Under the pieces are notes generated by a model. That model saw only the letters and a program-made list of their open reading frames with translations, did no database searches and was not told the DNA's origin. The translations under genes were made by a program, and so were the position numbers. This document shows positions 1 through 64,000 of a stretch of 64,000 nucleotides of DNA, one piece after another. This DNA is from Nitrospirota bacterium (GTDB lineage Bacteria > Nitrospirota > Nitrospiria > Nitrospirales > Nitrospiraceae), in assembly GCA_963703955.1 (NCBI GenBank), contig CAVPGK010000010.1, forward strand, positions 224,001 through 288,000. The letters run 5' to 3'. Position 1 is the stretch's first letter, and each line of letters starts with the position of its first letter.

Positions 1-1
1 G

Positions 2-151
2 GTGCTGTTCATGTCGGGCTATGCGGGAGACACCGTGCTTCGGGACGAGGTTCTGAAAGGCGCCGCGTTTCTGCAAAAGCCCATTGCGCCGGATGTGTTG
101 TTGAGTCGAGTACGTGAGCTGTTGGATACACCGCTTGAGCGATCCCACTAG
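2..151 (+). CDS. 3' end of a receiver (REC) domain protein, e.g. hybrid sensor kinase or response regulator; partial
   Basis: Manual translation VLFMSGYAGDTVLRDEVLKGAAFLQKPIAPDVLLSRVRELLD...*; MSG and FLQKP are typical of a REC C-terminus. Confidence 0.8.
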   Translation: MLFMSGYAGDTVLRDEVLKGAAFLQKPIAPDVLLSRVRELLDTPLERSH

Positions 152-986
152 GTCCGGAATCCGCGTTCATCTTGTCGTCGTCGCGATCATTACAATCGCG
201 TGGTACGCGACAGGTGTACTGCAAGCAGACGCCCAACTCGATCGTTTACGAAAACTCAAAAAGGATGGGGACTCGTCAAAAGTCGATGACGCGCCCATGG
301 CGGTGATCCCGTCCGGGCAGTTTTGGATGGGACGCGACGGAACCGAAGCGCTCGAAGACGAGCGCCCGCGCCATCAAGCCTGGCTCGATGCATATTTCAT
401 GGATGTGTATGAAGTGACGACCGCCCGGTACGCGAAATTCCTATCCGCAACCGGTCGCCAGCCGCCCTTGTTCTGGGAGCAAGTGGATCTGAGTATCCAC
501 GGTGATCGGCCCGTAGTCGGCGTCGACTGGCTGGATGCCGATGCCTATTGCCGTTGGGAGGGAAAACGATTGCCGACGGAAGCGGAATGGGAGAAGGCCG
601 CCCGCGGAACCGATGACCGCCGCTATCCGTGGGGCAATCAACCCCCGACGGCGGACTTCGCCAACTATGCCCTCGGCGCACGCTTCAGTTATGACCAAGT
701 TCTGATGCCCGTCGGCCGGTACGAGAAGGGCAAGAGTCCATTTGGTCTCTACAACCTGGCCGGAAATGTCTGGGAATGGGTCCAGGACTGGTACGAAGGC
801 GATTACTACGAGCGAAGTCCTGAGCGCAGCCCGCAAGGGCCGGAGCAGGGCCAATTCAAAGTGCTTCGCGGCGGGTCGTGGTCCGAACTGCCGAAATATT
901 TGCTGACCTACGGGCGATTCAAACTCCCGCCGAACACGCGCAACAGCTACACCGGCTTCCGCTGTGCCAAGTCGGTCCCTCACTAA
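114..986 (+). CDS. Formylglycine-generating enzyme (FGE-sulfatase/SUMF1) family protein, probably exported; start uncertain
   Basis: Motifs F.MG, RLPTEAEWEKAARG, YPWGN, GNVWEW, RGGSW, GFRC; hydrophobic N-terminus. Confidence 0.9.
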   Translation: MSCWIHRLSDPTRSGIRVHLVVVAIITIAWYATGVLQADAQLDRLRKLKKDGDSSKVDDAPMAVIPSGQFWMGRDGTEALEDERPRHQAWLDAYFMDVYEVTTARYAKFLSATGRQPPLFWEQVDLSIHGDRPVVGVDWLDADAYCRWEGKRLPTEAEWEKAARGTDDRRYPWGNQPPTADFANYALGARFSYDQVLMPVGRYEKGKSPFGLYNLAGNVWEWVQDWYEGDYYERSPERSPQGPEQGQFKVLRGGSWSELPKYLLTYGRFKLPPNTRNSYTGFRCAKSVPH

Positions 987-1231
987 GCATCCACGCGTCC
1001 GTCTTGTGAGATGGATCAGTATCGAGATAGATACGCCCGTATCCTTTCGGATGCGGAGCAACCGCCGGCTGGATCTCTGTCCTTGACTGATTTGTTTGAA
1101 AAAGTTGAAGCCCGTCCGCGATCAGGAAAGGAACAGTCCTTGCTTTATGTTCTCCGTGAGAAGCAGAAGGCTCATATCATGAAGAAGCGCGGGCCCTCGC
1201 CGTTGGCACGGGTTCGGGCGAAGGAGAATCT

Positions 1232-2215
1232 ATGCCGTTGAAGCGCTATGGCATTCTGAAGGGACGTCCCATTCGTCGAATCATCGGTCAGGGGAGCAGT
1301 CCTCACTATCAGATTCACATGATCGATGAGACGACGGACTATCGTATCGCTGTGAATGTCAAATCCAGGGAAAGCCCGTCGGAATTGGAATACGTCGTTG
1401 ATGATGAATTCCATCATCCCATCACCGCAGGGTTGGCTGGGCTCCCGCTCGGCTTCACGTTGTTGCAGAGCCAGCCTGGGGGCCTGGCCCTCGACTTCAT
1501 CCGCGGCAACCTCTTCGATCGGACGCGTATGAAACCGCTTCCATATAATCGCCCCGGACCGGACAACGACTTGAACGATACGTTTGATCGGTACATGCTT
1601 CGAGCGATGGGAGAGGAGGAAGCGCTCATCTATGCATTCGGCGAGAGATGGGGGCCGGAAGCCAATCAGAAAGATAAGTATTTCGGTTTCAAGCCGGGAA
1701 ACGGTATCCACGATATCCATATGAACCAAGCGAACTCCGATGCCTTCCGGGACGATGATGGCGTGTGGCAAGATGGCGCGATGTTGATCCAGTTCCCCTC
1801 GCGCAACCAGTGGGTGGCGATCTTTCTCAAGTTCCAGTCACAATCGTGGCACAGCGACGACCGAACGGGTCATCGCATCGAAGGAGTCCAACCGGATCAC
1901 ACGGTCCGGATCATTGCCGCGCTGGTGAATCCGGCCGGTCCTTCTCCTGAGAAAGAAACGGTGACGCTGTTGAATACAACCCCACAGCGGATCAACCTGA
2001 ACGGGTGGGCGATTGCCGACAAGCTGAAGCACAAACATGTCCTAGGGGGCGCTCTTGACCCCGGCGCAACCGTCCAGATTGCGCTGCCGCCAGAGGTGCA
2101 ATTGGGAAACGACGGCGGCATCATCACATTGCTGGACGCGCAGGGGCTGAAAGTGCACGGCGTGTCGTACACGCGAGATCACGCTCAGCGCGAGGGCTGG
2201 ACCCTCGTGTTTTGA
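1232..2215 (+). CDS. YukJ/DUF2278 family protein with C-terminal lamin-tail-like (LTD) domain
   Basis: YG.LKG start, RIAVNVKS, LDFIRGN, GIHDIHMNQ, WQDG; C-terminal IIAALVNP..E.VTLLN...NLNGW...LGNDGG.ITL; RBS AAGGAG. Confidence 0.85.
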   Translation: MPLKRYGILKGRPIRRIIGQGSSPHYQIHMIDETTDYRIAVNVKSRESPSELEYVVDDEFHHPITAGLAGLPLGFTLLQSQPGGLALDFIRGNLFDRTRMKPLPYNRPGPDNDLNDTFDRYMLRAMGEEEALIYAFGERWGPEANQKDKYFGFKPGNGIHDIHMNQANSDAFRDDDGVWQDGAMLIQFPSRNQWVAIFLKFQSQSWHSDDRTGHRIEGVQPDHTVRIIAALVNPAGPSPEKETVTLLNTTPQRINLNGWAIADKLKHKHVLGGALDPGATVQIALPPEVQLGNDGGIITLLDAQGLKVHGVSYTRDHAQREGWTLVF

Positions 2216-2224
2216 CGGAGGTCT

Positions 2225-3898
2225 GTGATGCGGAAGATGGCGCAAGTGGGAAACCTGTCCGTCAAAGCCTATGCCGGGACCACCGGGGTCTTGTTGGCGA
2301 TGAACATCGAGCCGGCCAAGCGCGAGGGACTACTCGGGTTCGCATTGGAACGACTGGCGAAGGCCACAGGCAAGAAAGAGTTCTTGACCGGCATGTTGCA
2401 CTTTCCCGGCATGCCGCATAAGCCGGGCGAGCCGATTCCGACCAACGAAGCGCCGATCCAGAAATTTCGGTGGTCGGATTATCGAGTGTATCCGGATTCA
2501 TCCTACGTCTATACCCTCTACCCGGTGTACGGGCAACCGGGAATGCTCGACATCAAAGCCGGTCCGACCATCGAGGTCAAGACGGCCAGCAGCCATCATG
2601 GCGAGCACTGCGTCCTGTTCAATCGGGCGGCCGCGGCCAGTCAGGCATTTTCCCGGAAGTTCCCCAAGGTTGAAGAGGCCCTAAACGCAGAGTTGAGAGA
2701 AGCAAAGGCCGAAAACCGGGAACCGCATTTTGAGCTACCGCTGTCGGCGCGCAAATGGCTCAGCCGAGGACTGCTCGAACAGATCACCGGGTTCATCGAA
2801 CGGGCGAAGAATAAGGGGTGGGCGCTCGACATTGCGATCTACGAGTATGAACTGCCGGAGATCACCGAGGCGGTCAAAGCGGCCCATGCGCGGGGTGTTA
2901 AGGTACGCGTCGTCTATCACGCCAAAGAGGGAGATGAGCAGACCGCAGTCAACGAGAAGCATTTAGCCGGATTACCGAAGACAGCGAAGCGAGCGCGGCT
3001 GACCGATAAGATCTGCCATCACAAGTTCATCGTATTGAGCAAGGTAGCGGATGGGAAGAGTACGCCCCAAGCGGTGCTGTGCGGGTCCGCCAATTTTACC
3101 GAAAATGGTGTCTACCGGCAGGGAAACGTGGTGCATGTGGTGGAGCGCGCCGATGTTGCGCAGCAGTACCTCGATCTTTTCGAAGTCCTCTTTCGCGGCG
3201 ATACCAAGACGGCGACCCGGAAGTACATCACGGACCATAACAAGTTCGGTGATCCGCAGCCGTTGTTTGCCGGATTCTCACCACGGAGCGGGCGGGGCGA
3301 TCTCAGGGCCTTCATTGACGACGTCGGGAAGGCCTCCCGGGACGTGCTCTTCTGCACCACCTTCGACCTGTACGACGATCTGGAGACTGCCCTGTTAGGT
3401 CAGCCGCATGACCCCATTCTCAGGTACGGCCTCGAAAACAGTCGCAGTAAAATTACCGGCTTTCACGCCGATCGCACCGCGGCATTTTCGGCGACGGCGA
3501 TGTTGTCGAAGGGCTTGGAAGGCTTTTTAAAGGAATCGACCCAGGGCCAACGAGGAAACATTCTCATCCACACCAAGCTCATCGTCGTGGATTTCACCTC
3601 AGACAATCCGACCATTATCAGCGGCTCGCACAATTTCTCGGCGTCGGCTTCAGAAGGAAATGACGAAAATTATCTGGTGCTGCGCGGTGATACGGATGTG
3701 GCCGATTCGTACGGGTGTGAGCTGATGCGGCTGTACGATCACTATCGGTTCCGTTACGTGTCAAAGATAAAAACCGAGGCCGAAGAAAAACCGGAGTCCC
3801 CGAAGCTCGCGCCGGACGATACCTGGACCATTCCCTACTTTACACCGGGGTCTCTCAAGATGACTGACCGTTTGAGATTCGCCGGGGAAGGTCTGTAG
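2225..3898 (+). CDS. Phospholipase D-like (HKD) domain protein, nuclease or phospholipase
   Basis: Two HKD-type motifs: HHKFIVLS...GSANFT (Asp replaced) and HTKLIVVD...GSHNFS, followed by NDEN. Confidence 0.85.
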   Translation: MMRKMAQVGNLSVKAYAGTTGVLLAMNIEPAKREGLLGFALERLAKATGKKEFLTGMLHFPGMPHKPGEPIPTNEAPIQKFRWSDYRVYPDSSYVYTLYPVYGQPGMLDIKAGPTIEVKTASSHHGEHCVLFNRAAAASQAFSRKFPKVEEALNAELREAKAENREPHFELPLSARKWLSRGLLEQITGFIERAKNKGWALDIAIYEYELPEITEAVKAAHARGVKVRVVYHAKEGDEQTAVNEKHLAGLPKTAKRARLTDKICHHKFIVLSKVADGKSTPQAVLCGSANFTENGVYRQGNVVHVVERADVAQQYLDLFEVLFRGDTKTATRKYITDHNKFGDPQPLFAGFSPRSGRGDLRAFIDDVGKASRDVLFCTTFDLYDDLETALLGQPHDPILRYGLENSRSKITGFHADRTAAFSATAMLSKGLEGFLKESTQGQRGNILIHTKLIVVDFTSDNPTIISGSHNFSASASEGNDENYLVLRGDTDVADSYGCELMRLYDHYRFRYVSKIKTEAEEKPESPKLAPDDTWTIPYFTPGSLKMTDRLRFAGEGL

Positions 3899-4012
3899 AA
3901 GTTCACTGATGCGCAGAGGGGTTCTACCCCGTTTCCACGGACAGGTGAGTTAAGAGTTGCCCCCCCTGCTACTGCAAATGGACTTGTACTCATGTGTGGG
4001 TGAGGCTTCCTA

Positions 4013-4475
4013 TCAGGGTCGCAACAGCACCGCCGCGATCACCAGCACGGTCAGGGTCGCCAGGACGACGAGATAGATCGTGACGCTTCGGTCTCGCAGC
4101 CAGTCTGTCTTCCAATCTTCCGGATACAGCGCCTTGCCCTCGAGATACAGCCCTTCGTCATACAATCCCAGGACCCGCTCGATCTCGACCAAAGCCCGCT
4201 TGGCCATGCGGTGGCGGCTGCGCTGCTGAAGGATCAGATAGGCGAACACGGCGGAGAAGAGAGCCACGCCGGTAATAGCGAAGAGGGCGGTCGTAAAATT
4301 AGGGCTCGGTCGGGCGGGGACAGCCAGCATCGGTGACAAGAAGTAAGACGAGAAACGCGCTGGCGAAAGCGGTGAGGCGCATCATCTGCTCGCGCCGCCG
4401 GAACACCTCTTCCTTGTACCAGGGATAGAGGACCTTCAGCACTTCGAGTTGTTCTTCGCGCAGGATCTCCGGCAT
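4013..4475 (-). CDS. Small membrane protein, split by a 1-nt frameshift near 4330 (probable assembly error)
   Basis: Manual reading MPEILREEQLEVLKVLYPWYKEEVFRRREQMMRLTAFASAFLVLLLVT joins ORF 4013..4339 in another frame; three hydrophobic segments. Confidence 0.65.
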
Positions 4476-4494
4476 GGTCTTAACCTGTTTCTTC

Positions 4495-4621
4495 CAGGAT
4501 GCTCAAAACGGTCCGCCAACGAGGCCGCAGGCGAAGTCAAAGCCGGAGGCGTAGCCTCTGGGCTACGTTGAGGACTGTTGACGAGCCGAGAACAAAGTTG
4601 GGGGCCGTTTTCAGCATCCTG
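4495..4621. repeat. MITE-like palindromic intergenic repeat with CAGGATGCT-type terminal inverted repeats
   Basis: CAGGATGCTCAAAACGGTC vs reverse complement of GGCCGTTTTCAGCATCCTG (17/19); inner hairpin CGTAGCC-TCTG-GGCTACG. Confidence 0.8.
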
Positions 4622-5470
4622 TTAGGTGCCTCACCATCCAGTTCGCGAGCATCGTGATCATTGTCCGAAAATCGTCCGCCTTTGTAAACCCATGGTTCGC
4701 CCCTTTGAGGATCTGCAAGTCTTTCTCGGTGTGAACAGCATCGAGCAGGCGATGGCTCTGGTGGAGCGGCACGTATTCGTCCTATCTCCTTGCACGACCA
4801 GAACCGGCGCGGTGATGGCCTCCGCGGCCTTGTAACCGTTGTGAAGCAAGCAGTTTTCGTAGAACGCAAAGGACAGACGGACCGGTCGCGTGCCGCCGGT
4901 CACGTCCGGAATTTCATGGGTCCGTTTCCATCGATCGATTCCGGCCTCACCGAATTCTAGCCGCAGCATCTCCGGAAAATCAGGAACCGGGCATTTCAAC
5001 CCGACGGCGGCCAGGTCGGGTCGCTGGGCTGCCGTCAGGATGGCCACCAACCCGCCGAAACTGGACCCGATCAGTCCCAGCCGGCGATAGCCTTTGCTCC
5101 TCACCAGATCCAGGGCCGCCAGAGCCTGGCCCACCGCCGTGTCGACCGTGATCTGCTCGAACGGACCCTCGCTGTCGCCCTGGCCGAAAAAATCGAACCG
5201 GAACGTTGCGATGCCCTGATCGCTGAGCAGACGGGTCAGCGCCTTGTTGGTCGTACTGTTCTTGTTCGAAAGAAAACCATGGCAAAGCACGACCAGGCGA
5301 CCGGTCGGAAGGGGCGCGTCTCGGGAAATGAGCCGGTCTTGGCCGGCTTGGGGTTGGGCGGGTGAGACAGTCGCCTGGGGTGGGTGGGTGAAATGATCCT
5401 GCACAGGCGTTGTCAAGATCGCGGCGACGGTATGCCCTGCGGGGTCCTGAAATGTAAGCGACTGCTCCAT
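4611..5470 (-). CDS. Alpha/beta hydrolase; frameshift near 4781 (GG vs GGG); carries an in-frame repeat insertion
   Basis: LCHGF, RFDF.G.G.S.G, GSSFGG nucleophile elbow; after a one-base correction GDRDEYVP...GANHGF...*. Confidence 0.85.
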
Positions 5471-5537
5471 GCCACATTCTATCAAAGTGGATTGGAGCCT
5501 GGCGACCAGGGTATGATGGACCAATGGAGGCCGGTTC

Positions 5538-6413
5538 ATGGCAAATGTGAGGAAGCGACTGTCCACCAATGTGGACGGCAATTTCTATGTCGACTCGACC
5601 TGCATCAACTGCGACACCTGCCGGCAACTGGCGCCGGCGACCTTCGCAGAACAGGGAGATTATTCGTTCGTGGCGCATCAACCAACCGGCCGGGACGAAT
5701 TGTTTCGCGCCCATCAAGCCCTGTTGGCCTGCCCGGTGGGATCAATCGGAGCCCTGCAGGGTGACAAAGCCCTCTTGCACATCGCGACAGAGAGCTTTCC
5801 CCTTCAGGTTGAGGGAGCGGTGTACTACAACGGCTTCAACTCCGAGAAGTCGTTCGGCGCCAACAGCTATTTCATTCGACGGCCGGGCGGCAACTGGCTG
5901 ATCGACTCACCGCGGTACATGCAACGCTTGGTGACCACCTTCGAGCAATGGGGAGGCCTTCACTCCATCTTCTTGACCCATGAAGATGATGTGGCGGACG
6001 CCGATCGGTATGCGAAGCGCTTCGGGGCCAGACGGATCATCCATCGCGCCGATATGGCCGCCGCGCCTGATGCCGAATGGCTGATCGACGGAAACGAACC
6101 GGTCCGCGCTGCGGAAGATTGTCTGATCCTGCCGGTGCCCGGCCATACGCAGGGCAGCCAGGCGCTGCTCTTTGCGGATCGATATCTCTTTACCGGGGAT
6201 CACCTATGGTGGGATCGCGAGGACAGTCGCCTCGGCATGCCGAGCGTGCTGGTGTGGTCCGAGACGGAACTGTTCAGTTCGACGCGTGCGCTTCTCAACC
6301 ACACGTTTGAATGGGTCCTGCCGGGACACGGCGACCGGATCCATCTGCCCGCATCGGAGATGAATATGGAGCTGGGTCGCCTGCTCGCGCGCCGAACCGG
6401 GTGTGAGAAGTAG
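5538..6413 (+). CDS. MBL-fold metallo-hydrolase with N-terminal ferredoxin-like domain
   Basis: CINCDTC...CPV ferredoxin motif; THEDD, PGHT.G, FTGDH, PGHG. Confidence 0.9.
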   Translation: MANVRKRLSTNVDGNFYVDSTCINCDTCRQLAPATFAEQGDYSFVAHQPTGRDELFRAHQALLACPVGSIGALQGDKALLHIATESFPLQVEGAVYYNGFNSEKSFGANSYFIRRPGGNWLIDSPRYMQRLVTTFEQWGGLHSIFLTHEDDVADADRYAKRFGARRIIHRADMAAAPDAEWLIDGNEPVRAAEDCLILPVPGHTQGSQALLFADRYLFTGDHLWWDREDSRLGMPSVLVWSETELFSSTRALLNHTFEWVLPGHGDRIHLPASEMNMELGRLLARRTGCEK

Positions 6414-6447
6414 ACAGGCGTGTCCAACGGACCGTCCGCTCGGTGGA

Positions 6448-7719
6448 TCACTCGGACGGACGGCTGGTCAGTAACAATCCCACTTTCACCAGAAAAATCA
6501 CCAGCCCCAAAAAGAGTAAGCCTGCGCTCGCCCACGAGGCCGCCTGCACCGTCGTGGACGCTAAGCTGAATTGCCACACCAGTGCCGCCACGAGCGCAAG
6601 CCCGATCGTGCCGAGGCTCAACGCGCCGACCTGGAGCGCACGCCATTGCTCGGCAATCGTCGTGAGTTGCGCGAGATAAGGCCCGCGCTTCTTGTTGCTC
6701 GAGACCCTTCCCAGCGCCAAGCTGATCGGCAAAAGATGGGAGAGCGCGCCGAAGATCGTTTGGACGATGAATCCCACCAGCGCCAGATGCGTGTAGGCCA
6801 CGAGATGCAGCGTGCCGAACGGGACACGCGGGGGGTCCCACAGGGAGTTCACCGCGACGAAGATTCCCGTCGGCACGACGAGCATGAGAAAGAACGTGGC
6901 CATCAGGAGATGGTTAGATGCGGCGCTTAAAGGCCGTCCGGCGTCGATCCAGGTCCTCACGATGTTATAGGCGTAGAGCGAGACGCCGGTCAGCAGAACG
7001 ACTCCCGCGCCGATCTGTACCGAGACCCTGGACAAGAGAAAACCCGCTACCAAGGAAAGGACGCCCAGGGGCAGGAGAAAGAAGATCAGCCTCGCAAGCC
7101 GGGGGCTGTGCAGGCGAGCATTCAGCACCGTCGGAAAGAGATTGTGCATTGTGCCGATGATGGTCAGCGTGACGAATCCGAGTAGGTTGAGATGGATATG
7201 CGAGAGCCTCGCTTGTCCCAATATGGTTGGAGGCAAGATCCGCAGGGCCATAGCTTCGCCCATCCCCAGCCCACCGAGCAACGCGACCAGCGCCACGCCG
7301 TAGAACCAGAGATTCAAGGGAGGCGAGACGAGGCTGCTCTTCGCTTGTCGTATCGCGTCCACGAATAAGGAAAGAAAGGCGATGATCACCAACACCCCGG
7401 CGACCCCCACGACGGCATAGTGTCGTAAGGCAAATCCGATCAAGACGACGATCGTGCCGACATTGATCATGGCAAAGAGCACGGGATGAGACTCGGGGCG
7501 GTTTCGACCGGACAAGAGGAGAGGAGGAACAAACGCCAGCATGGCTCCCAGGATCATCTGCGCGACCCCGCCGATCAACGCCCCGTGGACATGGATGAGG
7601 CGAAGCATCGGAGGCATCGGGAGCCCGCGTATCATGCCCAGGAACAGGACCAATCCTAACAGCGAGGACAGGAGCAACCAGAACAGACCGGTCAGGAGAA
7701 AGAGCGGGGGTCGGAACAT
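6448..7719 (-). CDS. Polytopic membrane protein (~12 TM) with His-containing three-fold repeat, heme-copper oxidase subunit I/NnrS-like
   Basis: RBS AGGAGG before ATG 7719; repeats HVHGALIGG..QMILGA, HIHLNLLGF..LTIIGT, YTHLALVGF..QTIFGA. Confidence 0.7.
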   Translation of the reverse strand: MFRPPLFLLTGLFWLLLSSLLGLVLFLGMIRGLPMPPMLRLIHVHGALIGGVAQMILGAMLAFVPPLLLSGRNRPESHPVLFAMINVGTIVVLIGFALRHYAVVGVAGVLVIIAFLSLFVDAIRQAKSSLVSPPLNLWFYGVALVALLGGLGMGEAMALRILPPTILGQARLSHIHLNLLGFVTLTIIGTMHNLFPTVLNARLHSPRLARLIFFLLPLGVLSLVAGFLLSRVSVQIGAGVVLLTGVSLYAYNIVRTWIDAGRPLSAASNHLLMATFFLMLVVPTGIFVAVNSLWDPPRVPFGTLHLVAYTHLALVGFIVQTIFGALSHLLPISLALGRVSSNKKRGPYLAQLTTIAEQWRALQVGALSLGTIGLALVAALVWQFSLASTTVQAASWASAGLLFLGLVIFLVKVGLLLTSRPSE

Positions 7720-7732
7720 ACACCTCCTGTCA

Positions 7733-8518
7733 TTACGGTATGAAATAGAAGTGGTTGGTGGGACCCTTGCCGTGACCGATGGCGAGACCGTGGCGGATCG
7801 CTTCCGTGACATAGGTCTTGGCGGTTTGAATCGCGTCGGGGAGGGCTTTCCCTCTCGCCAGTTGGGCCGCAATGGCGGAGGCGTACGTGCAACCGGTGCC
7901 GTGGGTGTGCGGGGTGTTGATGAATTCGCCTTTGAAGACGTTGAAGAACCGGCCGTCGTAGAGCAAATCAGTCCCACGTTCGGCCAGCAAATGCCCGCCC
8001 TTGATCAGCACGTTCTTGCAGCCAAGCTTGTGAATAACCTTGGCGGCGTGACGCGCCTCGGCCAGCGTTTTGATACTCACGCCCGAGAGGGTTTCCGCCT
8101 CATGCACGTTCGGCGTTACCACCAGCGCGAGAGGGATCAATTCTTTTGTGACGGCTTCGACGGCATCCTTTTTCAAGAGCGCATGGCCGCTCTTGGCAAT
8201 CATCACGGGATCGACGACGAGGTTCTCGACCTTCTGAGGCCTCAACATCTTGACCACTGTGTGCACGATATCTGCCGATGACAGCATGCCGGTCTTGACC
8301 GCCGCGACATCGAAGTCATCAAAGATCGCATCGATCTGCGCTTCGATGATGGCGACCGGGAGCTCGAAGACCTCCGTCACCTCCTCGGTGTTCTGCGCGG
8401 TGATGGCGGTGATCGCCGACATGCCGTACACGCCATTGGCGGCAAAGGCCTTCAAATCCGCCTGAATGCCCGCGCCCCCGCCGGAATCGGAACCTGCAAT
8501 CGTGAGAACCTGCTTCAT
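7733..8518 (-). CDS. thiD: Hydroxymethylpyrimidine/phosphomethylpyrimidine kinase
   Basis: TIAGSDSGGGAGIQADLK, VVDPVM, TPN..EA, THGTGCT. Confidence 0.97.
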   Translation of the reverse strand: MKQVLTIAGSDSGGGAGIQADLKAFAANGVYGMSAITAITAQNTEEVTEVFELPVAIIEAQIDAIFDDFDVAAVKTGMLSSADIVHTVVKMLRPQKVENLVVDPVMIAKSGHALLKKDAVEAVTKELIPLALVVTPNVHEAETLSGVSIKTLAEARHAAKVIHKLGCKNVLIKGGHLLAERGTDLLYDGRFFNVFKGEFINTPHTHGTGCTYASAIAAQLARGKALPDAIQTAKTYVTEAIRHGLAIGHGKGPTNHFYFIP

Positions 8519-8665
8519 GCTCTGTCCTTGTTTTCAGCAATCATACAGCAGGTTCGTCTCTGTTTCATGACTCCCTTTTTGGGTAACTGGTCCGAGACTC
8601 TCGGAGCGTCATCAGAGCGCCATTGGGAAACCGCTCTTGCTGAGCGACTACTTGGGTTGAAACGA

Positions 8666-8687
8666 AAAAGCTCACCGAAAGCTTTTA
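8666..8687 (-). terminator. Probable intrinsic terminator of the FRG gene
   Basis: AAAAGCT-TTCGGTG-AGCTTTTT on the minus strand immediately after the stop codon. Confidence 0.5.
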
Positions 8688-8690
8688 TTC

Positions 8691-9497
8691 TTATCTATCC
8701 GTAAAATAAATTTCCCTAAGAGCCACGGTTTCCAACAAAGTATCTTCTGAGCCAAAAAGGGAAGATGAATTGAGATTATAAGTGTCAAGCAATTTGAGGA
8801 CATTCAGTCTCTCTTCGACGGGGATGCTAATCTTCCACAGGACGTCTTGTTCGGCATCGTTACGGGCAAACACGTCCTCGTGGCAAGCATAATTCCACGT
8901 TTTGTTTTCGTGGACCGTGCAGATGGTGTACTCGCTCTGCTGAAGAAAATGGCGTGGGTGGCCTCTCGTGTAAGGCCCTAGACTTATAATGTGTGGTTCG
9001 TCCGGCGAGCCCACCTTCCCTCCGCCCGTATATTCCCAATACACGAATATGGACACATTCTTACTATTCTCTACGACGTTTCGGAAAGCAAAGAACGCTG
9101 CGACATAAGGAGATCGAGTCCAGTCCAGCAGTGGAGAAGGGAAACCGTGGTGGCGTAGATAGACCATGTATTCGTAAGCCGGTAATCCTAGGAGCAGGAG
9201 AGAGTCCTGCTTCTTAATCTCCTCGTCGTGCTCCGGAGGGGTGGGAATGTTCCAATCTAATCCAGTGAAAGTCTCGATTTGTGGCTTTGCCGCCGAGATG
9301 ATCCTATAATACTGGCTGACGCTGAATTGTTTTTTCTTGTAGCGCTCAAGCGTAGTGGTCAAATGCCAGATATCGCTTGCTTGCCCGCGAAAGAGGAATG
9401 GCGAAACGCTCAGGGCTGTCTTAGCAGCTCGCATCTGCATGAGCCTCTCTAACTGCTCTTGGAACTCTTCCCAACTACCGACATTGACCTGTTGCAT
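8691..9497 (-). CDS. FRG domain protein
   Basis: FLFRGQ, HHGFPSPLLDWT.SP.VA.FFA, QQS motifs; more AT-rich than its neighbours. Confidence 0.9.
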   Translation of the reverse strand: MQQVNVGSWEEFQEQLERLMQMRAAKTALSVSPFLFRGQASDIWHLTTTLERYKKKQFSVSQYYRIISAAKPQIETFTGLDWNIPTPPEHDEEIKKQDSLLLLGLPAYEYMVYLRHHGFPSPLLDWTRSPYVAAFFAFRNVVENSKNVSIFVYWEYTGGGKVGSPDEPHIISLGPYTRGHPRHFLQQSEYTICTVHENKTWNYACHEDVFARNDAEQDVLWKISIPVEERLNVLKLLDTYNLNSSSLFGSEDTLLETVALREIYFTDR

Positions 9498-9581
9498 AAC
9501 GTAGCGCTCCTTGCTTAGCCATTCTAGCCTTTCCTTACCCTACAGTTCTCTCGGTGGCTCGGTGTTTACATAATCAATGAC

Positions 9582-9799
9582 GGGCGGGAGGGTCTGAGCC
9601 TGCATCGCGAATCACACGTAGGCTCGGGCCACCGCACGTGCCGAACAGATGCGGTCCGCTGTAGGTGGATGGCGAGGACTGTTTGAAGTTCCGTTCGAGC
9701 GGAGCTCCGAACGGAACGAGTTCCGCAGCCGAGCAGATGAGAGGCTAGTGCGGTCGAGCCGCAGTGTCTGAGCAGGGCAGGACTCCGACCGTCCCGCCC
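9582..9799. repeat. MITE-like palindromic repeat
   Basis: GGGCGGGAGGGTCTGAGCCTGC (9582-9603) vs GCAGGACTCCGACCGTCCCGCCC (9777-9799) form an imperfect IR; inner hairpin GTTCCGTTCG...CGAACGGAAC. Confidence 0.7.
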
Positions 9800-9805
9800 T
9801 CCGAA

Positions 9806-10475
9806 CTACACCGGCCACTTCTCTTCCTTCCATGCCATCTCCCAAAACATCCACTCATACCGCGAGCTGATGAGGAACGCCTCCTCCATCCGCCTTTTCT
9901 CGGCCTGCCCGGCGTCCTTCGCCCAAAGATCCACCTTGGCCCGCATCCATTTCTGTACCTCGGCAAACTCCGGCGAGGCATACAACAGAAGCCAATCGCG
10001 GTACGGGTGATCAGCCTTAGGTGCTCCGTGTTTCAGGAGGTGCTGTCCGACGACACAGTAGATCCAAGCGCAGGGTAGAGCAACAACCGTGATCTCGGCG
10101 GCAGATCCGTGTCTGCGCGACCGCCAGCATGTGGCGGGTGTACGCGAAATTTGTCGGCGCCATCGGAACGGATGTCATCTGTTCGGGCGTCATCTTCCAC
10201 CGCTTGCCGTAGCTCTCATGCAGGCCGCGCTCCGTGATGATCGTCTCCTCGACGAGTTTCGCAAAGCGCAGGGCCGATTCCGCGTCGGGCGCCTTCTGGG
10301 CACCGGCGGAGAACACTCGTGCAAGCTCTCCAAGAAAGCGGGCATCTTGCAGGATGTAGTATTTGAACTTCCGCTCGGGGAGCGTGCCCTTGCCTAACGC
10401 CACGACAAAGGGATGCCGACGCTGCGCGTTCCAAATGGAGTGGGCCTTTTTCTTGAGCTGCTCGGAAAAGGACAT
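9806..10475 (-). CDS. tenA: Thiaminase II / aminopyrimidine aminohydrolase; 1-nt frameshift near 10110 (probable assembly error)
   Basis: HPFV..L..GTL...F..Y..QD; corrected C-half LPCAWIY...Y.DW...Y...EF...SRYEWMFWEMAW. Confidence 0.9.
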
Positions 10476-10501
10476 CGGTTCTCCTCGGCTGATGACCTAG
10501 A

Positions 10502-11488
10502 TTAGGTTCGTGGAACAAAGGCGTTCGTGAAGAGCGTGTTGACGGGCATCGGCTTCTTGATCACGCCTCGGCCGTGCAGCCAATCCCGCACGGTGGACCA
10601 TCGGCCAGATTCCTGCTTCAAGGTGGTTGGGAAATATGGCTGAGTGGCCTGAAATGTTTTGGCCGAGAGGGTGGGGTCCGCCATCCCGTTCGCCTTTATA
10701 TAGAGGCCAAGCGCCTCGTCAGGATGTTCGTAAGTAAAGGTAAAGCCACGAGCCAGGGCCCGGGTGAATCCACGGACGATCTGCGGATTCCGCTTCACCA
10801 TGGACTCCGAGGTCATGACGACCAATTGATAGAGATCGGGGACGTTATACTGGGTCGGACTCACGAATTCCACTGAGGCGCCCCGCAGTTCGGCTTCCAC
10901 CTGCTCATAATTCACGAAGGCTCCGAACACCGCATCGGCCTTCCCGGTCAGCAGCGCGTCCGTCAACCCGAATCCGACATCCACCGGCAAAATCTCGTCA
11001 TGCGTGAGACCGGCCGCCTCCAGCATGGTTCCCAGAATGGGGAGATCGATTTCTAATCCGGGCCAGCCCACCCGCCGATGGCGGAGATCCTCCAGGCGCC
11101 TGACCGGACCTTCCTTGAGATACATGAGGCACACCACGGTATGCGCGAGCAGGGGAGCGATCGAGATCAGCGGCTGGCCTTGATCTCGCGCTTTAATGAG
11201 ATTCGTTTGCTCGCCGACCCCAAAATCGGCTTTGCCGTGGGCGACCAGATCCAGTGACTCTTCCGGTACAGTCGGAACGAGAATAGAGAGATCCAAACCT
11301 TCTTCGCGAAAGAACCCGTGTTCCTTGGCTACGACGAACGGGAGGTGGTCAGGGTTCAGAAACCACTCTAAGGCCAACGTCACCATAGTACGCTGTGACG
11401 AGGAGGCTTCAGTCGCGGGAGGCCGCGTGTGTCGACGCCGCGATGTGGGTGAACGAGAGGACGATTTCGAAGAGGACTTCTTCAGCAT
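10502..11488 (-). CDS. NMT1/THI5-like (ThiY-type) substrate-binding protein
   Basis: LEWFLNPDH.PF.VA...GFF.EEGL.L; context with tenA and thiD. Confidence 0.85.
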   Translation of the reverse strand: MLKKSSSKSSSRSPTSRRRHTRPPATEASSSQRTMVTLALEWFLNPDHLPFVVAKEHGFFREEGLDLSILVPTVPEESLDLVAHGKADFGVGEQTNLIKARDQGQPLISIAPLLAHTVVCLMYLKEGPVRRLEDLRHRRVGWPGLEIDLPILGTMLEAAGLTHDEILPVDVGFGLTDALLTGKADAVFGAFVNYEQVEAELRGASVEFVSPTQYNVPDLYQLVVMTSESMVKRNPQIVRGFTRALARGFTFTYEHPDEALGLYIKANGMADPTLSAKTFQATQPYFPTTLKQESGRWSTVRDWLHGRGVIKKPMPVNTLFTNAFVPRT

Positions 11489-11515
11489 GCTGTAGCGTGG
11501 ACCGGTTCGGCGTTC

Positions 11516-12943
11516 CTAGACGGCCCCTGATTTGTTGGCAAGGTTTTCCGGCAGCCAGGGTCGCGGGAGACGATTAAGTCCCGCCAATGCCGCCACCATG
11601 TAACATTCTGCGAGAGTCGGATAGTTGAAGACGTTTTCTACGAAATAGTCGATCTTGCCCCCGTGCGCCATGACCGCCTGACCGATATGAATCAGCTCCG
11701 TGGCGCCTTCACCTATGGCGTGCACGCCCAGCAAGTCGCGTGTTTTATTGTGAAAAATCAGCTTTAACATGCCGATGTCGTCACCGATCAATTTGCCACG
11801 CGCAATTTCGCGGTACCGAGCAATGCCAATCTCATACGGCACCCCATCATGGATGAGATCCTTTTCTGTCGGACCCACCATCGAGATTTCCGGAATGGTG
11901 TAGATGCCGAAAGGCAGAAGTTGGGTATGCGCATCGCTCGGTAGGCCGAAGGCATGACAGGCCGCGAGGCGGCCTTGCTGCATGGAGGTGGAAGCCAACG
12001 CCGGAAAGCCGATGATGTCCCCGGCGGCATAGACATGAGTAACCTCGGTCTGAAAATGCGCATTCACGTGTAGACGACCGCGCTCATCGGGTTTGATCCC
12101 AATCGCTTCCAAGTTCAGCTCCTCGCTTGCGCCCATCCGTCCGGCTGAATACATCAACGTTGACGCGTGGATTTGCTTGCCGCTCTTTAGCAGGACACCG
12201 ATGTCATCACTAGAGAGCCTCTTGATCTCAATGACCTCTTCATTGAGGTGCAGAGTCACGCCGATCTCGCGCATCTGGTGCTCGAGTGCTTGGATGATTT
12301 CGGTGTCTAGAAATTCCAAGATGCCAGGTCGCCGGTCAACCAAGATAACTCCGATTCCCATCGTGGCCACGATGGAAGCGTATTCGGATCCAATGACGCC
12401 GGCGCCGACAATGATGAGAGACCTGGGAAGCCGTTTCAACGTCAAGAGTTCATCGGTATCGATGACTGTTTCGCCGTCGAACGGGACTTCGGGCGGGCGT
12501 GCCGGTTTCGACCCGACGGCGATGACGACGTAGTCGGCCGTGTGCTCGATGGTCTTGTCGTGTTGCTTGATGGCGAGCCGGTGCGGGTCGAGGAAACTCG
12601 CGGTTCCGAAGATGAGGTCGATCTTATTCCGGGCCATCTGGTCCTGGATGATCTGGATTTCTTCGGTGATGATGTGATTGCAGCGGTAGGACAGATCCTC
12701 CATGGTGATATCTTTCTTCACCCGGTAGGTCGACCCGTAGAGGCTGCGTTGGTGGAAACCCGAGAGGAACAGGACGGCTTCGCGCAAGGATTTGCTCGGA
12801 ATTGTGCCCGAATTGATGCACACGCCGCCGACCACCTCCTTGCGCTCGATGATTCCGACCCTTTTCCCGAGCTTGGCCGACTGCACCGCCGCCTTCTGTC
12901 CGGCGGGGCCTGTGCCGATGACGAGCATGTCGTAGTGTGCCAT
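11516..12943 (-). CDS. sthA: Soluble pyridine nucleotide transhydrogenase
   Basis: GTGPAGQKAA, GGVCINSGTIPSK (single Cys), GDIIGFPALASTSMQQGR, FNYPTLAE. Confidence 0.93.
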   Translation of the reverse strand: MAHYDMLVIGTGPAGQKAAVQSAKLGKRVGIIERKEVVGGVCINSGTIPSKSLREAVLFLSGFHQRSLYGSTYRVKKDITMEDLSYRCNHIITEEIQIIQDQMARNKIDLIFGTASFLDPHRLAIKQHDKTIEHTADYVVIAVGSKPARPPEVPFDGETVIDTDELLTLKRLPRSLIIVGAGVIGSEYASIVATMGIGVILVDRRPGILEFLDTEIIQALEHQMREIGVTLHLNEEVIEIKRLSSDDIGVLLKSGKQIHASTLMYSAGRMGASEELNLEAIGIKPDERGRLHVNAHFQTEVTHVYAAGDIIGFPALASTSMQQGRLAACHAFGLPSDAHTQLLPFGIYTIPEISMVGPTEKDLIHDGVPYEIGIARYREIARGKLIGDDIGMLKLIFHNKTRDLLGVHAIGEGATELIHIGQAVMAHGGKIDYFVENVFNYPTLAECYMVAALAGLNRLPRPWLPENLANKSGAV

Positions 12944-13071
12944 CTCTTTATAGCGAGTTTTAGGTTGAGGCTGAGGCTAGGCTCCTATAACAATACACCA
13001 TCTGAGCAAAGGAGCGGTTCAGACTCCGTGTGCTGGGTACTGTACCGTGAGCACAGATTAGAGGAGAGCGA

Positions 13072-13755
13072 ATGAAGCAAGCCATAAAAGCTCTCATCTT
13101 CGATTTCGATGGAGTGCTGGCGAATACAGAGCCATTACACTTTCGAGCGTTCGAACGAATTTTGAGCGGAGAAGGTATTGCTTTGTCACCGGACACCTAC
13201 GCAGAGAGATATGTCGGGTTAACGGATGCAGAGTGCTTTAAGGCAGTATTCATGGCGCACGCCAAGCCCCTATCAGCGCCGGTTCTCCGCACACTGGTCC
13301 AACGAAAAACTCTGCTTATGCAGGAGGCTATAGCAACGGAGGATGTCCTGATTCCAGGCGTGGCCGATCTTGTCAGATGTCTTGTCGATCTTTATCGGCT
13401 CGCCATCGCGTCTGGCGCCTTGCGCGAGGAAATCCGGTTGGCCCTTAAGCTGGCCGGACTGCTTGAGGCATTTGAACACATTGCGGCAGCCCAAGATGTC
13501 AAAAAAGGGAAGCCTGCTCCCGACCTGTACCTCCTGGCATTGCATCGCTTGAACATGACATCGCCAATTATCTCGTCGGAATGCCTGGCCATTGAAGATA
13601 CGCCTCATGGCATTCAGGCCGCACATGCGGCCGGTATGCGTTGCCTCGCCGTCACGACGACATTGAACGCGGAACGCCTTCGTCTTGCCGATGAAGTGAC
13701 AGCATCTCTCCAAAAGACCGATTTCTCCCAAATTCTCAGACGGTTGTCGAACTGA
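13072..13755 (+). CDS. HAD-superfamily phosphatase (beta-PGM/CbbY-like)
   Basis: DFDGVLANT, IASG, KPAPD, IEDT..GI.AA..AGM. Confidence 0.92.
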   Translation: MKQAIKALIFDFDGVLANTEPLHFRAFERILSGEGIALSPDTYAERYVGLTDAECFKAVFMAHAKPLSAPVLRTLVQRKTLLMQEAIATEDVLIPGVADLVRCLVDLYRLAIASGALREEIRLALKLAGLLEAFEHIAAAQDVKKGKPAPDLYLLALHRLNMTSPIISSECLAIEDTPHGIQAAHAAGMRCLAVTTTLNAERLRLADEVTASLQKTDFSQILRRLSN

Positions 13756-13778
13756 CGGAACAGGCGATGGGCAAATCT

Positions 13779-13817
13779 TTAACACAATGGTAGCAAAGCA
13801 TAAACGTATTTTTAACA
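13779..13817 (+). promoter_or_regulatory. Four hexamers at 11-bp period (TTAACA, GTAGCA, TAAACG, TTAACA); possible OmpR/PhoB-family operator
   Basis: Hexamers start at 13779, 13790, 13801 and 13812 in an AT-rich spacer upstream of the operon. Confidence 0.4.
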
Positions 13818-13859
13818 CTAATCATCTAACATGTCCTGAAGAGGGATTAACTCGATCGT

Positions 13860-16269
13860 ATGTCCCGAAGCGGTTCTCCAACCTCAGCTCTCTTCCCGAA
13901 GAACGGATCCGGCCAGCTGGCTCTAGATGCGCAACGCATATTCTCGGAGCTGAACCTCGATTCAATTCCTTTTTCGGCTCATGATATCACGGCCGGCTCA
14001 GAGAACGAACTGCAGGCCGCAGTTGCGGGTCATACCGACCATGTCGACCTCCCCATCGTTATCGAATCCTCGAACTACATGAAGAATATTCTAAGACGCG
14101 CTGCGACCGGCGAAAGCCCTAAGCAGCTCATCGCCAACCTTGAAGCTTATCTGCGTTCCCATGCGTCGAATGTGTGGGAAAACTCCTGGGTCCGGTTACC
14201 TGTTTCAACACTGACGCCTTTTGCACTCAATCTCTTGCGCCGTGACATGACCGAGGATAAACGCGACGCCTGTGGCGCTCCACGCAAAGACGTATCGCGG
14301 TTTTTTTTCCCAACAAAGGCAAGATTGGCTGCGAGTGCCAGTCAGCTACCTGCTGAAACTCGCCCTGGCGCAGGCCATTAGCGATGAGGGTGCGGCTCAC
14401 CCGCTCCTCATGAAGGCGGGCGAGCGCTTCTTGGCGCACTTCCTCAATGATAATAGCTCGCCGGAAACGTTTTCCTTCTACGTCATACCTTTGACTCCTG
14501 AGACCGGCATGGGGCGGGCTGTTGCGAAAGAAATGGCGCAGCGGTTCTTGCTGACTCAGCTTCTTGTTATGTACGCGAACGTCCGTTTCGGGTTGAAGGA
14601 TTCCGGCCAGCGCGCTCTGATCTATTTCGCGCCACATCCACCAATTCGACAGAAGGAGCTCAATTCGCTGATTTCCGACTCCTTCTATCGGGAGCTGTTC
14701 ATGAACCCATGCTTGTCAGGGTGGGATCGTGGTGAGGACAAGTTCCGCTACATGCACCTCTGCCATCAGATGCTGTCCCGGAGCCAGCTCAACGCCGTGA
14801 TCAAGCTCAGAGATGCCGGTATCATCACGCGAAATCTGGTTGTACTTCCGTCTACGTCCAATACCAGTTTGGCCAACAACGGCACGCACCTGAGCTTGGG
14901 CAGCCGAACGCTGACGAGGCTACTGCAAGACTGCTCGCCCGCCTTCACTGAGCAACATGAGAAATATGTGGGCGATCTCGTCATCAAGATCGCAGAGCAT
15001 TTCTTTCCTCTCTTTGTCGGGACCTATAGCGCGGCACCGTATCGGCTGGATTTCTGGGATTTCCATCCAGAAAAAGCGCTCGGGTTTCTTCCTCATGAGC
15101 TGGAGGACACACATCTACGGATGCTCTGGCGTCGGTGGAAAAAGAAGGCCGGTCTCAGTGTCTTCGGACATCCGATCACGCCGCTGGGCCCGCTTTGGCT
15201 GGATAAGGCCACGAGTGCCATCTTTCGGTTGAAAGGCGATTTTGTTCCGGACTTTCGCTTGATCGATTATCTGGTGGCGTTGCTGAGCACAAGTGAAAGC
15301 CCCGCGCACGACGGTAGGCTTGGGAACGATCAGCGGTTGAAGCGCGACCTCGCCCAGCTCGGCGTCTTCGACGAATCAATGTCGCTGTACCTCCTCTACA
15401 AGCTTCGCAGCTATGCAGCCATGGGTTTTTCGGGATTCGAGGGCCGCCAATACAGTCTCTTTGAGAGCCTGGTCGACGATATGGGGGATGCTGCGAGTTT
15501 GCAGGCTCTCGTGACCGCGCTCGCCTTCAAATATGTCGTAGAAGGAATTATCCGACACACGGATATTCCCGATGATCCTCTCACGGAGAGCGAACGCCGG
15601 CAGATGATATTCGGGACTGCGATCGGAATCCCGACCTGCAATGTGCGACATAACAGCCCTAATTCATTCCTGATGAAAATTCTCTCGAAGACTCAGAAGA
15701 CGCGGCTGAGCCGGCGGTACGCCGATCACCTGCGTGTCCGACTGTCTGATTATCAATGGGCCCTTTTAGTCACACTCGAGGAAGATGGGGTGGACATCAT
15801 CGAGCAATTCGGCCTGCGGGAGGTTATCAATCGGCTGAGAGAACGGCTTCTGAATTCCGAGCACCACGGGGTGGCCGGGAAATTGACCGCTGGCATTTTG
15901 AGGGAAGCCGGAGCGCGCTCAGCGATGAGCCTATCAGGGGACGAATTCAACGTCGCAGCCGAATCCTATTATCGGGAAACGTTACGTCTGCGTCACCTCA
16001 TCGAAGCGTTTGAAGTCCTCGAAAACGGTGTCGGCCAAATTGATACGGCGAAGAGCAGTACTGACGAACAGTACCGCCGAGCGATGACGACCGTGCTTGG
16101 ACCGAAGAGCGGCACCCAGTTTCTTCAAGAGGCCAAGGAAGAGCTCATCCGGGAGGACGCAGACTCCCGCACATTGCAGCTATGCATCTACCTAACGTTG
16201 CTCATCATCTGCCGAGATCGGGAAATCGCCGTGGCGGCGATGGCAGAGGCAGAGCGGGACTCGACGTGA
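13860..16269 (+). CDS. Large (~800 aa) uncharacterised protein with glutamate-cysteine ligase/carboxylate-amine ligase-like motifs; split by a frameshift in the T8 run at 14301-14308
   Basis: ORFs 13860..14381 and 14272..16269 join if one T is removed; motifs TAGSENELQ, NNGTHLSLG, GFEGR. Confidence 0.7.
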
Positions 16270-17303
16270 AGCATCAATATGTTGACCGGGAAACCTCCAC
16301 CGTCCATACCGAACGGCTGTACGGAGACCGGTTTCTCACGTGGGCCTATCAGACTCCATGGGAAGACGCCGCGTGGTTTTGCAAGGCGTTGACGTCTTCC
16401 CGAACTTCCCAAATGTTGAGCTTCTTCAACTATGACGTCGAGTTCGTGGCCGCGTTAGCCGGGGTCCATCGTTTTATCAAGTCTCTCGGAGTGGATCCTA
16501 CCGAATGTCTAGAGGCCCCCGGGACGCTTAATACTCCTCGAAAGGTGTTCGAACGCAAATTGCGTTATTGGGAAGTTCGCCCGATGGATGAGGAGAGAGC
16601 GGCCATTGTCTCTCCATGTGATGCCCGGATGCTGGTCGGTTCGTTTGCCAAAACCTCGGCGCTCTTCCTGAAAGGAAAATTCTTCGAATTGAAAGAACTC
16701 TTTGGAATGGAACGTTCTACATGGTGGGCCGACTTTGAGGCTGGCGACTTCGCGATCTTCAGACTCACGCCCGACAAGTACCACTATAATCATCTTCCGG
16801 TTGGCGGTGTGGTCGTCGACAGGTTCGATATCCATGGCAGGTATCACTCGTGTAATCCTTCTGCCGTAGTCGTCGCATCGCCATATTCAAAGAATACGCG
16901 CGTGGTGACGATTTTGGACACTGATGTCGCAGGCGGCAGCCAGGTAGGACTGGTCGCCATGATCGAGGTTGTTGCGCTCATGATCGGCCGAATTGACCAA
17001 TGCTACTGTGAATCCCGATACGACCATCCGCGCAACATTTCAAAGGGAATGTTGCTTCGCAAAGGCCAACCGAAGAGCTTGTACCGACCCGGCAGCTCCA
17101 CAACAGTCGTTGTGTTCCAGGCGGGACGGGTGTGCTTCTGTGAAGATATTGTCTGCAATCTGTCGCGCCCGTGCGTCGCCAGCCGCTTCTCGGAAGGATT
17201 CGGACGTCCGTTGGTCGAAACAGATGTAAAGGTCCGCTCAACGATTGCGTACCGGCGACAAGATCCAACCCGGCATTCTTTGGGGGTCGCCTATGGTGAA
17301 TGA
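16266..17303 (+). CDS. psd: Phosphatidylserine decarboxylase family protein (pyruvoyl-dependent)
   Basis: F.RKL...RP, SPCDA, FRL.PD.YH..H.P, N.R, PGSST cleavage-type motif; GTGA overlap with the upstream stop. Confidence 0.85.
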   Translation: MKHQYVDRETSTVHTERLYGDRFLTWAYQTPWEDAAWFCKALTSSRTSQMLSFFNYDVEFVAALAGVHRFIKSLGVDPTECLEAPGTLNTPRKVFERKLRYWEVRPMDEERAAIVSPCDARMLVGSFAKTSALFLKGKFFELKELFGMERSTWWADFEAGDFAIFRLTPDKYHYNHLPVGGVVVDRFDIHGRYHSCNPSAVVVASPYSKNTRVVTILDTDVAGGSQVGLVAMIEVVALMIGRIDQCYCESRYDHPRNISKGMLLRKGQPKSLYRPGSSTTVVVFQAGRVCFCEDIVCNLSRPCVASRFSEGFGRPLVETDVKVRSTIAYRRQDPTRHSLGVAYGE

Positions 17304-18345
17304 AGTGTTTCTTCTGAGCCTTGTGATTTGCTACGCCATACTGTTTTCTTGGGCGTTTCGAACGCTGCCACAAGAGGATTGGCAATTTCTCGCCTCCCTC
17401 CCGAAGCGCAAGACTAACCTCGGAACCTGGAGCGGCCTCAATCTCACATACTATGGTTTCTTGACCGCCATGGCGGTGACGATCGCTGTCGCGTTGGCTA
17501 TTGTGCTCATGGGTTCACTCTCTTTGCCGCTGATCAGCATCACAGTGCTTGTCGTTGCGCTCCTCGCCCTAACGGTTCCCGCCGCCAAACTGATTGCCCA
17601 GGCGATTGAGGACAAGATGAATACGTTTACGATCGGCGGCGCATCCTTTGTCGGGCTTATCGCGGCACCGTGGGTGATCACACTGATCAATTCCACCCTT
17701 GCACCCCGGATGGGATTCGAATTGCCGATGTTCGGGACACTGGCTCTCCTCGCGGTCGCATACGCGTTGGGTGAAGGAACCGGACGTCTCGCTTGCATCA
17801 GTTTTGGGTGCTGCTACGGCAAACCCGTCTCGGTCGTCCCGGCATGGTGGGGCTATTTCTTTCGCTTTCGCTATTTCGCCTTCATCGGGCAGACCAAGAA
17901 GGTCGCGTACGAAGGCGGTCTGGAATCCGTTCCTGTCATCCCAGTCCAAGCCATAACAGCCGTCCTCTACGTGGGAAGCGGGCTGCTGGGCCTAGCCCTG
18001 TTTCTCGGGGGACAGGCTCTGGCGGCCTTCATGATCACAGTCCTTATCACACAGGCGTGGCGAGCCCTTTCCGAATTGCTGCGGGCAGATTATCGCGGGC
18101 GGAGCGGGCTTTCGGCCTATCAAACCATGGCAGTGATCGGGTGCTTCTACGCGCTGATCCTTATCGTCCTGTTACCCAATGAACCAAGGAGACTCCCTGA
18201 TATTGTCAGAGGTCTGACATTGCTTTGGCACCCCGCCGTCATACTGTTCCTTCAAGCCTTATGGCTGATGATCTTCCTCTACACAGGGCGTAGCAGAGTC
18301 ACTGCCTCAACAATCTCCTTTTCCATCCTTAAAGATCGTATTTGA
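17293..18345 (+). CDS. Divergent prolipoprotein diacylglyceryl transferase (Lgt) family membrane protein
   Basis: YYG, GRLACISFGCCYG, P.Q, R..SE..RAD.R; overlaps the 3' end of psd. Confidence 0.8.
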   Translation: MVNEVFLLSLVICYAILFSWAFRTLPQEDWQFLASLPKRKTNLGTWSGLNLTYYGFLTAMAVTIAVALAIVLMGSLSLPLISITVLVVALLALTVPAAKLIAQAIEDKMNTFTIGGASFVGLIAAPWVITLINSTLAPRMGFELPMFGTLALLAVAYALGEGTGRLACISFGCCYGKPVSVVPAWWGYFFRFRYFAFIGQTKKVAYEGGLESVPVIPVQAITAVLYVGSGLLGLALFLGGQALAAFMITVLITQAWRALSELLRADYRGRSGLSAYQTMAVIGCFYALILIVLLPNEPRRLPDIVRGLTLLWHPAVILFLQALWLMIFLYTGRSRVTASTISFSILKDRI

Positions 18346-18346
18346 G

Positions 18347-19111
18347 ATGATGTTCTGGTATGCGATCTCCGCCTTGGCTATCGCTGCGGGATTTGCTTCT
18401 CTCAGCCCCACTCCGGCCGTAGCTTTGAATAATCATGACTCTATTCCGGCGACCTACCCTCAATCGCTGGAGCGGGATCTCAAGATCTTGCTTGATGCCG
18501 CCCGCTCCGGTCGACAGGATAGCGATCTGTTGGCGAGGCTTGCAGAGGTCTATCTCGATCTCGGGGATGACCTGTATGACGACGAAAAAAAACGGCATCA
18601 TGCCTATGAGGAGGGAAGCCGTGCCGCTCGTCGCGCGCTTGAAATTGACGACAGGAACGCAGATGCGCATTTTCTCTTCGCGGCAAACTTGGGAAGCGCG
18701 ACACGCTTGAAAGGTCTGCCCTCTGCCGCCTGGACCCTGAAGGACATCAAGAACCACCTCGAACGAGCCATCGAATTAAGACCTGATCACGCCCCCGCGC
18801 TACAGATGATGGGAGGACTGTTGGCCGAACTTCCGTGGCTGGTCGGCGGTGATTCGCGGGCGGCTCAGCGCTATCTTGAACGGGCGATCGCCGTCGATGC
18901 GAACTACACCAATGCGCGCCTTCTGCTGGCCAAACTGTATGTCAAGCAGAACAGGCTCGACGAGGCGCGTCAGGAGCTCGAGGCAGTCATTCGCACCGCC
19001 GATCCTCACTACCGTTACGCGTGGGCAAACAAATTCAAACCCGAAGCGGAACGGCTTCTGAAAACCCTACAGGAAAAATCAGACAGAGAACGAAGAAGAC
19101 GGCCCGGCTGA
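18347..19111 (+). CDS. Exported TPR-repeat protein
   Basis: Signal peptide; helical repeats ARRALEID, LERAIELRP, YLERAIAVD..Y..ARLLLAKLY; starts 1 nt after the lgt-like stop. Confidence 0.8.
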   Translation: MMFWYAISALAIAAGFASLSPTPAVALNNHDSIPATYPQSLERDLKILLDAARSGRQDSDLLARLAEVYLDLGDDLYDDEKKRHHAYEEGSRAARRALEIDDRNADAHFLFAANLGSATRLKGLPSAAWTLKDIKNHLERAIELRPDHAPALQMMGGLLAELPWLVGGDSRAAQRYLERAIAVDANYTNARLLLAKLYVKQNRLDEARQELEAVIRTADPHYRYAWANKFKPEAERLLKTLQEKSDRERRRRPG

Positions 19112-19233
19112 TCGGTGGTTGCCCCAGCTCCGACTATCTGTCGGTGTTCCAATCCTGAGTTAACACGAAATTCAACCCAATGGTTTCGTCGATAGGATTG
19201 TAGCGAAACCGCCGTCGATCAGATGAGAGTGAT

Positions 19234-19875
19234 TCAACCTGAATCCTTGCCCCGCACCAGCGCCTGCGCTGCTTTGAATGCGGCCTCCATGTCCGGGAGT
19301 TGGGCCAACTCGGGTGTCACCTGCATGTACTGAATCACGTTATTCTTGTCCACGACCAGGACCGACCGGGCAAGGATGTGCGGATCTTTGACGAGCAATC
19401 CGTAGGTTTTTCCGAAATCTCCGCCACGATAGTCCGACAAAAACGTGACGTTGTTGATTTTGGCTTCCTCGGCGAACCGTTTTTGCGCAAACGGCGTATC
19501 GACGCTCAGAGTAATCAGCTCGACGTTCTTGTCCAGACCATTGTTCTTCTCGCTCAGATAATGGGTCTGCTGCTCGCAGACCTTCGTGTCGAGCGAGGGG
19601 ACGAGGCTGATGATCCTGACCTTGCCTTTGGTGTCCGCAATATTCAATAGCGAGAGATCGTTCTTGGCGACCTTGACGTCACGGAGAGTGTCTCCCACTG
19701 TGATGCCCGGGCCTTCCAGGGCCAGCGGGGCGCCTTTAAACGTGACCGTATGTCCCTCGCCGGCCATCGCGCTTTCGCTGGCGACAGGAAGGTTCTTATA
19801 CGTGAAGCCGCATCCCGCCGAGCCAGTCAGGATCATAGAGACGACGAAGATGGAAAATAGACACGATCGTGCCAT
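19234..19875 (-). CDS. tpx: Thiol peroxidase (Tpx-type peroxiredoxin) with lipoprotein-like signal peptide
   Basis: VTFKG.P, VPSLDTKVCEQQT, S.DTPFAQKRF, LSDYR, FG..YG, LARSV.VVD. Confidence 0.9.
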   Translation of the reverse strand: MARSCLFSIFVVSMILTGSAGCGFTYKNLPVASESAMAGEGHTVTFKGAPLALEGPGITVGDTLRDVKVAKNDLSLLNIADTKGKVRIISLVPSLDTKVCEQQTHYLSEKNNGLDKNVELITLSVDTPFAQKRFAEEAKINNVTFLSDYRGGDFGKTYGLLVKDPHILARSVLVVDKNNVIQYMQVTPELAQLPDMEAAFKAAQALVRGKDSG

Positions 19876-19952
19876 GGTTCCTCCTTACCGATGAAGGTTT
19901 TGTCTCGAGCGTGTCTGTCTCTATACCGCGTGTCATGGGGGACGTGAGAGTG

Positions 19953-20897
19953 TCAAGGCGCTAAGAACTTCATCAGAAGCGGATTGACCAGGTCCGGCCG
20001 TTCCCACATGGGGATGTGCCCGGCCTCCGGAATCAATTCGAGCATCGCGTTCGGAACGGTGGAGGCGAGGTCTCGACCGACCTGCGGAGGAAAGACCTTG
20101 TCCCGCGCTCCCCAGACAATCATAGCCGGGTGGCGAATCTGTCCGAGCCGGGTGGCGAATCCCGTCTCCCATTCCGGGAGGTGTGTGAGGAGGTCGAGCA
20201 ACGGGCCAATCATGCCAGATCGCTTGCGGTTGCGATAGGAGCGTTCAACGACGGTCGGAGTCAGCAAGCCGGGATCGTGCACCATTTCGGTGAGCACCGT
20301 CCGCGTGACGCCAAGGCCGGTGAACCGGTTCCCAAATTTGATGAGCCAAGCAGGCGCCCAGGTGTCAATGGCCCGCTGCATAAGCGGACTCGTCAATTTT
20401 TCTCTCACGTGATCCGGAAATCCGCCGATCAGGACGACCCGGTCCACTCGCTCCGGGTGGGTGAGCGCCATGCCGATGACCACTCCGGCTCCCATGGAGT
20501 TGCCGACCAGCGACGCACGTGGAATATTCAGGGCGTCCATGAATCCGCGGAAGGACTCCACGAGGCGCGCTGGTGTGTAAGCAATGTCCGGCTTGTCGGA
20601 GAATCCCGATCCCAGCAAATCCAGCGTGACGATCCGGTGACCAGCGGACAGCGACCCCTGCTGGTGCTCCCATTGCCAGAGCGCGCCCCCGAACCCATGG
20701 ATCAGAATCACAGGGGGACCTGTGCCTTCATCCAGATATGCCAGGCGGTGTCCTTCGACCAGCGCGGTCTTCACCGGCATGCGGTGAACGGCATCGAACC
20801 ACTGCGGGATACCGGAATGGGCAGAGCACGCGGTCAGGAAGAGCGGTATGATCATGAAGAAGGCGGTCGGCCATGCGAGCGACGGGTCCCGCCGCAT
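19953..20897 (-). CDS. Alpha/beta hydrolase, probable lipoprotein
   Basis: LIHGFGG, DLLGSGFSDKP, GNSMG, WGARD, GHIP; LTAC lipobox. Confidence 0.9.
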   Translation of the reverse strand: MRRDPSLAWPTAFFMIIPLFLTACSAHSGIPQWFDAVHRMPVKTALVEGHRLAYLDEGTGPPVILIHGFGGALWQWEHQQGSLSAGHRIVTLDLLGSGFSDKPDIAYTPARLVESFRGFMDALNIPRASLVGNSMGAGVVIGMALTHPERVDRVVLIGGFPDHVREKLTSPLMQRAIDTWAPAWLIKFGNRFTGLGVTRTVLTEMVHDPGLLTPTVVERSYRNRKRSGMIGPLLDLLTHLPEWETGFATRLGQIRHPAMIVWGARDKVFPPQVGRDLASTVPNAMLELIPEAGHIPMWERPDLVNPLLMKFLAP

Positions 20898-20899
20898 GG

Positions 20900-22873
20900 C
20901 TACTCCAATTGGATCAATGTCTCGTCCGTCTTTACGTCGTCGCCGTCTTTGACGTAGAGGGCGGCCACGGTCCCGTCAACCGGAGCTGGGACCCGACTTT
21001 CCATCTTCATCGCTTCAATGATCAAGACGGGTTGGCCCTGTTCGACTCTGTCGCCCTTCGAGACGAGCACTTTGACCACTCGGCCGGGCATGGGAGAGGC
21101 GATATCGCCGGGCTTCGTGGGCCGAGGACGTTTCGGCGTGGCCGGCGAACCAGACTCGGGCGCTTCCGGCACTCCGGCCAATACCTCTTGGAGCGGTTCC
21201 AGATAGACTTCTTCCAGCTTCTCGTTGACGCGAATGTAATACGGCTTGCGTCCCTCTTTCTTGCGGCCGGCCCCCGACACTCGGATGTGGTAGGACTCCC
21301 CGTGCAGCGTGAGGTTGAACTCGACCGGCGCGAGGTGGAGTTCGTGGGCTACGACCGGGCCTTTCTCCGGCGGAGGCTCCAGGGCTTCGGGCTTCAGCTC
21401 CCCGCGCTCCCGCTGGTCGAAGAATTCGCGGCTGACGGCGGGGAACAGCGCGAACGACAGCACATCCTCGATCGATGTGGCTTTCTCGCCGAGTTCGGCC
21501 TTGACTGCATCCAGTTCCGGTTCCAATCGATCGGCCGGTCGGCCCTTCACCGGGTCTTCATCGCCGATGGCACGGCGTAGGACGTCGGGGTTGAGCGGAC
21601 CGGGTGGCCGTCCATAGAGCCCAAGGAAGTAGTTCTTCGTCTCATTCGTGATCACCTTGTATCGCTCGCCGGTCAAGATGTTGAGCGTCGCTTGGGTGCC
21701 GACAATTTGGCTGCTCGGGGTGACCAACGGAGGGTACCCCATATCCTTGCGGACGCGCGGGACTTCCTCCAACACGTCTCGCATCTTGTCCAGCGCGTTC
21801 TGTTCAACCAACTGCGCGGCGAGATTGGACAGCATGCCGCCCGGAATCTGGGAGGAGAGAATCTCCGCATCAACGCCGGTGAAATCGCTTTCAAACTGAT
21901 GGTACTTTTTTCGAACGGACCGAAAGTGCTCGGCGATCGGCACGAACCGCGGCAGTTCCAAGCCGGTGTCGTACGGGGTATTTCGCAAGGCGGCGACCAA
22001 CGTTTCGGTCGGCGGATGGGACGTGCCGCCTGCCAAGGGTGAGATGGCCGTGTCCAACATGTCCAATCCGCCGAGCACGGCCATGAGGGCGGACATGGAG
22101 GCCATCCCGGAGGTGTAGTGCGAATGGAGATGGATCGGGACCCGCACCGCCGCCTTCAGTCGTTTCACGAGTTGGAACGCATCGAATGGTGCCAGAAGGC
22201 CCGCCATGTCTTTGATACAGATCGTGTCGCTGCCGAGGTCTTCCAGTCGCCTCGCCTGCTCGACAAATCGATTGAGGCTGTGGACCGGGCTGACCGTGTA
22301 GCAGATCGACCCTTCAAGGTGTTTACCGCAGGCTTTGACAGCCCGCATGGCCTGTTCCATGTTCCGGATGTCATTCAAGGCGTCGAAGACACGGAACACA
22401 TCGATCCCGTTGGCCGCCGACCGTTCGATGAATCGCTCGAGCACATCGTCGGCGTAGTGCCGATAGCCGACGACGTTCTGGCCGCGCAAGAGCATCTGCA
22501 TCCGGGTGTTCGGCATCGCAGCGCGGAGGGCGCGGAGTCGTTCCCAGGGGTCCTCTTTGAGGAAGCGCAGGCAGGTGTCGAACGTCGCGCCGCCCCAGAC
22601 TTCCAGTGACCAGTAGCCTACGGAGTCGAGTTTCTCGGCGATGGGCAACATGTCCTCAGTCCGCATCCGCGTGGCCAGCAGCGACTGGTGGCCGTCGCGA
22701 AGAACGACATCCGTGATCAACAACTTCTTGGCCGGCGCAGGGCTGAGGTCAAACGCGTCTCGGCGTTGCGGGGATCGGCTCCGTGATGAATGGAGTGGCG
22801 TTCTGGTGGGTTGCCCGGATAGATGGCTCCGAGGGCTCCGGGTGACTTTTTTCTTTTGTATCGGTCTAGCCAT
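20900..22873 (-). CDS. pycB: Pyruvate carboxylase subunit B (carboxyltransferase + biotin carrier), OadA/PycB family
   Basis: LRDGHQSL, WGGATFD, IKDMAG, HLHSH, PLVTP.SQIVG, EAMKME biotinylation motif. Confidence 0.85.
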   Translation of the reverse strand: MARPIQKKKVTRSPRSHLSGQPTRTPLHSSRSRSPQRRDAFDLSPAPAKKLLITDVVLRDGHQSLLATRMRTEDMLPIAEKLDSVGYWSLEVWGGATFDTCLRFLKEDPWERLRALRAAMPNTRMQMLLRGQNVVGYRHYADDVLERFIERSAANGIDVFRVFDALNDIRNMEQAMRAVKACGKHLEGSICYTVSPVHSLNRFVEQARRLEDLGSDTICIKDMAGLLAPFDAFQLVKRLKAAVRVPIHLHSHYTSGMASMSALMAVLGGLDMLDTAISPLAGGTSHPPTETLVAALRNTPYDTGLELPRFVPIAEHFRSVRKKYHQFESDFTGVDAEILSSQIPGGMLSNLAAQLVEQNALDKMRDVLEEVPRVRKDMGYPPLVTPSSQIVGTQATLNILTGERYKVITNETKNYFLGLYGRPPGPLNPDVLRRAIGDEDPVKGRPADRLEPELDAVKAELGEKATSIEDVLSFALFPAVSREFFDQRERGELKPEALEPPPEKGPVVAHELHLAPVEFNLTLHGESYHIRVSGAGRKKEGRKPYYIRVNEKLEEVYLEPLQEVLAGVPEAPESGSPATPKRPRPTKPGDIASPMPGRVVKVLVSKGDRVEQGQPVLIIEAMKMESRVPAPVDGTVAALYVKDGDDVKTDETLIQLE

Positions 22874-22894
22874 GTCTGACGTCTTGTCTCAGTT

Positions 22895-22988
22895 GTATTC
22901 CAGGATCCTCAACTGCTCTCCAACGAGGCCCGAGGGTGAGGCATCCAATTGAAGTACGTTGAAGTTAAGGACCATTCTCAGCATCCTG
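22895..22988. repeat. Degenerate copy of the CAGGATGCT...AGCATCCTG repeat family
   Basis: CAGGATCCTCAA...CAACGAGGCC...TACGTTGA...TCAGCATCCTG, colinear with the 4495-4621 element. Confidence 0.55.
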
Positions 22989-22989
22989 T

Positions 22990-24411
22990 TCACAACCCTT
23001 CGTAAGCGGCGATCGCCGCTGATATGGCGACCACCAAATCTTCAGGTTCCAGCGTTTCATGGTAATCGAACACGTGCGAATGGGTCTCCAAATAGGAGGT
23101 ATCGAACCGACCCGCTCGAAAGTCGGCATCTTCCATAATGCGCTTCAAGAATGGAATGGTGGTCTTCACCCCGCGCAGGACGTACTCCTCGAGAGAGCGG
23201 TGCATCCGGCTGACGGTTTCGTCCCACGTGCGGCCTCTCACCGTAAGCTTGGCGAGCAACGCGTCGTAATACGGCGGCACGACGTAGTCCTTGTACACGG
23301 CACCATCGATGCGCACACCGATTCCGCCGGGGGAGAGATAGGCCGTGATCACCCCGGTCGACGGTCTGAAGTTGTTGCGCGGATCCTCGGCGTTGATCCG
23401 GCACTGTATGGCATGTCCCTGAAGGGTGACGTCTTCCTGCCGGATTTCCAGCGGCTCACCGGCGGCAATGGAAATCTGCGACCGGACGATGTCCACCGCC
23501 GTGATCTGCTCCGTCACCGTGTGTTCCACCTGAATCCGCGGATTCATTTCGATGAAATAGAAGCGTCCCTCGGAGTCCAGAAGGAATTCGACGGTCCCCG
23601 CGTTATCATAATCCACAGCCCGGGCGATGGCGATGGCGGCCTCGCCCATGTCCTTGCGCAGGCGGGGAGTCAGAACCAACGACGGCGCAATCTCGATCAG
23701 CTTTTGGTGGCGCCGCTGGATCGAGCAATCGCGTTCACCGAGATGAATGACATTGCCATGCCGGTCCGCCAATATCTGGAATTCAATGTGATGCGGTCTC
23801 TCCACGTACTTTTCGATAAACACGCTCCCGTCGCCGAAGGACGCCAATGCCTCTCGAGAGGAGACCTCCATGCCGTCTCGAAGCTCCTCGTCCGAGCGGA
23901 CGACCCGAAGGCCGCGACCACCTCCTCCGGCGCTGGCTTTGATCATGACCGGATAGCCGGCCGTTCGACAAAACGCAAGCGCCTCATTGACCGCGGCCAC
24001 CCCTCCGTCGGTGCCGGGCACCAGCGGGACGCCGACCTCTTTCGCCAACTCCTTTGCCTTGACCTTGTTGCCCATCATATGAATCGCCTGGGGCGAAGGA
24101 CCGATGAAGGTGACTCCCGATGCCTCGCACAGGTGGGCGAACTGGGCGTTCTCAGCGAGAAATCCGTAACCGGGGTGAATCGCGTCGGCCCCAATGCGCT
24201 GGGCCAGATCCACGATCTGCTGCATGTCCAGGAACCCCTTGACGGGACCGGGACCGACCAAGTACGCCTCGTCGGCCTTCTTGACGTAGATGCCGGTCGA
24301 ATCCTGTTCGGAATAGATCGCGGCGGTGGCGATGCTCAATTCGCGGCATGCCCGGATGATCCGCATGGCGATTTCACCACGGTTGGCCACAAGAATTTTC
24401 TTAAACATCAT
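22990..24411 (-). CDS. pycA: Biotin carboxylase (pyruvate carboxylase subunit A)
   Basis: ANRGEIA, HPGYGFLAEN, GGGGRG, RDCSIQRRHQK, EMNPRIQVEH, RINAED; adjacent to pycB. Confidence 0.88.
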   Translation of the reverse strand: MMFKKILVANRGEIAMRIIRACRELSIATAAIYSEQDSTGIYVKKADEAYLVGPGPVKGFLDMQQIVDLAQRIGADAIHPGYGFLAENAQFAHLCEASGVTFIGPSPQAIHMMGNKVKAKELAKEVGVPLVPGTDGGVAAVNEALAFCRTAGYPVMIKASAGGGGRGLRVVRSDEELRDGMEVSSREALASFGDGSVFIEKYVERPHHIEFQILADRHGNVIHLGERDCSIQRRHQKLIEIAPSLVLTPRLRKDMGEAAIAIARAVDYDNAGTVEFLLDSEGRFYFIEMNPRIQVEHTVTEQITAVDIVRSQISIAAGEPLEIRQEDVTLQGHAIQCRINAEDPRNNFRPSTGVITAYLSPGGIGVRIDGAVYKDYVVPPYYDALLAKLTVRGRTWDETVSRMHRSLEEYVLRGVKTTIPFLKRIMEDADFRAGRFDTSYLETHSHVFDYHETLEPEDLVVAISAAIAAYEGL

Positions 24412-24639
24412 GGAGGGCAACCACTTGGACGGCTGAAGTACTGCTGGCCGGTCGCAGAGCGAAGTAAGCTACCACAATGCCTTGAATATTGTCTATTGCT
24501 GGAGATGTGGGAGCGGCACGCGGCGATGGGTGACGAAGGAGGAGGAAAGATGGAGATGAAAGCATCGAGCAGGAGGCAATGGGTAAGTCAAAAGGCTTGG
24601 CTTCTGGCCCCTCTCCCATCGCCTCTCGCCCGACGGACC

Positions 24640-25104
24640 TTACTTGCTCTTGATCAACACAGGTCTTGATTGGGCGCTGCCGCCTCCAGCTACCACGATC
24701 ACAAAGCTCATCCCCGGTTTCGCGTTAGGAACTGTGGCCTCGATGGTCGTGTCGTTTACGTACTTGTAATCAATTTTCGTTCCGGCAGCCGAGCTGAACG
24801 TGACCCCATGGAGACACTCTTTGGTGCCGAAATTTTCTCCCTTGATCGTGACGCGTTCGCCCGGATTCGCTTCATCCGGTTCGACCTTGGTGATCCTAGG
24901 CCGCTTTGAGCGATCACACACGGGGTCGCTGGTGATCTTGCTCTCATCGAACCCCTTTATCGATTCCGTCTCGAACAAACTGAACCCGGAACCTTCTACA
25001 GTGGATCCTTCTTCTGCGCCCCAGGCCGTTCTGGTCGTGATTGACCCCCCCGTCACCGCGACCGCGAGTATTAGGATGAAAACAGCCGAAAAATGCCTCA
25101 CCAT
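24640..25104 (-). CDS. Exported IPT/TIG domain protein
   Basis: Signal peptide; P.ITKVEP..A.PGERVTIKGENFG; RBS GGAGG. Confidence 0.8.
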   Translation of the reverse strand: MVRHFSAVFILILAVAVTGGSITTRTAWGAEEGSTVEGSGFSLFETESIKGFDESKITSDPVCDRSKRPRITKVEPDEANPGERVTIKGENFGTKECLHGVTFSSAAGTKIDYKYVNDTTIEATVPNAKPGMSFVIVVAGGGSAQSRPVLIKSK

Positions 25105-25126
25105 ACCGCCTCCTTCATAATAAAGG

Positions 25127-25960
25127 TTATGGTTTCTGGCCCAACGGAGTATAGAATTCGTTATCAATGATGGTTTGTCCTTCCTTGCTCAGGGCAAAGG
25201 CGGCAAATGCTTCTGCCGTTGGATTGGGTTCTTTCTTGGTCAGAAGAAGAAGCGGGCGGCGGAGTTTGTACCGGCCGTCCTTGACGGGTGGTTCTTCGGC
25301 TTCGACCTTGTCGACGGGGAGCAACCGAACGGCTACGCCCGCGCTGACCGCTTCCAGAGCTTGTCCCAGCGAAATATAGGTGACGGCCGAGAGAGGAGGA
25401 AGCGTGCCCACCACGGTCTTGATGGCTTTATCATCCGGGCCGATGACTTTCGCGGAATCCGAAATCTTCCCGACAATCCCCAGGTGCTGCTCAAACGTGT
25501 CTCGAATATTGCGGTTCTTCGGCCGGTCGATGATCAAGATCTTGGTCTCCGGTCCCCCTAAGTCCGACCAAAACTTGACCTTTCCGGAAAAGATTTCCGC
25601 AACCTGCTCTGTGGTGACTTCTTTCGTATGATTGGAGAGATTGACCATGACGGCAATGCCGTCCCAGCCGATTTGGGTCGCGCCCAAATTGGGATCTTCT
25701 CTTCCAGTCACCGCAATCTGAGCTTGACCGGACAGGACGATTTCGACCGGTTTCGAGTTTTCATCCCACAGAACATCCACATAGGCTCGTGGATTGGCCT
25801 TCTCAAACGCTCTGGCCAACTTTTCGACCAGGTGTTGCTCGGGACCATTCCCGGCAATGGCCAATGAACCGGAAGCGGCTCCTTCGGCAGCGTATGATGG
25901 CACATAGATCGCGACGGAGAAAGGAAGCAGAACAAGTGCGATTAGGACCTGAATGATCAT
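25127..25960 (-). CDS. Periplasmic substrate-binding protein (PstS-like fold)
   Basis: DGIAVMVN..N, QVAEIFSGKVKFWSDLGG, Y.L.RPL, F.LS.EGQ. Confidence 0.8.
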   Translation of the reverse strand: MIIQVLIALVLLPFSVAIYVPSYAAEGAASGSLAIAGNGPEQHLVEKLARAFEKANPRAYVDVLWDENSKPVEIVLSGQAQIAVTGREDPNLGATQIGWDGIAVMVNLSNHTKEVTTEQVAEIFSGKVKFWSDLGGPETKILIIDRPKNRNIRDTFEQHLGIVGKISDSAKVIGPDDKAIKTVVGTLPPLSAVTYISLGQALEAVSAGVAVRLLPVDKVEAEEPPVKDGRYKLRRPLLLLTKKEPNPTAEAFAAFALSKEGQTIIDNEFYTPLGQKP

Positions 25961-26057
25961 GGAGCCTCCTGGAGGCCAGCGTGACGCAACGCACGGCTTC
26001 GACCGCGGGGTCGACTGGGCGTGAGTTGAGCCGGTTGCGTGGGGGAGGGACACGGCT

Positions 26058-26390
26058 TCAGGGCTTGACTTTTTTCCCATCCGCTTTCGGCGACGAGACG
26101 TTCGGTGCGCCGAAGATTTCTCCCGGTGGGGGAGGGTCGGCGCGTTTCCCGTAAGCGGGAGGCAGCTTGCTGAATTTGTGCATCCGTTCGTTCAGCTGGC
26201 TGTATGCCTTCATCTCGGCAAACCCCGTCTTGTGATCCCCCACGATTTTCGACGCGAAAGCCGACATGAGCCGCGTCGCTTTCTTCGCCTGACAATGAGG
26301 GCACACGGTGTCTTCCGCCCGCACCGTAACCGACTGGGCTACTTCAAATTGCTCGCCGCACGCTTCGCACCGATATTCATACAGCGGCAT
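26058..26390 (-). CDS. FmdB-family zinc-ribbon protein
   Basis: MPLYEYRCEACG.FE...CPHC...RLMS. Confidence 0.9.
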   Translation of the reverse strand: MPLYEYRCEACGEQFEVAQSVTVRAEDTVCPHCQAKKATRLMSAFASKIVGDHKTGFAEMKAYSQLNERMHKFSKLPPAYGKRADPPPPGEIFGAPNVSSPKADGKKVKP

Positions 26391-26572
26391 GACTATACTC
26401 CTCCACGAGACTAAGATAACTGCAACATTATAACCCAAGCGACCCCTCGAGGCCACCCTTAATGAGGCCGGTCAACGAACCCGGGTGACCATGGACGGAC
26501 CTTGACCGGCCAGGAAACAGTCGGGTATCTTAACAGGTTACTGATAACGGTGAACTGAGTAGGGAGGAGGAG

Positions 26573-26749
26573 ATGTCACTGCTGATTCGGAAGTACAAGC
26601 TGACCACCGGAATGATGCAAGAAGAACGGATCGACGACCCGGAGAGGATCGAGCGCTACATGCGCTTGTTCGAAAAGGAGGACATCAAGAAACTCCAAGC
26701 CGGTGGAAAGGTTTTCATCGAAAAGGACGAGTGGCAACTCCTCCCCTAG
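26573..26749 (+). CDS. 58-aa hypothetical protein (below the ORF-track cutoff)
   Basis: Strong RBS GGAGGAGGAG; MSLLIRKYKLTTGMMQEERIDDPERIERYMRLFEKEDIKKLQAGGKVFIEKDEWQLLP*. Confidence 0.75.
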   Translation: MSLLIRKYKLTTGMMQEERIDDPERIERYMRLFEKEDIKKLQAGGKVFIEKDEWQLLP

Positions 26750-26864
26750 GGTTCCCTCTCAATCCGCTTCCCCCATCCGACCGTCTGTTCATTCCTGCCG
26801 TGCATTGCGAGCCGAACGGGGCTCGTGATAGGGTCTGCTGGAGACCAGCAGAGGGGGCAAGATC

Positions 26865-27068
26865 ATGATCTACTGGGTCCACATCGCACGGTCGATCGAC
26901 CGTGCGACCTTGCACCGCGAGCGGTGTTCCGAGGTTCCGTCCAACTATACGCGAACGGATTTCTGGGAAGGCGGATGGTTCGACTACCCGGACAAGGAAC
27001 GAGCGTTGGCGGCAATGGAACAAGCCGGGACGACCTTCCAGAAAAAGTGCACCCTGTGCAAGCCTTAA
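26865..27068 (+). CDS. 67-aa hypothetical protein, possibly Zn-binding (H-x3-C ... CxxC)
   Basis: ATLHRERC...W...CTLCKP; GAGGGG upstream. Confidence 0.65.
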   Translation: MIYWVHIARSIDRATLHRERCSEVPSNYTRTDFWEGGWFDYPDKERALAAMEQAGTTFQKKCTLCKP

Positions 27069-27154
27069 CCGGGAGGCCAAGTTTCGAGTGCTGAGTTTGT
27101 GAGTTCTGAGTTCGAACTCATACCTTATTAACACAATAGTCAGAACCGCATTCG

Positions 27155-28027
27155 ATGATTCCTCAGCTTGCCCTGCTGCTCACGACCTTAATCTGGGGGG
27201 CCACCTTTCCGGTCACCAAGGTGGTGCTTGAGCAAATCCCGCCTCTCTCTTTTCTGTTTCTTCGGTTTCTGTTGGGTGCGCTGCTCACCCTGGCGATTGT
27301 CATGATCATGGGGCGTCACCTGCGGTTGGATCGCCCACTGCTCCGTATGAGCCTGATTACCACTGGCTGGCTGTTCCTCGGCTATGTCCTGCAGACCGAG
27401 GGGTTGCGCTATACGACCGCGTCCAACTCAGCCTTTATCACCGCGCTATACGTGGTATTCGTTCCACTGTTCGTAAGGCGATTCGAAACCCGCATCTGGA
27501 TTGCAGCCGGTCTCGCCATGCTGGGACTGTGGCTGTTGGTCGAGCCCAGCGTCACGATAAACCTCGGCGACGTGATGACGCTTGGCTGTGCCGCCGCCTT
27601 CGCCGTACACATCATCTGTTTAGAACGGTACACTCGGGAAACCGACCCGGTCTTGCTCTTCCTGTGGCAACTACTGTTCGTCACCGTCACCATGCTGCCC
27701 GCTATGGCTTTGGAAGCGCCCGGGGCAGTTGCCTTCACTCCAACCGGTGTATTGCTGCTGGCCTTGTTGATTACCGGTGTTTTGGCCACGGGCGCGTTCG
27801 CCGTGCAGATGTGGGTGCAGCAGCTTGTGCCGGCACAGCGTGTCGCATTGATCTTCTCATTGGAGCCGGCCTACGCCGCCTGGCTGTCCTGGTACTTTCT
27901 CAGTGAGCGCTTGAACCCTAAAGGATGGGTCGGCAGCGGTCTCATTCTCGCGGCGGTACTGCTCGGCTCCATGTCCAAAGAGGTGGTTAGCGTGAGTCAG
28001 CCAGTCAAAGCATCGCCCGCGCTCTGA
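27155..28027 (+). CDS. EamA/DMT family transporter
   Basis: IWG.TF...K, RF, GL.YT.AS.SAFI, LEP; about 10 TM. Confidence 0.92.
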   Translation: MIPQLALLLTTLIWGATFPVTKVVLEQIPPLSFLFLRFLLGALLTLAIVMIMGRHLRLDRPLLRMSLITTGWLFLGYVLQTEGLRYTTASNSAFITALYVVFVPLFVRRFETRIWIAAGLAMLGLWLLVEPSVTINLGDVMTLGCAAAFAVHIICLERYTRETDPVLLFLWQLLFVTVTMLPAMALEAPGAVAFTPTGVLLLALLITGVLATGAFAVQMWVQQLVPAQRVALIFSLEPAYAAWLSWYFLSERLNPKGWVGSGLILAAVLLGSMSKEVVSVSQPVKASPAL

Positions 28028-28042
28028 CGGAAACAAGCACGG

Positions 28043-28510
28043 ATGGCCCAAAAGTTTGGGAATTCGCGATGGGTGAAAGACGGTTTCTTGGACAACCGCA
28101 CGACCGGTTGCGTCGTGGGCCGGATCACCTTTGCGGCGCTGGGCCCGGTTGATCTATACCTCAAGGGTGATTGCAAAGGAGAAATCGCCGGCAAGGCCAT
28201 CCGTTTTGCCAATCGCGGTTTTACCGACGAAGATTTGGCTGGGCACGTGTTAGGCGACTTTGAGATTCCGCATGTCGGCGAAGTGAGTCTGATTTCGTTT
28301 GATCCACATCCCATGTTAGCTCCTCACCCCTATATCGAGTGGTTCTCGATTCAGAAGAACCATTACCGCATCGAACTCTCCCCAGGCGATGCCTGGATTC
28401 TCACAGGCGATGAAGCCGCCGAACTGGATCAGGACAGCCAAGCGATTCGTGCCGCACTCGGTTCACAGGTTCGCTCCACGCGCGATCGAGAAGAGTCCGA
28501 GTGGATCTGA
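28043..28510 (+). CDS. Conserved hypothetical protein
   Basis: Open 155-aa frame co-oriented 15 nt after the DMT gene. Confidence 0.7.
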   Translation: MAQKFGNSRWVKDGFLDNRTTGCVVGRITFAALGPVDLYLKGDCKGEIAGKAIRFANRGFTDEDLAGHVLGDFEIPHVGEVSLISFDPHPMLAPHPYIEWFSIQKNHYRIELSPGDAWILTGDEAAELDQDSQAIRAALGSQVRSTRDREESEWI

Positions 28511-28550
28511 AGGCGGAATGACGTACAAGTGAGCCGCGGAGATTGCCGTT

Positions 28551-29351
28551 ATGGAGCAGTTGTTACTGCTGGTTGTTATCGTAATCCTTCTCGCTCTTCT
28601 AGTGGTGCTTCTTTACGGCTTCTATAGGATACGCCGGAGGTTTTATACCGTTCAGGAAGAGTTGCACCATCGGTTTGCTTACGAATTGGAAAAACAGTTG
28701 CGTCAGTCTGAGGCTTTAGCTTGGCTATTCATTGAATTAGGTCTCAAGAAAAGCTTACCGGGCACCCGCCCAATCATGACGATGACCGGCATTGGAGTTT
28801 GGGTCGCTGCTCCAGACTTCCTGAGGGAGATTGCGCTCCACGCGATTCATGCTCATCCGAAAGTGATCGTTGAGTGTGGTAGTGGAGTATCGACAGTCGT
28901 TCTTGCTCGTTGTATGGAGATCAATCAGGCTGGACATGTTTACAGCCTAGAGCATTTGCCTGAGTATGCTGAGCAGACCCGCCAAGAACTCGAAAGGCAT
29001 TCCCTGCAAGATTGGGCGTCGATTTTGACGGCACCTCTTCGTCCCTATGAAATTAAGGGAGAGACATATGCTTGGTATTCGACTGAGGAACTGCCATCAA
29101 TGGCATTTGACATGTTGGTCGTCGATGGTCCTCCGGGCGATATCGGCAACCTTGCCAGATATCCGGCTGGCCCTGTTTTATTCGGCCGACTAAACGATAC
29201 GGCTGCTGTCTTCCTGGACGATTCCAATCGAGAGCAGGAAAAGGTTACCCTCCAGCGATGGGCTGAAGAATTCCGACAATTCCGTCAAGAGGCAAGGAAT
29301 TGTGAGAGAGGATGCGCAGTTCTGTGGAAGGATACACAGAGGATCTCTTGA
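28551..29351 (+). CDS. Class I SAM-dependent methyltransferase with N-terminal membrane anchor
   Basis: IVECGSGVST, SLEH, FDMLVVDGPP, RYPA, FLDD. Confidence 0.85.
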   Translation: MEQLLLLVVIVILLALLVVLLYGFYRIRRRFYTVQEELHHRFAYELEKQLRQSEALAWLFIELGLKKSLPGTRPIMTMTGIGVWVAAPDFLREIALHAIHAHPKVIVECGSGVSTVVLARCMEINQAGHVYSLEHLPEYAEQTRQELERHSLQDWASILTAPLRPYEIKGETYAWYSTEELPSMAFDMLVVDGPPGDIGNLARYPAGPVLFGRLNDTAAVFLDDSNREQEKVTLQRWAEEFRQFRQEARNCERGCAVLWKDTQRIS

Positions 29352-29466
29352 TGCCGATTCAACCCGGCGCACCGGACTGATGGGTCGCGCGAATAGGACT
29401 GATTGGAGGGAACCACATAATCTAGTAGTGATGGGATAATCGATCGAATCGAAAAGGGTACCGACT

Positions 29467-31002
29467 GTGGATCTAGACGAACCCTATTTTTACGCCAAGA
29501 CACGAGGCGACCATATTGAGACACGCGGACTTCAGATGTGCGTACTGGGCCACGAACGACGCGACGACGGCTCTTCTCAGGGCCCCTTCGGTCGCTGGGC
29601 GTGGGATGGACATCGCTTGCAGGTTCGCAATGATCGCTATGGCTTCTACCCCTTATACTATTGGGCCCAAGACGGAGCAGTTGCCGTCTCGCCTTCCATC
29701 CCCACACTCTTGGCTGAAGGCGCCCCTGCTGAGTTAGACGCGGCCGGGCTCGCCGTGTTTCTTCGATTAGGATTCTTTATCGGAGACCACACTCCCTTCC
29801 GAGCCATTCGCGCCGTGCCCCCTGATACAACGTTCGAATGGGAGGATGGCCGACTCCAGGTATCGGGTAGAGTGATACCAACCAGGTGTGAGCGTCTGAA
29901 CCGAGTCGAGGCGAGTGAGCGATATGTGACGCTCTTTAAGACGGCTATTCGGCGTCGCCTTCCCACCGACACAGAATTTGCTGTGCCGGTGAGTGGCGGT
30001 CGGGACTCACGTCATATCTTACTCGAGCTGTGCGAGGCAGGTGTTCGCCCGAAGGTGTGCGTGACCTATCGAGGCCCTCACGTTTGGATGAACCGGGATG
30101 TCTTAGCCGCCACTCAACTGTGCGAGTTCTTAAAGCTGCCACACGTGATTCTTGATCAGCCACGCTCAAGGTTCAAAGCCGAGCTAAGAAGGAATATCGA
30201 GAATAATTTTTGCGCGGATGAAAATTGGCAAATACCGCCCCTCGTTGATTATGTCCGCGGGAAATTCAAAAGCATTTATGACGGGATAGCCGGCGATGTG
30301 CTCTCCAATGGCCTCTTTCTGAATGAAACCCGGCTCGCTTTATTTGAGAAAGGCGCGTTCTCGGCATTCGCGGAAGATCTACTTCATGATTTTCCGATGC
30401 ACTCGGACCTAGACCACGAAGAGGTGCTCGCAAAGGTCCTTCGCCCGGATCACTATCGGCGATTCAGTCGAGACCTCGCTGTCCATGCCTTAACCGATGA
30501 AGTGAGCAAGCATGCCGGGGCTCCCAACCCGGTGGGATCCTTCTTCTTTTGGAATCGAACTCGACGAGAGATTGCGCTGATACCATTTATGCTTGGTAAA
30601 GCGGCACAGGTGTTCTGCCCCTATCTCGACGATGATCTCTATGACTTCTTAGCATCGCTACCGGCAGACTTGTTTCTGAGTCATACCTTCCACACCGAGA
30701 CGATCCGCCAAGCATATCCGCATTCTGCGCGGATTCCGTTCGATAATGAGGTGAATCCCTCGAAGGACATACCACAAAGTGGATATTACCGGCTATTTGG
30801 ACGAGAGTGCCTATCGTATGCGCTGACTCACGGCCGGTCCCGCTACCTTCGCTATTCGTACATCTTGCCCAGATTGTTGAAATGCGCGCTCGACGAAACG
30901 TATGGCGAGACTTTGTTTTCGTATCGATGCTTGGGTTCCCACGCCCTGTACCTGCTTCACCTTGAACGCTTTGCCGAAAATCCTGATGTCATTCGTCGCT
31001 AG
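29467..31002 (+). CDS. Asparagine synthetase-like (PP-loop) amide ligase with degenerate glutaminase domain
   Basis: DRYGFYPLYY, VPVSGGRDSR, DGIAGD, PYLD; no N-terminal catalytic Cys at the annotated start. Confidence 0.8.
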   Translation: MDLDEPYFYAKTRGDHIETRGLQMCVLGHERRDDGSSQGPFGRWAWDGHRLQVRNDRYGFYPLYYWAQDGAVAVSPSIPTLLAEGAPAELDAAGLAVFLRLGFFIGDHTPFRAIRAVPPDTTFEWEDGRLQVSGRVIPTRCERLNRVEASERYVTLFKTAIRRRLPTDTEFAVPVSGGRDSRHILLELCEAGVRPKVCVTYRGPHVWMNRDVLAATQLCEFLKLPHVILDQPRSRFKAELRRNIENNFCADENWQIPPLVDYVRGKFKSIYDGIAGDVLSNGLFLNETRLALFEKGAFSAFAEDLLHDFPMHSDLDHEEVLAKVLRPDHYRRFSRDLAVHALTDEVSKHAGAPNPVGSFFFWNRTRREIALIPFMLGKAAQVFCPYLDDDLYDFLASLPADLFLSHTFHTETIRQAYPHSARIPFDNEVNPSKDIPQSGYYRLFGRECLSYALTHGRSRYLRYSYILPRLLKCALDETYGETLFSYRCLGSHALYLLHLERFAENPDVIRR

Positions 31003-31114
31003 CCTGCACACCGGTCGCACCCAGGCAGGGTTGGTCTGGCTGAGTCCGTGGGCGAACCGGGCTAGGCTGACGGACAGATTGGCTTCTGAACCACCGGCAG
31101 AGTCGGCAGAAAGA

Positions 31115-31582
31115 CTACTTCTTTCTTTTGTCACGCACGCGCCGTTTACCCTCGGTAATCTGCTCGACGGTCATCTTCTCGCTCAGGTAGTCTCGCGCAT
31201 CGAGAGCGTGCTGATTGCCCTGAGCGGCTGCAAGGCTGATCCAATAGTAGGCCGTGACGAGGTCCGGCTGGACTCCTTGCCCATTGGCATACATCAAGCC
31301 GAGATTGTACTGTGCACGCGGTTCTCCTTGTTCTGCGGCAAGTGTGTACCACTTCAGCGCCTCTCGATCATCTTGGGGAACGCCTTGGCCCTTGTCATAC
31401 AGCAATGCCAGGTCGTATTGTGCACGGGGTTCACCATTTCTCGCCAGATCCCGTAATTCCCTGGCTGTGGTTTCGTAGTCCCCACGGCGGTAGGCCTTGT
31501 CCGCACGACGGTCCGCGCACGCGGCTGTCGCCACGCATAGTGTCACGAGGCAAGCCGTGAGCAAGGCGAGTCGTGTCATCAT
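31115..31582 (-). CDS. Sel1-like repeat exported protein
   Basis: AQYDLALLY.KG.GVPQD..EA.KWY..AAEQG...AQYNLGLMY.NG.GV. Confidence 0.92.
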   Translation of the reverse strand: MMTRLALLTACLVTLCVATAACADRRADKAYRRGDYETTARELRDLARNGEPRAQYDLALLYDKGQGVPQDDREALKWYTLAAEQGEPRAQYNLGLMYANGQGVQPDLVTAYYWISLAAAQGNQHALDARDYLSEKMTVEQITEGKRRVRDKRKK

Positions 31583-31856
31583 AACCGAGTGCCAAAACGG
31601 GAGCGACGGTATCCATGAGGGGAGGAGGGTACTCCAGGAGACACGGCCTAGATCCTCAGATCAACAAAAGGCTCCGTGGTTTCAAGAGAAGGGATCGAAA
31701 TAGGTTTATTAACCCCTTTCACCCCGGAGGCGCTCGGGAGGCCGCTTGGGGATGGCAATAGGTGTGACCACGTCTTGACCTTCCCCGAGCAAGACATGGA
31801 ACGGCCAATGAGACTATACGGTCACACAGACCGTTCCTGCGCGTGATCGTCGAGCG

Positions 31857-32100
31857 TTACTCGGTTTTCTCCTTCATCTCGTTCGCTGTGCCCTTCGCTC
31901 GCTCCATCTCAGCCTTGCCCTTATTTCCCTTGGCTTCTTCCACTAACGCCTTTGATTCTCCCTTGACCTCTTCAGTCGCAGCCTTCGTTTCTCCTTATCA
32001 TTTTTTCAACCGCGGCCTTCGTCTCTCCTGCTTGAACACTTGAATATGCCCCAACGAGGGGGAACAGAAGTGCGAGTGCGGCGATCATAATTGATCGCAT
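31857..32100 (-). CDS. Small exported Lys/Glu-rich repeat protein (CsbD/LEA-like), 1-nt frameshift near 31997
   Basis: RBS AGGAGG; signal peptide MRSIMIAALALLFPLVGAYSSVQA, then repeats GETKAAVEKM, KGETKAATEEV, KGESKALVEEA. Confidence 0.6.
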
Positions 32101-32288
32101 GGGAACCTCCTGGTGAGAGTCAAGTGCGCCTTTGTCTTGGCTATCAATCTTTCTTCTGGCAGCAGCTCATCAACAAGCTCCAGCCAGGTAGCAGGGCAGT
32201 TACTACCACACCGATGGTGTAGGAAGCGAGCGTAAGTTGACGGAAGACGGATGTCATGTCAAGGGTAGAGTGTCGTTCTTGTCCTGCC

Positions 32289-32552
32289 AGCGGCAGTCAA
32301 ACACGTGGGGCGACAGTAGCAGAACCGGAAGCAACAGCAAGGGGGTACCACAACTGCAGTAACTGCCGGAGTAGATGACTGTCGCAGCGCGTCGAGTGAG
32401 TGTCGGCTTCTCCATCCTTGGTAATCAAAAGGCTCTTCTGCTTGGCTGCGAGGAATGGAACGCAGCCTCGACGGCCTCAACCGCTAGAGCAACGATAGCG
32501 CAAGTCGGAGAAACGAGAACGCCCGCGGGCGGCATTGCCCGCGGGCGTTCTT
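32289..32552 (+). ncRNA. Candidate structured RNA or leader upstream of trpD; family not recognised
   Basis: Nested helices AGCGG/CCGCT, TGGGG/CCTCA, CGACAGT/ACTGTCG, CGTCGA/TCGACG, GGCTGCG/CGCAGCC, followed by a strong hairpin. Confidence 0.35.
32515..32552 (+). terminator. Strong GC-rich hairpin, probable terminator or attenuator
   Basis: GAGAACGCCCGCGGGC-GGCATT-GCCCGCGGGCGTTCTT; short U tail. Confidence 0.65.
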
Positions 32553-32680
32553 ACTATGTGCTGTCAGCTGTCTCCGGGACCCTTCGTTGCTTTCGAACCG
32601 CCCATCTCATACAATCTCGTTTCGGCTCACTCCTTCAATCATGGCTGAGGCTGACGGTTGAAAGCTTTCGAGTCTTCATC

Positions 32681-33691
32681 ATGATCAAAGACGCGATCGC
32701 CAAGCTGGCCGATAAGATAGACCTCTCGGAGAAAGAAGCCGAGGAGGTTTTGCTGGAGATCATGAGCGGGGCCGCGACGGCTGCACAAATGGCGGCCTAT
32801 CTCATGGGGCTGCGGATCAAAGGTGAGACAGTGGACGAAATTGTCGGATCGGCGCGGGCGATGCGCTCACGCGCAGTGCGCATGCAAGTGGCTGATCCGC
32901 TTGTGGTGGATACGTGTGGTACCGGCGGGGATCGTTCGCACACGTTCAATATTTCCACGACTGCCGCGTTCGTCGTGGCCGGGGGAGGGTTGACCGTTGC
33001 CAAGCATGGAAATCGGTCGGTGTCATCCCGATGCGGGAGCGCCGACGTGCTGGCCGCTCTGGGCGTCAAGATCGATTTGCCGACCGACCGAGTCGGAGAG
33101 TGCGTCAACGAAATCGGCATCGGCTTTTTATTTGCGCCACTCTTTCATGGCGCCATGAAGCACTGTGCAGGACCCCGGCAGGAAATCGGTGTGCGAACGC
33201 TCCTCAATATCCTTGGCCCCCTCACCAACCCGGCAGGCGCCACCATTCAAGTCTTAGGTGTGTATGACTCCAGCTTGACCGAGTTACTTTCCAGGGTCTT
33301 GATGCACCTCGGCACGCAGCATTGCTTTCTTGTCCATGGCATGGACGGATTGGACGAAGTGACACTGACGGATCGGACTCGGGTGTCCGAAGGTAAAGCC
33401 GGCTTGGTCTCCAGTTACTTCGTCGAGCCCAAAGATTTTGGCCTGGAGCGGGCGCGCCTGCGGGACCTAGTGGGCGGAACAGCGGAAGACAACGCACACA
33501 TCACACGGGAAATTCTTCAAGGACGGAAAGGCCCCAAACGCGATGTCGTATGCATGAATGCGGCTCCCGCGTTCGTAGCCGGTCGCAAGGCGAAGACCTT
33601 GCAGGAGGGATTTGCACTGGCGGGGCAGGTCATCGATAGCGGAGCGGCTATTGAAAAGTTGGAGCGGCTGATCGCGTTTACAAACAGATGA
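32681..33691 (+). CDS. trpD: Anthranilate phosphoribosyltransferase
   Basis: DTCGTGGD, FNIST, AKHGNRSVSS..GSAD, LGPL.NP, GLDE. Confidence 0.97.
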   Translation: MIKDAIAKLADKIDLSEKEAEEVLLEIMSGAATAAQMAAYLMGLRIKGETVDEIVGSARAMRSRAVRMQVADPLVVDTCGTGGDRSHTFNISTTAAFVVAGGGLTVAKHGNRSVSSRCGSADVLAALGVKIDLPTDRVGECVNEIGIGFLFAPLFHGAMKHCAGPRQEIGVRTLLNILGPLTNPAGATIQVLGVYDSSLTELLSRVLMHLGTQHCFLVHGMDGLDEVTLTDRTRVSEGKAGLVSSYFVEPKDFGLERARLRDLVGGTAEDNAHITREILQGRKGPKRDVVCMNAAPAFVAGRKAKTLQEGFALAGQVIDSGAAIEKLERLIAFTNR

Positions 33692-33700
33692 AGAGGGGAA

Positions 33701-33840
33701 GGGTGACATCGTCGAGACCTCGTGCTCGCGCAGCGCGCACACTAAGAAGGTGCTCGCTCGGGAAGGGGTGCGTCTTGGCGCGCCTGGGGGGTGGGCGGGT
33801 GTAATAGGACGCGCGCAGTAACGCCTCGACGATGCCACCC
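33701..33840. repeat. Palindromic intergenic repeat sharing a core with elements at 5.3 kb and 38.5 kb
   Basis: IR GGGTGACATCGTCGAG / CTCGACGATGCCACCC (15/16); core GGGAAGGGGTGCGTC..CTTGG..GGGTGGGCGGGTG. Confidence 0.7.
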
Positions 33841-33910
33841 CTCCCGGAGAATCGGCGATGGGCCTGGGGGAGAGAGTAAGGAAGAGGGGAAGAGGGTTGA
33901 AAGGGAAGAG

Positions 33911-34756
33911 ATGATTCTGGATCGGATTTTGGAACATAAGAAGGCGGAGGTTCGGCACAAGCAGAGTCGGGGGTATCTGGCTGAGCTGAAGTCGAAGATT
34001 CGGGATCGGATGCCGCCGATGGGGTTTTGTGTGACGCTGGAGGCCATGCGGACCCCGTCGAGTCCGGCGCTGATTGCCGAAGTGAAGAAAGCCTCGCCAA
34101 GCCTCGGCTTGCTGCGGGAAGAATTCAAGGACAAATTTGAGCCGGTCGAGATCGCCAAGCAATACCGCAAGTATGGGGCCTCGGCGGTCTCGGTGCTGAC
34201 GGATGAGATGTTCTTTCAGGGGAGCTTGGACGACCTGCAAGCGGTCAAAGATCAGGTCGGTTTGCCGACGCTGAACAAGGAGTTCATGGTCCATGGCATT
34301 CAGTTCTATGAGGCACGGGCGTTCGGCGCCGACGCGGTGCTCCTGATTGTTGCTGCTCTCGAGCGACGGCAGGTGATCGACTTTCATGCATTGGCCAAGG
34401 ACCTTGCGCTGGATGTGCTGATCGAGATTCACCATGAGCGAGAACTCGATACGGTGCTGGAATGGCTGCCAGATGCAAGGCTTATCGGGATCAACAATCG
34501 AAACCTCAAGACCTTTTCAACTGATCTGGGCGTCACGCTCCGCCTCGCCAAACGCATTCCTCCCGACAGGCTGATAGTTAGCGAGAGCGGCATTCACAAG
34601 CGCGGCGATGTGCAATGTCTCATTGAAGCCGGCGTGCACGCCATGCTGGTCGGGGAGTCTCTTATTCGATCAAATGACGTTGGCGCCAAGGTCAGAGAGT
34701 TGCTTGGCAACGATACGAACAGCAAATCTAAGAATGACGACGCTCCTCTTCGGTAG
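33911..34756 (+). CDS. trpC: Indole-3-glycerol phosphate synthase
   Basis: IAEVKKASPS, SVLTD..FF.GS, GADAVLLI, GINNR.L, SESGI, LVGE. Confidence 0.97.
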   Translation: MILDRILEHKKAEVRHKQSRGYLAELKSKIRDRMPPMGFCVTLEAMRTPSSPALIAEVKKASPSLGLLREEFKDKFEPVEIAKQYRKYGASAVSVLTDEMFFQGSLDDLQAVKDQVGLPTLNKEFMVHGIQFYEARAFGADAVLLIVAALERRQVIDFHALAKDLALDVLIEIHHERELDTVLEWLPDARLIGINNRNLKTFSTDLGVTLRLAKRIPPDRLIVSESGIHKRGDVQCLIEAGVHAMLVGESLIRSNDVGAKVRELLGNDTNSKSKNDDAPLR

Positions 34757-34786
34757 AGAAAATCTATTCAAGCGGCGGAGGCTGTA

Positions 34787-35329
34787 GTGACTGAGAGTGA
34801 GGAACGAAAAGCTTTCACTCGTTTTCCGGTTATCTCATACGGCGCAGAGTACCTTGTTATGGGTTATCTTATGCGGCGAAATATCCTCGCCTATAAGGCA
34901 CCACCGAACCATGAAGGCTATGATCTAATCTGTATTCATCCTGATCCAAAAGTCGTAGGGTCGAAGATACGTGTTCAAGTTAAGAGCAGGCTTGCTACTG
35001 ACTGCGATCGAGGCTTCCCTGTCAAGGAACGCAGTTTTGAAGCCTTTGATTATCTTATTGTGACCTTCCTCAATGTGGGTTACTTCTTCGGCAAGGCGAA
35101 AACGCATGGAACCAGAGAAGGTGCTCGGGAACCAGAGTTTTACACTTTCCCCCTGGAGTTTATTCGCCTCCATCATGATCGTACTAGCTCATGGCAAAAA
35201 GTACGGACTCGCGGTCTTGATATAGAGTGTTATAAGAACGAACTCGGCTTCGAGTTGATCGCCAAGGACTTGGACATTCGTTACCCATCAAAGTTGAGAA
35301 GATTAGAGAAGCGTTCAGCAATTGTTTAG
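34787..35329 (+). CDS. Hypothetical protein, PD-(D/E)XK nuclease-like
   Basis: GAEYLV...L, GYDLIC, RVQVKSR; AT-richer than the trp genes. Confidence 0.55.
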   Translation: MTESEERKAFTRFPVISYGAEYLVMGYLMRRNILAYKAPPNHEGYDLICIHPDPKVVGSKIRVQVKSRLATDCDRGFPVKERSFEAFDYLIVTFLNVGYFFGKAKTHGTREGAREPEFYTFPLEFIRLHHDRTSSWQKVRTRGLDIECYKNELGFELIAKDLDIRYPSKLRRLEKRSAIV

Positions 35330-35331
35330 AG

Positions 35332-35811
35332 ATGATGGGCATTCTCGCAGTAACACTCTCATGGATAATAAGCGCCGCCGCAATCGCTCAAGTCATCGGT
35401 GAAGAAGCCGAGATGGAGCGGTTACAAGGACGCGCGGAAGAGGCGATCGCGAATGGCGATGCGGATGGCGCTTCCATGAACATGGGGAAGGCGGCGCTCA
35501 TGGCATCGCAGTTGGCCAAGAAGCAAGATGATCAATCCAAGGCGCAGTGGTACCGTGGCGCTGAAGCGCTGTTCAGGTCGCAGGAACACGGGTACCGGGC
35601 GTTGGCCTTATTCGAGCGAGCCGGTGGGCAGACGCCTGCCTCGTCCGGGGTCTGCGGTAGCATGCGTCTTGCCAAGCAACACCTCGATCAATCGATCAGT
35701 CTATTGGTGGATGCCGCTCCTGTCGATCGCCGATCGAAACAATTGCAGACCACGGCTACGGATTGGGTCAAGACTCTCGAAGGCATGAACGCCGACTTTC
35801 AATGCCGGTGA
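35332..35811 (+). CDS. Exported helical hypothetical protein
   Basis: Signal peptide; 159-aa open frame; two Cys. Confidence 0.7.
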   Translation: MMGILAVTLSWIISAAAIAQVIGEEAEMERLQGRAEEAIANGDADGASMNMGKAALMASQLAKKQDDQSKAQWYRGAEALFRSQEHGYRALALFERAGGQTPASSGVCGSMRLAKQHLDQSISLLVDAAPVDRRSKQLQTTATDWVKTLEGMNADFQCR

Positions 35812-35820
35812 TCTCATCTA

Positions 35821-36633
35821 ATGGACGTTGTGCAGACGAAGAAGACCTACACACCGGGCTACAGTGATGTAGCAATCCGGTATATGATGAGACGCCATGC
35901 TCGCAGAGACGCCGCGTTTCTGCTTCCGCGTCTCCACAAGGGGGTGAGCCTCCTTGATTGCGGCTGCGGTCCAGGGACAATTTCGGTCGGTCTGGCCGAG
36001 AACGTCGCTCCAGGTCCAGTCATCGGTATCGATATTGAAAAAGGGCAGATTGATCTCGCTCGCAGCGGCGCACAGCAACGTGGTCTGATCAATCTTCTAT
36101 TCGAAGTGGCCAGCGTCTATGACTTGCCGTTTCGGACTGACGCCTTTGATGTGGTCTTCTCGCACGCGCTCTTTGAACACCTGACCGATCCTGCCGGCGC
36201 GCTCAAGGAGATTCGTCGGGTGCTTCGTCCTGGTGGAATGGTTGGCATCGCCAGCCCGGATTGGGGCGGCAACATGACCGTGCCCGCTGATCCGGTCGTT
36301 GATGAGGCGATTGAACTATACAAGGGTCTCCAGGCTAAGAACGGAGGGAACCCTTACATCGGGCGGGAACTCAGACGCCTGCTTGAGGAAGGTGGGTTTT
36401 CAGGGGTACGGCTCACGGCGATGTACGATTGCTATGAGGATGTGGAGCTTTTTGCAGAGCTCATTACAGAGAGAATCCAATCTGCTCGGACATCCGACCG
36501 ATTGACCGAGGGTGGTAGTTCCGATTCAGCGCGTATCGAGCGCTTGGGCAATGCGTTTCGCCAATGGGCCAAGCAACCCGGGGTCCTCTACGCTCAGAGT
36601 TTCGTCGAAGCAGTTGGGCATGTAGTGAAATGA
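35821..36633 (+). CDS. Class I SAM-dependent methyltransferase (UbiE/Methyltransf_11-like)
   Basis: LLDCGCGPG, GIDI, LPF...FDVV, RVLRPGG. Confidence 0.92.
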   Translation: MDVVQTKKTYTPGYSDVAIRYMMRRHARRDAAFLLPRLHKGVSLLDCGCGPGTISVGLAENVAPGPVIGIDIEKGQIDLARSGAQQRGLINLLFEVASVYDLPFRTDAFDVVFSHALFEHLTDPAGALKEIRRVLRPGGMVGIASPDWGGNMTVPADPVVDEAIELYKGLQAKNGGNPYIGRELRRLLEEGGFSGVRLTAMYDCYEDVELFAELITERIQSARTSDRLTEGGSSDSARIERLGNAFRQWAKQPGVLYAQSFVEAVGHVVK

Positions 36634-37271
36634 GCCTCCTGAAGGTCAAAATCTGCGGGATCACGAACCTTGAAGATGCTCTCGCCGCTGTCGAGGCGGG
36701 AGCCGATGCGTTGGGGTTTGTCTTGTACAAAGCAAGCCCGCGGTGTGTGGGCCCGGATGTGGTTCGTGCGATTGTCAAAGTGCTGCCCCCGTTTGTGCTG
36801 CCGGTCGGAGTGTTTGTGAATGAGGACCTGAAGGTGGTGCAGGATGTCATGGATTCGTGTGGCTTGGCGCTGGCGCAGCTTCATGGCGATGAGCCGGCGA
36901 CCTACTGCGAACAATTAGGACGGCCGGTGGTGAAAGCGATTCGGCTACGCAATGTGGCGAGCTTCTTGGCATTGGCGGAGTACAAAGGTCGCGCGCAGGT
37001 GCGCGGGTTCATCGTGGACAAGTTTTCAGAATCGGCGTATGGCGGAACCGGGGAGGTGGTGGATTGGGCGCTCGCGGCGCAAGCGGCGCGCACGGCGCCG
37101 GTGTTGCTGGCCGGCGGTCTCACGCCTGACAATGTGACGGAAGCCATCCAATACGTTCGGCCCTACGGTGTCGATGTGAGCAGCGGCGTTGAAGTCTCTC
37201 CGGGGAAAAAAGATTACGCCAAAGTGCAAGCCTTTATCCAGGCCGCCAAACTTGCTTCGACCAACCCCTGA
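36630..37271 (+). CDS. trpF: Phosphoribosylanthranilate isomerase
   Basis: [41 protein letters not shown]. Confidence 0.97.
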
Positions 37272-37288
37272 GCCTATACTGCCTGACT

Positions 37289-38482
37289 ATGAGATCCGCT
37301 CCCGATCAACGCGGACGATTCGGAAAATTCGGCGGGCGGTACGTCCCCGAAACCCTCATGCCGGCGCTCCACGAGCTGGAGCAAGCATATGCGAAGGCGC
37401 GCACAGATCCTCAGTACCGGTCCGAATTGGCGCATTATCTCAAGGAGTATGTCGGGCGACCGACCCCGCTATACTGTGCCGAACGGCTGAGCCGTAAGCT
37501 GGGCGGCGCGAAGATCTACCTCAAGCGGGAAGACCTCTGCCATACCGGCGCGCACAAGATCAACAATTCCATCGGGCAAGCCCTCCTGGCTCGCCGGATG
37601 AAGAAACACCGGATCATTGCCGAGACAGGAGCCGGCCAACACGGCGTATCGGTGGCCACCGTCGCCGCGATGTTCGGGTTGACCTGCGAAGTCTACATGG
37701 GCACCGAAGACATGGAGCGTCAGGCGCTGAATGTGTTTCGCATGCGGCTGCTCGGCTCGAAGGTGACCGGGGTGGACGCGGGAAGCCGGACGCTCAAGGA
37801 CGCGATCAATGAGGCCATGCGTGATTGGACGACCAATGTCAGGACGACCCATTATATCCTCGGATCGGTGCTCGGGGCGCATCCCTATCCGATGATGATT
37901 CGCGACTTTCAGTCGGTTATCGGGCGAGAGGCCCGCCGCCAAATGTTATCGATGGAAGGCAGGCTTCCGGACTGTCTCGTGGCATGCGTCGGGGGCGGCA
38001 GTAACTCAATCGGCCTTTTTCATGCTTTTGTCAAAGACAAGAATGTGAAGATGGTCGGGGTGGAGGCGGGCGGCCTCGGCGTCGAAAGCGGGAAGCATGC
38101 GGCGCGTTTCGCCGGCGGGCGGCCGGGCGTGCTGCACGGCACCATGACCTATCTTTTGCAGGATGATGATGGGCAGATCAACTTGACCCACTCGGTCTCC
38201 GCGGGATTGGACTATGCGGCCGTCGGACCGGAACACAGCTATCTGCACGATGCCGGGCGCATTCGGTACACGTCGGCCACGGATGAGGAGGCTTTAGCCG
38301 CGTTCGATCTGTTGTCGCAAGAAGAGGGCATTATTCCGGCCTTGGAAAGCGCGCACGCCATCGCCGAGATCGTCAAGCTCGCGCCCACTATGGCAAAGCG
38401 CCAAGTCATCATCGTGAACCTCTCCGGTCGTGGCGATAAAGATGTGAATCAAGTGGCCCGCATCAAAGGAGTGACTTTGTGA
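37289..38482 (+). CDS. trpB: Tryptophan synthase beta chain
   Basis: [40 protein letters not shown]. Confidence 0.98.
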
Positions 38483-38650
38483 GAATGCTGAACAAGGTCC
38501 CCAGCCCTTGGGTTCGACTTCGCCTGCAGCACTCGCCCGGGAAGAAGCGTGTCCCTCGGGCAAAGCGCCGGCCTTGGTCGGCGCAGGGTGGGCGGGTGAC
38601 ATAACGCTTGGGGTGGGCCGGGCGCAACAGATACCTTTTTGAGCATCCTC
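38481..38650. repeat. MITE-like repeat between trpB and trpA
   Basis: GAGAATGCTGAACAAGG ... CCTTTTTGAGCATCCTC terminal IR (same family as 4495); core CTTGGTCGGCGCAGGGTGGGCGGGTGA. Confidence 0.7.
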
Positions 38651-38661
38651 CGGAAAAGAAG

Positions 38662-39504
38662 ATGAGCAACCGCATAGAAACCACATTCGCTCGACTCAAA
38701 GGTACTGCGGAGAAGGCCCTGATCACCTACATCATGGCCGGCGACCCGTCTCTGCACGAGACAGAGACGCTTGTGTTGGAATTGGAACGGAACGGGGCCG
38801 ACATTATCGAGCTGGGGGTGCCTTTTTCCGATCCGATCGCCGATGGGCCGGTGATTCAGAAGGCCGCCGAGCGCGCCCTGCGGAGCGGTACGTCGTTGCG
38901 CCGCATTCTGGATACCGTAGCGTCCCTGCGGGCTCGCACCCAAATCCCGCTGGTGCTGATGGCCTACTACAACACGATCCACGCCCTCGGCGAAGGGGCC
39001 TTCTGTCGGCAGGCTGCGGCAGCAGGGGTAGACGGACTCATCATACCCGATATGCCGCCTGAGGAAGATGCGCTCCTCGCCGCGGCGAGCTGTGAGGGGG
39101 GACCGGTATTGATTTATTTACTGGCACCGACCAGCACCCCCACGCGCATGGCGTGGATCGCACGCAAGTCAAAAGGGTTCATCTACTACGTCTCCTTAAC
39201 CGGCATTACCGGCGCCAAGCTGACCGACCTCGCAGGAATCAAGCGAAACGTCGCCCGGATCCGCAAAACAACGGACGTGCCGGTCGCCGTGGGATTCGGG
39301 ATTGCCACGCCACAGGATGTGGCGCGAGTCGCTGGCCTTGCAGACGGGGTGATCGTCGGCAGCGCGATCGTTCGTCAAATTGAACAGTATCGGGATGATC
39401 CTCGGATGCCGCATCGCGTGGGGCAATTCGTCAGGTCTCTGAAAGATGCGACACGGCTCAGGACCGGAAGGTTCGGCGTGCCGGTCTCCGTGCCCACGAC
39501 GTAG
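38662..39504 (+). CDS. trpA: Tryptophan synthase alpha chain
   Basis: YIMAGDP, ELGVPFSDPIADGPVIQ, YYVS..G.TG, VGFGI, DGVIVGSA. Confidence 0.98.
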   Translation: MSNRIETTFARLKGTAEKALITYIMAGDPSLHETETLVLELERNGADIIELGVPFSDPIADGPVIQKAAERALRSGTSLRRILDTVASLRARTQIPLVLMAYYNTIHALGEGAFCRQAAAAGVDGLIIPDMPPEEDALLAAASCEGGPVLIYLLAPTSTPTRMAWIARKSKGFIYYVSLTGITGAKLTDLAGIKRNVARIRKTTDVPVAVGFGIATPQDVARVAGLADGVIVGSAIVRQIEQYRDDPRMPHRVGQFVRSLKDATRLRTGRFGVPVSVPTT

Positions 39505-39680
39505 GTCCAGCCACTCTGTCTCATCAATTTGGATACTCTCTGTATCACCTTCGATACGAAAGCGCAGGATCGTGGCGAGTCGGTCCACAAAGGGGGAACG
39601 GCTGTCACTCGTTTACGCTGTTTACCGGCAGGGAAAATGAGGCGACGCGAAAGATGGCTCCAGATGCCCGAAGATCTTAT

Positions 39681-40289
39681 CTACTTGGGGATGAGTTTGA
39701 CCATCTCATCCGCCAGCTCGGAGGCGAGGTCCTTGATGTCCGGCTTGAGAAAGATGTACCCCTCCCTTTTTTCAAGTTTCCCCTTCCAGACGATCGCTCC
39801 GTGTTTGGTATCAACCAGACGAAAACCCATCGAGACCCGGGCGACATTTTCGCCTTCGGCACGGGTGTACTCCCACGCGTTTACTCTGACAATGAAGAGG
39901 GCCTCCGCCCGTAAGGCCAGCCCTAGTTTCGCAGCTGCCTCCTTATCCGACAGCCCGGCAGTTTCGAGCAGGGAGAGATAGCCAGCAAAGACCTCTCTCG
40001 TCTCGATGGAATTGATGAGGATGCCGTTGACCTGCTCCGGCTCAATCACCTGGGGATAGCGATTGGACTTTTTGAGCGCGTTCGTCACGATCTCGTGCGC
40101 CAGATCGCGCGATCCTTCCAAGGTGCCGATGATCGGCGGCAGCACCGCGATCGAGGTTGGATGGAAAGCGGCCGCGCCGGGCCCCTCCCAGGTTTCATGC
40201 ATCCCTCCGCAACCGGTCAGGACTCCGGTGACCAGCACGATCCATCCCCACATCGCTCGTTTCGTACGGAGAATTCTCATGGTAATCAA
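39681..40289 (-). CDS. Lipoprotein, GNA1162/DUF799- or CsgG-like alpha/beta fold
   Basis: LTGC lipobox; SIAVLP, LG..L.AEA, RLVD...G.IVW. Confidence 0.6.
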   Translation of the reverse strand: MITMRILRTKRAMWGWIVLVTGVLTGCGGMHETWEGPGAAAFHPTSIAVLPPIIGTLEGSRDLAHEIVTNALKKSNRYPQVIEPEQVNGILINSIETREVFAGYLSLLETAGLSDKEAAAKLGLALRAEALFIVRVNAWEYTRAEGENVARVSMGFRLVDTKHGAIVWKGKLEKREGYIFLKPDIKDLASELADEMVKLIPK

Positions 40290-40294
40290 AGGGT

Positions 40295-41443
40295 TCAGAA
40301 GGTCATCGCAATGGAAGCCGAGGCCAGCGCCTGACTTTCACGGAAATCATACCCACCGGCGATCTCCACCCGCAAGGCATAGATCCTGAGACCCAGCCCG
40401 GCAGTTGGGACAAAGGTCGACGTGGCATCCTGGACGTTCTTGAACACCCCGGCTTGCAGGGAAATAAAATTCGACAAGATAACTTGTTCGGCTCCAAGGC
40501 TCAGGACTTGACTTCTCACGCCGGGGAGCAGGGTCGGATTCGAGGTGATATCGCCATCAAACGTTATCGTGAGCGAGTGAGTTGGGTTGATGGCGATGCC
40601 CCCTCTCACTTGTGGGGTCACCTTGACCTCACCCCCGTCCGGCGTATCGAAGGTCGGCTGGGTCAGGTTCTTGCCGACGATCCCGAAGCGAATCCAGGAG
40701 GCCGGTCGATAGATGGCACCTAGGTCGAGGCTTACGGCCGTCGACAGCGTCGCTTTTCCCAGGGCGTCTTTGACGTTGGAATAATCATATGCTTGGGTGA
40801 CAGGGATTTGGCCGAGGTAGGAGGCGCCCTGAATGATCTTCAGCGAGCCGCCAAGAGAGAAAGTACGGTCCGCAAAGGCATAGGCGTAAGAAAAGACCAC
40901 CTGTCGTTGTTCGAGCGCAGTGAGGGCTAGCTGGCCGTTGACGTTCAGGCTGCTGCCTGTATTCGTCACCGTTATGGGAGTCGAAACGAAGCTCCCGCCA
41001 GTCGCGACATCGGACACGTTCATGCCGAACGCGTGATGGCCGTAAAAGCCTTTGAAATACAGACCCGCAGCGCCGGCGGTCGAGAGGTTTGCACCGGGTT
41101 GATTCAGCTCTGACACGTACCCTTGGAGCTGCGACTGGTTGGCAGCCGATGTATCATTGAAATTCGTATCGCTGATACCCTTGATGGCTTGCCCAAACCC
41201 GAGCCGGTCAGTGACCTGGCCACTTGCTTGTATGCGGATATCGAGGGTTCTGGACATGGCCAGTCCGGCCGGATTCCAATAGGTAGCCAGCGAGTCGGTG
41301 GTGACGGCCACGCCGGCCCCGCCCATGCCTGTGGCTCGCGGGCCCACGATCACGAATTCCATGGCCTCACCCGACGAGGCTGTGGCAAGCCACAGTAGGG
41401 CAATCAGGATCGCGCCCAGCGCGGCCTGATGGACTCGTTTCAT
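40295..41443 (-). CDS. Outer-membrane beta-barrel of the TraF_2/FadL-like group
   Basis: Signal peptide; GPRATGMGGAGVA...A.YWNPAGL; amphipathic strands; C-terminal Phe. Confidence 0.75.
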   Translation of the reverse strand: MKRVHQAALGAILIALLWLATASSGEAMEFVIVGPRATGMGGAGVAVTTDSLATYWNPAGLAMSRTLDIRIQASGQVTDRLGFGQAIKGISDTNFNDTSAANQSQLQGYVSELNQPGANLSTAGAAGLYFKGFYGHHAFGMNVSDVATGGSFVSTPITVTNTGSSLNVNGQLALTALEQRQVVFSYAYAFADRTFSLGGSLKIIQGASYLGQIPVTQAYDYSNVKDALGKATLSTAVSLDLGAIYRPASWIRFGIVGKNLTQPTFDTPDGGEVKVTPQVRGGIAINPTHSLTITFDGDITSNPTLLPGVRSQVLSLGAEQVILSNFISLQAGVFKNVQDATSTFVPTAGLGLRIYALRVEIAGGYDFRESQALASASIAMTF

Positions 41444-41554
41444 GCTGGCTCCATCGGTCCAATAGAGGCTGGATGACACGAGCTGACGAAGAAAACGTAC
41501 GGCAAAATACCGCTATCGTCAAGGCAACAAAGGCGGACCTTGGCAAACCGGGTG

Positions 41555-42223
41555 TCAGCATTCGGTGATCAGTCCGTCTTCCATATGGATGATGCAGTCG
41601 GTCTGGGCCGAGAGCTTCTCGTTGTGAGTGACGATAACAAAGGTAATGCCGCGATCGCGATTTAAGGTCCGCAGGAGACCGAACAGCGCCTCACCCGTGT
41701 GCGTATCGAGGTTGCCGGTCGGCTCGTCGGCAAGGACGACATCGGGCCGTTGCATCAGGGCGCGCGCCACCGCCACCCGTTGCTGCTCTCCCCCGGACAG
41801 TTCTCCTGGTTTATGGTGAAGCCGGGCCTCGAGCCCCACCTCCTTGAGAAGGCTGACGGCTTCCTCTCTGGTTTCCATCGCCGGTCGATTCTGAATGTAC
41901 GCCGGCAAGCAGACATTCTCGAGCGCAGTGAACTCAGGCAGTAGGTGGTGGAACTGGAAGACGAAACCGATGCGACGATTGCGGAACTCGGCTTGCCTCT
42001 GATCTGATAATTTGAACAGGTCCTGTCCCTCAAACGTGACGGTGCCGCTGGTCGGCCGATCGAGCGTGCCGATGATGTGAAGCAGTGTGCTCTTTCCCGC
42101 CCCGGATGCCCCCACGATGGCCAGCATCGTGCCGCGAGCAATCTCAAGATTGATCCCCTTCAAGACCGTGAGTTCCTGCCCGCCCATCGGGAACGATTTG
42201 TAGAGATTGCTGATCTGAATCAT
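41555..42223 (-). CDS. lolD: Lipoprotein-releasing ABC transporter ATP-binding protein
   Basis: GASGAGKST, GFVFQFHHLLPEF, LSGGEQQR, ADEPTGNLD. Confidence 0.95.
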   Translation of the reverse strand: MIQISNLYKSFPMGGQELTVLKGINLEIARGTMLAIVGASGAGKSTLLHIIGTLDRPTSGTVTFEGQDLFKLSDQRQAEFRNRRIGFVFQFHHLLPEFTALENVCLPAYIQNRPAMETREEAVSLLKEVGLEARLHHKPGELSGGEQQRVAVARALMQRPDVVLADEPTGNLDTHTGEALFGLLRTLNRDRGITFVIVTHNEKLSAQTDCIIHMEDGLITEC

Positions 42224-42235
42224 TGAAGAATTTTC

Positions 42236-42348
42236 TGATTAGTTTGTTTGTTGATTTGCTGATTGAATGTTACGAAACCTTTTGTGAGATCACCTAATGC
42301 TCCGGCAATCAACAAATCAGCAACTCGACACATCAAACAAATCAACAC
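42236..42348. repeat. Inverted array of 8-nt units (GATTTGCT / AGCAAATC-like)
   Basis: TTTGTTGATTTGCTGATTG ... CAATCAACAAATCAGCAA...ATCAAACAAATCAAC. Confidence 0.65.
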
Positions 42349-42355
42349 ATTCTCG

Positions 42356-43654
42356 TTATTCATACCGCAGCGCGGCCGCCGGATCCAACTTCGCCGCCTG
42401 CCACGATGGGTAGAGCGTTGCAGCAAAGCTGATCAGAATCGCGGAGAACGAGACCAGAATGACATCCACCGCCTGCACGTGTACCGGCACATGCGAGATG
42501 TAATAGACGGTCTGGTCGAAGGTCCAATAATGTTGAATGAGCCACAAGAAGGCGTATCCCAGCGGGACGCCGATGACGGTGCCGGTCAAGCCGATGATCA
42601 ATCCGTTCAGCATGAAGATGCGCATGATGGCCTTTCGCGTCGCCCCCATGGCTTTCAGGATCGCGATCTCCCGCTGCTTTTCGCTGACAATCATCGTCAA
42701 CGTGCTGACGATGTTGAATGAGGCCACAATGGTGATCAGGACCAGCAACAAGAACATCATGGTCTTCTCAAGCTTCAGCGCGGAAAAGAGGTTCCGGTTC
42801 AGTTGCATCCAATCCCGGGCTGCGTACGGAAAACCCAGGACATGGTCGATGACTCCGGCGATCCGGTCGGCAGCGAAGATGTCGTCGACCTTCACCTCAA
42901 TCCCGCTGACGCGATCGTTCATATTGAAGAATTTCTGTGCCTCACCCAATCCCATATAGGCGAGCGACGAGTCGTACTCGAACATGCCGGATTCGAACAC
43001 CGCGACGACGGTGAAGGTTCGGATCTTGGGAACCATGCCGACGGCGCTGATGGGTCCCACCGGCGAGACGACATTCACGGTATCGCCGACGAACGCGCCC
43101 AGGCGCATGGCGAGCTCCTTGCCGAGAACAATGCCGGGATGGCTCTGAGTTGAGGCTGCATCGGATGGTATGGAGCCCGGTGTCTGGGATGGTGTCTCGT
43201 TACGGGACGGCGCGCGATCCGGCGTGATCAGGTCGTTCAAGCTTCCGGAGGTAATGTTCTTGCCGAGTTCGGTGACCTTCACTTCCCGTTGGGGATCAAT
43301 CCCGCGGAGCACGATACCTTGCACGGCGGATCGAGAGGTCAGCAAGACCTGCCTGAGCACAAAGGGCGTCGCGGCCAGCACGTGAGGCACACCCTGGACC
43401 TGCCCCACGAGTGCGTCGTAGTCGGCCATACCGTCCTTCGTCCGGTCTTGAATGACGATGTGCGACGTCGTCCCCAGGATCTTGGCCTGCAAGTCCTCTT
43501 TGAAGCCGGTCATGATGCCGAGCGTACCGATCAGCGCAGCGACACCCAATGTGATGCCGGCCACCGAGACGAAGGTGTTGAGTGATATCGTCCGATGGCG
43601 GCGCTTGGCGCGCAGGTACCGCAAGCCGACGAACATCTCATAGGGCAGCGGCAC
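42356..43654 (-). CDS. lolC: Lipoprotein-releasing ABC transporter permease LolC/E
   Basis: RYLR, GI.LGVAALI..L.IM.GF, W...N..LF.AL..EK, EIAILKAMGA, P..ALRYE. Confidence 0.92.
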   Translation of the reverse strand: MPLPYEMFVGLRYLRAKRRHRTISLNTFVSVAGITLGVAALIGTLGIMTGFKEDLQAKILGTTSHIVIQDRTKDGMADYDALVGQVQGVPHVLAATPFVLRQVLLTSRSAVQGIVLRGIDPQREVKVTELGKNITSGSLNDLITPDRAPSRNETPSQTPGSIPSDAASTQSHPGIVLGKELAMRLGAFVGDTVNVVSPVGPISAVGMVPKIRTFTVVAVFESGMFEYDSSLAYMGLGEAQKFFNMNDRVSGIEVKVDDIFAADRIAGVIDHVLGFPYAARDWMQLNRNLFSALKLEKTMMFLLLVLITIVASFNIVSTLTMIVSEKQREIAILKAMGATRKAIMRIFMLNGLIIGLTGTVIGVPLGYAFLWLIQHYWTFDQTVYYISHVPVHVQAVDVILVSFSAILISFAATLYPSWQAAKLDPAAALRYE

Positions 43655-43656
43655 CG

Positions 43657-45128
<1,472 letters not shown>

Positions 45129-45182
45129 GATCCCAATCAATCCCATTCCTTTGTAAGGACGGGGTCAGAGAGAAACACGGAA

Positions 45183-46290
45183 TTATTTACTGGCCATTTG
45201 GTGCTTCAAATACGCTTCAATAAACTCGTCCAATTCGCCGTCCATGACGGCATCCACCTGCCCGACCTCGACATTCGTGCGGTGGTCCTTGACGAGTTGA
45301 TACGGCTGAAAGACATAGGACCGGATCTGGCTGCCGAAGCCGATCTCCTTCTTTTCGCCCACGATCGAGTTGAATTCCGCTTCCTTCTTCTGCTGCTCCA
45401 GCTCGTAGAGCCGCGCCTTCAACACTTTCATCGCCGCCCGATTTGTTCTTGAGCTGTGACCGCTCGTTCTGGCACTGGACCACGATGCCGGTCGGAAGAT
45501 GCGTGATGCGGATGGCGGTCTCCACTTTGTTGACGTTCTGGCCGCCGGCTCCGCCGGACCGAAAGGTGTCGATCCGCAGGTCTTTATCGTCGATCACGAT
45601 GTCGATATCGTCGTCCAATTCAGGATACACGAAGACCGACGCGAACGAGGTGTGGCGTCGCTTGTTGGCATCAAACGGCGAGATCCGCACCAGCCGGTGT
45701 ACCCCGGCCTCCGCCTTGAGGTAGCCGTAGGCGTAGGGCCCGTTCACCGCCAGCGTGACGCTCTTGATTCCCGCTTCATCGCCCGGTTGGAGATCCAGCG
45801 TTTCGATCTTATACCCCTTTCGCTCGGCCCAGCGCGCGTACATGCGTAAGAGCATCTGGGCCCAGTCTTGTGATTCGGTGCCTCCAGCGCCCGGGATGGA
45901 TCGGCTAGGATCGCATTGTTCGCGTCTCGCTCCCCCGAGAGCAACAACTCGACCCGAAACTGGTTGACGGATGATTCGACCTGGGCCAATTCACCGGCGA
46001 GTTCCTGTTCCAGCGCCGCGTCCCCGGATTCTTCGGCCAGCTCAATCATGGCCTGGAGATCGGCATACCGGCGTTCAATGTCCGCGACACGCTTGATCTC
46101 ACGCTCGATCGCGGCCTTCTTGCGGCTCAGGCGCGCGGCGGCCGGGGGGTCTTTCCAAAAGTCCGGATGCGTGATCTCTAGCTCGAGGTGTTCGAGATCG
46201 GATGTGAGTTGAGGGAGGTCAAAGATGCCCCCGAAGTTCCCGAACCTGGTCCCCGACCGTGGTGACTCGTGCTCGTAACTCGTCCAACAT
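45183..46290 (-). CDS. prfB: Peptide chain release factor 2 with programmed +1 frameshift; extra indels near 45900 and 45435
   Basis: CGGGGGCAT-CTT-TGA-C slippery site at 46218-46233; [17 protein letters not shown]. Confidence 0.95.
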
Positions 46291-46306
46291 GCGTCTGTCC
46301 TCTTCG

Positions 46307-47932
46307 TTAGGTGGGAGTGGCCCTGAGCACGATCCCTTCGGGGGCGCTGTCATGGGGCCAAAACCACGCGATCACAATCAAAAGTCCGGTGATTATAACA
46401 CAGGCGTAGGCAAAGACATCGCCGTAATGGCTGTAGAAGGTGGGGGTATTTCTCACGGGAATCTGACCGCTGAGGGCGGTCTCGACGAAAATAGGAGTGG
46501 CATTCAGAATACGGCCCTGCCGATCGATGAAGCCGGATATGCCGGTATTGGCGGCGCGCGCGAAGGCGGTGCGATTTTCAACGGCGCGGAACACGACCAT
46601 GCCGAAATGCTGGAACGGCGCCGCAGAGTCGCCGAACCAAGCGTCATTCGTGATGGTCACCATGAATTCCGCGCCATCCCGCACGAATTCACGGACGAGG
46701 TTGGGAAAGATGACCTCGAAGCAAATGACCACACCGAATCGGGCAGGCGGATCACTTGACACGCCTTCGGCCCGGTTAGTGGAGGCGGTGGGCAAGAAGA
46801 GGACGGTCGGGACGATCCCGGCTTCAAAATCACCGATGCCTTCGACCAGCTTGTCCAAAAAAAATAAGACCCAGCGGAGCGGGACATACTCCCCGAACGG
46901 GACGAGATGCCGCTTATCATACCGACTAAGAATCTGGCCCTCCACAGAGAGCAAGTACGCGCTGTTGAGCAGGTAAGGTTTGCCGTTATCATAAAAGCGA
47001 AGAGCGGGACTCCCGAAGAGAAGCGGAACGTCGTGCTGGCGCGTGAGAGACGTCATTTCGGCTCGATAATCTGTCTCCCTCTCGAACAGGAACGGCGTAG
47101 CGGCTTCGGGCCAAATCACCAAATCGGCGCCCTTCGCCACCCGGTCCGTTAACTTCCTATAACGATCCATCGTCTCGCGTTGATGCGCGGCATCCCATTT
47201 CTGGGATTGGTCGATGTTCGCTTGGACGAGGGCGATGGTGAGGGACCGCTTCAAGTCGAGCTGCCTGCCGGGGTGCAGGGCAGACTGGCCATATAGCAAC
47301 GTCAAGGCCATCCCAATCGTGGCTGCTGATGAAGAGAGCCATGGAAAGGAGCGATCAGACTGTATCTTGCCACCGGACCATACCCACAGGATGACCTCGC
47401 TCAACGCGGCGTTGACCAGGACAACCATGAACGACACACCGTACACGCCGGTCACATCTGCAATCTGGATGGCCGGCAACCATTGATATTGCGTGTAACC
47501 CAGCAGAGACCAGGGAAGGCCGGAGAAGAGGTAGGTGCGAATGAGCTCTAGTGAGACCCAGAGAAACGGAGCCCCGAGGAATGCGACGAGAGGAACGGTC
47601 CTCCGCAACCACGCGAGGCCGAATGCATAGACGGCGACATAGAGACCGAGATAGCCGGCGAGCAAGGCCAAGGCCATGTAGCTCAGGATGAGGGGGAGCT
47701 GGCCGTAGGTATGCATGGCCGTAACCACCCAGGACATGGCACCAACGAAGGCGATCCATCCTGCCCACCATCCCAGCCGAAACGCGCGCCGAGGGGCGAG
47801 GCGGTCGAGCGCGACGTGCAAAGGAACCAGCGCGACCCACGCCATCATGCCGAGGTCGAAATTAGGGAAGCAGAGCGGATAGAGGAGGCCGGTAAGGCTG
47901 GCGAGCAAGAGGTGGCCGGGTCCCTTCTTCAC
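46307..47932 (-). CDS. lnt: Apolipoprotein N-acyltransferase; start approximate
   Basis: G.PW..LGY.Q, Q.NI, WPE, K..LVPFGEY.P, ICFE, TNDAWF, RA.E, R.ANTGIS. Confidence 0.95.
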   Translation of the reverse strand: MKKGPGHLLLASLTGLLYPLCFPNFDLGMMAWVALVPLHVALDRLAPRRAFRLGWWAGWIAFVGAMSWVVTAMHTYGQLPLILSYMALALLAGYLGLYVAVYAFGLAWLRRTVPLVAFLGAPFLWVSLELIRTYLFSGLPWSLLGYTQYQWLPAIQIADVTGVYGVSFMVVLVNAALSEVILWVWSGGKIQSDRSFPWLSSSAATIGMALTLLYGQSALHPGRQLDLKRSLTIALVQANIDQSQKWDAAHQRETMDRYRKLTDRVAKGADLVIWPEAATPFLFERETDYRAEMTSLTRQHDVPLLFGSPALRFYDNGKPYLLNSAYLLSVEGQILSRYDKRHLVPFGEYVPLRWVLFFLDKLVEGIGDFEAGIVPTVLFLPTASTNRAEGVSSDPPARFGVVICFEVIFPNLVREFVRDGAEFMVTITNDAWFGDSAAPFQHFGMVVFRAVENRTAFARAANTGISGFIDRQGRILNATPIFVETALSGQIPVRNTPTFYSHYGDVFAYACVIITGLLIVIAWFWPHDSAPEGIVLRATPT

Positions 47933-48020
47933 GGCGCGTACATTAACGAAAGAACCGAAGCGGTTGCAACTGTCGCCATTTCCGGGGGAGTTCGCTATGA
48001 TAGCGAGCGTGGGGAATCGC

Positions 48021-48410
48021 ATGAAGAGCTGGATTGCAGGGCTGATGGTAGGCGTGAGCCTCTGCATGGCCACGCCGTCATTTGCTGAAGACCCGCCGCT
48101 CCTCCGTCAGATGGGAACAAAGCTCATGCGAGGGGTGGCGAATCTCACGACGGGATGGGTGGAAGTGCCCAAGCAGATCTATCATGTCGGGCACGAAGAA
48201 GGCTGGGTGATCGGCGCCGTCCGCGGGCCGATTGACGGATTGGGAATGTTTGCGGCTCGCACGATAGCCGGGGCCTATGAAATCCTGTCCTTCCTCTTTC
48301 CCATTCCGTCCCAGTACCAGCCGATGCTGCAACCGGATTACGTCTGGCAGGCCGATGCGCCGGAAGCCCCTGCGTCATCCTTCGAGCCGATCCCTCCCGT
48401 CACCCCTTAG
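48021..48410 (+). CDS. Exosortase-system-associated TIGR04073-like protein
   Basis: K..RG.AN..TGW.E.P, G...R...G.YE...F..P.P; signal peptide. Confidence 0.75.
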   Translation: MKSWIAGLMVGVSLCMATPSFAEDPPLLRQMGTKLMRGVANLTTGWVEVPKQIYHVGHEEGWVIGAVRGPIDGLGMFAARTIAGAYEILSFLFPIPSQYQPMLQPDYVWQADAPEAPASSFEPIPPVTP

Positions 48411-48718
48411 CCCGGATTATTCATGAACGCCTACTGTGGCTGCCGATCCTCTCGACCAGCGGGGCTTTTCTCGTTCAGTGGACCGGCCGCCTCAGCGTCT
48501 CGGCGGCGCGCACAAACGTGGCGCTCTTTATTCATCGCGCCGTGCGCCCTCGACGGACCGCAAGTACGCCTGCGTCGGCTTCACTTGCGAGAAGCCCCGG
48601 TGGCCTTCGGTCTCAGCAAGACACAGCCACCTCACCACTCGGCGGCGTCCGCAAACGTGACGCTCGTTATTCCTCGCGTCGCGGACCTCGCGACGGCATT
48701 CACGAATAATCCTGGCTA
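48408..48718. mobile_element. About 310-bp MITE with 24-bp terminal inverted repeats
   Basis: TAGCCCGGATTATTCATGAACGCC vs reverse complement TAGCCAGGATTATTCGTGAATGCC (21/24); no transposase inside. Confidence 0.75.
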
Positions 48719-48722
48719 GCCC

Positions 48723-49214
48723 ATGGATCATTCCAGCGACGCCCATCATCACAATCATCACGCGCATCAGGAAAGCCCGTCTCTCAATCAACTCTCCCTA
48801 GCCGCCACGTTGCACTGTCTCACCGGCTGCGGCATCGGGGAGGTGTTGGGCCTGGTCATCGCGAGCTGGTTGGGTTGGGGGAACGTCGCGTCGATCGCCC
48901 TCGCCGTCGCGCTCGCGTTCCTCTGCGGGTATTCGCTGACGCTGCGCCCGCTGCTCGCAGCCGGAATGGATATGGGAATGGCCGCCCGGCTGGCGTTCGC
49001 CGCAGACACCCTGTCCATTATCGTCATGGAGATTATCGATAACGCGGTCATGTTGGTGATTCCCGGCGCCATGGACGCCGGTGCGACCGACCTGCTGTTC
49101 TGGGTGAGCCTCGCGATTTCTCTCGTCGCCGCTTTCGTCGCCGCCTTTCCCGTCAACCGCTGGCTGATTACCCAGGGCCGCGGCCATGCGGTCGTGCACG
49201 CCCACCATCACTGA
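48723..49214 (+). CDS. DUF4396 family membrane protein with His-rich termini
   Basis: ATLHCLTGC.IGE, D..SI..ME..DN, PVNRWLI..G.GHA..H. Confidence 0.85.
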   Translation: MDHSSDAHHHNHHAHQESPSLNQLSLAATLHCLTGCGIGEVLGLVIASWLGWGNVASIALAVALAFLCGYSLTLRPLLAAGMDMGMAARLAFAADTLSIIVMEIIDNAVMLVIPGAMDAGATDLLFWVSLAISLVAAFVAAFPVNRWLITQGRGHAVVHAHHH

Positions 49215-49436
49215 GAGGGTCTGGATGCGCTGATTCTGGGCTCAACCGCAGCAAGAATGGGGCTATGCCGATCGGTGTGTGTCGCCCATGTGAGATCGTT
49301 GACAAGTTCTCGAAGAGTGGCGAGAATCGACCTGATGGTTCTTCGTTTGTGGGACTGGGATATGCCGATCAGTATACTCAAAGGTTAGGTCCCAATCGAG
49401 GTCGATGCAAAATTTGGACACATTTGGAGGTTCAGG

Positions 49437-49637
49437 ATGGGTGTCATCGAACAAATCGAGGCGCAAATCGAGAAGCTCGGCGCGAAGGCCTTCGCTGCGC
49501 TTCGCGGTTGGTTCATCGATCACATGCACAGCCGTTGGGATGAACAGATCGAGGCTGATTCCGCAGCCGGGAAGCTTGACTTTCTGGTCGAGGAGGCTTC
49601 AGAAGCAGAGCGGCGCGGGGAAACTCGCCCTCTGTGA
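49437..49637 (+). CDS. Probable type II antitoxin (small acidic protein)
   Basis: IE.IE..I.KL...F..LR.WF...WD.QIE.D..AGKLD.L..EA; GTGA overlap with the toxin-like gene. Confidence 0.7.
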   Translation: MGVIEQIEAQIEKLGAKAFAALRGWFIDHMHSRWDEQIEADSAAGKLDFLVEEASEAERRGETRPL

Positions 49638-49806
49638 AACACAGAACGACTCCAAGGTTTTGGCGCGCCTATGAAGCGCTTCCCGCCGAGATTCGAAGGC
49701 TCGCGGACAATTTTGAGCTGTTGAAGTCCGACCCATCGCATTCTTCCCTTTACTTCAAAAAGGTCGGGAAGTTCTGGTCGGCGAGAGTTGGACGTCAATA
49801 CCGTGG
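49634..49806 (+). pseudogene. RelE/ParE-like toxin, C-terminally truncated and fused in frame to the downstream gene
   Basis: MKHRTT.RFW..Y..LP..I...A..F.LLK.DP.H.SL.FKKVG.FWSARVG..YR, then similarity stops. Confidence 0.65.
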
Positions 49807-49879
49807 CTCAAGCCGGGACGAACCTCATTGTGACTTCGAAAAGACTGAAAAAGCGCAGAATAAAAAATGGAGTGGAAAA

Positions 49880-51028
49880 ATGACGTTTGAAGGTATACCG
49901 CAAGTTGTGGAGCGGTTCTTTATCGGGTTAGCGGCTCTTCTCCTTGGGATCTCGGTGAGCGTCGTCTCCAGTGTCCAGGCTCGAACGCTCGAATGCGGTA
50001 CGTTCACGTTCCCTAAGTGCGGCGGCCCCGACTACCAGTACGGGGGTCGTTTTAAGCCTCGCCTAGGATTTGGCGGCTTTGGTGGCGGAACCTGCGTAGC
50101 CACGCACACACCCGTTGTGTTTATCCATGGCAACGGGGACAGGGCGACCACGTGGGATTCTCCGATTACCGGTCCGGTTGGAAATTTGCCGGCACCGGCA
50201 AAATCAATGTATGACGAATTCAAGGCGCGTGGATACAACGAGTGCGAGCTATTCGGCATCACGTATTTAAACAAGGATGAGCGCAAAGCTCCGCAGTCGA
50301 ATTATCACAGCCCGGACAAGTATAAAATCATCATAGGGTTCATCGAAGCGGTCAAATCATACACGGGTAAGCCGCAGATCGATGTCGTGGCCCATTCATT
50401 AGGGGTATCCATGACCATCGCCGCGTTAACCTATCACGATTCTCGAGATCCGGTGCGCCACGGTTGGGACAGCATACGGAAATTTGTGAACATTGCCGGC
50501 GGCATCCGCGGACTCAGCTCGTGCCTGTATGTGGGTTATGCAAACGTCCTCGCAACGACATGCGGCTCTGAGAATGTGTGGAACCGGTATATTTTCGGCT
50601 TCTATCCGGATAGCGCGACCTGGTTCGGTTACAACGCATGGACCGGTCCCGTCGGACCTTTTAGTATGCGCCGAGCGCCGGTAGTTCATCCCAAAGTGGA
50701 GTTTTATTCCATCCATGCCGGCGAACATGACCAAATCCACTGCAGTACTCTCCGGGGTATACCGGACTGCAGCAAAGGCGCGCTTTTCGTTAACAATGCC
50801 AACGTCAAGGCCCAGTTGAACGTTGGCGCCGGCGCGACGCCTCAGCAGTTGGATTTCAACTTTAAAGACTGGAGTCCATTCGTCCAGATGGGGGGCGATG
50901 CTGATGGAGTCGGGCACTTTAAGTCAAAGAATAATGCGGGGGAAATCATTTATCACATGCTGAATTCGGATTGCACTGATTTGGATTGTAAAGGCACCTA
51001 CACGGGCGGCCCCGTCATCGCAGAGTGA
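49880..51028 (+). CDS. Exported lipase-class alpha/beta hydrolase
   Basis: Signal peptide; PVVFIHGN, DVVAHSLG, GVGHF. Confidence 0.8.
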   Translation: MTFEGIPQVVERFFIGLAALLLGISVSVVSSVQARTLECGTFTFPKCGGPDYQYGGRFKPRLGFGGFGGGTCVATHTPVVFIHGNGDRATTWDSPITGPVGNLPAPAKSMYDEFKARGYNECELFGITYLNKDERKAPQSNYHSPDKYKIIIGFIEAVKSYTGKPQIDVVAHSLGVSMTIAALTYHDSRDPVRHGWDSIRKFVNIAGGIRGLSSCLYVGYANVLATTCGSENVWNRYIFGFYPDSATWFGYNAWTGPVGPFSMRRAPVVHPKVEFYSIHAGEHDQIHCSTLRGIPDCSKGALFVNNANVKAQLNVGAGATPQQLDFNFKDWSPFVQMGGDADGVGHFKSKNNAGEIIYHMLNSDCTDLDCKGTYTGGPVIAE

Positions 51029-52336
51029 CCGGCCGGGGAGATAGGTAACAAAGTTGTCGAGGGACATGGGTTACACGGGTTTGCGGTTAAGTCTGCCATA
51101 TTCGTCCTCGATACGCATGTGTCGCTCGATGAGGCGTCCAAGCTTGAGCGGCCCGAAGTAGACATTCCAAACCCCGTTGTCGATCTCCTCGAGCCCGACG
51201 TATTCGCCGACGCAGACGATCGAGACGTTGACCCACTCGCGGTTCCAGCGGATGCCACCATTGGCGCTGACGTAGCGCACTTCGAATCTGTCGGGGTATT
51301 CCAGGGGTGGCAATGTGCTGGGCATCTTGCGCGTTGACGCGCGGTAACAGGACGCGGGCGTGTGCTGGTCGAGCGCTTCGTGTGGGCGCTCGTGATTGAA
51401 CTCATCTCGAAAGGCATTGAATCGGCGTTGTTGTGCGGCCAGACTGCCGGCGGCCGGACGGGTCGTGTCGGCTTTGAGGGTACGATGCATACGCTCGTGG
51501 CGCCCGTTCTGTTGGGGTTTGCCCGGTTCGATGAACTCCGGCAGGATCCCGAGCCGTACCCACCAGGCCGAAAGCCGCGACAGCCGCGCCAGGGTGTTGG
51601 TGGCAAACGGCACGCCGTTATCGGTGCGGATGCGCATGGGCAGACCGTATTCCTTGAACAGCCTGGTAAAAACTGGCTTGGCTTCGTCCACGGCGGTTGA
51701 GTTCAGCCCCTGGCACCCCAGTAGATAGCGGCTGAAGCCGTCGGCCACGGTCAGCGGGTAGCAGTAGCGGCCATTGCCGGTCTTGAACTGGCCTTTGAAG
51801 TCCGCGCTCCAGAGGTCATTGGGAGCCAGGATCGAGCCGGTCGGCTTGCCTGGATGGCCGATGCGCCGACGGTGGCGCGTGTGAGGCACCATGCCGTGTC
51901 GCTTGAGGATGTCACCCACGGTGGATCGGTGAGGCAGATCCCAGCTCGGGTCGCGCTTGTGTAGCAGCGCCAAGAGTTTCTTGCCACCCCAGGACGGGTG
52001 ACGGCGTCGCGCCTGGAGGAGCGCCTCAACGATGTCCTCCGCCGTCTGATTGGGCGAATGCTGTGGCCGACGCGAGTGGTCCTGAAGCCCGGCCGGTCCG
52101 TGTCGGAGGTAGCGGTCGATCCACTTATAGGCGGTCTTGCGCGACACGCTATACAGGGCGCACAGTTCCGTGACGCTCAGCGTCTCGCGCAGGTAATCGG
52201 CGATCAATTGTGTTCTCTGGTCCATAGGTGACGTCTGACTCCACGGCATGGGCACCTCCTTTGGTGCCCGTGAGTGTGCGCAAACTGTTACCTATGTCCC
52301 AAGACTAAACTGTTACCTATGTGTCCAGACCGTACC
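51026..52336. mobile_element. IS481-family insertion sequence; ends approximate
   Basis: Both ends carry tandem ATAGGTAACA / TGTTACCTAT boxes in inverted orientation around the transposase. Confidence 0.85.
51071..52249 (-). CDS. IS481-family DDE transposase (integrase core)
   Basis: HTH SRKTAYKW..RY; W..DFKG, IRTDNG.PF, P.QNGRHERMHRTLK, N..RPHEAL; RBS AGGAGG. Confidence 0.93.
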   Translation of the reverse strand: MPWSQTSPMDQRTQLIADYLRETLSVTELCALYSVSRKTAYKWIDRYLRHGPAGLQDHSRRPQHSPNQTAEDIVEALLQARRRHPSWGGKKLLALLHKRDPSWDLPHRSTVGDILKRHGMVPHTRHRRRIGHPGKPTGSILAPNDLWSADFKGQFKTGNGRYCYPLTVADGFSRYLLGCQGLNSTAVDEAKPVFTRLFKEYGLPMRIRTDNGVPFATNTLARLSRLSAWWVRLGILPEFIEPGKPQQNGRHERMHRTLKADTTRPAAGSLAAQQRRFNAFRDEFNHERPHEALDQHTPASCYRASTRKMPSTLPPLEYPDRFEVRYVSANGGIRWNREWVNVSIVCVGEYVGLEEIDNGVWNVYFGPLKLGRLIERHMRIEDEYGRLNRKPV

Positions 52337-52423
52337 GAGGGCGAACCATAATCAACCTAACTTGGCGCTCCAGCCAACCACGCAAGAACGGTGCGAAAGA
52401 CGAGAGACTGTACGTGAGCCTTG

Positions 52424-53823
52424 TCAGACTGCATGCCAGCACGTCCCGTGCTCGCGTTGGGTGTCGGTCAGCGCGTCGGCTCGGTAGAATTTGTCATAGA
52501 ACTCCATGTCCAGATGATGCGCTTGGTGAGCCAGGATTGTGCGGAACGGCCCGCTGTTGGCCGGGAAGCGGCCGTAGCGGTCGTACACATACTCGCAATA
52601 GGCGATGGTCGCGGCGATCGCCTTGTCGGAGTAATGCGGAATACCGGCCTGCACCCTTGCCCCATCCTTCCAGCCGGTGGCTGCTCCACCGTCCCGGAAG
52701 GTGCCAGTTCCTTCGGCGTACTTGGAACGCACAAACGCCAACACCGCCTCCTCCATATTGGCATAGTAGGGTGGGCAGTAAGGCCTGATGAGCACGTCCC
52801 CGCCACGCTCCAATCCCACCGCGGTCGGAACGGCCATGTCTCTACGAAGAAGGTTGAGCACCCTCTTTGTGATCGGGCCTGCCCCGATGGTGCGTGAAAA
52901 CGGCACCGCCTCCATGCGAAACCCCAATGTCTCGAACCAACTGAAGGGATGGGCCGCGAAGTGAGGAAATCCGCCCAGCCCCAAGGCCTGGGTCATCAGG
53001 GCCAGATTCTGGAGAATGCCGCCCTGTTCGATCGCGGCGAATTCGTACAGCCAGGTCTCGAAGAACCCCACCGTGGCGGTCAGCCCGCGCGACGGATCGT
53101 CCTCGAGATGACCACCGCGTGATCGGGCAAAGGCGCCGACCCCTGCCGGCCGAACCGATTGCGCTCGTCCACGACAAAGTAGCCGAACTCTTCCCCGAAC
53201 GCAGACAGCAGCACGTTGATATAGTCGGCGGAAAACTCGTTGACGGGCAGGAAGTAGGTTGTACCGGGCAGGTTGGCGGACCATTGGTTGAACGGCGGCA
53301 CGATCGGTTTTGGCCGCGGCACGTCTAATCGCCGGTCGGCAATCCGAATCCGGCTTTTCTCGTACAGCTCGACAAACCGATTGTCCTTGGCCGCGTCAAT
53401 CAAGCCCGGGATCTCGGCTTGCGGAAAATCCTGCGGACGTTTCAGCATCCAGACTCCGTCATCGTTGATGACAAACACAATGACGTAGTGCAATGCATGG
53501 CCGCTGGCAATGGTGCGGCCGATGAAGCGCACCATGATATTGCCGCCGCCAGCCCCGGGCGCGTCGCCGGACTGATAGGGCAGTTCAGCCAAGGCGTAGC
53601 CGGTGATGCCGCAGGCCGCAAAGGCGAGGGCCGCTTCTTCGTCAAGCGTCAAGGGCTGCGCGGGATGCGCGCTCCGATAGGCCAGCGGTCCGCCGTTCAA
53701 GACCATTCCTTTGCCGAAGCGGCGAGAACGGCGCTCCTTCAAGGCGGTCAACAGAGGGTAATCGGTGAGACGGTCCATCACATGGGATGTGGAAAGAGCA
53801 TCATGGGATGGCATGTGGGCCAA
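52424..53823 (-). CDS. Hypothetical protein, possibly nitroreductase-like, split by frameshift(s) near 53140
   Basis: ORFs 53080..53823 and 52424..53284 are complementary halves; RRSRRF N-motif, QNL.L..QALGLGG. Confidence 0.55.
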
Positions 53824-54018
53824 CCTCCATCGAAACTACCAGCGCCCGTTGTTATGGGCGATGCGATAGCCTAGGGACGAGCATCTAGACGATGGCAAAA
53901 AAATTGAGGGGCTCTCGCTGACGCTGTTGCGCCAAGGTGGCCTCCGCTCACTCTACGAACGAGCCTCGATTTTGGTTTTCTTGTGAGCTGCAGGGCAGGG
54001 ACGTACGCCAGTCGGCCG

Positions 54019-55494
54019 CTAAGACCACGCTTTGCGCCCGCGTTTCTCGAGTTTGCCCCACAAATCCTGGAGCCCTGCTCTGGCGGCGCGGCGGCGAGCC
54101 CGCTGGCGCTCCACGATCACGCCCGCCGCGAACACCGCTCGACTTCCGCGTGAGCGGGTGAGGAGCCTGCGGAGTCGATCCTCCGCCACGACGGCATCTT
54201 GATGGTCGCCGAGGAGTTGCTGGACGTCCTTCGCCCGTTGAATGAATCGAGAGGCGGCCTTGCCTACCACAATCTCGGCCAGTTCGGCTGTGTACCGCGC
54301 TCGCTTCACCTTGATCCTCGCCGCGTGCAGCGCCGCATCGCTCGGTTCCGGTCCCAAGTCATGAATGGTCCGGCGGAGCTTCTTGAATTGGGCTGCCGCC
54401 AAGGCTCGGAGCGAGACCTCAGGCGACACCACCTGTGGGGCGTCGGCGTCCACTTCGAGCCGGTCTACAAGTTTGAGATAACGATCGCTTCTGAGGGCTT
54501 CCATCATAGCGGCACGGGCCTCGGTACGCTCGGCCCCGAACGATGTCAAGACTCGTTCGAATGCGCGATGCTCCCGGGGATCGAGTGCGGCGGCTTCGGT
54601 ATGGAAATGCTCAAGCAGGACGTCCAGATCGCGCACGGTTCCCAGCACCTCGCCCAACCAGGCCAGTTCAGTGCGGAGCCCATCGACCCATTCGGGCGCC
54701 AGCATGGGCTTGGCGGCGCGCAGGATTGCGCGGAGGCGACGCGTTGAGACGCGCATCTGGTGAACGTCCTCGGAGTCGAGGCCGAGACGTGCGCCGGGAT
54801 CGTGCGCTAGGATCGCCTCCACTTCTGCGCGGAAGTTGGCCTTGAGGTGATCGACACTGGGCGCCGTTGGGGAGACATGGGTCGGTTGAAGTGGAGATTG
54901 GAGCCCGATCGCTTGAAAAATGATGGGGCGTTCGTCGGCGGGTTCGGTGTCGGTCCCTCGGGAGCGAAGCGCGCTCTCAACCCGACTGAGTTCCGATTCA
55001 TCGCCTTCAAGTGGCTCGATCGATAGCGCTGAGAAACGGCGGACGGATCGACGGGCCTCGAGCTGGGTGATCGAGTCGAACAGAACATTCGCGAGCGGCC
55101 GGGATTCGTCGAGGACACGCGATCCGCTCCGCCGCGTGCGCAGCTTGGCGATCGGGACCAATTCCTGCCCGCGCAGATGAGCGCGCAGGACATCGGAAAT
55201 GGCGGGAGAGGGGAGTAGCGACCGATCAGGAAACTCAATCGTGAGACTCGCCGGCGATCGGGGTAGCGTGAGCTCCCAATGCGCTGTTCTGTCTTCGACC
55301 CGTCGCCGGAGCGTGATGCCACGGCGACCAAGCAGGTAGTCGGGGGCATCGTAATACGTACAGGTAAAGACCCGCAGCGGGAGCGGCTCGCCCGGAAGTT
55401 CCCCTGGATGGAATCCATGAGCGACGCTGAACGTGCGCGTCTGTTCGACGGTCTTTCGGACGACCTTGGTGTTCTGGTCCAAGCATTCCCTCAC
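54019..55494 (-). CDS. CYTH + CHAD domain protein (polyphosphate-related); start uncertain
   Basis: YYD...L...GITLRRR; VHQMRV..RRLR, LG.VRDLDV, LH..RI..KR.RY, LG...D..V. Confidence 0.88.
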   Translation of the reverse strand: MRECLDQNTKVVRKTVEQTRTFSVAHGFHPGELPGEPLPLRVFTCTYYDAPDYLLGRRGITLRRRVEDRTAHWELTLPRSPASLTIEFPDRSLLPSPAISDVLRAHLRGQELVPIAKLRTRRSGSRVLDESRPLANVLFDSITQLEARRSVRRFSALSIEPLEGDESELSRVESALRSRGTDTEPADERPIIFQAIGLQSPLQPTHVSPTAPSVDHLKANFRAEVEAILAHDPGARLGLDSEDVHQMRVSTRRLRAILRAAKPMLAPEWVDGLRTELAWLGEVLGTVRDLDVLLEHFHTEAAALDPREHRAFERVLTSFGAERTEARAAMMEALRSDRYLKLVDRLEVDADAPQVVSPEVSLRALAAAQFKKLRRTIHDLGPEPSDAALHAARIKVKRARYTAELAEIVVGKAASRFIQRAKDVQQLLGDHQDAVVAEDRLRRLLTRSRGSRAVFAAGVIVERQRARRRAARAGLQDLWGKLEKRGRKAWS

Positions 55495-55529
55495 TGAGGA
55501 AAGTGCTCACTCCGCTCCGGTCCTCACAG

Positions 55530-55967
55530 TCAGTCAACCACGACCACATCCAGGCCCGATTGCTTCGCTGCGCCTGCCTGTTTGCGGTCACCCGTAACAA
55601 AGTGGATATGGATGCCGGAGCTGGCTTGGAAGGCCAGAGCGGATGCGACGTGAATCGCATCAAGAGTTCGCAAGGTTGTTCTCCTGATTAGCTCCTCCGC
55701 TTGATCCAGGACCAGAGGGCTCACTTCGACCAATTCCCAGAACGCGCGATCGTGACCCATTCTTGATAGGATCGCGATGAAGTCTCGATCAGCTAGTTCG
55801 CCGGAAGCGCGACGGCGACAGAACGCTGACTTGGCCTCGACCGGACTGACGGCCGAGGACAGAAGTCGATGGTGGCGGAGCAGGTTTCTTGCACGGATCG
55901 AACCGTGCTCACGGACGTATCGTTTGACGATAATACTGGTATCGAAATATGCCCATGGAGCGGGCAT
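55530..55967 (-). CDS. VapC-family PIN domain toxin
   Basis: YFDTS..VKRY..E.GS, LRTLDAIH.ASA, FVT.D..Q..AA. Confidence 0.92.
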   Translation of the reverse strand: MPAPWAYFDTSIIVKRYVREHGSIRARNLLRHHRLLSSAVSPVEAKSAFCRRRASGELADRDFIAILSRMGHDRAFWELVEVSPLVLDQAEELIRRTTLRTLDAIHVASALAFQASSGIHIHFVTGDRKQAGAAKQSGLDVVVVD

Positions 55968-56245
55968 CAGGAATCGTCTCGCTCTTCACGGATCGTGACT
56001 GTCAGCGGTGGGCCTTTTAGGGGGCGTGGAGTCCATGAGGGTAAGGGACGGGGCTTCGCCGCCCGCCGCAAGAGACCTCCGGCTTCTAATTTTCGGATCG
56101 TGGCCTCACCCACCTCTGTTTTTCGCAGCGGCTTGATGACCGCAATGGGTTTTCCTCGTTCAGTCAACACGACTTCTTCGCCGGCTTTGACTGCTTTGAC
56201 TGCCTTGGAGAAATGCTGGTTCGCTTCTCGTAGTCCGAGACGCAT
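55967..56245 (-). CDS. Phd/YefM-family antitoxin
   Basis: GLRE....FS..V..V.AGEEVVLTERGKPIAVI.P; overlaps the toxin start. Confidence 0.92.
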   Translation of the reverse strand: MRLGLREANQHFSKAVKAVKAGEEVVLTERGKPIAVIKPLRKTEVGEATIRKLEAGGLLRRAAKPRPLPSWTPRPLKGPPLTVTIREERDDS

Positions 56246-56545
56246 TCTTGATCGCTCCAGTGTAGTGAGGTTACTACAATAGACCATCTATCACCGTTGC
56301 GTCAAGGCCGATTGTGGTCGAGTGCCCTGTGTGTATCCGGAGGAAGTGGAAGATCTTGTCGACAGTGATTGGTCTTCTCGGGAGTTTGAAGAAAGGGTGA
56401 CGATGCCGCCGACTTGTCACGCTGCAGAAAAGCCATTATCTTGGCTCTCCTATCAAGTCGAGATACGCCGAGGCCGGATCGCACAACCTGATCAACGGGC
56501 GGCACAAAGTATCGCCCGCCTGTGAAGGAAGCATGGGAGAAGAAC

Positions 56546-57556
56546 ATGAAAACCATCAGGATCAACACAGCACTCGCGGGGGCGGCCGCATGCGTGCTCG
56601 TCGCGGCTCATGCCGTGGCCGACTCGGGCGACCATCGGTTTGCGAGTGGCGTTGAGAAGGCCAAACGCGCGACGGTCGGTATCCTGCAGGATTCTCAAAA
56701 CGCACGCGCCCAACGGGGAAAGCCAAATTTTTCGCTCAAAGGGTCCGGCTTTCACGTCCGGGACGGGTACATCGTGACTGCCCGGCATGCCGTGGAACGG
56801 GACGAAGCAGGACAGAAGGTGGTGCCCAAAGAGATCACGGTGCTGACGACGGACCTCGACGAATTGCCCGCCGAGCTGACGGGAATGAACGAGTTCCTCG
56901 ACGTGGCGGTTTATCGGGTCGAAGAGTTGGTGCCGGCCTCATTGAAGACGATTGTCTTCGGAGGCAAGGAACCTGAGGCGGGCGACGAACTGTTCACCGT
57001 GGGGTATCCGCTGGGGTGGGGACCTGCCGTCGGGTTCGGACGCCTTGGAAACGCCAACGTGTTCTTACCGACGGTGGATTCTCGGCTGTTTCAAATCGAT
57101 CTGTCCGCCTGCAGCGGTAACTCGGGCGGAGGACTCTTCAATGCGGACGGCGAGGTCGTGGGCGTCGTCCACGCGATTATCCAGACGGAAACCCTCCAAG
57201 GGGAGGCGCGATGCAGCCGGTTCGCGTTTGCGGTGCCGGGTATGCTGGTTCAACGGATCGTGACCGCGCTCATTCAAGGCGAGCAGCCCACGTTCTCGAA
57301 GCTCGGTATTCAACTGACGGTGATGAAGGTAGGAACCCGGTGGCGGGTGGCCGTGTCTGAGGCCGCCGGACCGGCGTTCGAAGGCGGTATCCGCAAAGGC
57401 GATATCTTGCTGGCGATCGAGGATACGGCCATCACGGACGGCGTGCAGTTGAAAAACTATCTGATCGAGCGGACCGTTCCTGGCCAGAAGGTGGCCGTCC
57501 GGGTCCTTCGCGGCCAGACCGAGCACACTGTGTTCGTGACGCTGGGGAAGGCCTAG
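56546..57556 (+). CDS. Trypsin-like serine protease with PDZ domain (HtrA-like)
   Basis: GSGF, VTARHAV, DVAV, GNSGGGL, GD.LLAI; signal peptide. Confidence 0.92.
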   Translation: MKTIRINTALAGAAACVLVAAHAVADSGDHRFASGVEKAKRATVGILQDSQNARAQRGKPNFSLKGSGFHVRDGYIVTARHAVERDEAGQKVVPKEITVLTTDLDELPAELTGMNEFLDVAVYRVEELVPASLKTIVFGGKEPEAGDELFTVGYPLGWGPAVGFGRLGNANVFLPTVDSRLFQIDLSACSGNSGGGLFNADGEVVGVVHAIIQTETLQGEARCSRFAFAVPGMLVQRIVTALIQGEQPTFSKLGIQLTVMKVGTRWRVAVSEAAGPAFEGGIRKGDILLAIEDTAITDGVQLKNYLIERTVPGQKVAVRVLRGQTEHTVFVTLGKA

Positions 57557-57586
57557 ATCGGGGTCAGGGGTTGGTAACCAGGTCGT

Positions 57587-58357
57587 ATGAGGTGTACAAT
57601 TTGGCAAGGTCCGACTCATCGATTCCTACGTTCTATAGATGCTATGGCTGTCTCGCGCCTTCGATCCAAAGCCGCCGACTTGCGACGCGTTCGGTGGATG
57701 TTTTTCGTCTGCCTGCTCGCGTTCGCCATCGGCGTGGCATGGGGCTGTTGGAATCCTGAAATCCGCATCCAGCAATCGCCGGCGTCGCCTCTGCACGAGG
57801 CATCGCTGAATGCCTGGTTGGTGTGTTTGCAGGAAGCTGCCTACGTCAGTGGGGTTGATCCCGCCCTCTTTCATGCCATCGTGACCGTGGAATCAGGAGA
57901 GCACCCGTATACGTTCGGGTGGTTCGACAAGGCCGGAACGCGCAGAGTCTATAAGGCGCCCAGCTATCGCGAGGCCGTGGCGAAGTTTGACAAGCTGGCG
58001 CAGCAACAGATTCGCTTCGATGTGGGGCTGGCTCAAGTGAACAGTCGCAACCTCACTGTCCTGGAGCGCCGGATGGGAGTCTCCCCGATTCGGGCCTTGG
58101 ACCCTTGCACCAATCTTCGACTGGCTGCGATCATCCTCCGAGAGCAGATCCAGATTCACGGGCCGACCTGGCGAGCGGTGGCCGGGTACAACGGTGCGTT
58201 GGCGTATGTCCCCAGAGTCCATCGTGTGTACTGCGCGCAGGTGCCTGATGCAGCCGGTTGCCACGCTGCTCTTCCCTTGTCGCATCTCCTCTGCGAGCCG
58301 CTTCCGTTCTCCGAGACCGAACGATACTACCGCGTCTTCTTCAGGACGCTGGCGTAG
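57587..58357 (+). CDS. Lytic transglycosylase (SLT, VirB1-like); start uncertain
   Basis: AI..VESG, DVGLAQVNS.N, DPCTNL..AA.IL, AVAGYN. Confidence 0.85.
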   Translation: MRCTIWQGPTHRFLRSIDAMAVSRLRSKAADLRRVRWMFFVCLLAFAIGVAWGCWNPEIRIQQSPASPLHEASLNAWLVCLQEAAYVSGVDPALFHAIVTVESGEHPYTFGWFDKAGTRRVYKAPSYREAVAKFDKLAQQQIRFDVGLAQVNSRNLTVLERRMGVSPIRALDPCTNLRLAAIILREQIQIHGPTWRAVAGYNGALAYVPRVHRVYCAQVPDAAGCHAALPLSHLLCEPLPFSETERYYRVFFRTLA

Positions 58358-58448
58358 AACAGATAAATTTGATGATCTGTTGATCTGTTGAATGAGATTC
58401 AACGCCGCAGCGGCGCGACTCACGAATTATCAGCTGTGTGTCAATGCG

Positions 58449-58697
58449 TTAGGAATAGCTCGGTGAGTGGGAGGGGATAGTGTAGAAACTATGTAGAAGA
58501 GAGGAAGGGCGCGCGGAGTCACCCCCGGTCCCGATGTCGGGATGTAATACCCCCGGTTGACCTTGAAGGCCCAAGGAAACTTCCCGCTTTCAATCCACCG
58601 GTGTGATCGTGTCCGGGCTCACGCGAAAGAGTTCAGTGAGGTCGCGGACGGTGTAGAGACGCGGGCCGAGGGCAGGGTCGCGGGGCGATCGTGGCAT
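58449..58697 (-). pseudogene. Excisionase/AlpA-like HTH protein, frameshifted
   Basis: Manual reading LYTVRDLTELFRVSPDTI(fs)RWIESGKFPWAFKV. Confidence 0.6.
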
Positions 58698-58835
58698 CTC
58701 AGGGCAAATACGTGCGTCCGAGAGGGTGTTCGGTAGGGGACTTTGTCAGAGTTGAAGCGAAAGGGCAAGCCCCTAGCGGTCTTCGTCCCACACGTTCAGG
58801 ATGCGTGCGTCCACGCAGCTGAAGTTTGGGTAGGA

Positions 58836-59090
58836 TCAATCATCCTGAGCTAACTGTTTGAGGTCCATCCATTTTATCGCCATGGCCAATGCAGCATTAT
58901 TCGCCTCTTCCTCGGAAGCAAAAGGCTTAATAGCGTCGCCATAAATCGGTGTTATGGTTTCTATGCCTTCAATGGATTCCCGAATCCGAGCCGCAGGAAT
59001 CCAGCCAACTCGAAGGCTTTGATAAGAATCAAGGCGAAATTGACGATTGTTAATAGTGCGCCATTTATGCATTTTAAGAATCTCGACCAT
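58836..59090 (-). CDS. 84-aa hypothetical protein
   Basis: Open frame in the AT-rich island; W.P...I, F.SEEEAN..A..MA.KW.D. Confidence 0.5.
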   Translation of the reverse strand: MVEILKMHKWRTINNRQFRLDSYQSLRVGWIPAARIRESIEGIETITPIYGDAIKPFASEEEANNAALAMAIKWMDLKQLAQDD

Positions 59091-59284
59091 TGTGCTTCGT
59101 CTCCGTCAACTTCATGGTGGCCTTGGCAGCGGCGACGCGCCGATGCCAGTTATGCTCAGCACAAGTTTCGGGCATTGTTACGAACGGGCACATGGCCAAG
59201 AGCTCCGACAGCGCATCCCGTAGCCGCAGGACCTTCTCTCGTTCATCTAATTCGAATACACCCATTCATCGACCTCCTCCGATT

Positions 59285-59522
59285 GCTTTATCTGATGCTA
59301 AGAATACCTTGTAGTTGTCTTTCTGTGAAGTGAGTTTCCCTGTTTTGGCAGCTAGTACGTTGGCCCCCAGGTTCGCTAAATAGTCGGTAGTTCTTTGCCA
59401 GCGTAAGTGGCCCCTATGCTCGCTATGACTGAAGGACAGTCATCAAGGGGTAAGATGATCTCCCGCCTCTGATGAACCTCAGAGCACTCGTTGCAGAAGA
59501 AGTGAACTGAATATAACGTCAT
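59285..59522 (-). pseudogene. Small CxxC..H zinc-ribbon-like gene remnant with internal stops
   Basis: MTLYSVHFFCNECSEVH...YAGKELP, then an interrupted continuation PKTGKLTSQKDNYKVFL. Confidence 0.4.
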
Positions 59523-59875
59523 GCGTATGTGCCCTTCCTGTGGGGTTACCACTTGTCTTCCATCACCTCGCCTCGCTGACACCCTGTCAAAACAGGAGGG
59601 CTCCGCTTGCGGCATAGAGGATCGCCGCGTAGGTGCGCCTAGAGAAGGCGCTCAGCGCACCATGATAAAGCGGTTAGAAATGCAACCTCTTGCTCGGCTG
59701 AAAAAGTTCTCTAAGCGTGGACATGAATTGATCTCATTGTTAGCAAAAGCGTAAAGTGAGGGCGGAGACTACTTAGTGAGAGAGAAATCGCGGGTTTTCG
59801 GAACGTTTCTGCGCGCGCTATGCAGGTAGGTATGCTCAATGGCTGGGACTCGTGGTCCGAATAACCCCGATCAGG

Positions 59876-61235
59876 ATGCGGCACCGATCAGCACTCAGAC
59901 TGAGCGCGTCCTTCGTGACTTCGTGCGCGATGCGGTATCGCGTCTCTCGGAGGCGCTGAAGGATTCAGGCACCAGAGTGGGAGGATGACACCCGATGGGA
60001 ACGCGGGACCGATGGCCACTTCCGGGAGCGCAAGAAGCGTACACGGACGTTGTGGCCGATGCTGAGCGATGAGTGGCTCCACTCGCTGCCCGATTATCAA
60101 ACATGCGTCGAGCGCCTGAAATCCGATGTGGTCGTCGGACCACATCTCGATCGCTTAGTAGGGACCAGCAGCTCAGCCTCGCGCCTTGAGGCAAACAACA
60201 TCCTGACAGTCGCTGATCTACGCGATGCTGGACGACGAAGGACGCCTTGCGTTCACGGACGAGCGATTCGACGGTAAATGGCGGGAATTGGTCAGCTTTT
60301 TTGGCGCGGAGCGGATTGCTTTCAAGACGGTTGCGCCGCTTCCACACCTGGTTGTCCAGCTTTCCCGCTTCGGCTGAGCAACGAGCTAGTCCTCGACCGC
60401 CTGACTGACGATGAGGTGACGCGCTGTTACCAGGTCGGTGTGCTTCGGCCTCAATCGCGGCGATTTCCGCTGATCACGGCGAGGTCGCCGTCGGAATTCG
60501 GAGGACGATGTTCTTGCCGAAACTGATCCGGAAGGTGAAGAACCGCATGAGCTGCCAGAGGCCGAGGATGAGGGTAGCTTCGGCAATCGCCCTCTTTTTC
60601 GAGACGATCTCGTCAGTCGACGATGTTCTTTCGGCACTGCGACTCTTTAAGCACACCCAGATTCGCACCGCCGGTCACGCGACTTGGACCGATTCCTATT
60701 GGTTGAAAGGCGGGACATCGTATCGAGTGCTCGGGCAGTGGCCGTACGGGGGGAAGTTCGAATTATCGGAAGGTGAAGTCCCGCAGTTTCTCGAACTGTG
60801 GCGCCTGCTAGAGGAAGGAGCTGCGCGCTTCGGCTTCAGTATCCACCGCTTCAATCTCGCCTTCGACCGCGGACTCCTCGCCGACCGGATCGTCGATTTG
60901 GTTATTGCGGCGGAGGCGCTATTCTTGGGCGATCTCGACGAACAGTATCGTGGAGAGCTGCGGTTCCGCTTTGCGCTACGGGCAGCGAAGTTCATCGAAC
61001 ACCCGAACTACGGTGAGCATGACATCTTTCGCGTAATGCGCCGAGCCTATGACGCCAGGAGTGCGATCGTGCACGGCGGTTCGCCGAAGGACACCAGCCT
61101 GCCCGACAATCAGTCCGCCAAGTTGCCGACCTTCATTGACGCCATCGAAGAGCTTGTGCGGCTCGGGCTGCGCAAGGCGCTTTCGATGAAGGAAGACGGA
61201 AAGAAGATGCGCCAAGCCGAGTTGAATGAGATTCA
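59876..61235 (+). pseudogene. Apea-like HEPN domain protein, multiply frameshifted, 3' end cut at the direct repeat
   Basis: VDLVIAAEALF...ELRFRFALRAA...AYDARSAIVHG (RxxxxH); upstream pieces in different frames. Confidence 0.65.
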
Positions 61236-61240
61236 GCAAA

Positions 61241-62813
61241 TCAGCAGATCGCCAAATCAGGAAATTCACTCAGGCCTTTCCCCCGCTTGGCGTAGAAAGC
61301 CCGCACGGTCTCGATGGTGTCGGCTTGTTCGGGCGTCTTGTCCGGGCGATACCGTTTGACTCGCGCGAATCGCAGCGCGAGCCCTCCGGGGTAGTGCGGG
61401 CTTGCCTGGATGTCAGTTGAATGCGATCTCCACGACCAATTCGGGGCGAATGTGCACGGTGTAGGCGTCCCGCGCGATTTCGAGTTCCTTGAACTTGTGC
61501 GTCTGCCATTCCAGCATTGCGTCGGTCATGCCCTTGAACGTTTTCCCGAGCATGACAAACCCGCCGGTTGCGGCGTCTCGCGCGCCCAGATGTAGATTGC
61601 TCAGCCAACCCTGTCGGCGGCCGTTGCCCCACTCGGCGGCCAAGACCACCAAGTCCAGTGTATGGGCGCGCTTGATCTTGAGCCAGGCGCTCCCGCGCCG
61701 ACCTGCTTGGTAGGGCGCATCCAGTGCCTTCGCCATGACGCCCTCATGCCCACGGCTCAGGGCCTCGCGCAGAAACGCGTCGGCCTCAGTCATGTCCATC
61801 GTGACCAACCGTGGAGTCACCGACGCGGCGGGCACGACCGTCTGCAGAGTCGTTACACGTTCCTGCGCGGTCCGATCGATAAGATCCTCACCCTCCAGAT
61901 GAAGGCAGTCGAAGAAGAACGGCATGAGCGGCAGCGTCGCACGCATCTGCGCCACGTCGAGTTTGCGACCAAATCGCCGCATGGTCACCTGAAAGGGATG
62001 GGGAATCCCATCAGGTCGGAACGCCAGAGCTTCGCCGTCCAGGACGAACGCGCGAGCGGGGAGCCGCTGCGCGGCTTCGACAATCTCAGGCACGGCGGCC
62101 GTCACGTCGTTGAGCATGCGGGTAAAGACCTTCACCTCGGCTCCCACCTTATGGACTTGCACCCTCGCGCCGTCCATCTTGTATTCAAACGCGGCTTCAT
62201 TCAGTTGATTCAGGGCGTCGGCGATATCGTCTGCCGGTTGAGCCAGCATGGGCTGGATCGGTTGCAGAAGTTCCAGCGCGAAGCTTTTGAGACCTGCAAG
62301 ACCTTCCGTCAAGGCGGCTTTGGCTACCGCAGCCAGATCGCCGGCGAGCATCAACGCTCGCCGCACGTCTGAAACCGGCACTTCCGCTGCCCGCGCGACG
62401 GCCTCAACCATGAGTCCTTCAAGCGCGCCTTGACGTAGGTCTCCCAGCGCGAGCCGGGCCAGGAAACGCTGTTCGTCCCGGGTTGCTTTTGACAGCAATG
62501 CTCCTAACAGGCGACGTCGTTCAGTCGTCGAGCGGGCCCCTGTCGTGCGGGCAATGTGGTCAAATGCCTCATCGACCTGAACGAGCGTGAGGGAGGCCTC
62601 CTGCGGCGCGCCAGCGGGAGAAACGGCGTCCAGCATGGCCGGCCCGATCCCCACGTTTCCCTGACGCAGCCGTCCTGCCAGGTAGTTCACGCCGATGACG
62701 ATTTCGTTAGACGAGAGTCGGCGAAGACACGCGCTCAGATACCCGATCTTTTCAAGTCGGCCTTGGGTCTGGGCAATCCTTTGGGATGTACGGACAAGCT
62801 CGAAGAGGAGCAT
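61241..62813 (-). CDS. ATP-dependent DNA ligase; 1-nt insertion near 61415 creates an early stop
   Basis: [27 protein letters not shown]; corrected C-terminus [26 protein letters not shown]. Confidence 0.92.
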
Positions 62814-62954
62814 GGTTCGCTCGGATGGCCCCAGTCGATCACATTCTCGCCTGTCTTGGCAAACATGGCCGGGTTACAGCCGAAGCCGGAGGTCTTTTTT
62901 GACATCCAGCACCGGCCTCTGGTGAACCCGCCACGCTATGGGTAGACTGCATGC

Positions 62955-64000
62955 ATGACTGATGGCGGATTACTTCGCGGTCATTCGATCATCGTCGTGG
63001 GGGCAGGACTGGCGGGGCTAGCGGCCGCCGTCGATCTCCGTGAGAATGGCGCACGGGTGATCGTGTTCGAGGCGCGCGACCGGATCGGGGGACGCGTGTG
63101 GACGCTGCGTGACGGCTTTGTCGCGGGGCAGCATGCCGAGGCCGGCGGCGATCTCATCGAAGAAGGGCAGGAGGAAATCCGACGGCTGGCCGTCAAGCTC
63201 GGGCTTGAGCTGGCCCCCATCCTCCGGCGAGGGTTCTCCTTTGTTGGGCGTGGTCCCGACGGTCGCCCACGCCCACGTATCGGGCCGGGCGGCGGACCGT
63301 GGAAAAAGCTCAGCGAGCTGCTCGAGTCATGGGTCCGGGACTTTTGTTTGGCCGAACAGCAATGGGACAGCGTGATTGCAAAAACCCTGGCTCAGGTTTC
63401 TGTGGCGGAGTGGCTCGATCAGGTAAAGGCCGGCGGGGAATTGCGCGCGCGCGTGTTGGGCTTGAGAGGGTTCTTCCTGGCCGATCCACGCGATCTCTCA
63501 TTACTGGCGCTCGTGGATCAATTGGCCTCCGAGGTCCCCGGACGCGGAAGGATGCACCGGATCAAAGGCGGCAACGATCGGCTCGTATCGGGCCTGGCTG
63601 CCATCCTCGGCGCCCGCGTGCACCGACGGACAGAGTTGCTCGGAGTCTCGCAGACACCCGATACGGTACGGGCAACTGTTCGCTCGACCGACGGTGCGCA
63701 GAGCCTGATGACCGCGGATTATGTGATCCTCACCCTTCCGGCAACCACATTGCGAGATATTGCCTTTGAGCCGCCGCTGCCGCCGCGACAGCGCGAGGCC
63801 ATCCGGCAACTGCGGTACGGTCGCGCGACCAGAACCCTGTTGCAGTTCAAGCGCCGGTTCTGGCGGAAGGGCGGGTGGCCGAAGGCCTTCGGGACAATGC
63901 TCCCGATCGGCGCACTCTGGGACGGCAATGAGGAACAGCCCGGCAGGGAAGGTATCCTGTCGCTGCTCGCCGGGGGATCAGCAAGCGAAGAGACGAGGGT
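62955..64000 (+). CDS. Flavin monoamine oxidase family FAD-dependent oxidoreductase; partial, runs off the window
   Basis: Manual translation IVVGAGLAGLAAA...FEARDRIGGRVWT...EAGGD, GGND.L, F..RFW. Confidence 0.92.
   Translation, partial: MTDGGLLRGHSIIVVGAGLAGLAAAVDLRENGARVIVFEARDRIGGRVWTLRDGFVAGQHAEAGGDLIEEGQEEIRRLAVKLGLELAPILRRGFSFVGRGPDGRPRPRIGPGGGPWKKLSELLESWVRDFCLAEQQWDSVIAKTLAQVSVAEWLDQVKAGGELRARVLGLRGFFLADPRDLSLLALVDQLASEVPGRGRMHRIKGGNDRLVSGLAAILGARVHRRTELLGVSQTPDTVRATVRSTDGAQSLMTADYVILTLPATTLRDIAFEPPLPPRQREAIRQLRYGRATRTLLQFKRRFWRKGGWPKAFGTMLPIGALWDGNEEQPGREGILSLLAGGSASEETR

Follow-up and report, generated by a model that had tools for sequence, protein, structure and literature searches.

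What could an amide ligase-like protein, a pyruvoyl decarboxylase and a divergent lipoprotein transferase make together, when their genes lie one upon the next in a Nitrospirota genome? The three are encoded on the plus strand of the 64,000-nucleotide stretch of DNA analysed here (positions 224,001 to 288,000 of contig CAVPGK010000010.1; hereafter the window): a putative ligase of the glutamate-cysteine ligase (GCL) fold at 13860..16269, a PSD-family paralogue at 16266..17303 and an Lgt paralogue at 17293..18345. We consider it likely that this triad is a PhoB-type operon making the phosphorus-free thioether lipid S-diacylglyceryl-N-(4-aminobutyryl)cysteine, a reading that is based on folds, motif conservation, gene linkage, a promoter motif, charge asymmetry and formula identity, the activities themselves being predicted. 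We found no description of the triad in the literature: the locus tags Gbem_1866-1870 are absent from the main text of PMC2996986, and the 2026 aminolipid review carries no passage on cysteine, Lgt or decarboxylase.

The original prediction described four tightly coupled genes, and the junctions are all present as described. The PSD start codon GTG (16266) overlaps the ligase stop codon (16267-16269) as GTGA; the Lgt-like ATG (17293) lies inside the PSD gene, which stops at 17301-17303, for an 11-nt overlap; and a single nucleotide separates the Lgt-like stop (18345) from the ATG (18347) of a secreted, RMD1-3/TatT/BstC-like TPR protein (18347..19111, plus strand). When neighbourhood conservation was checked as had been proposed, the triad emerged as the conserved unit, while the TPR and HAD genes proved to be lineage-limited passengers. 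The PSD gene sits immediately 3' of the ligase gene at 53 of 57 loci, and PSD followed by Lgt-like, in this order, at 41 of 45. Among 401 genomes of one anaerobe phylum, 60 have the ligase, 59 the Lgt-like gene and 58 both, i.e. the two co-occur in 58 of the 61 positive genomes; in the phylum of the present genome the ligase is found in only 13 of 301. Cultured carriers named among the matches include Geobacter pickeringii, Citrifermentans bemidjiense (Gbem_1868) and Desulfonema ishimotonii (DENIS_2835). A scan of genome contigs with a single protein query returned two real loci, and a 17-residue match (L018) was left out of all counts; a quick family tree served solely for choosing a query. 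The TPR gene, whose signal peptide we assigned by eye, lies outside the conserved core: it follows the triad at only 9 of the 40 non-redundant loci with enough flank, and has a 44% paralogue at another place in the genome. We rejected the HAD-family phosphatase gene (13072..13755, plus strand; PF13419, E 2.8e-30) as a pathway member, since just 6 of the 41 non-redundant loci with sufficient flank have it upstream and it precedes the promoter motif; it is probably a mere neighbour.

The ligase, about 800 aa long in relatives, escapes sequence searches: nothing significant was found in Pfam, NCBIfam or PDB, an ESM Atlas search gave unnamed clusters only, and hhalign found no match between the family and E. 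coli GshA (probability 0.07). The GS/GCS-like fold that the original prediction called for is, on the other hand, seen in an AF2 model (pLDDT 89) built for an intact relative. With VIA-align the model aligns best to GshA 1v4g (Z 16.5, rmsd 4.2, 404 aligned), with GshF and YbdK-type enzymes at Z 16.1, Dop at 14.3 and PafA at 14.2; the first 19 rows all belong to the GCL/GS clan, and unrelated folds score 4.5 and below. Foldseek likewise ranks GshF/GshA/Dop/PafA at the top (best E 7.1e-3), though neither this model nor that of the Lgt paralogue has a match reaching E<=0.001. The motifs TAGSENELQ (13989-14015), NNGTHLSLG (14875-14901) and GFSGFEGR (15424-15447, including the GFEGR first noticed) are present and in the right order. 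Conservation among 331 homologues is near-complete at E49 and E51 (328 each), H345 (330), E204, E529 and R531 (331 each), and high at E108 (313). We set the residue equivalence to GshA by eye; on this mapping GxExE, MPC, KxxY, GxH, R235, Y300, R304/K306 and ExR are matched with order and spacing kept, and the metal/ATP roles that we assign to the ligase ExE, D/E..E, H and ExR are presumably those of GshA. The equivalents of GshA Y131 and Y300 are conserved, whereas R132 is M and L135 is C. Because R132, which we take to be a cysteine-site residue, is replaced by M, the amine substrate of the ligase may not be cysteine. Canonical GshA was found in just one of the 401 genomes, and therefore the operon would need a ligase of its own.

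In the window, the ~800-aa protein of the original prediction is not a single ORF. A frameshift in a run of eight T (14301..14308, plus strand) divides the gene into ORFs 13860-14381 and 14272-16269; both halves align to intact homologues of 800-825 aa, in which this stretch is 16 or 17 residues long in 99 of 99 cases. The frameshift may be an assembly or sequencing error or may be real, and the present copy is perhaps inactive. That it is real, with the T run inactivating the operon or acting as a slippage or phase-variation switch in the present copy only, is a possibility that we rate a little below even. In a near-identical contig from another run the tract at this place is 9 T long and also out of frame, but that contig has a depth of only 3 and the length difference may itself be an error. 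Of 15 Nitrospirota-side genomes, 4 (three besides the present one) carry a broken ligase, which also tells against the pathway reading, and the rarity of the gene in the phylum points to a real frameshift as well. Against this, frame changes occur in 3 of the 29 stretches of this or other genes compared in the present assembly, and tenA and a short pstC-like ORF are also broken; the remainder of the operon and the promoter motif are intact; and no T run is found at the corresponding position in 20 related loci.

The second gene encodes a PSD-family pyruvoyl enzyme (PF02666, E 1.5e-34). Its D (SPCD, 16611), H (YHYNH, 16773-16793) and GS/S cleavage motif (RPGSST, 17082-17102) are intact, as first claimed, and it retains the equivalents of D90, D142, H144, H147 and G-S254; roles of D90/D142-H144-S254 in Psd self-cleavage are described in PMC7952604. 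It also has N-terminal helices resembling the E. coli Psd membrane anchor. Y137 is changed to R and LGST to RPGSST, and the protein falls under both NCBIfam equivalog cut-offs (124 bits vs 371, and 73.5 vs 111.75). As originally observed, no phosphatidylserine synthase gene (pssA) lies in the operon; a canonical psd-pssA pair is on a separate contig (C20), and canonical psd and lgt are both present in 5 of 5 relatives. By equivalog score and pssA linkage, this paralogue does not appear to be a housekeeping PS decarboxylase.

The third gene encodes a divergent Lgt-fold membrane transferase with nine predicted helices, whose match to PF01790 (E 4.6e-8) exceeds the cut-off. Its AF2 model (pLDDT 94) aligns to Lgt 5azc with Z 13.1 (232 aligned; next 6.3), and Foldseek ranks 5azb first (E 2.4e-3). 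Equivalents of Y26, G99, G142, R143, G154, R239, E243 and R246 are retained, and four of the six residues essential in E. coli Lgt (Y26, H103, R143, N146, G154, R239) are invariant in the paralogue family; the H103 position is variable (V here) and the N146 position is C. Both of these positions vary among true Lgts as well (PMC13251419). In a loop charge count, the active-site side has a K+R of 18.3 and the opposite side one of 2.9, and the active-site side is the richer one in 50 of 50 paralogue sequences vs 0 of 7 canonical Lgts. Because the positive-inside charge bias is reversed, we predict a cytoplasmic active site, and the paralogue appears to be inverted in the membrane. Accordingly oriented, it would suit a small molecule better than a protein, the two kinds of lipidated product initially proposed. 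Could the triad modify a protein or an envelope polymer all the same, a PafA/Dop-like ligase tagging the target and the Lgt paralogue then lipidating it? Dop and PafA do score near GshA, the known substrates of Lgt are proteins, and a secreted TPR protein is coupled to the triad in the window. This protein has zero cysteines, however, for which reason we rejected it as the Lgt-paralogue substrate, and its gene is absent at 31 of 40 loci; the neighbourhoods of the triad loci hold no conserved substrate gene; a cytoplasmic active site would be ill-suited to prolipoproteins; all 7 triad-bearing genomes that were checked have a canonical lgt as well; and a PSD would have no role. We regard protein modification as highly improbable.

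Least probable of all, in our estimate, is that stress induces the PSD and Lgt paralogues to back up the usual PE synthesis and lipoprotein maturation, the ligase supplying gamma-Glu-Cys as a redox thiol. The family assignments agree with it, canonical lgt was not found in the 82%-complete genome of the window, and with GshA so rare in the anaerobe phylum a thiol source could be useful. Yet housekeeping genes are there, as the psd-pssA pair of this genome and the five relatives attest, making more PE would consume phosphorus just when phosphate is scarce, and the near-perfect co-occurrence of ligase and Lgt paralogue is unexpected for unrelated functions.

The reading of the triad as a lipid operon responding to phosphate gains from the region that separates the ligase from the HAD gene. 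Here, 38 nt before the ligase start, lies a Pho-box-like site of four direct units with an 11-bp period and the core TTAAC (13779..13822, plus strand). The motif was trained on 91 homologue upstream regions with the window excluded (likelihood 288 vs 41-46 in shuffles), and in these regions repeats number 78 at 11 bp and 83 at 22 bp vs 10-49 at other spacings. Genome-wide, the pstS promoter gives the best 3-unit match, and the window site ranks 7th of 6,630,904 positions with four units (14th with five, about 140th with three); the operon is therefore probably Pho-controlled, responding to phosphate starvation through a PhoB-type regulator. Phosphate genes are found near the triad at 14 of 33 loci of at least 10 kb; across this genome, 49 of 1454 windows contain them. 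At the window locus, no sigma-70 promoter or terminator signal exceeds shuffles.

A lipid made under just such conditions has been reported. Desulfatibacillum alkenivorans PF2803, the only known producer, makes BACys ('N-butyramide cysteine glycerol') lipids, whose share of the lipids climbs from <1% to ~65% when phosphate is limiting (Ding et al. 2024, PMC11181052); their structure is tentative, from MS2 only, and we found no genes named for them. From the published values, BACys-DAG(35:0), C45H87O7N2S, 799.6228, equals the core lipid plus gamma-Glu-Cys minus CO2 minus H2O plus H, and the AEG(33:0) and DEG(33:0) formulas obey the same sum, so that the predicted triad product matches BACys for DAG, AEG and DEG cores. 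The guess of a phosphorus-free aminolipid, made from the letters alone, is strengthened by both the promoter and this exact match. We infer that the 205.064 fragment is the RS+ of the predicted head group, an ester being expected to give an acylium or acid instead; 4-aminobutyryl-cysteine and 'N-butyramide cysteine' may be isomers. A point against the reading is that the undecarboxylated DAG form (O9 N2 S) is absent from the BACys lipid table.

In the proposed pathway, the ligase would use ATP to couple the gamma-carboxyl of glutamate to cysteine, as fold and motifs suggest, yielding cytoplasmic gamma-Glu-Cys. The cytoplasm-facing Lgt paralogue would shift the diacylglyceryl of a phospholipid (PG by analogy) to the cysteine thiol, freeing glycerol phosphate for reuse, and the PSD paralogue would form a pyruvoyl Schiff base on the glutamyl amine, the only free one, and strip the adjacent carboxyl. 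These last two steps could also be reversed; we favour lipid transfer first, since the PSD paralogue keeps its anchor-like N-terminal helices. The end product, S-diacylglyceryl-N-(4-aminobutyryl)cysteine, would be a zwitterionic PE substitute with the BACys elemental formula. We lean, by less than we do for the pathway as such, towards a wider view: an Lgt fold flipped by added helices has become a cytoplasmic head-group exchange enzyme that passes diacylglycerol from phospholipid to a glutathione-precursor-like thiol, releasing phosphate in the same step, and together with a PSD paralogue and a new GCL family provides a PE-like thioether lipid that can make up the bulk of the membrane when anaerobes are starved of phosphate.

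Regulation and linkage would fit equally well a Pho-controlled phosphorus-free lipid other than BACys, the ligase joining glutamate or another acid to another amine and the Lgt paralogue forming some other thioether or an O-ether. The ligase cysteine site is only partly GshA-like, H103 and N146 are changed, and the BACys producer Desulfatibacillum is not among the named matches listed in three protein searches (120 of ~2,950 each). We think a product other than BACys unlikely given the exact formula match across three core-lipid types in the published table and the RS+ fragment, and the GshA-type MPC and KxxY motifs are retained in the ligase. Known Lgt chemistry, too, is thiol-specific.

If S-diacylglyceryl-N-(4-aminobutyryl)cysteine is indeed the product, the triad would represent a new route of membrane-lipid synthesis and give genes to the orphan BACys class, the structure of which would be revised and the range extended to nitrifiers, Geobacter, and anammox-related and acidobacterial lineages. 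A three-gene candidate makes the BACys gene question testable by expression or deletion, and an Lgt relative lipidating a small cytoplasmic thiol would be new enzymology. Given 60 of 401 genomes in the anaerobe phylum and 13 of 301 in the phylum of the present genome, the triad could be a widespread means of saving phosphorus in sediments, aquifers and soils, and could serve as a gene marker for phosphate stress.

Each enzyme both resembles and departs from its known relatives. The ligase shares with GshA and the GshF N-domain (1v4g, 3ln7, 3nzt), YbdK and Dop/PafA its fold (Z 14-16.5) and a motif order of the metal/ATP/glutamate type; it differs from them in being ~300 residues longer, with 8-15% identity and no Pfam/HMM match, in its replaced R132, and in being encoded with lipid enzymes behind a Pho-box-like site. 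The PSD paralogue has the self-cleavage residues and N-terminal helices in common with Psd (7cnw, 6l06) and PsiD, and departs from Psd in RPGSST, in R at Y137, in its sub-equivalog score and in lacking a linked pssA. The Lgt paralogue agrees with Lgt (5azb/5azc) in fold and in Y26, R143, G154, R239 and R246, and differs in H103/N146, two extra helices, a reversed charge bias and the separate presence of canonical lgt. To our knowledge, and as far as our searches went, GCL-fold ligases, Lgt folds and pyruvoyl decarboxylases have no part in any known Pho-regulated phosphorus-free lipid route. In its proposed role, replacing phospholipids under phosphate scarcity, the triad would nonetheless join ornithine lipid olsBA/olsF, betaine lipid btaAB, SQDG and the PlcP plus glycosyltransferase route; PHP-GT4 fusions and a Zn phospholipase C adjoin the triad at some loci. 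A further parallel is the BACys system: product formula agrees, induction by phosphate limitation there has its counterpart in the Pho-box-like site here, and named Desulfobacterales relatives of the BACys producer carry the ligase.

Re-inspection of the window sequence bore out the gene order, overlaps and motifs on which the original prediction of a lipid pathway at 13860..19111 was built. Across 87 homologue loci (L018 excluded; 63 after reduction at 90% identity), the PSD paralogue (16266..17303) lies directly 3' of the ligase (13860..16269) in 53/57 loci with enough flank. PSD and Lgt-like genes follow the ligase in that order in 41 of 45 loci, and both occur anywhere in the locus in 43/45, so the triad is indeed kept together. 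Of 401 genomes in the phylum of Desulfogranum, 60 gave a match to the ligase, 59 one to the Lgt paralogue (17293..18345), and 58 gave both; in the phylum of G000, the genome holding the window, the ligase is found in 13/301. The TPR gene (18347..19111), originally counted as a pathway member, accompanies the triad in only 9/40 loci, and the HAD phosphatase gene (13072..13755) lies 5' of it in 6/41. Judged by gene neighbourhood, both are demoted from the conserved unit and the triad is the core. The TPR protein, accessory to the triad, has zero cysteines, resembles RMD1-3/TatT/BstC-type proteins and may be a lipid carrier. A DksA/TraR gene lies within or beside the operon in 16/87 loci (e.g. 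L081:10414-10818).

The predicted ~800-aa ligase matches its intact relatives (800–825 aa), whereas the window carries two ORFs (13860-14381 and 14272-16269, + strand) connected by way of an eight-T run (14301-14308, + strand), the frameshift point; each half aligns with the intact relatives. Since the stretch across the frameshift measures 16 or 17 residues in 99/99 aligned relatives, a ten-T run fits better than a seven-T one; one near-identical contig of depth 3 from another run has nine T, also out of frame. Frame changes affect 3/29 compared gene stretches of the G000 assembly, the ligase gene counted among them, and a tenA-like gene recognised by eye (9764-10475, - strand) shifts frame at about residue 120, which again points to indel errors. 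An FRG-domain gene (8691-9497, - strand) has lower G+C and is flanked by thiamine-salvage-like genes. Of the 15 same-phylum genomes where the ligase was found, three others (L015, L137 and L141, in genomes G007, G218 and G187) likewise have it disrupted by frameshifts, stops or truncation, and internal stops occur in 0 of 60 matches from the phylum of Desulfogranum. The break in the window's copy may stem from assembly error or from real decay or slippage; the analyses that follow are independent of its cause, having drawn on intact relatives.

The ligase has no sequence match in Pfam, NCBIfam or PDB. Its family is nonetheless large: scoring 8,000 candidates gave 2,951 clusters at 90% (743 representatives at 50%). 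Among the matches listed, the closest named relatives are Nitrospirota, so G000 is probably of that phylum, and the named carriers include Nitrospira, Geobacter, Citrifermentans, Geomonas, Desulfobacter, Desulfonema, Desulfococcus, Desulfogranum, a Syntrophorhabdaceae, Ca. Wunengus and an Edaphobacter MAG. The GS/GCS-like fold proposed for the large protein was recovered in an AF2 model of an intact relative (pLDDT 89), which VIA-align superimposed on E. coli GshA with Z 16.5 (rmsd 4.2, 404 residues). Z was 16.1 for both GshF and a YbdK-type protein, and Dop (14.3) and PafA (14.2) are structurally almost as near as GshA; glutamine synthetases scored 6–9 and unrelated folds at most 4.5. Foldseek returned the same top proteins, but at E values no better than 7e-3. 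When the family is set on GshA by eye, GxExE, MPC, KxxY, GxH, R235, Y300 with R304/K306, and ExR agree in order and spacing; a profile alignment of the family with GshA did not recover this match. The mapped residues are conserved in 313–331 of 331 full-length homologues, with R or K at the R304 position in 330/331; GshA R132 differs, being M in the family by the same mapping. Roles for these GshA residues were reportedly given by Hibi et al. 2004. Of the 401 genomes from the phylum of Desulfogranum, one was found to have canonical GshA.

The PSD paralogue retains equivalents of D90/D142-H144-S254, given as the Psd self-cleavage residues in PMC7952604; it differs from Psd in having R at Y137 and RPGSST in place of LGST. 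The canonical psd-pssA pair of G000 lies on another contig than the triad, and a second, canonical psd was found in 5/5 relatives.

The Lgt paralogue model (AF2 pLDDT 94) matches Lgt 5azc with Z 13.1 (next-best 6.3). Six residues, Y26, H103, R143, N146, G154 and R239, are essential in E. coli Lgt according to PMC13251419, where H103 and N146 are variable even among true Lgts. Equivalents of Y26, R143, G154 and R239 are invariant in the paralogue, whereas H103 and N146 are absent. A separate canonical lgt exists in 7/7 triad-bearing genomes checked; in G000 (82% complete) only the paralogue was found, and since five relatives hold both, the canonical gene is probably missing through incompleteness of the assembly. 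E. coli Lgt has its arms and head on the periplasmic side. In 50 kin sequences of the paralogue, with loops defined from the model and borders hand-set, K+R averaged 18.3 on the active-site side vs 2.9 opposite, and was greater there in 50/50 (restricting the count to membrane-near residues gives 9.9 vs 2.6); canonical Lgts have 7.0 vs 10.7, with the active-site side richer in 0/7. The positive-inside rule predicts an inverted paralogue, with a cytoplasmic active site that would share a compartment with a PSD and with the ligase, in which no signal peptide was seen by eye. Invariant or near-invariant cysteines of the paralogue (17293-18345), three of them in GRLACISFGCCYG and another in the second core helix, lie on the side predicted to be cytoplasmic; metal binding, or a thiol relay replacing H103, is speculation.

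Counting near-repeats by spacing across 92 non-redundant upstream regions gave maxima of 78 at 11 bp and 83 at 22 bp, vs 10–49 at other spacings. A tandem 11-bp motif (core TTAAC), trained on 91 upstream regions with the window excluded, has a log-likelihood of 288 vs 41–46 in three shuffles and reaches at least 10 bits in 56/91. In G000, its top three-unit match lies 68 bp 5' of pstS, and the next matches include a second pstS and a phosphate-gene island. With a four-unit motif, the window's Pho-box-like site (13779-13822) is 7th of 6,630,904 positions; its rank is 14th for five units and ~140th for three. Phosphate genes occur in 14/33 loci of at least 10 kb vs 49/1,454 16-kb windows of G000, the former count being biased upward because the queries came from those same loci. 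We consider it very likely that the triad is, in general terms, a phosphate-starvation lipid pathway. The phosphate island on contig C17 of G000 (346000-385000) holds two pstS copies, pstC/A, ppk, PsiE, PHO4-type transporters and several unnamed genes, many of its genes carrying the top-scoring repeat motif 5'.

In PMC11181052, the 'N-butyramide cysteine glycerol' (BACys) lipids of Desulfatibacillum alkenivorans PF2803, whose structure its authors term tentative, increase from <1% of lipids to about 65% when phosphate is low. We computed gamma-Glu-Cys minus CO2 as C7H14N2O3S; condensed with DAG 35:0 this gives C45H87O7N2S+, 799.6229 (listed there as 799.6228), and the AEG 33:0 and DEG 33:0 formulas agree with this head group too. 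The diagnostic fragment, C7H13O3N2S+, equals the RS+ ion of this head group and, we infer, is neither the acylium nor the protonated acid expected of an ester. Abundant BACys species with one extra oxygen, listed as hydroxylated in dataset S1, might be sulfoxides, provided that the linkage is a thioether. The ligase would form the amide bond, the Lgt paralogue the thioether to diacylglycerol, and the PSD paralogue would remove the carboxyl adjoining the free amine. These three enzymes match exactly the three operations needed; a BACys-type product is the reading we hold to be fairly probable. A head group isomeric to the proposed one, a different linkage in BACys, or another acceptor is a possible alternative, and Desulfatibacillum is not among the named matches listed in protein searches. 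PHP-glycosyltransferase-4 fusions (L063:7861-10290 and five more; 6/33 loci of at least 10 kb) and a Zn-dependent phospholipase C (L098:6487-7446) adjoin the triad, and are candidates for the glucuronosyl lipid rising alongside BACys.

We found no description of the triad or its lipid in the literature searched, where coverage of subscription journals was thin. Phosphorus-free lipid remodelling is already known as a kind of system; in that literature, neither this enzyme set nor a cytoplasm-facing Lgt that would use a small thiol as acceptor is described. The window contributes a triad in a Nitrospirota-like genome with a Pho-box-like site ranked genome-wide, and evidence for the inverted topology.
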